Source: Escherichia phage T7
DNA: 40,532 nucleotides
Sequence record: LR745707
Strand: one strand, 5' to 3'
Part shown: positions 1 through 40,532 of the stretch, piece by piece
Numbering within the stretch: position 1 is the stretch's first letter
How the letters are laid out: every line of letters begins with the position of its first letter
Notes under the pieces: generated by a model
The model's database searches: none
The model's input: the letters and a program-made list of their open reading frames with translations, nothing else
What the model was told of the DNA's origin: nothing
Translations under genes and position numbers: made by a program

Positions 1-9855: not shown

Positions 9856-10275
9856 GTGGAACTGCGGGAGAAAATCCTTGAGCGAATCAAGGTGACTTCC
9901 TCTGGGTGTTGGGAGTGGCAGGGCGCTACGAACAATAAAGGGTACGGGCAGGTGTGGTGCAGCAATACCGGAAAGGTTGTCTACTGTCATCGCGTAATGT
10001 CTAATGCTCCGAAAGGTTCTACCGTCCTGCACTCCTGTGATAATCCATTATGTTGTAACCCTGAACACCTATCCATAGGAACTCCAAAAGAGAACTCCAC
10101 TGACATGGTAAATAAGGGTCGCTCACACAAGGGGTATAAACTTTCAGACGAAGACGTAATGGCAATCATGGAGTCCAGCGAGTCCAATGTATCCTTAGCT
10201 CGCACCTATGGTGTCTCCCAACAGACTATTTGTGATATACGCAAAGGGAGGCGACATGGCAGGTTACGGCGCTAA
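9856..10275 (+). CDS. 2.8: gp2.8, HNH homing-endonuclease-like protein (GTG start)
   Basis: 139-aa ORF with CWEWQG..NKGYG..HSCDNPLCCNPEHL..GTPKENSTDMVNKGR motif, paralogous to gp7.7. Confidence 0.85.
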   Translation: MELREKILERIKVTSSGCWEWQGATNNKGYGQVWCSNTGKVVYCHRVMSNAPKGSTVLHSCDNPLCCNPEHLSIGTPKENSTDMVNKGRSHKGYKLSDEDVMAIMESSESNVSLARTYGVSQQTICDIRKGRRHGRLRR

Positions 10276-10705
10276 AGGAATCCGAAAGGTTGGAGCGTTT
10301 CGCTCTGGCCTAGAGGACAAGGTTTCAAAGCAGTTGGAATCAAAAGGTATTAAATTCGAGTATGAAGAGTGGAAAGTGCCTTATGTAATTCCGGCGAGCA
10401 ATCACACTTACACTCCAGACTTCTTACTTCCAAACGGTATATTCGTTGAGACAAAGGGTCTGTGGGAAAGCGATGATAGAAAGAAGCACTTATTAATTAG
10501 GGAGCAGCACCCCGAGCTAGACATCCGTATTGTCTTCTCAAGCTCACGTACTAAGTTATACAAAGGTTCTCCAACGTCTTATGGAGAGTTCTGCGAAAAG
10601 CATGGTATTAAGTTCGCTGATAAACTGATACCTGCTGAGTGGATAAAGGAACCCAAGAAGGAGGTCCCCTTTGATAGATTAAAAAGGAAAGGAGGAAAGA
10701 AATAA
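10256..10705 (+). CDS. 3: gp3 endonuclease I (Holliday junction resolvase)
   Basis: ATG at 10256 in frame with track ORF ending 10705; 149 aa. Confidence 0.9.
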   Translation: MAGYGAKGIRKVGAFRSGLEDKVSKQLESKGIKFEYEEWKVPYVIPASNHTYTPDFLLPNGIFVETKGLWESDDRKKHLLIREQHPELDIRIVFSSSRTKLYKGSPTSYGEFCEKHGIKFADKLIPAEWIKEPKKEVPFDRLKRKGGKK

Positions 10706-11160
10706 TGGCTCGTGTACAGTTTAAACAACGTGAATCTACTGACGCAATCTTTGTTCACTGCTCGGCTACCAAGCCAAGTCAGAATGTTGGTGTCCGTGAG
10801 ATTCGCCAGTGGCACAAAGAGCAGGGTTGGCTCGATGTGGGATACCACTTTATCATCAAGCGAGACGGTACTGTGGAGGCAGGACGAGATGAGATGGCTG
10901 TAGGCTCTCACGCTAAGGGTTACAACCACAACTCTATCGGCGTCTGCCTTGTTGGTGGTATCGACGATAAAGGTAAGTTCGACGCTAACTTTACGCCAGC
11001 CCAAATGCAATCCCTTCGCTCACTGCTTGTCACACTGCTGGCTAAGTACGAAGGCGCTGTGCTTCGCGCCCATCATGAGGTGGCGCCGAAGGCTTGCCCT
11101 TCGTTCGACCTTAAGCGTTGGTGGGAGAAGAACGAACTGGTCACTTCTGACCGTGGATAA
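10705..11160 (+). CDS. 3.5: gp3.5 lysozyme (N-acetylmuramoyl-L-alanine amidase; T7 RNAP inhibitor)
   Basis: 151-aa MARVQFKQRESTDAIFVHCSATKPSQNVGVREIRQWHKEQGWLDVGYHFIIKRDG... Confidence 0.95.
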   Translation: MARVQFKQRESTDAIFVHCSATKPSQNVGVREIRQWHKEQGWLDVGYHFIIKRDGTVEAGRDEMAVGSHAKGYNHNSIGVCLVGGIDDKGKFDANFTPAQMQSLRSLLVTLLAKYEGAVLRAHHEVAPKACPSFDLKRWWEKNELVTSDRG

Positions 11161-11161
11161 T

Positions 11162-11184
11162 TAATTGAACTCACTAAAGGGAGA
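11162..11184 (+). promoter_or_regulatory. T7 RNAP promoter phi3.8
   Basis: taattgaactcactaaagggaga. Confidence 0.8.
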
Positions 11185-11223
11185 CCACAGCGGTTTCCCT
11201 TTGTTCGCATTGGAGGTCAAATA

Positions 11224-13322
<2,099 letters not shown>

Positions 13323-13325
<3 letters not shown>

Positions 13326-13345
13326 TACGACTCACTAAAGGAGAC
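13323..13345 (+). promoter_or_regulatory. T7 RNAP promoter phi4.3
   Basis: taatacgactcactaaaggagac. Confidence 0.85.
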
Positions 13346-13350
13346 ACACC

Positions 13351-13563
13351 ATGTTCAAACTGATTAAGAAGTTAGGCCAACTGCTGGTTCGTATGTACAA
13401 CGTGGAAGCCAAGCGACTGAACGATGAGGCTCGTAAAGAGGCCACACAGTCACGCGCTCTGGCGATTCGCTCCAACGAACTGGCTGACAGTGCATCCACT
13501 AAAGTTACCGAGGCTGCCCGTGTGGCAAACCAAGCTCAACAGCTTTCCAAATTCTTTGAGTAA
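13351..13563 (+). CDS. 4.3: gp4.3
   Basis: 70-aa track ORF. Confidence 0.85.
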   Translation: MFKLIKKLGQLLVRMYNVEAKRLNDEARKEATQSRALAIRSNELADSASTKVTEAARVANQAQQLSKFFE

Positions 13564-13582
13564 TCAAACAGGAGAAACCATT

Positions 13583-13852
13583 ATGTCTAACGTAGCTGAA
13601 ACTATCCGTCTATCCGATACAGCTGACCAGTGGAACCGTCGAGTCCACATCAACGTTCGCAACGGTAAGGCGACTATGGTTTACCGCTGGAAGGACTCTA
13701 AGTCCTCTAAGAATCACACTCAGCGTATGACGTTGACAGATGAGCAAGCACTGCGTCTGGTCAATGCGCTTACCAAAGCTGCCGTGACAGCAATTCATGA
13801 AGCTGGTCGCGTCAATGAAGCTATGGCTATCCTCGACAAGATTGATAACTAA
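13583..13852 (+). CDS. 4.5: gp4.5
   Basis: ATG at 13583 (MSNVAETIRL...) in frame with track ORF 13424-13852, RBS caggagaaacc upstream; 89 aa. Confidence 0.85.
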   Translation: MSNVAETIRLSDTADQWNRRVHINVRNGKATMVYRWKDSKSSKNHTQRMTLTDEQALRLVNALTKAAVTAIHEAGRVNEAMAILDKIDN

Positions 13853-13861
13853 GAGTGGTAT

Positions 13862-13896
13862 CCTCAAGGTCGCCAAAGTGGTGGCCTTCATGAATA
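13862..13896 (+). promoter_or_regulatory. RNase III processing site R4.7
   Basis: ctcaaggtcgccaaagtggtggccttcatgaat. Confidence 0.55.
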
Positions 13897-13919
13897 CTAT
13901 TCGACTCACTATAGGAGAT
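13897..13919 (+). promoter_or_regulatory. T7 RNAP promoter phi4.7
   Basis: ctattcgactcactataggagat. Confidence 0.8.
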
Positions 13920-13925
13920 ATTACC

Positions 13926-14333
13926 ATGCGTGACCCTAAAGTTATCCAAGCAGAAATCGCTAAACTGGAAGCTGAACTGGAGGACGTTAAGTACCATGAA
14001 GCTAAGACTCGCTCCGCTGTTCACATCTTGAAGAACTTAGGCTGGACTTGGACAAGACAGACTGGCTGGAAGAAACCAGAAGTTACCAAGCTGAGTCATA
14101 AGGTGTTCGATAAGGACACTATGACCCACATCAAGGCTGGTGATTGGGTTAAGGTTGACATGGGAGTTGTTGGTGGATACGGCTACGTCCGCTCAGTTAG
14201 TGGCAAATATGCACAAGTGTCATACATCACAGGTGTTACTCCACGCGGTGCAATCGTTGCCGATAAGACCAACATGATTCACACAGGTTTCTTGACAGTT
14301 GTTTCATATGAAGAGATTGTTAAGTCACGATAA
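13926..14333 (+). CDS. 4.7: gp4.7
   Basis: ATG at 13926 (MRDPKVIQAE...) in frame with track ORF ending 14333; 135 aa. Confidence 0.85.
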   Translation: MRDPKVIQAEIAKLEAELEDVKYHEAKTRSAVHILKNLGWTWTRQTGWKKPEVTKLSHKVFDKDTMTHIKAGDWVKVDMGVVGGYGYVRSVSGKYAQVSYITGVTPRGAIVADKTNMIHTGFLTVVSYEEIVKSR

Positions 14334-14351
14334 TCAATAGGAGAAATCAAT

Positions 14352-16466
14352 ATGATCGTTTCTGACATCGAAGCTAACGCCCTCTTAGAGAGCGTCACTA
14401 AGTTCCACTGCGGGGTTATCTACGACTACTCCACCGCTGAGTACGTAAGCTACCGTCCGAGTGACTTCGGTGCGTATCTGGATGCGCTGGAAGCCGAGGT
14501 TGCACGAGGCGGTCTTATTGTGTTCCACAACGGTCACAAGTATGACGTTCCTGCATTGACCAAACTGGCAAAGTTGCAATTGAACCGAGAGTTCCACCTT
14601 CCTCGTGAGAACTGTATTGACACCCTTGTGTTGTCACGTTTGATTCATTCCAACCTCAAGGACACCGATATGGGTCTTCTGCGTTCCGGCAAGTTGCCCG
14701 GAAAACGCTTTGGGTCTCACGCTTTGGAGGCGTGGGGTTATCGCTTAGGCGAGATGAAGGGTGAATACAAAGACGACTTTAAGCGTATGCTTGAAGAGCA
14801 GGGTGAAGAATACGTTGACGGAATGGAGTGGTGGAACTTCAACGAAGAGATGATGGACTATAACGTTCAGGACGTTGTGGTAACTAAAGCTCTCCTTGAG
14901 AAGCTACTCTCTGACAAACATTACTTCCCTCCTGAGATTGACTTTACGGACGTAGGATACACTACGTTCTGGTCAGAATCCCTTGAGGCCGTTGACATTG
15001 AACATCGTGCTGCATGGCTGCTCGCTAAACAAGAGCGCAACGGGTTCCCGTTTGACACAAAAGCAATCGAAGAGTTGTACGTAGAGTTAGCTGCTCGCCG
15101 CTCTGAGTTGCTCCGTAAATTGACCGAAACGTTCGGCTCGTGGTATCAGCCTAAAGGTGGCACTGAGATGTTCTGCCATCCGCGAACAGGTAAGCCACTA
15201 CCTAAATACCCTCGCATTAAGACACCTAAAGTTGGTGGTATCTTTAAGAAGCCTAAGAACAAGGCACAGCGAGAAGGCCGTGAGCCTTGCGAACTTGATA
15301 CCCGCGAGTACGTTGCTGGTGCTCCTTACACCCCAGTTGAACATGTTGTGTTTAACCCTTCGTCTCGTGACCACATTCAGAAGAAACTCCAAGAGGCTGG
15401 GTGGGTCCCGACCAAGTACACCGATAAGGGTGCTCCTGTGGTGGACGATGAGGTACTCGAAGGAGTACGTGTAGATGACCCTGAGAAGCAAGCCGCTATC
15501 GACCTCATTAAAGAGTACTTGATGATTCAGAAGCGAATCGGACAGTCTGCTGAGGGAGACAAAGCATGGCTTCGTTATGTTGCTGAGGATGGTAAGATTC
15601 ATGGTTCTGTTAACCCTAATGGAGCAGTTACGGGTCGTGCGACCCATGCGTTCCCAAACCTTGCGCAAATTCCGGGTGTACGTTCTCCTTATGGAGAGCA
15701 GTGTCGCGCTGCTTTTGGCGCTGAGCACCATTTGGATGGGATAACTGGTAAGCCTTGGGTTCAGGCTGGCATCGACGCATCCGGTCTTGAGCTACGCTGC
15801 TTGGCTCACTTCATGGCTCGCTTTGATAACGGCGAGTACGCTCACGAGATTCTTAACGGCGACATCCACACTAAGAACCAGATAGCTGCTGAACTACCTA
15901 CCCGAGATAACGCTAAGACGTTCATCTATGGGTTCCTCTATGGTGCTGGTGATGAGAAGATTGGACAGATTGTTGGTGCTGGTAAAGAGCGCGGTAAGGA
16001 ACTCAAGAAGAAATTCCTTGAGAACACCCCCGCGATTGCAGCACTCCGCGAGTCTATCCAACAGACACTTGTCGAGTCCTCTCAATGGGTAGCTGGTGAG
16101 CAACAAGTCAAGTGGAAACGCCGCTGGATTAAAGGTCTGGATGGTCGTAAGGTACACGTTCGTAGTCCTCACGCTGCCTTGAATACCCTACTGCAATCTG
16201 CTGGTGCTCTCATCTGCAAACTGTGGATTATCAAGACCGAAGAGATGCTCGTAGAGAAAGGCTTGAAGCATGGCTGGGATGGGGACTTTGCGTACATGGC
16301 ATGGGTACATGATGAAATCCAAGTAGGCTGCCGTACCGAAGAGATTGCTCAGGTGGTCATTGAGACCGCACAAGAAGCGATGCGCTGGGTTGGAGACCAC
16401 TGGAACTTCCGGTGTCTTCTGGATACCGAAGGTAAGATGGGTCCTAATTGGGCGATTTGCCACTGA
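14352..16466 (+). CDS. 5: gp5 DNA polymerase (uses host thioredoxin as processivity factor)
   Basis: 704-aa [30 protein letters not shown]..., family A polymerase. Confidence 0.98.
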
Positions 16467-16481
16467 TACAGGAGGCTACTC

Positions 16482-16838
16482 ATGAACGAAAGACACTTAA
16501 CAGGTGCTGCTTCTGAAATGCTAGTAGCCTACAAATTTACCAAAGCTGGGTACACTGTCTATTACCCTATGCTGACTCAGAGTAAAGAGGACTTGGTTGT
16601 ATGTAAGGATGGTAAATTTAGTAAGGTTCAGGTTAAAACAGCCACAACGGTTCAAACCAACACAGGAGATGCCAAGCAGGTTAGGCTAGGTGGATGCGGT
16701 AGGTCCGAATATAAGGATGGAGACTTTGACATTCTTGCGGTTGTGGTTGACGAAGATGTGCTTATTTTCACATGGGACGAAGTAAAAGGTAAGACATCCA
16801 TGTGTGTCGGCAAGAGAAACAAAGGCATAAAACTATAG
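16482..16838 (+). CDS. 5.3: gp5.3
   Basis: 118-aa track ORF. Confidence 0.85.
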   Translation: MNERHLTGAASEMLVAYKFTKAGYTVYYPMLTQSKEDLVVCKDGKFSKVQVKTATTVQTNTGDAKQVRLGGCGRSEYKDGDFDILAVVVDEDVLIFTWDEVKGKTSMCVGKRNKGIKL

Positions 16839-16849
16839 GAGAAATTATT

Positions 16850-17149
16850 ATGGCTATGACAAAGAAATTTAAAGTGTCCTTCGACGTTACCGCAAAGATG
16901 TCGTCTGACGTTCAGGCAATCTTAGAGAAAGATATGCTGCATCTATGTAAGCAGGTCGGCTCAGGTGCGATTGTCCCCAATGGTAAACAGAAGGAAATGA
17001 TTGTCCAGTTCCTGACACACGGTATGGAAGGATTGATGACATTCGTAGTACGTACATCATTTCGTGAGGCCATTAAGGACATGCACGAAGAGTATGCAGA
17101 TAAGGACTCTTTCAAACAATCTCCTGCAACAGTACGGGAGGTGTTCTGA
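16850..17149 (+). CDS. 5.5: gp5.5 (H-NS-binding protein)
   Basis: ATG at 16850 (MAMTKKFKVSFDV...) in frame with track ORF 16802-17149; 99 aa. Confidence 0.85.
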   Translation: MAMTKKFKVSFDVTAKMSSDVQAILEKDMLHLCKQVGSGAIVPNGKQKEMIVQFLTHGMEGLMTFVVRTSFREAIKDMHEEYADKDSFKQSPATVREVF

Positions 17150-17358
17150 TGTCTGACTACCTGAAAGTGCTGCAAGCAATCAAAAGTTGCCCTAAGACTT
17201 TCCAGTCCAACTATGTACGGAACAATGCGAGCCTCGTAGCGGAGGCCGCTTCCCGTGGTCACATCTCGTGCCTGACTACTAGTGGACGTAACGGTGGCGC
17301 TTGGGAAATCACTGCTTCCGGTACTCGCTTTCTGAAACGAATGGGAGGATGTGTCTAA
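17149..17358 (+). CDS. 5.7: gp5.7
   Basis: 69-aa track ORF. Confidence 0.85.
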   Translation: MSDYLKVLQAIKSCPKTFQSNYVRNNASLVAEAASRGHISCLTTSGRNGGAWEITASGTRFLKRMGGCV

Positions 17359-17516
17359 TGTCTCGTGACCTTGTGACTATTCCACGCGATGTGTGGAACG
17401 ATATACAGGGCTACATCGACTCTCTGGAACGTGAGAACGATAGCCTTAAGAATCAACTAATGGAAGCTGACGAATACGTAGCGGAACTAGAGGAGAAACT
17501 TAATGGCACTTCTTGA
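17358..17516 (+). CDS. 5.9: gp5.9 RecBCD inhibitor
   Basis: ATG at 17358 (MSRDLVTIPRDVWNDIQGY...) in frame with track ORF 17301-17516; 52 aa, acidic. Confidence 0.8.
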   Translation: MSRDLVTIPRDVWNDIQGYIDSLERENDSLKNQLMEADEYVAELEEKLNGTS

Positions 17517-18405
17517 CCTTAAACAATTCTATGAGTTACGTGAAGGCTGCGACGACAAGGGTATCCTTGTGATGGACGGCGACTGGCTGGTCTTCCAAGC
17601 TATGAGTGCTGCTGAGTTTGATGCCTCTTGGGAGGAAGAGATTTGGCACCGATGCTGTGACCACGCTAAGGCCCGTCAGATTCTTGAGGATTCCATTAAG
17701 TCCTACGAGACCCGTAAGAAGGCTTGGGCAGGTGCTCCAATTGTCCTTGCGTTCACCGATAGTGTTAACTGGCGTAAAGAACTGGTTGACCCGAACTATA
17801 AGGCTAACCGTAAGGCCGTGAAGAAACCTGTAGGGTACTTTGAGTTCCTTGATGCTCTCTTTGAGCGCGAAGAGTTCTATTGCATCCGTGAGCCTATGCT
17901 TGAGGGTGATGACGTTATGGGAGTTATTGCTTCCAATCCGTCTGCCTTCGGTGCTCGTAAGGCTGTAATCATCTCTTGCGATAAGGACTTTAAGACCATC
18001 CCTAACTGTGACTTCCTGTGGTGTACCACTGGTAACATCCTGACTCAGACCGAAGAGTCCGCTGACTGGTGGCACCTCTTCCAGACCATCAAGGGTGACA
18101 TCACTGATGGTTACTCAGGGATTGCTGGATGGGGTGATACCGCCGAGGACTTCTTGAATAACCCGTTCATAACCGAGCCTAAAACGTCTGTGCTTAAGTC
18201 CGGTAAGAACAAAGGCCAAGAGGTTACTAAATGGGTTAAACGCGACCCTGAGCCTCATGAGACGCTTTGGGACTGCATTAAGTCCATTGGCGCGAAGGCT
18301 GGTATGACCGAAGAGGATATTATCAAGCAGGGCCAAATGGCTCGAATCCTACGGTTCAACGAGTACAACTTTATTGACAAGGAGATTTACCTGTGGAGAC
18401 CGTAG
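17503..18405 (+). CDS. 6: gp6 5'-3' exonuclease
   Basis: 300-aa track ORF. Confidence 0.95.
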   Translation: MALLDLKQFYELREGCDDKGILVMDGDWLVFQAMSAAEFDASWEEEIWHRCCDHAKARQILEDSIKSYETRKKAWAGAPIVLAFTDSVNWRKELVDPNYKANRKAVKKPVGYFEFLDALFEREEFYCIREPMLEGDDVMGVIASNPSAFGARKAVIISCDKDFKTIPNCDFLWCTTGNILTQTEESADWWHLFQTIKGDITDGYSGIAGWGDTAEDFLNNPFITEPKTSVLKSGKNKGQEVTKWVKRDPEPHETLWDCIKSIGAKAGMTEEDIIKQGQMARILRFNEYNFIDKEIYLWRP

Positions 18406-18506
18406 CGTATATTGGTCTGGGTCTTTGTGTTCTCGGAGTGTGCCTCATTTCGTGGGGCCTTTGGGACTTAGCCAGAATAATCAAGTCGTTACACGACACT
18501 AAGTGA
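18393..18506 (+). CDS. 6.3: gp6.3 (GTG start)
   Basis: 37-codon ORF from GTG 18393 overlapping the gene 6 end, stop TGA 18504-18506. Confidence 0.6.
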   Translation: METVAYIGLGLCVLGVCLISWGLWDLARIIKSLHDTK

Positions 18507-18509
18507 TAA

Positions 18510-18568
18510 ACTCAAGGTCCCTAAATTAATACGACTCACTATAGGGAGATAGGGGCCTTTACGATTAT
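18510..18568 (+). promoter_or_regulatory. RNase III processing site R6.5 (encloses phi6.5)
   Basis: ctcaaggtccc...ataggggcctttacgatta flanking the promoter. Confidence 0.55.
18527..18549 (+). promoter_or_regulatory. T7 RNAP promoter phi6.5 (class III)
   Basis: taatacgactcactatagggaga, exact consensus. Confidence 0.9.
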
Positions 18569-18603
18569 TACTTTAAGATTTAACTCTAAGAGGAATCTTT
18601 ATT

Positions 18604-18858
18604 ATGTTAACACCTATTAACCAATTACTTAAGAACCCTAACGATATTCCAGATGTACCTCGTGCAACCGCTGAGTATCTACAGGTTCGATTCAACTATG
18701 CGTACCTCGAAGCGTCTGGTCATATAGGACTTATGCGTGCTAATGGTTGTAGTGAGGCCCACATCTTGGGTTTCATTCAGGGCCTACAGTATGCCTCTAA
18801 CGTCATTGACGAGATTGAGTTACGCAAGGAACAACTAAGAGATGATGGGGAGGATTGA
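18604..18858 (+). CDS. 6.5: gp6.5
   Basis: 84-aa track ORF. Confidence 0.85.
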
Positions 18859-18862
18859 CACT

Positions 18863-19129
18863 ATGTGTTTCTCACCGAAAATTAAAACTCCGAAGATGGA
18901 TACCAATCAGATTCGAGCCGTTGAGCCAGCGCCTCTGACCCAAGAAGTGTCAAGCGTGGAGTTCGGTGGGTCTTCTGATGAGACGGATACCGAGGGCACC
19001 GAAGTGTCTGGACGCAAAGGCCTCAAGGTCGAACGTGATGATTCCGTAGCGAAGTCTAAAGCCAGCGGCAATGGCTCCGCTCGTATGAAATCTTCCATCC
19101 GTAAGTCCGCATTTGGAGGTAAGAAGTGA
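18863..19129 (+). CDS. 6.7: gp6.7 (virion protein)
   Basis: ATG at 18863 (MCFSPKIKTPKMD...) in frame with track ORF 18842-19129; 88 aa. Confidence 0.85.
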   Translation: MCFSPKIKTPKMDTNQIRAVEPAPLTQEVSSVEFGGSSDETDTEGTEVSGRKGLKVERDDSVAKSKASGNGSARMKSSIRKSAFGGKK

Positions 19130-19530
19130 TGTCTGAGTTCACATGTGTGGAGGCTAAGAGTCGCTTCCGTGCAATCCGGTGGACTGTGGAACACCTTGGG
19201 TTGCCTAAAGGATTCGAAGGACACTTTGTGGGCTACAGCCTCTACGTAGACGAAGTGATGGACATGTCTGGTTGCCGTGAAGAGTACATTCTGGACTCTA
19301 CCGGAAAACATGTAGCGTACTTCGCGTGGTGCGTAAGCTGTGACATTCACCACAAAGGAGACATTCTGGATGTAACGTCCGTTGTCATTAATCCTGAGGC
19401 AGACTCTAAGGGCTTACAGCGATTCCTAGCGAAACGCTTTAAGTACCTTGCGGAACTCCACGATTGCGATTGGGTGTCTCGTTGTAAGCATGAAGGCGAG
19501 ACAATGCGTGTATACTTTAAGGAGGTATAA
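19129..19530 (+). CDS. 7: gp7
   Basis: Second ATG of track ORF 19126-19530; 133 aa. Confidence 0.8.
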   Translation: MSEFTCVEAKSRFRAIRWTVEHLGLPKGFEGHFVGYSLYVDEVMDMSGCREEYILDSTGKHVAYFAWCVSCDIHHKGDILDVTSVVINPEADSKGLQRFLAKRFKYLAELHDCDWVSRCKHEGETMRVYFKEV

Positions 19531-19533
19531 GTT

Positions 19534-19833
19534 ATGGGTAAGAAAGTTAAGAAGGCCGGGAAGAAAGTCACCAAGTCCGTTAAGAAAGTCGTTAAGGAAG
19601 GGGCTCGTCCGGTTAAACAGGTTGCTGGCGGTCTAGCTGGTCTGGCTGGTGGTACTGGTGAAGCACAGATGGTGGAAGTACCACAAGCTGCCGCACAGAT
19701 TGTTGACGTACCTGAGAAAGAGGTTTCCACTGAGGACGAAGCACAGACAGAAAGCGGACGCAAGAAAGCTCGTGCTGGCGGTAAGAAATCCTTGAGTGTA
19801 GCCCGTAGCTCCGGTGGCGGTATCAACATTTAA
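19534..19833 (+). CDS. 7.3: gp7.3 (tail-associated protein)
   Basis: 99-aa track ORF, lysine-rich. Confidence 0.9.
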   Translation: MGKKVKKAGKKVTKSVKKVVKEGARPVKQVAGGLAGLAGGTGEAQMVEVPQAAAQIVDVPEKEVSTEDEAQTESGRKKARAGGKKSLSVARSSGGGINI

Positions 19834-19846
19834 TCAGGAGGTTATC

Positions 19847-20239
19847 GTGGAAGACTGCATTGAATGGACCGGAGGTGTCAACTCTAAGGGTTATGGTCGT
19901 AAGTGGGTTAATGGTAAACTTGTGACTCCACATAGGCACATCTATGAGGAGACATATGGTCCAGTTCCAACAGGAATTGTGGTGATGCATATCTGCGATA
20001 ACCCTAGGTGCTATAACATAAAGCACCTTACGCTTGGAACTCCAAAGGATAATTCCGAGGACATGGTTACCAAAGGTAGACAGGCTAAAGGAGAGGAACT
20101 AAGCAAGAAACTTACAGAGTCAGACGTTCTCGCTATACGCTCTTCAACCTTAAGCCACCGCTCCTTAGGAGAACTGTATGGAGTCAGTCAATCAACCATA
20201 ACGCGAATACTACAGCGTAAGACATGGAGACACATTTAA
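19847..20239 (+). CDS. 7.7: gp7.7, HNH homing-endonuclease-like (GTG start)
   Basis: GTG at 19847 after RBS caggaggttatc; CIEWTGGVNSKGYG..HICDNPRCYNIKHL..GTPKDNSEDMVTKGR motif paralogous to gp2.8. Confidence 0.8.
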   Translation: MEDCIEWTGGVNSKGYGRKWVNGKLVTPHRHIYEETYGPVPTGIVVMHICDNPRCYNIKHLTLGTPKDNSEDMVTKGRQAKGEELSKKLTESDVLAIRSSTLSHRSLGELYGVSQSTITRILQRKTWRHI

Positions 20240-21849
20240 TGGCTGAGAAACGAACAGGACTTGCGGAGGATGGCGCAAAGTCTGTCTATGAGCGTTTAAA
20301 GAACGACCGTGCTCCCTATGAGACACGCGCTCAGAATTGCGCTCAATATACCATCCCATCATTGTTCCCTAAGGACTCCGATAACGCCTCTACAGATTAT
20401 CAAACTCCGTGGCAAGCCGTGGGCGCTCGTGGTCTGAACAATCTAGCCTCTAAGCTCATGCTGGCTCTATTCCCTATGCAGACTTGGATGCGACTTACTA
20501 TATCTGAATATGAAGCAAAGCAGTTACTGAGCGACCCCGATGGACTCGCTAAGGTCGATGAGGGCCTCTCGATGGTAGAGCGTATCATCATGAACTACAT
20601 TGAGTCTAACAGTTACCGCGTGACTCTCTTTGAGGCTCTCAAACAGTTAGTCGTAGCTGGTAACGTCCTGCTGTACCTACCGGAACCGGAAGGGTCAAAC
20701 TATAATCCCATGAAGCTGTACCGATTGTCTTCTTATGTGGTCCAACGAGACGCATTCGGCAACGTTCTGCAAATGGTGACTCGTGACCAGATAGCTTTTG
20801 GTGCTCTCCCTGAGGACATCCGTAAGGCTGTAGAAGGTCAAGGTGGTGAGAAGAAAGCTGATGAGACAATCGACGTGTACACTCACATCTATCTGGATGA
20901 GGACTCAGGTGAATACCTCCGATACGAAGAGGTCGAGGGTATGGAAGTCCAAGGCTCCGATGGGACTTATCCTAAAGAGGCTTGCCCATACATCCCGATT
21001 CGGATGGTCAGACTAGATGGTGAATCCTACGGTCGTTCGTACATTGAGGAATACTTAGGTGACTTACGGTCCCTTGAAAATCTCCAAGAGGCTATCGTCA
21101 AGATGTCCATGATTAGCTCTAAGGTTATCGGCTTAGTGAATCCTGCTGGTATCACCCAGCCACGCCGACTGACCAAAGCTCAGACTGGTGACTTCGTTAC
21201 TGGTCGTCCAGAAGACATCTCGTTCCTCCAACTGGAGAAGCAAGCAGACTTTACTGTAGCTAAAGCCGTAAGTGACGCTATCGAGGCTCGCCTTTCGTTT
21301 GCCTTTATGTTGAACTCTGCGGTTCAGCGTACAGGTGAACGTGTGACCGCCGAAGAGATTCGGTATGTAGCTTCTGAACTTGAAGATACTTTAGGTGGTG
21401 TCTACTCTATCCTTTCTCAAGAATTACAATTGCCTCTGGTACGAGTGCTCTTGAAGCAACTACAAGCCACGCAACAGATTCCTGAGTTACCTAAGGAAGC
21501 CGTAGAGCCAACCATTAGTACAGGTCTGGAAGCAATTGGTCGAGGACAAGACCTTGATAAGCTGGAGCGGTGTGTCACTGCGTGGGCTGCACTGGCACCT
21601 ATGCGGGACGACCCTGATATTAACCTTGCGATGATTAAGTTACGTATTGCCAACGCTATCGGTATTGACACTTCTGGTATTCTACTCACCGAAGAACAGA
21701 AGCAACAGAAGATGGCCCAACAGTCTATGCAAATGGGTATGGATAATGGTGCTGCTGCGCTGGCTCAAGGTATGGCTGCACAAGCTACAGCTTCACCTGA
21801 GGCTATGGCTGCTGCCGCTGATTCCGTAGGTTTACAGCCGGGAATTTAA
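20239..21849 (+). CDS. 8: gp8 head-to-tail connector (portal)
   Basis: ATG at 20239 (MAEKRTGLAEDGAKS...) in frame with track ORF 20224-21849; 536 aa. Confidence 0.95.
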   Translation: MAEKRTGLAEDGAKSVYERLKNDRAPYETRAQNCAQYTIPSLFPKDSDNASTDYQTPWQAVGARGLNNLASKLMLALFPMQTWMRLTISEYEAKQLLSDPDGLAKVDEGLSMVERIIMNYIESNSYRVTLFEALKQLVVAGNVLLYLPEPEGSNYNPMKLYRLSSYVVQRDAFGNVLQMVTRDQIAFGALPEDIRKAVEGQGGEKKADETIDVYTHIYLDEDSGEYLRYEEVEGMEVQGSDGTYPKEACPYIPIRMVRLDGESYGRSYIEEYLGDLRSLENLQEAIVKMSMISSKVIGLVNPAGITQPRRLTKAQTGDFVTGRPEDISFLQLEKQADFTVAKAVSDAIEARLSFAFMLNSAVQRTGERVTAEEIRYVASELEDTLGGVYSILSQELQLPLVRVLLKQLQATQQIPELPKEAVEPTISTGLEAIGRGQDLDKLERCVTAWAALAPMRDDPDINLAMIKLRIANAIGIDTSGILLTEEQKQQKMAQQSMQMGMDNGAAALAQGMAAQATASPEAMAAAADSVGLQPGI

Positions 21850-21869
21850 TACGACTCACTATAGGGAGA
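21847..21869 (+). promoter_or_regulatory. T7 RNAP promoter phi9 (class III)
   Basis: taatacgactcactatagggaga. Confidence 0.9.
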
Positions 21870-21948
21870 CCTCATCTTTGAAATGAGCGATGACAAGAGG
21901 TTGGAGTCCTCGGTCTTCCTGTAGTTCAACTTTAAGGAGACAATAATA

Positions 21949-33500: not shown

Positions 33501-34550
33501 GGGACCTTGAAGTATTCAACACAGGAACTGGCTGCTCGCTCTCCGTGGACTAAGCTACTGAACGGAACCACTAACTACCTTCTGGATGCTGCGCGTCAAG
33601 GTATGCTTGGGGATGTTATTAGTGCCACCCTAACAGGTAAGACTACCCGCTGGGAGAAAGAAGGCTTCCTTCGTGGTGCCTCCGTAACTCCTGAGCAGAT
33701 GGCTGGCATCAAGTCTCTCATCAAGGAACATATGGTACGCGGTGAGGACGGGAAGTTTACCGTTAAGGACAAGCAAGCGTTCTCTATGGACCCACGGGCT
33801 ATGGACTTATGGAGACTGGCTGACAAGGTAGCTGATGAGGCAATGCTGCGTCCACATAAGGTGTCCTTACAGGATTCCCATGCGTTCGGAGCACTAGGTA
33901 AGATGGTTATGCAGTTTAAGTCTTTCACTATCAAGTCCCTTAACTCTAAGTTCCTGCGAACCTTCTATGATGGATACAAGAACAACCGAGCGATTGACGC
34001 TGCGCTGAGCATCATCACCTCTATGGGTCTCGCTGGTGGTTTCTATGCTATGGCTGCACACGTCAAAGCATACGCTCTGCCTAAGGAGAAACGTAAGGAG
34101 TACTTGGAGCGTGCACTGGACCCAACCATGATTGCCCACGCTGCGTTATCTCGTAGTTCTCAATTGGGTGCTCCTTTGGCTATGGTTGACCTAGTTGGTG
34201 GTGTTTTAGGGTTCGAGTCCTCCAAGATGGCTCGCTCTACGATTCTACCTAAGGACACCGTGAAGGAACGTGACCCAAACAAACCGTACACCTCTAGAGA
34301 GGTAATGGGCGCTATGGGTTCAAACCTTCTGGAACAGATGCCTTCGGCTGGCTTTGTGGCTAACGTAGGGGCTACCTTAATGAATGCTGCTGGCGTGGTC
34401 AACTCACCTAATAAAGCAACCGAGCAGGACTTCATGACTGGTCTTATGAACTCCACAAAAGAGTTAGTACCGAACGACCCATTGACTCAACAGCTTGTGT
34501 TGAAGATTTATGAGGCGAACGGTGTTAACTTGAGGGAGCGTAGGAAATAA
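30594..34550 (+). CDS. 16: gp16 internal virion protein D (ejectosome; N-terminal lytic transglycosylase domain)
   Basis: 1318-aa track ORF; transglycosylase-like LLRKVAWTESRF..GPLGMMQF. Confidence 0.95.
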   Translation: MDKYDKNVPSDYDGLFQKAADANGVSYDLLRKVAWTESRFVPTAKSKTGPLGMMQFTKATAKALGLRVTDGPDDDRLNPELAINAAAKQLAGLVGKFDGDELKAALAYNQGEGRLGNPQLEAYSKGDFASISEEGRNYMRNLLDVAKSPMAGQLETFGGITPKGKGIPAEVGLAGIGHKQKVTQELPESTSFDVKGIEQEATAKPFAKDFWETHGETLDEYNSRSTFFGFKNAAEAELSNSVAGMAFRAGRLDNGFDVFKDTITPTRWNSHIWTPEELEKIRTEVKNPAYINVVTGGSPENLDDLIKLANENFENDSRAAEAGLGAKLSAGIIGAGVDPLSYVPMVGVTGKGFKLINKALVVGAESAALNVASEGLRTSVAGGDADYAGAALGGFVFGAGMSAISDAVAAGLKRSKPEAEFDNEFIGPMMRLEARETARNANSADLSRMNTENMKFEGEHNGVPYEDLPTERGAVVLHDGSVLSASNPINPKTLKEFSEVDPEKAARGIKLAGFTEIGLKTLGSDDADIRRVAIDLVRSPTGMQSGASGKFGATASDIHERLHGTDQRTYNDLYKAMSDAMKDPEFSTGGAKMSREETRYTIYRRAALAIERPELQKALTPSERIVMDIIKRHFDTKRELMENPAIFGNTKAVSIFPESRHKGTYVPHVYDRHAKALMIQRYGAEGLQEGIARSWMNSYVSRPEVKARVDEMLKELHGVKEVTPEMVEKYAMDKAYGISHSDQFTNSSIIEENIEGLVGIENNSFLEARNLFDSDLSITMPDGQQFSVNDLRDFDMFRIMPAYDRRVNGDIAIMGSTGKTTKELKDEILALKAKAEGDGKKTGEVHALMDTVKILTGRARRNQDTVWETSLRAINDLGFFAKNAYMGAQNITEIAGMIVTGNVRALGHGIPILRDTLYKSKPVSAKELKELHASLFGKEVDQLIRPKRADIVQRLREATDTGPAVANIVGTLKYSTQELAARSPWTKLLNGTTNYLLDAARQGMLGDVISATLTGKTTRWEKEGFLRGASVTPEQMAGIKSLIKEHMVRGEDGKFTVKDKQAFSMDPRAMDLWRLADKVADEAMLRPHKVSLQDSHAFGALGKMVMQFKSFTIKSLNSKFLRTFYDGYKNNRAIDAALSIITSMGLAGGFYAMAAHVKAYALPKEKRKEYLERALDPTMIAHAALSRSSQLGAPLAMVDLVGGVLGFESSKMARSTILPKDTVKERDPNKPYTSREVMGAMGSNLLEQMPSAGFVANVGATLMNAAGVVNSPNKATEQDFMTGLMNSTKELVPNDPLTQQLVLKIYEANGVNLRERRK

Positions 34551-34570
34551 TACGACTCACTATAGGGAGA
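34548..34570 (+). promoter_or_regulatory. T7 RNAP promoter phi17 (class III)
   Basis: taatacgactcactatagggaga. Confidence 0.9.
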
Positions 34571-34622
34571 GGCGAAATAATCTTCTCCCTGTAGTCTCTT
34601 AGATTTACTTTAAGGAGGTCAA

Positions 34623-36656
34623 ATGGCTAACGTAATTAAAACCGTTTTGACTTACCAGTTAGATGGCTCCAATCGTGATTTTAATATCCCGTTTGAGTAT
34701 CTAGCCCGTAAGTTCGTAGTGGTAACTCTTATTGGTGTAGACCGAAAGGTCCTTACGATTAATACAGACTATCGCTTTGCTACACGTACTACTATCTCTC
34801 TGACAAAGGCTTGGGGTCCAGCCGATGGCTACACGACCATCGAGTTACGTCGAGTAACCTCCACTACCGACCGATTGGTTGACTTTACGGATGGTTCAAT
34901 CCTCCGCGCGTATGACCTTAACGTCGCTCAGATTCAAACGATGCACGTAGCGGAAGAGGCCCGTGACCTCACTGCGGATACTATCGGTGTCAATAACGAT
35001 GGTCACTTGGATGCTCGTGGTCGTCGAATTGTGAACCTAGCGAACGCCGTGGATGACCGCGATGCTGTTCCGTTTGGTCAACTAAAGACCATGAACCAGA
35101 ACTCATGGCAAGCACGTAATGAAGCCTTACAGTTCCGTAATGAGGCTGAGACTTTCAGAAACCAAGCGGAGGGCTTTAAGAACGAGTCCAGTACCAACGC
35201 TACGAACACAAAGCAGTGGCGCGATGAGACCAAGGGTTTCCGAGACGAAGCCAAGCGGTTCAAGAATACGGCTGGTCAATACGCTACATCTGCTGGGAAC
35301 TCTGCTTCCGCTGCGCATCAATCTGAGGTAAACGCTGAGAACTCTGCCACAGCATCCGCTAACTCTGCTCATTTGGCAGAACAGCAAGCAGACCGTGCGG
35401 AACGTGAGGCAGACAAGCTGGAAAATTACAATGGATTGGCTGGTGCAATTGATAAGGTAGATGGAACCAATGTGTACTGGAAAGGAAATATTCACGCTAA
35501 CGGGCGCCTTTACATGACCACAAACGGTTTTGACTGTGGCCAGTATCAACAGTTCTTTGGTGGTGTCACTAATCGTTACTCTGTCATGGAGTGGGGAGAT
35601 GAGAACGGATGGCTGATGTATGTTCAACGTAGAGAGTGGACAACAGCGATAGGCGGTAACATCCAGTTAGTAGTAAACGGACAGATCATCACCCAAGGTG
35701 GAGCCATGACCGGTCAGCTAAAATTGCAGAATGGGCATGTTCTTCAATTAGAGTCCGCATCCGACAAGGCGCACTATATTCTATCTAAAGATGGTAACAG
35801 GAATAACTGGTACATTGGTAGAGGGTCAGATAACAACAATGACTGTACCTTCCACTCCTATGTACATGGTACGACCTTAACACTCAAGCAGGACTATGCA
35901 GTAGTTAACAAACACTTCCACGTAGGTCAGGCCGTTGTGGCCACTGATGGTAATATTCAAGGTACTAAGTGGGGAGGTAAATGGCTGGATGCTTACCTAC
36001 GTGACAGCTTCGTTGCGAAGAAGTTTCGCCCGGCTGCGCTCGACCCGCGCGGCATGACGCTGGTTGCCGGCGCGTTTTGGGCAGACATCTATCTGCTAGG
36101 CGTCAACCACCTGACCGATGGCACCAGCAAATACAACGTGACAATTGCAGATGGTAGTGCATCACCTAAGAAATCTACCAAGTTCGGTGGAGACGGCAGC
36201 GCGGCCTACAGTGACGGAGCTTGGTACAACTTCGCTGAGGTCATGACTCATCACGGTAAGCGCCTGCCTAACTACAACGAATTCCAGGCGCTGGCTTTCG
36301 GCACGACCGAGGCTACGTCCAGCGGCGGCACCGACGTGCCCACCACCGGCGTGAACGGCACGGGCGCAACGAGCGCGTGGAACATCTTCACGTCCAAGTG
36401 GGGCGTTGTGCAGGCGTCCGGTTGCTTGTGGACGTGGGGTAACGAGTTCGGCGGCGTGAATGGCGCATCCGAATACACGGCCAACACTGGCGGCAGAGGA
36501 TCGGTGTACGCCCAGCCCGCTGCTGCGCTATTCGGCGGCGCCTGGAACGGCACGTCGCTCTCGGGTTCTCGCGCTGCGCTCTGGTACAGCGGGCCGTCGT
36601 TCTCGTTCGCGTTCTTCGGGGCGCGCGGCGTCTGTGACCACCTGATTCTTGAGTAG
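34623..36656 (+). CDS. 17: Chimeric tail fibre: T7 gp17 residues 1 to about 466 fused to a foreign GC-rich 211-aa C-terminal domain recognised as the BPP-1 Mtd C-type-lectin receptor-binding domain
   Basis: 677 aa versus 553 aa for native gp17; T7 sequence through ...LRDSFVAK, then KFRPAALDPRGMTLVAGAFWADIYLLGVNHLTDG...FFGARGVCDHLILE; sharp GC rise from 36021. Confidence 0.85.
   Translation: MANVIKTVLTYQLDGSNRDFNIPFEYLARKFVVVTLIGVDRKVLTINTDYRFATRTTISLTKAWGPADGYTTIELRRVTSTTDRLVDFTDGSILRAYDLNVAQIQTMHVAEEARDLTADTIGVNNDGHLDARGRRIVNLANAVDDRDAVPFGQLKTMNQNSWQARNEALQFRNEAETFRNQAEGFKNESSTNATNTKQWRDETKGFRDEAKRFKNTAGQYATSAGNSASAAHQSEVNAENSATASANSAHLAEQQADRAEREADKLENYNGLAGAIDKVDGTNVYWKGNIHANGRLYMTTNGFDCGQYQQFFGGVTNRYSVMEWGDENGWLMYVQRREWTTAIGGNIQLVVNGQIITQGGAMTGQLKLQNGHVLQLESASDKAHYILSKDGNRNNWYIGRGSDNNNDCTFHSYVHGTTLTLKQDYAVVNKHFHVGQAVVATDGNIQGTKWGGKWLDAYLRDSFVAKKFRPAALDPRGMTLVAGAFWADIYLLGVNHLTDGTSKYNVTIADGSASPKKSTKFGGDGSAAYSDGAWYNFAEVMTHHGKRLPNYNEFQALAFGTTEATSSGGTDVPTTGVNGTGATSAWNIFTSKWGVVQASGCLWTWGNEFGGVNGASEYTANTGGRGSVYAQPAAALFGGAWNGTSLSGSRAALWYSGPSFSFAFFGARGVCDHLILE
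36518..36653 (+). other. DGR variable region (VR) at the 3' end of the chimeric fibre gene
   Basis: About 135 bp GC-rich block matching the remembered BPP-1 mtd VR; codons at recalled template AAC positions read GCC, AAC, GGC, CTC, CTC, TAC, AGC, TTC, TTC, TTC. Confidence 0.6.
36617..36653 (+). promoter_or_regulatory. DGR IMH (initiation of mutagenic homing): 14-bp G/C-only block plus adjacent 23 bp
   Basis: cggggcgcgcggcg (36617-36630) followed by tctgtgaccacctgattcttgag. Confidence 0.6.
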
Positions 36657-36675
36657 CGGGGCCGAAAGGCCCCGC
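36656..36675 (+). promoter_or_regulatory. DGR target-recognition hairpin (8-bp GC stem, GAAA loop)
   Basis: GCGGGGCC GAAA GGCCCCGC immediately after the stop codon; no U-run, so not a typical intrinsic terminator. Confidence 0.7.
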
Positions 36676-36686
36676 CAAGGCAACCG

Positions 36687-36710
36687 GATTTACTTTAAGG
36701 AGGTCAAATG
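36687..36710 (+). promoter_or_regulatory. Duplicated gene 17 ribosome-binding site driving trxA
   Basis: gatttactttaaggaggtcaaatg is identical to 34602-34625 upstream of gene 17. Confidence 0.85.
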
Positions 36711-37037
36711 AGCGATAAAATCATTCACCTGACCGATGACTCTTTTGATACCGACGTGCTGAAAGCTGATGGTGCAATTCTGGTTGATTTCTGGGCAGAG
36801 TGGTGCGGCCCTTGCAAAATGATCGCTCCAATCCTGGACGAAATTGCGGACGAATATCAGGGTAAGCTGACTGTGGCCAAACTGAACATTGACCAGAACC
36901 CTGGCACCGCACCGAAATACGGTATCCGTGGCATCCCAACTCTGCTGCTGTTCAAAAACGGTGAAGTGGCAGCAACCAAAGTAGGCGCTCTGTCTAAAGG
37001 CCAACTGAAAGAGTTCCTGGACGCCAACCTGGCTTAA
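36708..37037 (+). CDS. trxA: Thioredoxin 1 (E. coli TrxA protein sequence), inserted and synonymously recoded
   Basis: 109-aa [109 protein letters not shown]; WCGPC active site; not a T7 gene. Confidence 0.95.
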
Positions 37038-37098
37038 TGATTGGTAAATCACAAGGAAAGACGTGTAGTCCACGGATGGACTCTCAAGGAGGTACAAG

Positions 37099-37302
37099 GT
37101 GCTATCATTAGACTTTAACAACGAATTGATTAAGGCTGCTCCAATTGTTGGGACGGGTGTAGCAGATGTTAGTGCTCGACTGTTCTTTGGGTTAAGCCTT
37201 AACGAATGGTTCTACGTTGCTGCTATCGCCTACACAGTGGTTCAGATTGGTGCCAAGGTAGTCGATAAGATGATTGACTGGAAGAAAGCCAATAAGGAGT
37301 GA
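37099..37302 (+). CDS. 17.5: gp17.5 holin (GTG start)
   Basis: 67-aa track ORF with one hydrophobic segment; RBS caaggaggtacaag upstream. Confidence 0.9.
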   Translation: MLSLDFNNELIKAAPIVGTGVADVSARLFFGLSLNEWFYVAAIAYTVVQIGAKVVDKMIDWKKANKE

Positions 37303-37307
37303 TATGT

Positions 37308-37577
37308 ATGGAAAAGGATAAGAGCCTTATTACATTCTTAGAGATGTTGGACACTGCGATGGCTCAGCGTATGCTTGCGGACCTTTCGGACCATGAGCGT
37401 CGCTCTCCGCAACTCTATAATGCTATTAACAAACTGTTAGACCGCCACAAGTTCCAGATTGGTAAGTTGCAGCCGGATGTTCACATCTTAGGTGGCCTTG
37501 CTGGTGCTCTTGAAGAGTACAAAGAGAAAGTCGGTGATAACGGTCTTACGGATGATGATATTTACACATTACAGTGA
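37308..37577 (+). CDS. 18: gp18 terminase small subunit
   Basis: ATG at 37308 (MEKDKSLITFLEML...) within track ORF 37299-37577; 89 aa. Confidence 0.9.
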   Translation: MEKDKSLITFLEMLDTAMAQRMLADLSDHERRSPQLYNAINKLLDRHKFQIGKLQPDVHILGGLAGALEEYKEKVGDNGLTDDDIYTLQ

Positions 37578-37615
37578 TATACTCAAGGCCACTACAGATA
37601 GTGGTCTTTATGGAT
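37578..37615 (+). promoter_or_regulatory. RNase III processing site R18.5
   Basis: actcaaggccactacagatagtggtctttatggatg hairpin. Confidence 0.55.
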
Positions 37616-37671
37616 GTCATTGTCTATACGAGATGCTCCTACGTGAAATCTGAAAGTTAACGGGAGGCATT

Positions 37672-38103
37672 ATGCTAGAATTTTTACGTAAGCTAATCCC
37701 TTGGGTTCTCGCTGGGATGCTATTCGGGTTAGGATGGCATCTAGGGTCAGACTCAATGGACGCTAAATGGAAACAGGAGGTACACAATGAGTACGTTAAG
37801 AGAGTTGAGGCTGCGAAGAGCACTCAAAGAGCAATCGATGCGGTATCTGCTAAGTATCAAGAAGACCTTGCCGCGCTGGAAGGGAGCACTGATAGGATTA
37901 TTTCTGATTTGCGTAGCGACAATAAGCGGTTGCGCGTCAGAGTCAAAACTACCGGAACCTCCGATGGTCAGTGTGGATTCGAGCCTGATGGTCGAGCCGA
38001 ACTTGACGACCGAGATGCTAAACGTATTCTCGCAGTGACCCAGAAGGGTGACGCATGGATTCGTGCGTTACAGGATACTATTCGTGAACTGCAACGTAAG
38101 TAG
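37672..38103 (+). CDS. 18.5: gp18.5 (Rz-like inner-membrane spanin)
   Basis: 143-aa track ORF with N-terminal transmembrane segment. Confidence 0.9.
   Translation: MLEFLRKLIPWVLAGMLFGLGWHLGSDSMDAKWKQEVHNEYVKRVEAAKSTQRAIDAVSAKYQEDLAALEGSTDRIISDLRSDNKRLRVRVKTTGTSDGQCGFEPDGRAELDDRDAKRILAVTQKGDAWIRALQDTIRELQRK
37787..38038 (+). CDS. 18.7: gp18.7 (Rz1-like outer-membrane spanin, embedded in 18.5 in another frame)
   Basis: 83-aa track ORF nested in gene 18.5; lipobox-like ATISGCASE. Confidence 0.75.
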   Translation: MSTLRELRLRRALKEQSMRYLLSIKKTLPRWKGALIGLFLICVATISGCASESKLPEPPMVSVDSSLMVEPNLTTEMLNVFSQ

Positions 38104-38124
38104 GAAATCAAGTAAGGAGGCAAT

Positions 38125-39885
38125 GTGTCTACTCAATCCAATCGTAATGCGCTCGTAGTGGCGCAACTGAAAGGAGACTTCGTGGCGTTCCTATTCGTCT
38201 TATGGAAGGCGCTAAACCTACCGGTGCCCACTAAGTGTCAGATTGACATGGCTAAGGTGCTGGCGAATGGAGACAACAAGAAGTTCATCTTACAGGCTTT
38301 CCGTGGTATCGGTAAGTCGTTCATCACATGTGCGTTCGTTGTGTGGTCCTTATGGAGAGACCCTCAGTTGAAGATACTTATCGTATCAGCCTCTAAGGAG
38401 CGTGCAGACGCTAACTCCATCTTTATTAAGAACATCATTGACCTGCTGCCATTCCTATCTGAGTTAAAGCCAAGACCCGGACAGCGTGACTCGGTAATCA
38501 GCTTTGATGTAGGCCCAGCCAATCCTGACCACTCTCCTAGTGTGAAATCAGTAGGTATCACTGGTCAGTTAACTGGTAGCCGTGCTGACATTATCATTGC
38601 GGATGACGTTGAGATTCCGTCTAACAGCGCAACTATGGGTGCCCGTGAGAAGCTATGGACTCTGGTTCAGGAGTTCGCTGCGTTACTTAAACCGCTGCCT
38701 TCCTCTCGCGTTATCTACCTTGGTACACCTCAGACAGAGATGACTCTCTATAAGGAACTTGAGGATAACCGTGGGTACACAACCATTATCTGGCCTGCTC
38801 TGTACCCAAGGACACGTGAAGAGAACCTCTATTACTCACAGCGTCTTGCTCCTATGTTACGCGCTGAGTACGATGAGAACCCTGAGGCACTTGCTGGGAC
38901 TCCAACAGACCCAGTGCGCTTTGACCGTGATGACCTGCGCGAGCGTGAGTTGGAATACGGTAAGGCTGGCTTTACGCTACAGTTCATGCTTAACCCTAAC
39001 CTTAGTGATGCCGAGAAGTACCCGCTGAGGCTTCGTGACGCTATCGTAGCGGCCTTAGACTTAGAGAAGGCCCCAATGCATTACCAGTGGCTTCCGAACC
39101 GTCAGAACATCATTGAGGACCTTCCTAACGTTGGCCTTAAGGGTGATGACCTGCATACGTACCACGATTGTTCCAACAACTCAGGTCAGTACCAACAGAA
39201 GATTCTGGTCATTGACCCTAGTGGTCGCGGTAAGGACGAAACAGGTTACGCTGTGCTGTACACACTGAACGGTTACATCTACCTTATGGAAGCTGGAGGT
39301 TTCCGTGATGGCTACTCCGATAAGACCCTTGAGTTACTCGCTAAGAAGGCAAAGCAATGGGGAGTCCAGACGGTTGTCTACGAGAGTAACTTCGGTGACG
39401 GTATGTTCGGTAAGGTATTCAGTCCTATCCTTCTTAAACACCACAACTGTGCGATGGAAGAGATTCGTGCCCGTGGTATGAAAGAGATGCGTATTTGCGA
39501 TACCCTTGAGCCAGTCATGCAGACTCACCGCCTTGTAATTCGTGATGAGGTCATTAGGGCCGACTACCAGTCCGCTCGTGACGTAGACGGTAAGCATGAC
39601 GTTAAGTACTCGTTGTTCTACCAGATGACCCGTATCACTCGTGAGAAAGGCGCTCTGGCTCATGATGACCGATTGGATGCCCTTGCGTTAGGCATTGAGT
39701 ATCTCCGTGAGTCCATGCAGTTGGATTCCGTTAAGGTCGAGGGTGAAGTACTTGCTGACTTCCTTGAGGAACACATGATGCGTCCTACGGTTGCTGCTAC
39801 GCATATCATTGAGATGTCTGTGGGAGGAGTTGATGTGTACTCTGAGGACGATGAGGGTTACGGTACGTCTTTCATTGAGTGGTGA
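38125..39885 (+). CDS. 19: gp19 terminase large subunit (DNA maturase B)
   Basis: 586-aa track ORF. Confidence 0.95.
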
Positions 39886-39966
39886 TTTATGCATTAGGAC
39901 TGCATAGGGATGCACTATAGACCACGGATGGTCAGTTCTTTAAGTTACTGAAAAGACACGATAAAT

Positions 39967-39989
39967 TAATACGACTCACTATAGGGAGA
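39967..39989 (+). promoter_or_regulatory. T7 RNAP promoter phiOR
   Basis: taatacgactcactatagggaga. Confidence 0.9.
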
Positions 39990-40143
39990 GGAGGGACGAA
40001 AGGTTACTATATAGATACTGAATGAATACTTATAGAGTGCATAAAGTATGCATAATGGTGTACCTAGAGTGACCTCTAAGAATGGTGATTATATTGTATT
40101 AGTATCACCTTAACTTAAGGACCAACATAAAGGGAGGAGACTC

Positions 40144-40293
40144 ATGTTCCGCTTATTGTTGAACCTACTGCGGCATAGAGTCACCTACCGATTTCTTGTG
40201 GTACTTTGTGCTGCCCTTGGGTACGCATCTCTTACTGGAGACCTCAGTTCACTGGAGTCTGTCGTTTGCTCTATACTCACTTGTAGCGATTAG
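40144..40293 (+). CDS. 19.5: gp19.5
   Basis: 49-codon ORF MFRLLLNLLRHRVTYRFLVVLCAALGYASLTGDLSSLESVVCSILTCSD after RBS aagggaggag. Confidence 0.75.
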   Translation: MFRLLLNLLRHRVTYRFLVVLCAALGYASLTGDLSSLESVVCSILTCSD

Positions 40294-40369
40294 GGTCTTC
40301 CTGACCGACTGATGGCTCACCGAGGGATTCAGCGGTATGATTGCATCACACCACTTCATCCCTATAGAG

Positions 40370-40532
40370 TCAAGTCCTAAGGTATACCCATAAAGAGCCT
40401 CTAATGGTCTATCCTAAGGTCTATACCTAAAGATAGGCCATCCTATCAGTGTCACCTAAAGAGGGTCTTAGAGAGGGCCTATGGAGTTCCTATAGGGTCC
40501 TTTAAAATATACCATAAAAATCTGAGTGACTA
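40370..40532. repeat. Right-end array of short CCTAAAG-like repeats preceding the (absent) right terminal repeat
   Basis: Repeated cctaagg / cctaaag / cctat units visible; window ends exactly where the right terminal repeat would start. Confidence 0.6.

Follow-up and report, generated by a model that had tools for sequence, protein, structure and literature searches.

A chimeric tail-fibre gene joining T7 gp17 to the Mtd-P1 receptor-binding domain of Bordetella phage BPP-1 retains a complete orphan DGR target

Native T7 gp17 (NC_001604; structures 4A0T and 7BOZ) has 553 residues and carries its tip at residues 467–553. The native BPP-1 Mtd/DGR system is represented by NC_005357 and by the structures 1YU0 and 2IOU, and the title of the primary paper on 1YU0 names a C-type-lectin fold. 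For this system, Guo et al. 2011 (PMC3240598) reported that the IMH and a hairpin within +24 nt of the variable repeat (VR) are the required cis elements, and that the IMH and hairpin are sufficient to target a heterologous gene. T7 and BPP-1 fibres were combined by Grigonyte et al. 2020 (PMC7077284; PRJEB35760), who fused gp17 residues 1–466 to various lengths of Mtd, with trxA serving for positive selection on an E. coli delta-trxA host. One record of that study, phPM (LR745709.1, a T7/Yep-phi gp17 hybrid), has the same gp17 1–466 fusion point and the trxA marker as the DNA described here; its tip comes from a related T7-like phage, and it was the sole hybrid reported to be infective (PMC7077284).

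We analysed a DNA stretch of 40,532 nucleotides (LR745707, hereafter the window) and compared it with these systems. The window has gp17 residues 1–466, the promoter phi17 and the genomic position of the gene in common with native T7, whereas the fibre protein has 677 residues and the T7 tip is deleted. Mtd residues 171–381, VR1, the IMH and the downstream hairpin are the same as in native BPP-1; Mtd residues 1–170, the template repeat (TR), avd and brt are lacking, 24 synonymous changes lie upstream of the VR, and the Mtd domain sits on the T7 fibre shaft instead of the BPP-1 tail fibre. The closest phage record is LR745708.1 (phAG_3), in which gene 17 is annotated as 'Chimaeric tail fibre ... 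T7 tail fibre (gp17 amino acids 1-466) and BPP1 tail fibre (Mtd ...)'. It has the same T7 backbone, gp17 1–466 fusion point, recoded mtd fragment, trxA cassette, RBS and collapsed terminal repeat as the window. It differs in several respects: its Mtd part starts at residue 163, with 24 extra nt encoding Mtd 163–170 (NEYSLWDI); a terminator-like hairpin of 48 additional nt precedes trxA; and it has G at 24877, T at 36400 and, in gp17 codon 118, the reference A. The three private changes of the window are absent from it. An exact-sequence search for the 677-residue chimeric protein in public assemblies gave no hit.

The ORF listing of the window contains a single ORF at 34623..36656 (+ strand), the chimeric gene 17, which comprises 677 codons and a TAG stop and was identified from the ORF list, PDB matches and Pfam. 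In phmmer searches of PDB sequences, residues 1–467 of the chimera matched T7 gp17 (7boz, E=0), with identity through K466 except for T118A, and the alignment to 4a0t, also gp17, spanned residues 368–467. Residues 462–677 aligned to Mtd-P1 (1yu0_A, E=8e-139), and residues 467–677 were 100% identical to residues 171–381 of that chain. Every gp17 alignment in this PDB search stopped at residue 467, and the gp17 tip domain (about residues 465–553) is missing. Pfam assigned residues 1–162 to Phage_T7_tail (PF03906, the N-terminal tail-attachment domain; E=4e-74) and residues 371–464 to gp37_trimer (PF20744, the pyramid/trimerisation domain; E=3e-40). No Pfam family was found for residues 467–677 at E≤0.01, so the Mtd part is identified through its identity to PDB and GenBank entries. 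BLAST matched positions 1–36020 and 37040 to the end to T7 (V01146), leaving 1019 nt of foreign DNA between them; T7 DNA 36022–36284 of V01146 is absent from the window. The gene 17 ORF is gp17 1–466 joined in frame to BPP-1 Mtd-P1 171–381 at nucleotides 36020|36021. The initial annotation had read gene 17 as an ORF of 677 instead of 553 residues that follows T7 to about residue 466 and then switches to about residues 171–381 of Mtd. The ORF list, the phmmer match to 7boz, the end of the V01146 match at 36020 and the identity to 1yu0_A all agree with this reading and specify the variant as Mtd-P1; the range proposed for the replacement, 36021–36656, coincides exactly with the Mtd segment plus the stop codon.

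The T7 part of the gene, at 34623..36020 (+), encodes the tail-attachment domain, the shaft and the pyramid domain. The chimeric gene is driven by the T7 late promoter phi17 at 34548..34570 (+), an exact match to the 23-nt consensus at the position corresponding to phi17 in the NC_001604 annotation. The GC content is 0.62–0.68 over 36200–36700, compared with roughly 0.45–0.50 in most of the adjoining T7 sequence. The Mtd segment is also overlapped by a pair of antisense ORFs on the minus strand (36272–36678), 93 and 96 aa in length; they sit in the stretch of 62–68% GC, where long spurious ORFs are expected, and no evidence was found that these minus-strand ORFs are genes.

The Mtd segment proper, at 36021..36653 (+), encodes the C-type-lectin-fold receptor-binding domain of BPP-1 Mtd-P1, and its product is 100% identical to both 1yu0_A and the mtd product of NC_005357. 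Mtd residues 1–170 are missing from the chimera, the BPP-1 match starting at mtd codon 171. In native Mtd, the C-terminal C-type-lectin-fold domain bears the variable residues, and the upper, intertwined portion of the trimer is reportedly built from the N-terminal 170 residues. At the DNA level, window positions 36021–36686 align to NC_005357 from codon 171 up to the nucleotide that precedes the start codon of avd, so that the native BPP-1 mtd–avd intergenic sequence (36657..36686, +) is kept as far as that nucleotide. The DNA identity to BPP-1 is 96.4%, with 24 differences, all between 36026 and 36497. Every one of these replaces G/C by A/T, and all are synonymous because the protein is identical to native Mtd. 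Judged from the sequence, this recoding pattern is that of a synthetic fragment with its GC content lowered, and the sequence of the segment agrees with that of the mtd g-block given in PMC7077284 (Fig. S7).

The intergenic sequence is followed by a synthetic 21-nt linker (36687..36707, +) with the Shine-Dalgarno AAGGAGGT for trxA, which matches neither T7 nor BPP-1 and is identical in LR745708.1. Next comes the E. coli thioredoxin gene trxA (36708..37037, +), the positive-selection marker for a delta-trxA host, identified by protein and DNA matches. Its product aligns over the full length (1–109) to E. coli TrxA among the PDB sequences (6n7w_I, E=5e-71), the matched chains coming from T7 replisome/polymerase structures, and contains the Pfam Thioredoxin domain (PF00085). 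In every one of the 5374 matching E. coli genomes, the best DNA identity to trxA is only 86.1%, which indicates that the gene of the window is recoded too. The cassette is placed between gene 17 and gene 17.5, as in LR745708.1 and LR745709.1. T7 sequence resumes at 37040..37302 (+; V01146 36285 onward, from BLAST and the ORF list), with gene 17.5 (holin) at 37099..37302, and the whole segment 37040–40532 is 100% identical to V01146 36285–39777 by BLAST. The only T7 promoter upstream of trxA is phi17, and a scan of 34400–37400 for sigma-70 promoters and intrinsic terminators gave no excess of sites over shuffled sequence; trxA and gene 17 therefore presumably share a transcript that starts at phi17. 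The 48-nt terminator-like hairpin of LR745708.1, which has a T-run and lies between gene 17 and trxA at 36713–36760, is also part of the published mtd g-block and is not found in the window at 36686|36687. Its lack could affect trxA expression.

We compared the window with LR745710.1, the wild type of the Grigonyte study, and found, apart from the insert, three small changes only: 742 T>C, a 2-nt deletion near 1900, and 19559 T>G (gp7.3 V9G). Table S6 of PMC7077284 lists for the mutant phAG_4 742 T>C, changes at 1897, 1899 and 1900, and 19560 T>G with V->G; the window carries this SNV fingerprint. We are nearly certain that the window is the engineered T7 genome published by Grigonyte et al. 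(2020, Viruses 12:193), namely mutant phAG_4 by its SNV fingerprint, with a fibre reported to be non-functional on E. coli. One entry of the paper differs from this assignment. The Mtd part of the window begins at K171, and Table S4 gives 170–382 for phAG_4 and 171–382 for phAG_1; the phAG_3 entry (163) fits LR745708.1 in 1-based numbering. Either a shift by one in the labels or numbering of the paper, or a sequenced phage of design 1, would account for this.

On this reading, the genome arose by homologous recombination with a plasmid that bore the synthetic mtd fragment and the recoded trxA, and recombinants were selected on E. coli delta-trxA. The recombination exchanged gp17 codons 467–553, the LPS-binding tip domain, for Mtd-P1 171–381 and left the tail-attachment domain, the shaft and the pyramid domain of gp17 in place. 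The DNA polymerase of T7 needs thioredoxin for its processivity, so only recombinants with trxA grow on the delta-trxA host; PMC7077284 bases its selection on this inability of T7 to grow in the absence of thioredoxin.

The small differences were also examined individually. The change 742 T>C, which PMC7077284 labels only 'intergenic', alters the last base of the -10 hexamer (737–742, TACGAT to TACGAC) of the A3 early promoter, which has TTGACA at 714–719, a 17-nt spacer and an annotated start at 750. This change probably weakens one of the three strong early promoters of T7. At about 1897–1900, the loss of AG from an AGAGAG run relative to LR745710.1 frameshifts a small ORF at 1781–1999 (gene 0.6B region), which is truncated after about 45 codons. 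The third change, V9G at 19559, affects gp7.3, a protein that according to the NC_001604 annotation virions need for infectivity and that is apparently also needed to assemble the tail fibres, whereas PMC7077284 places all extra SNPs in non-essential regions. The gp17 substitution T118A (nt 34974) was considered as a private, possibly adaptive mutation and was dropped, because LR745710.1 also has G at this position; V01146 and LR745708.1 have A. Both 34974 G and 24156 T differ from V01146 and are common to the window and LR745710.1, which indicates polymorphisms of the laboratory strain. That LR745708.1 has the reference A in gp17 codon 118 suggests that in that phage the recombination crossover lay upstream of this codon. 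With respect to the genome ends, positions 1–160 of the window correspond to V01146 39778–39937 and the last position (40532) to V01146 39777, so the right-hand 160-bp direct terminal repeat is missing. LR745708.1 and LR745710.1 are shortened at the terminal repeat likewise; the missing repeat is an assembly collapse and no biological difference.

The phenotype of such phages was reported in PMC7077284. The chimeric phages were initially propagated on cells that provided wild-type gp17 from a plasmid. Once this complementation was withdrawn, the T7/Yep-phi hybrid alone infected E. coli, and none of the T7-Mtd fusions was infective on this host. The T7-Mtd mutants replicated when the wild-type fibre was supplied in trans, and they were sequenced to exclude other lethal changes. 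Tests on Bordetella or on cells that express pertactin do not appear in PMC7077284. The suggestion of the initial annotation that receptor specificity is probably redirected finds no counterpart in these results, in which the fusions failed to infect E. coli and depended on wild-type gp17 in trans. That annotation also gave no hint that the construct is synthetic and marker-selected. Three causes of the loss of function are likely. Pertactin, the ligand of Mtd-P1, would be absent from E. coli, and the gp17 tip that recognises LPS has been removed. Furthermore, the Mtd domain has been parted from its own N-terminal 170 residues, which may help form the intertwined trimer, so that correct trimerisation on the gp17 pyramid domain is uncertain. 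A trimeric chimera had been considered structurally plausible; the reported phenotype argues against it. The chimera is already known: it was published as a laboratory construct, and the phenotype reported for it is negative.

The 3' part of the fused gene contains the target elements of the BPP-1 DGR. The variable repeat VR1, 134 bp at 36518..36651 (+), is an exact match to VR1 annotated in NC_005357; the recoding lies upstream of it and leaves it intact. The IMH region at 36617..36651 (+), located by VR/TR comparison and the definition in PMC3240598, consists of (GC)14 at 36617–36630 and the 21-bp element at 36631–36651, which has five mismatches to TR. The BPP-1 hairpin/cruciform follows at 36656..36675 (+), with an 8-bp GC stem and a GAAA loop; its DNA fold gave -13.3 kcal/mol (z = -2.76), and PMC3240598 reports that the hairpin is required for DGR target recognition, with a loop of the type GRNA. 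In that work the cruciform was mapped by T7 endonuclease I cleavage in a supercoiled plasmid, and the hairpin here shares a genome with T7 gene 3 (about 10256–10705 of the window), which encodes T7 endonuclease I. The 23 adenines of TR correspond to 12 variable codons within chimera residues 640–665 (Mtd 344–369), namely Mtd 344, 346, 347, 348, 350, 357, 359, 360, 364, 366, 368 and 369.

In regard to the remaining components of the system, a blastn search of the whole window (word size 7) with the BPP-1 TR matched only the VR, at 83.6%, which indicates that the template repeat is absent; tblastn of Avd and Brt against the window gave a best E of 0.38, and avd and brt are likewise absent. By its sequence, gene 17 of this phage is a complete DGR target and an orphan one, a point that goes beyond PMC7077284. 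Since TR, avd and brt, the trans components, are all lacking, no diversification can occur in the present genome. The initial annotation had also raised the possibility that the specificity was made evolvable; this holds for the cis target elements, all of which are present, and fails for the template repeat, avd and brt.

The data were also considered in light of other origins. Tail-fibre tips are swapped between phages in nature, and the junction falls on a domain boundary, as it might in a T7-like phage that gained a C-type-lectin domain and a host trxA horizontally. The backbone, however, hardly differs from that of laboratory T7, the synonymous changes all go the same way under a protein that is 100% identical to Mtd, trxA is recoded to 86% behind a synthetic RBS, and the SNVs match a published engineered phage. 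Moreover, Mtd-like sequence was found in 12 of 50,697 phage records, which were Bordetella, Synechococcus and Marinomonas phages and engineered T7 only. None is a natural T7-like phage, so no natural T7-like fibre explains the chimera. Backbone, recoding, synthetic RBS and SNVs refute a natural recombinant for practical purposes, and the chance of such an origin is negligible. It is just as hard to believe that T7 reads were joined to BPP-1 reads during assembly. The collapsed 160-bp terminal repeat shows that the assembly is not error-free, yet the junction is in frame with codon resolution, the independent record LR745708.1 has the same architecture with a different junction, and the published design and g-block sequence agree with the window.

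A further question is whether the construct was purposely made DGR-evolvable, with VR, IMH and hairpin kept so that avd-TR-brt supplied in trans would diversify the tip. Such an intention would fit the 100% native VR1 beside recoded upstream codons, the presence of (GC)14, the 21-bp IMH and the hairpin within +24 nt (the requirements in PMC3240598), and the rationale of PMC7077284, which cites Mtd as letting BPP-1 'rapidly evolve'. Against it, PMC7077284 contains neither a TR/brt donor nor a diversification experiment, the window has no TR, avd or brt, and the cis elements either form part of the mtd 3' end or directly adjoin it, which means that any native 3' copy brings them along. We therefore regard a deliberate design for diversification as unlikely. 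The engineered phAG_4 of the Grigonyte study, with its DGR target elements carried along in the fragment, is the reading preferred here.

The chimera keeps the cis elements that Guo et al. 2011 found sufficient, and for this reason diversification in vivo is possible in principle. We consider it very improbable that avd-TR-brt provided in trans in an E. coli host would in fact diversify the 12 tip codons (residues 640–665) in vivo. The use of the chimera with a DGR by supplying avd-TR-brt in trans is not described in PMC7077284, and a literature search for later T7/DGR fibre engineering yielded reviews only.

As a synthetic laboratory phage, this genome is not to be counted as a natural acquisition of a C-type-lectin or DGR-type domain by T7-like phages. 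It documents a negative result, in that a fibre made by setting only the lectin domain of Mtd on the pyramid domain of gp17 did not work on E. coli. The graft brings with it a complete orphan DGR target, which makes a DGR-driven rescue possible in principle. If the 12 codons can be diversified in this way, a dead-end construct would become a self-diversifying T7 receptor-binding library, from which variants binding E. coli surface structures might be selected.

Follow-up and report, generated by a model that had tools for sequence, protein, structure and literature searches.

The template-directed diversification of phage BPP-1 is the best described counterpart of the locus studied here. In this DGR system, Brt together with Avd copies the RNA of the template repeat (TR), introducing errors at template adenines, and the resulting cDNA replaces the variable repeat (VR), with homing directed by the IMH and a hairpin (PMC3240598). 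The cis elements needed by the BPP-1 DGR target, among them the (GC)14 and 21-bp elements of the IMH, were defined by Guo et al. (2011, PMC3240598), who found that the target requires the 24 bp that follow the VR and a hairpin whose GAAA loop acts in a sequence-dependent manner. The VR encodes part of Mtd, which has 12 adenine-encoded variable residues (Miller et al. 2008, PMC2408619). The Mtd-P1 variant is known from the literature to bind pertactin, and the structure 2IOU contains the Mtd-P1 chain in complex with it. The BPP-1 DGR has also been reconstituted in E. coli (PMC12875486).

A second relevant system is of laboratory origin. Grigonyte et al. (2020, Viruses 12:193; PMC7077284) described eight T7 tail-fibre mutants made by homologous recombination, with trxA as a selection marker on a ΔtrxA host. 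Among the fusions only the one with Yep-phi infected E. coli, while none of the T7-Mtd fusions could infect E. coli unless provided with wild-type gp17 in trans. The supplement of that paper prints an mtd gBlock that includes the VR described below, together with its stop codon and hairpin.

The sequence analysed here, referred to as the window, is the whole 40.5-kb stretch (40,532 nt) of record LR745707, deposited as Escherichia phage T7. The genome is an engineered T7 of Grigonyte et al. (2020) and not BPP-1. The object of interest in it has been described before: it is Mtd-P1, studied more than any other DGR variable repeat, in a copy made in the laboratory, and it brings no new biology. 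The features referred to in the text are as follows.

34623-36656, plus strand: chimaeric tail-fibre gene (ORF), 677 aa, gp17 1-466 joined in frame to Mtd 171-381, with stop
34623-36020, plus strand: T7 gp17 part, residues 1-466 (tail attachment, shaft, pyramid domain), collinear with AY264774 to 36020
36021-36656, plus strand: Mtd residues 171-381, C-type-lectin-fold receptor-binding domain, and stop; synthetic copy
36518-36651, plus strand: VR1, 134 nt, in the Mtd-P1 state, identical at 134/134 positions to the annotated VR1 of AY029185.2
36540-36617, plus strand: variable-codon interval, 12 variable codons, near the 3' end of the 677-codon ORF
36617-36630, plus strand: (GC)14 element of the IMH, CGGGGCGCGCGGCG, GC-only, identical to the TR
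36631-36651, plus strand: 21-bp IMH element, TCTGTGACCACCTGATTCTTG, five mismatches to the TR, at 36637, 36641, 36643, 36644 and 36645
36656-36675, plus strand: DGR target hairpin/cruciform, 8-bp GC stem (36656-36663 / 36668-36675) and GAAA loop (36664-36667)
36708-37037, plus strand: recoded E. coli trxA selection marker, 109 codons, matching E. coli thioredoxin structures over its full length

The variable repeat compared with the BPP-1 template

Positions 36518-36651 were aligned without gaps to the annotated TR and VR1 of AY029185.2 and to the VR1s of BMP-1 and BIP-1, the TR sequence being that of AY029185.2 and not of the T7 window. The VR shows 83.6% identity to the TR, with 22 differences, 17 of them at adenine sites and five in the IMH. 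Within the mutable part, i.e. the first 112 nt, every one of the 17 differences falls on a TR adenine, 23 of which are available (hypergeometric P = C(23,17)/C(112,17) = 1.9e-15), and this restriction of mismatches to TR adenines in the mutable region is a property of a DGR target of the BPP-1 type. All 17 changes are in the first or second position of a codon, as the initial annotation had proposed, and comprise ten A-to-T, four A-to-G and three A-to-C substitutions. Six TR adenines are kept in the VR (36530, 36546, 36547, 36552, 36586 and 36588). Positions 36546 and 36547 belong to Asn346 and 36552 to Thr348, while 36530 is a silent TR adenine, the third base of CTA (Leu340), which was left out of the earlier account of the TR adenines.

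The variable codons correspond to Mtd residues 344, 346, 347, 348, 350, 357, 359, 360, 364, 366, 368 and 369, in agreement with PMC2408619, which describes 12 such adenine-encoded residues; ten of them are altered relative to the TR, and codons 346 (AAC) and 348 (ACG) are unaltered. Eleven had been picked out from the raw sequence, namely GCC at 36540, AAC at 36546, GGC at 36549, CTC at 36558, CTC at 36579, TAC at 36585, AGC at 36588 and TTC at 36600, 36606, 36612 and 36615, and all of these read in frame as given, as does the peptide GAWNGTSLSGSRAALWYSGPSFSFAFF in the reading of ORF 34623-36656. The list omitted a twelfth codon, ACG at 36552, which encodes Thr348 and is unchanged here. The assumption that the TR carries AAC beneath each listed codon holds for 10 of the 11, the TR codon under 36615 being ATC.

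The proposal that alignment to the BPP-1 TR would place differences only at TR adenines is thus borne out in the mutable part, and identity of VR and TR, named as one of two outcomes that would speak against the annotation, is not what we see. The other such outcome, any difference at a non-adenine position, was too strict a test because the IMH contains four fixed non-adenine mismatches; none occurs in the mutable 112 nt. A DGR variable repeat with the signature of adenine mutagenesis was therefore read correctly from the raw sequence, as the alignment confirms.

A chance or compositional origin of the pattern has a foothold in the 68% GC content of the repeat scaffold, which leaves adenines few and clustered in AAC codons, and yet it is to be regarded as extremely improbable given the P value above, a mechanism that is experimentally established (PMC3240598, PMC2408619), the fact that non-adenine differences were looked for in the mutable region and none was found, and the same restriction in BMP-1 (9/9 VR differences from the TR at adenine sites), in BIP-1 (10/11, the single non-adenine difference being a G-to-C at TR position 88) and in the crystallised P3c, M1 and U1 variants.

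The repeat also identifies one specific variant rather than the naive template, as had been suggested, and that variant is Mtd-P1. In a PDB sequence search, query residues 467-677 were identical to residues 171-381 of 1YU0 (the HMMER alignment spans query residues 462-677), and the last 69 residues, all 12 variable ones included, were identical to both 1YU0 and 2IOU. A tblastn search with BPP-1 Mtd gave 100% identity over residues 171-382. The CLec domain is consequently that of Mtd-P1, whereas the full-length Mtd architecture is absent, residues 1-170 being missing and T7 gp17 1-466 standing in their place. The VR is therefore in a diversified, non-template state, that of the reference pertactin-binding P1.

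The closest relative of the repeat is VR1 of BPP-1 (AY029185 / NC_005357; 1YU0, 2IOU), which matches it at 134/134 nt of the VR and has the same 12 variable residues, IMH and GAAA hairpin, with protein identity of 100% over Mtd 171-381. The BPP-1 system differs in having avd-TR-brt and Mtd 1-170, both of which the T7 copy lacks, and BPP-1 mtd differs from the T7 copy by 24 synonymous recodings upstream of the VR. Mtd-M1/BMP-1, Mtd-I1/BIP-1, Mtd-P3c and Mtd-U1 share an identical scaffold with the T7 copy; P3c departs from it at 8, M1 at 9 and U1 at 9 of the 12 variable residues and nowhere else, and PMC2408619 gives a matching figure of 9 differences for M1. A megablast search of 36000-36690 against phage records returned five Bordetella matches (BPP-1 twice, BMP-1, BIP-1 and vB_BbrP_003) and two engineered records named "Escherichia phage T7".

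Target elements and DGR machinery in the window

Downstream of the variable codons the IMH is present in both its parts, the (GC)14 element without any difference from the TR and the 21-bp element with its five mismatches, four of which are at non-adenine bases. The same five mismatches occur in the VRs of BPP-1, BMP-1, BIP-1 and vB_BbrP_003, and they are fixed and not products of mutagenesis. The hairpin ends at +24 past the VR, i.e. within the 24 bp described for the BPP-1 target, and has the 8-bp GC stem and the 4-nt GRNA loop of such elements. Its predicted DNA fold has a free energy of -13.3 kcal/mol (z = -3.3), and none of 200 shuffled sequences folded equally well. The region 36657-36686 is identical to BPP-1 at 30/30 positions. 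The recipient half of a DGR is complete: homology to the TR extends over 134 nt, the IMH has both of its elements and the GAAA hairpin is in place. Retrohoming into it would need an avd-TR-brt donor in trans.

The other half was searched for across the whole 40.5-kb window, with blastn at word size 7 and tblastn at E values up to 10. No credible Brt was found, the best tblastn match being 39 aa at 31% identity (E = 0.38), and no Avd, for which the best match with BPP-1 Bbp7/Avd covered 15 aa (E = 1.2); the noise in the Avd and Brt searches ranged from E = 0.38 to 7. With the TR and avd-TR-brt as blastn queries, only the VR (36518-36651) and the 30-nt hairpin region were matched in the window, and a repeat search for a second copy yielded only T7 promoters and chance pairs. 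Three components of a complete autonomous DGR, Brt, TR and Avd, are accordingly missing from this sequence by these searches, and only the recipient half is present.

These results bear directly on whether the VR owes its state to diversification in this phage by a DGR active in the genome. The intact VR, IMH elements and GAAA hairpin are what such a system would use as recipient. For the present sequence, however, an active DGR is refuted by the missing TR, avd and brt, and we give it practically no credence, the more so as the VR is base for base that of BPP-1 VR1, matches the VR in the printed gBlock and is identical in the sibling record LR745708.1. An alteration of the VR relative to its design is likewise ruled out, since it is the same in BPP-1 VR1, in phAG_3 and in the VR portion of the gBlock. 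Because the window contains no TR, avd or brt, the VR is a frozen relic that cannot change here.

The chimaeric gene, the insert and their origin

Outside the insert the window is collinear and nearly identical with T7, as expected for a T7 derivative: positions 1-36020 correspond to 1-36022 of AY264774 and 37040-40532 to 36286-39778, with eight differing positions in total. The right 160-bp terminal repeat is absent, as expected of a collapsed assembly. In the tail-fibre gene, query residues 1-467 match T7 gp17 (7BOZ) in a PDB search, and the gp17 part, which ends before the receptor-binding tip domain, has a single substitution in residues 1-466, T118A at 34974. The junction reads V464 A465 K466 followed by K F R P, and the GC content rises from 0.48 to 0.62 across it.

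The insert spans 36021-37039 (1019 nt) and contains Mtd 171-381 with its stop, the next 30 nt of BPP-1, a ribosome-binding site and trxA. Compared with AY029185, the Mtd segment has 24 differences between 36026 and 36497, all synonymous and all from G/C to A/T, and no recoding at or past 36518, so that the VR, the IMH and the hairpin are untouched. The trxA gene, preceded by a synthetic ribosome-binding site, belongs to this engineered insert but lies outside the DGR relic. Its product is E. coli thioredoxin, and yet its nucleotide sequence is only 86.1% identical to the native copies of 5374 E. coli genomes, so that the gene must have been recoded. The synonymous GC-to-AT recoding and the recoded trxA are marks of synthetic DNA.

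The nearest record is LR745708.1 (PRJEB35760, gp17-Mtd 163-381), 99.9% identical, whose annotation describes a chimaeric tail fibre of T7 gp17 amino acids 1-466 and the BPP1 tail fibre, followed by trxA. The two share the T7 backbone, the break point after gp17 1-466, the recoded trxA cassette and an identical VR. LR745708.1, which is phAG_3 by its eight extra Mtd residues 163-170, has the 24 nt for these residues and, between hairpin and trxA, a synthetic terminator of 48 nt; LR745707 lacks both and differs further in carrying gp17 T118A and the phAG_4 SNVs. LR745709.1 is the counterpart with a gp17/Yep-phi chimaera, and LR745706 and LR745710 are further sibling records.

Recombination in nature between a coliphage of the T7 type and a Bordetella phage of the BPP-1 type could account for an in-frame junction that is sharp and lies at the edge of a domain, and for the jump in GC content. 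Such an origin is refuted by the published record of construction, which covers this construct and its siblings, and by the recoded marker, which encodes the E. coli protein and yet diverges in nucleotide sequence from every native copy; that 24/24 differences from BPP-1 are synonymous and lower the GC content, and that the flanks are essentially those of wild-type laboratory T7, also speaks against it. The chance that the chimaera arose in nature can be considered negligible.

The VR is almost certainly a cloned BPP-1 Mtd-P1 repeat that was placed in T7 by laboratory construction, a static relic whose diversification took place in the BPP-1 lineage. Under this explanation the adenine-restricted differences from the TR arose earlier, in that lineage, where Brt/Avd copied the TR RNA into cDNA with wrong bases at template adenines and the cDNA retrohomed into the VR. 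The state of the repeat would have been fixed there, copied into the gBlock and, we infer, static since. The synthetic mtd gBlock (Mtd 171-381, stop and downstream hairpin) was joined after codon 466 of T7 gene 17, and the fusion recombined into T7 along with the recoded trxA marker to give a T7-Mtd chimaera with the SNVs of phAG_4. In the resulting fibre the Mtd CLec domain replaces the gp17 tip domain, and the VR encodes twelve residues, now fixed, on the face with which the C-type lectin fold binds its ligand.

Diversification in trans and labelling of the record

All cis elements that Guo et al. (2011) found to be needed by the BPP-1 DGR target are kept in the chimaeric T7 gene. With a complete DGR recipient site retained, the construct could serve as a target for diversification in trans. 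It is conceivable, though on balance doubtful, that an avd-TR-brt plasmid could be used to diversify the T7-Mtd phage, whose receptor-binding domain would then be self-diversifying; a self-diversifying T7 also requires a tail fibre able to assemble and to work, something its authors did not achieve with the construct. If true, this would be a use for engineering that a published construct already offers, and no natural discovery.

LR745707 has the SNVs given for phAG_4 in Table S6 of the paper: 742 T-to-C, 19560 T-to-G and, at approximately 1897-1900, what is here a 2-nt deletion. By its Mtd junction, K171, it is slightly nearer to the phAG_1 row of Table S4 (171-382) than to the phAG_4 row (170-382), and the gp17 substitution T118A (34974) is absent from the SNV table of the paper. 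Neither of these points has any bearing on the identity of the VR.

Single-nucleotide changes and the phage label

Three changes in the window match the published single-nucleotide variant set of phAG_4, one of the T7 tail-fibre mutants of Grigonyte et al. 2020 (PMC7077284):

742, T-to-C, intergenic
1899/1900, loss of 2 nt (AG) following 1899, in the gene 0.6B region
19559, T-to-G, gp7.3 V9G

According to Table S4 of that paper, the Mtd range is 171-382 in phAG_1 and 170-382 in phAG_4. The fusion junction in the window lies at Mtd K171 and so agrees with the phAG_1 row, not with that of phAG_4. Since the variants are those of phAG_4 but the junction is that of the phAG_1 row, the labelling in PMC7077284 seems to be off by one or swapped. 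Comparison with the T7 reference (AY264774) also showed an A-to-G change at 34974 that results in gp17 T118A, a substitution found neither in AY264774 nor in the sibling construct LR745708.1 and having no entry in Table S6 of PMC7077284.

T7 backbone and genome end

Two further differences from AY264774 were found in the T7 backbone:

11060-11061, TG in place of GT
24156, T in place of C

Both are shared with LR745708.1 and are therefore differences of the laboratory T7 stock, not of the mutant in the window. The right end of the window (40532) corresponds to T7 reference position 39778, and the 160-bp terminal repeat lacks its right-hand copy, which probably collapsed in short-read assembly.

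Mtd segment and the downstream marker

Relative to BPP-1 mtd, the segment carries 24 synonymous G/C-to-A/T substitutions within 36026-36497, concentrated at 36143-36269, and none of the 24 falls inside the variable repeat (VR), the IMH element at its 3' end or the downstream hairpin. These changes are consistent with a lowering of GC content for DNA synthesis. In LR745708.1 and the published gBlock, the Mtd hairpin is separated from the trxA ribosome-binding site by a synthetic hairpin of 48 nt that resembles a terminator (TACTCGAACC...GGGGTTTTTTGT), whereas the window lacks this element, at 36686/36687. The marker follows:

36708-37037, trxA, encoding full-length E. coli thioredoxin

Its nucleotide identity to native trxA is only 86.1% (5374 E. 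coli genomes), and it is a recoded synthetic marker.

Among the VRs compared, that of BIP-1 shows one non-adenine difference from the BPP-1 template repeat (TR), a G-to-C change at TR position 88, the only case of this kind.

Follow-up and report, generated by a model that had tools for sequence, protein, structure and literature searches.

A GC-rich tail-fibre segment from Bordetella phage BPP-1 in an engineered bacteriophage T7 genome record

The window analysed here, the whole 40,532-nucleotide stretch of record LR745707 (Escherichia phage T7), contains a GC-rich block towards its right end, and we are almost certain that this block is a synthetic DNA fragment put on purpose into the engineered T7 genome of Grigonyte et al. 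(2020, Viruses 12:193). The case is already known, as a published laboratory construct. The block is not a separate gene but the 3' third of a single 677-aa ORF (34623-36656) that crosses the junction, and in which T7 gp17 residues 1-466 are fused in frame to residues 171-381 of the BPP-1 major tropism determinant Mtd, a tail-fibre tip protein (Table 1). The foreign segment proposed in the initial annotation is real, although it does not stand alone but forms the C-terminal portion of a tail-fibre fusion ORF, and the insert to which it belongs reaches 37039.

Table 1. Features of the chimeric tail-fibre gene, the adjoining trxA cassette and the right flank
Feature	Coordinates	Strand	Remarks
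Native ribosome-binding region of T7 gene 17, with start codon	34602..34625	+	Copy 1 of the 24-nt direct repeat; same as in T7 V01146 upstream of gene 17
T7 gp17 codons 1-466: tail-attachment domain, shaft, pyramid domain	34623..36020	+	100% identity to T7 records up to 36020
Synthetic, partly recoded BPP-1 mtd codons 171-381 and TAG stop	36021..36656	+	In-frame fusion; receptor-binding C-terminal part of Mtd-P1 with variable region
DGR variable region VR1, 134 bp	36518..36651	+	Identical to annotated VR1 of BPP-1 (AY029185)
IMH: (GC)14 CGGGGCGCGCGGCG (36617-36630) and 21-bp element (36631-36651)	36617..36651	+	Sequence read directly
GC hairpin/cruciform, 8-bp stem, GAAA loop	36656..36675	+	Folding energy -13.3 kcal/mol (z = -2.8)
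Final 11 nt of the BPP-1 mtd-avd intergenic region	36676..36686	+	Homology to BPP-1 stops at 36686, immediately upstream of the avd (bbp7) start codon
T7 gene 17 RBS region, second copy, driving trxA translation	36687..36710	+	Exact 24-nt repeat
Recoded E. coli trxA (thioredoxin)	36708..37037	+	Pfam Thioredoxin, E = 8e-35
T7 backbone resumes: genes 17.5, 18, 18.5, 19, 19.5	37040..40532	+	V01146 36285-39777, 100% identity, no differences

Results

The sharp compositional discontinuity that the initial annotation placed at 36021 was confirmed by sliding-window GC and GC3 profiles. The GC content of 36021-36690 is 0.628, against 0.485 for positions 1-36020 and 0.474 from 36691 to the end (48.5% for the rest of the window), and it lies far outside the distribution of non-overlapping 670-base windows (mean 0.485, sd 0.024, maximum 0.560; z = 6.1); the highest-GC 670-base window of the whole sequence starts at 36007. 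The 5' edge is abrupt, with 60-base GC values rising from 0.45-0.52 to 0.67-0.72 at 36000-36030, while GC3 over the final 130 codons of the ORF is 0.77-0.90, compared with 0.33-0.70 upstream. Stop codons in all six frames number 33 within the block, about half the backbone frequency (mean 65.7, minimum 46). The tetranucleotide comparison with the T7 backbone that had been proposed as a check was run, and the block departs from the backbone (distance z = 8.2) and resembles BPP-1 flanking DNA, with which its correlation is 0.80 as against -0.12 with T7. The jump reflects the difference in GC content between the two phages, about 64-67% in BPP-1 and about 48.5% in T7. The sequence strings quoted previously are found in the block, and the two long ORFs called spurious, 36388..36678 on the minus strand (96 aa) and 36460..36645 on the plus strand (61 aa), both exist, lying off-frame within the real coding frame.

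Other parts of that description needed adjustment. The start of the block at 36021 stands, but its end does not, since BPP-1-derived DNA stops at 36686 and not at 36690. T7 backbone does lie to the left; to the right, however, 36687-37039 is also foreign (the duplicated RBS and recoded trxA) yet has an ordinary GC content of 0.50, and composition reveals only about two thirds of the 1019-base insert. The block is GC-rich overall but not uniformly so, with a drop to 0.45-0.60 over approximately 36090-36270, which coincides with a cluster of synonymous G/C-to-A/T changes described below.

Homology to T7 ends by BLAST exactly at 36020, the last base of gp17 codon 466, and the junction splits no codon of either gene (gp17 codon 467 and mtd codon 171, both in frame 0). 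Pfam searches of the fusion protein identify Phage_T7_tail at residues 1-162 and gp37_trimer at residues 371-464, and gp17 residues 1-467 of PDB 7boz match its N-terminal part. The native gp17 tip domain (residues 467-553) has been removed, with 263 nt of T7 (V01146 36022-36284) cleanly missing. A further candidate difference in the T7 portion, T118A of gp17 (G at 34974), was considered as an unlisted new mutation and rejected, being also present in the authors' wild-type T7 LR745710; it is a laboratory-strain polymorphism relative to V01146.

Beyond the junction, BLAST aligns 36021-36686 collinearly, at 96.4% identity, with BPP-1 mtd from codon 171 through the stop codon and a further 30 nt; this supports the earlier proposal that the segment came, horizontally or synthetically, from a high-GC source such as Bordetella. 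The segment differs from native BPP-1 at 24 positions, in every case by a synonymous G/C-to-A/T change that leaves the protein identical to Mtd 171-381, and 18 of these changes crowd into one 127-base stretch (36143-36269). They lowered the GC content of the synthetic copy only slightly. In the PDB the best Mtd match is 1yu0 (Mtd-P1; residues 166-381, E = 8e-139), ahead of the P3c, M1, U1 and I1 variants, and the pertactin complex 2iou also matches the encoded Mtd part. The C-type lectin domain of Mtd is said to comprise residues 171-381; published residue boundaries of Mtd domains were sought in PMC2408619 and PMC3567102 and were not found there.

The 24-nt RBS region of gene 17 matches exactly at two places in the window, where none would be expected by chance. 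The second copy precedes a trxA gene whose protein is identical to E. coli TrxA despite 51 nucleotide differences over 330 nt, 48 of which fall at third codon positions; nucleotide identity is about 84% to all 5,426 E. coli genomes (84.5% to the native gene). Grigonyte et al. (2020) give the sequence of this trxA g-block in their Fig. S7. Their Table S2 names RBS B0034 where the window has the gene 17 RBS. Transcription of trxA probably occurs by read-through from the gene 17 promoter, because no terminator lies between the two genes. The GC hairpin at the end of the mtd segment was considered as an intrinsic terminator and rejected, as it is not picked up by a consensus scan and has no T-run behind it; the sole plus-strand terminator-like hit (36401-36419) is inside coding sequence, and is no more than shuffled sequences predict. 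The T7 sequence that resumes at 37040 continues to the end of the window, which is without the right terminal repeat.

The end of the mtd segment includes the target elements of the BPP-1 diversity-generating retroelement (DGR). VR1 differs from the BPP-1 template repeat (TR) at 22 positions, 17 at TR adenines in the body and five in the last 21 bp; these five, at 36637-36645, lie in the 21-bp IMH element, in agreement with Guo et al. (2011; PMC3240598). The native DGR requires the hairpin for target recognition, and the 3' boundary of its target has been mapped at +24 from VR (PMC3240598), which is where the hairpin in the window ends. No TR was found in the window by BLAST with the 6.2 kb BPP-1 cassette, which returned only the mtd segment and a TR-to-VR alignment, and tblastn with Avd and Brt detected neither the accessory-protein gene avd nor the reverse-transcriptase gene brt, its best hits being short chance matches (E = 0.38-1.2). 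Compared with a complete DGR, the window thus holds a VR with a 3' IMH and a hairpin ≤24 bp downstream, and is without TR, brt and avd.

Discussion

Several sequence matches support the attribution to Grigonyte et al. (2020). The same recoded bases are present in the mtd g-block of their Fig. S7 (for example ACAATTGCAGATGGTAGTG...CACCTAAG and GGCAGAGGA) and in LR745708.1. Four Gibson primers of pAG_23 match both junctions exactly (36001-36040, 36667-36706 and 36667-36712), the junction at 36686/36687 being that of the 'mtd g-block reverse' and 'trxA g-block forward' primers. The window contains neither the pAG_26 primers nor the g-block terminator. The gp17 range in Table S4 is 1-466, as here, the backbone is that of the authors' wild-type T7 LR745710 save for three loci listed in Table S6, and the lengths of the parts add up to exactly 40,532.

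The closest published design is that of pAG_23 (phAG_1, Table S4; PRJEB35760), which likewise joins gp17 1-466 to Mtd from K171, is without the g-block terminator, and continues with the gene 17 RBS and recoded trxA. The exact genome had no match in the phage collection searched, where the closest record was LR745708.1 (phAG_3; gp17 1-466 and Mtd 163-381), annotated as a chimaeric tail fibre of T7 gp17 amino acids 1-466 and BPP1 tail fibre, with trxA after it. The two genomes share the same architecture, recoded mtd and trxA cassette, and are 99.9% identical overall, but LR745708.1 has 24 extra nt at the junction (NEYSLWDI, Mtd 163-170), an extra 48-nt terminator-like g-block tail after the hairpin, and an AG at about 1900 that is missing from the window, and it also differs at 742, 19559, 24875, 34974 and 36374. 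The BPP-1 mtd/DGR tropism-switching cassette itself (AY029185) is identical to the window in Mtd residues 171-381, VR1, IMH and hairpin; relative to it, the window holds only the 3' 636 nt of mtd, with the 24 synonymous changes, and 30 nt downstream, and lacks TR, avd, brt and Mtd residues 1-170.

Membership of this series is certain, while the construct label is not. The junctions fit pAG_23/phAG_1 (Tables S3 and S4), whereas the backbone SNVs at 742, ~1897-1900 and 19559-19560 are listed under phAG_4 (Table S6). The window was initially matched to phAG_4 through these SNVs, but it does not contain the phAG_4 primers, which have the I170 junction and keep the terminator; the labelling in the supplement is inconsistent, with no biological difference.

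A natural origin, in which a T7-like phage would have gained a receptor-binding module of a Bordetella phage by mosaic tail-fibre recombination, deserves almost no credence. Tail-fibre tips are often exchanged among phages, and composition by itself cannot separate a natural from a synthetic origin, but the directional recoding (24 of 24 changes synonymous and G/C-to-A/T, 18 of them within 127 bases) is common to the published g-block, and the coincidence of the junctions with published Gibson primers refutes natural transfer in practice. The recoded E. coli trxA with its duplicated RBS follows directly, in a backbone with near 100% identity to laboratory T7. In place of a natural donor free of design signatures we thus find directional recoding, primer junctions, a duplicated RBS and a recoded marker; of the two origins that the initial annotation had left side by side, the synthetic one holds and natural horizontal transfer falls to the recoding, the g-block and the primer junctions.

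It is likewise exceedingly improbable that the chimera is an assembly artefact, with T7 reads joined to reads from BPP-1 or plasmid contamination. This series of genomes consists of short-read SPAdes assemblies, of which the missing right terminal repeat is typical; however, each junction keeps the reading frame and has precisely the designed sequence, the loss of 263 nt of the T7 tip is clean and the total length agrees to the base, an independently assembled sibling has the same architecture, and the mutants were confirmed by PCR and Sanger sequencing (Grigonyte et al., 2020).

We therefore retain the reading of the block as a deliberately inserted synthetic fragment. In this design Mtd 171-381 replaces the gp17 tip (467-553) after residue 466, with altered host recognition as the aim, and the recoded trxA behind the duplicated gene 17 RBS acts as a positive-selection marker on a trxA-deleted host, on which only trxA-carrying recombinants grow because T7 DNA polymerase needs host thioredoxin. 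Both the purpose of the design and the selection scheme are stated by Grigonyte et al. (2020). The arrangement is that of established trxA marker selection of T7 recombinants, with trxA placed in the phage genome beside the edit and a trxA-deleted host; nothing substantive differs, trxA being here recoded and preceded by the duplicated RBS. All T7-Mtd fusions fail on E. coli unless wild-type fibre (gp17) is given in trans (Grigonyte et al., 2020). Receptor binding by Mtd needs the trimer, in which neighbouring protomers contribute Tyr322 and Tyr333 (PMC2408619).

With the synthetic fragment came the DGR target elements of mtd (VR1, IMH and hairpin) but not the donor machinery, and the hairpin is a carried-over passenger in the T7 chimera. 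That a working DGR was transplanted into T7, making the fibre tip self-diversifying, has next to no likelihood. The chimera retains intact copies of VR1, (GC)14, the 21-bp IMH element and the hairpin to +24, and these cis elements suffice to make a target (Guo et al., 2011; PMC3240598), but avd, brt and TR are absent by blastn and tblastn and therefore no diversification is possible in this genome; moreover, no DGR donor is described by Grigonyte et al. (2020), and the VR is the parental BPP-1 VR1 with no trace of diversification. There is perhaps a small chance that, with avd-TR-brt supplied in trans in E. coli, the T7 tail-fibre tip could be hypermutated in vivo. If so, variants regaining infectivity, whether on E. 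coli or on pertactin-bearing cells, would be selectable, turning a dead construct into a self-diversifying T7 host-range platform. Neither the window nor the paper gives any sign of the intent or function of such use, and the fibre may fail to assemble.

In summary, the block carries little biological weight but is a clean positive control for genome scanning: a jump of about 14 GC points, a doubled GC3 and a halved stop-codon density located the 5' junction of the insert to the base. The limit of the compositional signal is equally plain, as the adjoining 353 foreign bases (RBS and recoded trxA) are T7-like and would be missed. If encountered in a T7 genome, an orphan VR accompanied by an IMH and a hairpin could be mistaken for a natural DGR remnant. 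Public 'Escherichia phage T7' records include engineered, non-infective chimeras, which should be left out of work on natural tail-fibre mosaicism and on DGR distribution.

Compositional discontinuity

The initial annotation held that the GC-rich segment at 36021-36690 is foreign in composition, and this is borne out, since its GC content is 62.8 % against 48.5 % before it and 47.4 % after it. Non-overlapping 670-base windows average 48.5 % GC (SD 2.4 points, maximum 56.0 %), placing the segment about 6 SD out, and the most GC-rich 670-base window anywhere in the sequence begins at 36007. At the 5' edge the change is abrupt, with 60-base GC rising from 0.45-0.52 to 0.67-0.72 near 36000-36030, and GC3 in the frame of the containing ORF is 0.77-0.90 in the final 130 codons versus 0.33-0.70 upstream. 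In tetranucleotide usage the segment lies 8.2 SD further from the T7 backbone profile than the backbone windows themselves do, and its profile correlates at 0.80 with the BPP-1 DNA flanking mtd and at -0.12 with T7. Off-frame ORFs had also been reported at 36388-36678 (minus strand) and 36460-36645 (plus strand), and both were found; they are spurious products of the scarcity of stop codons in the segment (33 over six frames; backbone mean 65.7, minimum 46).

A chimeric tail-fibre gene of synthetic origin

The segment does not form a separate gene but is the 3' third of a single 677-residue ORF (34623-36656, plus strand). BLAST against phage records splits this ORF exactly between 36020 and 36021: the upstream side is 100 % identical to T7 gene 17, and 36021-36686 is collinear with mtd, which encodes the tail-fibre tip protein of Bordetella phage BPP-1 (96.4 % identity, 24 mismatches, no gaps). 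The junction falls at a codon boundary of both genes (gp17 codon 467, mtd codon 171), so that the encoded protein is gp17(1-466)-Mtd(171-381). Pfam places the T7 tail-fibre N-terminal domain at residues 1-162 and a gp37_trimer/pyramid region at 371-464; among PDB entries, the gp17 part matches 7boz (residues 1-467) and the remainder matches Mtd-P1 in 1yu0 (residues 166-381, E = 8e-139). The native gp17 tip is missing (263 nt, V01146 36022-36284). The sequence shows that the receptor-binding tip of the tail-fibre gene has been swapped for the C-terminal part of Mtd-P1, which bears the variable region.

The 24 differences from native BPP-1 are without exception synonymous replacements of G/C by A/T, which reduce the GC content of the BPP-1-derived DNA from 66.7 % to 63.1 %; 18 of them fall in 36143-36269, where they deepen a local GC dip. 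Such a directional pattern of silent change indicates design, not evolution. The synthetic mtd g-block printed in Fig. S7 of Grigonyte et al. (2020; PMC7077284) has identical recoded bases, and four Gibson primers that the paper gives for plasmid pAG_23 match exactly across both junctions (36001-36040, 36667-36706, 36667-36712); the pAG_26 primers have no match in the window. Given these design signatures, a natural island is rejected. The earlier proposal of a foreign, high-GC, Bordetella-like and possibly synthetic origin is thus supported by the collinearity with BPP-1 mtd, the silent recoding and the g-block and primer matches, and can be sharpened: the segment is a synthetic copy of BPP-1 mtd codons 171-381.

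The duplicated ribosome-binding site and trxA

After the fibre gene the gene-17 ribosome-binding site (RBS) region is repeated exactly (36687-36710) and leads into the E. coli thioredoxin gene trxA, which is translated independently. The RBS at 36687-36707 is copied from the native T7 gene-17 region, whereas Table S2 of the paper names 'RBS (B0034)'. Since trxA encodes a protein identical to the native one yet differs at 51 of 330 nt (48 at third codon positions), its nucleotide identity being only 84 % across the 5,426 complete E. coli genomes, it is a recoded synthetic gene; the recoded version is also printed in Fig. S7 of Grigonyte et al. (2020). Recoding left its GC content unchanged (0.503; native 0.509), and composition therefore gives no sign of foreign origin for 36708-37037.

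Since no terminator-like site separates the chimeric fibre gene from trxA, read-through from the gene-17 promoter presumably accounts for trxA transcription. The g-block's terminator-like tail is not present in the window. The sibling engineered phage record LR745708.1 (phAG_3) keeps it as a 48-nt hairpin and T-run (TACTCGAACCACTAGCCCGCTCTTATCGGGCGGCTAGGGGTTTTTTGT) in the mtd-trxA gap (2308-2355 of that record); because the window lacks this hairpin after 36686, trxA expression levels may differ between the two constructs.

The gene-17 RBS through the ATG forms a 24-nt exact direct repeat (34602-34625 and 36687-36710) flanking the entire chimeric fibre gene. Recombination between the copies would remove the chimera and place trxA directly under gene-17 signals, which is the phAG_7 layout; under trxA selection the construct might become unstable in this way.

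Target elements of a diversity-generating retroelement

The segment carries target elements of the BPP-1 diversity-generating retroelement (DGR), including the variable region VR1, the IMH element at its 3' end and a hairpin.

Coordinates of features in and beside the chimeric tail-fibre gene
Feature	Coordinates	Remark
VR1	36518-36651	Identical to BPP-1 VR1
(GC)14 and 21-bp IMH elements	36617-36651	
Hairpin, 8-bp stem and GAAA loop	36656-36675	
E. coli thioredoxin gene trxA	36708-37037	Protein identical to native

VR1 differs from the BPP-1 template repeat (TR) at 22 positions, 17 of them TR adenines and five in the terminal 21 bp. The end of the hairpin coincides exactly with position +24, mapped as the boundary of the DGR target on its 3' side (Guo et al., 2011; PMC3240598). 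The window holds no copy of TR and no homologue of the accessory gene avd or the reverse transcriptase gene brt, and with two defining parts absent the segment is not a DGR.

Backbone and strain variants

The T7 backbone restarts at 37040, with no differences beyond. The length balance is exact (39,937 - 160 - 1 - 263 + 1,019 = 40,532), the 160 being the right terminal repeat, which is missing: window 1-160 corresponds to V01146 39778-39937 and the window ends at V01146 39777. This is a feature of short-read assembly, not a deletion.

Outside the insert only three loci differ from the authors' wild-type T7 (LR745710), namely 742 T>C, an AG deletion at about 1900 and 19559 T>G, and all three are listed in Table S6 of Grigonyte et al. 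(2020). The first is intergenic, 8 nt from the annotated position of E. coli promoter A3 (750), and the last changes Val to Gly at gp7.3 codon 9. At about 1897-1900, AG is lost from a short AG-repeat run (CAAGAGAGGGC to CAAGAGGGC). A 2-nt loss is expected to cause a frameshift in the early ORF that sibling records annotate at 1781-1999; Table S6 gives this locus as three changes of single bases that substitute amino acids, whereas the window shows a 2-nt deletion.

T at 24156 (C in V01146) and G at 34974 (A in V01146; gp17 T118A) are shared with LR745710 and are laboratory-strain polymorphisms relative to V01146. phAG_3 has the reference A at the position equivalent to 34974, which suggests that its recombination tract or homology arm introduced reference-type sequence there.

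Construct identity and significance

The segment certainly belongs to a published, already known series of engineered phages (Grigonyte et al., 2020, Viruses 12:193; PMC7077284). LR745708.1 is annotated 'Chimaeric tail fibre created from fusion of T7 tail fibre (gp17 amino acids 1-466) and BPP1 tail fibre (Mtd ...)', followed by trxA, and fits phAG_3 twice over (N163 start, 24876 A>G variant). In the window the Mtd part begins at K171 (PDB numbering) and the junctions match the primers for pAG_23, named phAG_1 (171-382) in Table S4, whereas the backbone variants stand under phAG_4 in Table S6; the phAG_4 design has an I170 junction and keeps the terminator, and the window matches neither. The construct name is thus inconsistent in the supplement, the junctions being pAG_23/phAG_1 (Tables S3 and S4) and the variants phAG_4 (Table S6).

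In this system trxA provides positive selection on a trxA-deleted host, and recombinants were initially grown with wild-type gp17 in trans; only the T7/Yep-phi fusion infected E. coli, all T7-Mtd fusions being non-infective (Grigonyte et al., 2020; PMC7077284). Mtd-P1 is an obligate trimer that binds Bordetella pertactin through three basal sites, each built with residues from neighbouring protomers (Miller et al., 2008; PMC2408619). E. coli presumably lacks the receptor, and with Mtd residues 1-170 missing, correct trimer formation by the fusion is uncertain; either alone would account for the non-infectivity. The value of the segment is as a control case, and it cautions that engineered chimeras are present among 'T7' records.

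Follow-up and report, generated by a model that had tools for sequence, protein, structure and literature searches.

This locus raises the question of why a genome deposited under the name Escherichia phage T7 (record LR745707, 40,532 nucleotides, the full length of which is referred to here as the window) carries a thioredoxin gene, and from where that gene was derived. Thioredoxin binds a loop in the thumb domain of the T7 DNA polymerase gp5 and thereby makes it processive. The sequence-only reading of this DNA had stated that T7 normally lacks a gene for thioredoxin, and the comparison with other T7 genomes agrees: window positions 36021-37039 are without equivalent in wild-type T7 (V01146), and in over 100 further T7 records the match is confined to 59 nt of native sequence that follow the insert. 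To the left of the insert, window 1-36020 pairs with T7 1-36021; to the right, window 37040-40532 pairs with T7 36285-39777 (V01146 numbering).

36708-37037, plus strand: trxA, encoding E. coli thioredoxin 1 (109 aa), a synthetic and synonymously recoded gene, in all probability a selection marker (identical protein, 49 synonymous nucleotide differences from the native gene, g-block match)
37038-37040, plus strand: second in-frame stop codon (TGA), part of the g-block; the return to native T7 sequence is at 37040/37041 (T7 36285/36286)

The open reading frame (ATG to TAA) encodes a protein that matches the Pfam Thioredoxin profile (PF00085) over profile positions 2-102 of 103 (E = 8.4e-35; 119.3 bits, the gathering cut-off of the family being 23.5 bits) and is identical to TrxA of E. 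coli K-12 MG1655 (b3781) in all 109 residues, with the CGPC redox motif present in its WCGPC context. Hence, its initial identification as E. coli TrxA was correct. The same protein is found as a chain in structures of the T7 gp5-thioredoxin complex, and the top PDB matches include chains of the T7 polymerase/replisome entries 1t7p and 6n7w. An antisense frame of 143 aa (36690-37121) was dismissed as a mechanical ORF running across synthetic DNA.

At the nucleotide level the two genes are only 85.2% identical. The comparison with K-12 trxA that had been called for returned the expected picture of an unchanged protein written in other codons, the nucleotide differences falling in 48 of the 110 codons and every one of them being synonymous. 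Most (46 of 49) lie in third codon positions, and the other three arise from AGT>TCT and TTG>CTG swaps. The stretch quoted in the sequence-only reading as evidence of differing codon choice proved accurate: near the start, the native gene reads ATT ATT CAC CTG ACT GAC GAC AGT and the window ATC ATT CAC CTG ACC GAT GAC TCT, which differ in codons 5, 9, 10 and 12. In place of its native promoter and context, the gene has been provided with a T7 late operon and a phage ribosome-binding site.

The origin of this DNA lies in a published construct. Figure S7 of Grigonyte et al. 2020 (Viruses 12:193; PMC7077284) prints a synthetic g-block designated 'HR1-trxA-HR2', to which the window aligns without mismatch over 441 columns; three columns are gaps, most likely letters lost in the machine-read text of the PDF. 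Exact copies of the window trxA were recovered only from three ENA entries that bear the name 'Escherichia phage T7' (LR745706, LR745708 and LR745709); its nucleotide sequence had no natural match among E. coli genomes or plasmid, phage and Salmonella records, and two of its 24-mers had none among the genomes of 185,579 bacterial and archaeal species. Because of the g-block match, the restriction of exact copies to engineered records and the lack of any natural match, we conclude that the window trxA is synthetic DNA from an already known, published construct. The suggestion of deliberate recoding is thus borne out to the extent that the gene is synthetic and equals the printed g-block.

The three records stem from the same study (PRJEB35760), among whose sequenced phages the window, too, belongs; in them the gene is annotated as trxA and stands beside tail-fibre genes annotated as chimaeric fusions. 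They share with the window the trxA sequence, the leader derived from gene 17, the double stop and the downstream junction with T7; the gp17::Mtd chimeric design of the window is likewise that of Grigonyte et al. 2020. The cassette adjoins the chimeric gene 17, with unaltered T7 homology arms on both sides, and its junctions are those of the published Gibson primers for plasmid pAG_23: upstream, GCGAAG is joined to AAGTTTCGC, and downstream (from mtd to the trxA leader), CAAGGCAACCG is joined to GATTTACTTTAAGGAGGTCA.

34623-36656, plus strand: chimeric tail-fibre gene 17, T7 gp17 residues 1-466 fused to BPP-1 Mtd residues 171-381 (677 aa), the change selected via the marker (Table S4 design)
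36518-36651, plus strand: BPP-1 variable region VR1, without any difference from the BPP-1 reference (located by transfer of the VR1 annotation)
36656-36675, plus strand: native GC-rich hairpin of BPP-1, with an 8-bp stem and a GAAA loop, directly after the mtd stop and without a T-run

In this chimera, gp17 codons 467-553 have been replaced by residues 171-381 of Mtd from Bordetella phage BPP-1, followed by trxA; the Mtd part runs from Lys171 to the end of the protein and gives the gene a GC-rich 3' end. Compared with LR745708 (phAG_3), the window is devoid of 24 nt (Mtd residues 163-170) and shows two single-base differences, and it is also missing the 48-nt synthetic terminator that separates mtd from trxA in that record. 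These 48 nt are not BPP-1 sequence, since native BPP-1 continues at that point with the ATG of its next gene. Both length differences were set by the published primers and are therefore differences of design. We considered whether the 48 nt had been lost through a spontaneous deletion that might raise trxA expression, and rejected this possibility, as the junction of CAAGGCAACCG with GATTTAC is already found in the pAG_23 primers.

14352-16466, plus strand: gene 5, thioredoxin-requiring DNA polymerase (704 aa), open reading frame intact and identical to V01146

According to PMC7077284, which restates the need of gp5 for thioredoxin as processivity factor, T7 cannot do without two host proteins, thioredoxin and dCMP kinase, that E. 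coli itself can dispense with; wild-type T7 yielded no detectable progeny on BW25113 ΔtrxA (a drop of about 10^10-fold), recombinants obtained from plasmids carrying a chimeric gene plus trxA were selected on this strain, and 100% of the PCR-screened plaques were recombinant. Selection of recombinants is also the purpose stated there for the gene, and was one of the functions put forward from the sequence. We are thus close to certain that trxA is a positive-selection marker inserted in the laboratory next to the engineered gene 17 by recombination with a plasmid. The other function put forward, independence from host trxA, describes how the selection works and was not a design aim of its own. 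Earlier T7 engineering with trxA and cmk markers (cited in PMC7077284 as its refs 14 and 16-18) used the same principle, in which the phage carries a gene that T7 needs and the host can spare and is selected on a deletion host; in the window, by contrast, the marker adjoins a gene fusion and is not a simple replacement of a deleted gene.

We reason that the marker operates as follows. Directly downstream of the fusion of gp17 1-466 with Mtd 171-381 sits the g-block, in which the wild-type E. coli TrxA protein is spelled with resampled codons, and the cassette entered T7 through homologous recombination from the plasmid. Since the intact gp5 needs thioredoxin for processivity, replication of T7 in E. 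coli ΔtrxA is possible only if TrxA comes from the phage; on plating of the recombination lysate on BW25113 ΔtrxA, plaques would then arise only from phages carrying trxA and, hence, the linked tail-fibre change. Expression of the marker would depend on its surroundings, in which the following elements were located.

34548-34570, plus strand: T7 RNA polymerase promoter phi17, the closest one upstream (core at 34548; annotated in V01146)
34602-34625, plus strand: original gene 17 leader, one copy of a 24-nt direct repeat (exact match)
36687-36710, plus strand: trxA translation leader, an exact copy of the 24-nt gene 17 leader that includes the Shine-Dalgarno AAGGAGG (36697-36703) and the ATG (exact match; g-block and primers)

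A consensus scan detected neither promoter-like nor terminator-like sites between gene 17 and gene 17.5, where counts were no higher than in shuffled sequence; the BPP-1 hairpin, being without a T-run, does not resemble a terminator. The 24-nt leader has two exact matches in the window (0 expected by chance). As trxA is deprived of a promoter and terminator site of its own, has phi17 as its nearest promoter and is preceded by the duplicated gene 17 leader, we infer that it is expressed late, co-transcribed with the chimeric gene 17 by T7 RNA polymerase: it would be read from phi17 and the late promoters upstream of it, and translated from the duplicated Shine-Dalgarno leader. Masking of this ribosome-binding site by the BPP-1 hairpin was considered and set aside, as the predicted fold confines the stem to 36656-36675 and leaves the Shine-Dalgarno mostly unpaired; with a fold only weakly better than shuffles (z = -2.3), the prediction says little on masking. 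The plasmid table of PMC7077284 names RBS B0034 ahead of trxA; its sequence (AAAGAGGAGAAA) occurs nowhere in the window, where the actual leader (36687-36707) is that of gene 17. The two leader copies (34602-34625 and 36687-36710) bracket the whole chimeric gene, and recombination between them would delete gene 17 and produce the arrangement of phAG_7 (LR745706).

Could the gene instead have been acquired by natural uptake from an enterobacterium other than E. coli, encoding the same protein in other codons, as had been offered alongside deliberate recoding? TrxA is strongly conserved in Enterobacteriaceae, and the genes of Salmonella, Enterobacter and Citrobacter align over their full length; however, trxA of Salmonella, Enterobacter, Klebsiella, Citrobacter and Kosakonia is 82-86% identical to the window gene, no closer than that of E. 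coli itself (present in 5,426 of 5,426 complete genomes, all within the 80-90% identity band, at best 86.1%). Plasmid records reach at most 85.8% over the full length of the gene, and non-engineered phage and Salmonella records at most 84.6%. Two 24-mers that span 6-7 recoded positions were nowhere matched exactly among 185,579 bacterial and archaeal species (one genome each), which, together with the best E. coli identity, argues against a source in another enterobacterium. Considering also that published synthetic DNA and primers reproduce the trxA sequence and its two junctions, we rejected natural uptake, the chance of which we regard as vanishingly small, and the enterobacterial source was discarded with it. 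Somewhat less remote, yet still very improbable, is that trxA serves mainly to permit replication in heterologous hosts (e.g., Bordetella) with a thioredoxin that gp5 may be unable to use: the linked BPP-1 receptor-binding fusion was meant to expand host range (PMC7077284), and a phage-borne trxA removes the need for host thioredoxin. Against this, the paper describes trxA solely as a selection marker, the same cassette was used for a Yep-phi fusion and for phAG_7 (LR745706), a simple deletion of gene 17, and all the Mtd fusions were reported to be non-infective unless wild-type gp17 was supplied in trans.

The selection marker being the preferred reading, one may still ask why its codons were changed. 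PMC7077284 gives no reason, and the word 'codon' is absent from its main text. A functional motive (e.g., avoiding recombination with host trxA or tuning expression) would fit the longest run shared with the native gene (32 nt), a length at which homologous exchange would be restricted where the host is trxA+, and the conversion of three CTC and one TTG leucine codons to CTG. We nevertheless consider it unlikely, as GC content (50.3% in the window, 50.9% in the native gene) and codon-usage index (0.796 and 0.78, respectively) are nearly unchanged, the differences are scattered along the entire gene (1-7 per ten codons), and some lead to rarer codons (CCG>CCT/CCA, AAA>AAG, CAG>CAA). In addition, the selection host is deleted for trxA and thus offers little to recombine with, while the mtd g-block carries a patch of synonymous changes as well. 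A full redraw weighted by codon usage would be expected to change 59±5 codons, against the 48 observed, which fits vendor-style back-translation; the simplest reading is that the recoding arose in the ordering of the DNA, through back-translation or through optimisation by the vendor.

The patch in mtd lies in its upstream part (36026-36270 and 36495-36497), where about 24 synonymous changes relative to BPP-1 (including CGC>AGA; 96.4% identity overall) indicate that this g-block, too, was partly recoded. By contrast, no difference from the BPP-1 reference occurs in VR1, its GC-rich 3' stretch or the downstream hairpin (36518-36675). As the window contains neither the template repeat nor the reverse transcriptase of BPP-1, VR1 is an orphan target of a diversity-generating retroelement (DGR). 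As the native VR1, its GC-rich 3' boundary and the hairpin were left intact while upstream mtd was recoded, the chimeric tail-fibre gene might conceivably still be a target of DGR mutagenesis, provided that the template repeat of BPP-1, its Avd and its reverse transcriptase were made available in trans, although we hold this to be quite doubtful. Were it so, trxA would be a linked marker that keeps the diversifying phage selectable.

Elsewhere the genome is close to wild-type T7: the stretches that match V01146 contain six point differences and a single 1-nt deletion. The changes at 742, 1897-1900 and 19560 are those that Table S6 of PMC7077284 lists for phAG_4; in the window they appear as 742 T>C, a small indel/substitution cluster in the gene 0.6 region (1897-1899; window 2 nt shorter than LR745708) and T>G in gene 7.3 (19559). 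The record thus combines the point changes of phAG_4 with the junctions of pAG_23/phAG_1 (at 36020/36021 and 36686/36687), a mismatch of labelling: the pAG_26/phAG_4 primers would add Ile170 and retain the terminator, whereas Mtd in the window starts at K171 and the 48-nt terminator is missing. A C>T change at 24156 is common to LR745708 and hence belongs to the laboratory strain background. The substitution 34974 A>G (gp17 Thr118Ala) is absent from V01146, LR745708 and Table S6; its position within the left homology arm makes the plasmid a possible source. At the right end (window 40373-40532) the assembly stops at T7 39777, and window 1-160 matches T7 39778-39937; the right-hand copy of the 160-bp terminal repeat is therefore missing.

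That a record named Escherichia phage T7 is engineered is of value for curation and has little bearing on discovery. The locus illustrates what sets a recoded synthetic gene apart from a natural orthologue, namely an identical protein, synonymous changes only and no match in natural genomes. Since the record is engineered, neither its thioredoxin gene nor the long GC-rich end of its tail-fibre gene represents natural variation of T7 or horizontal transfer.
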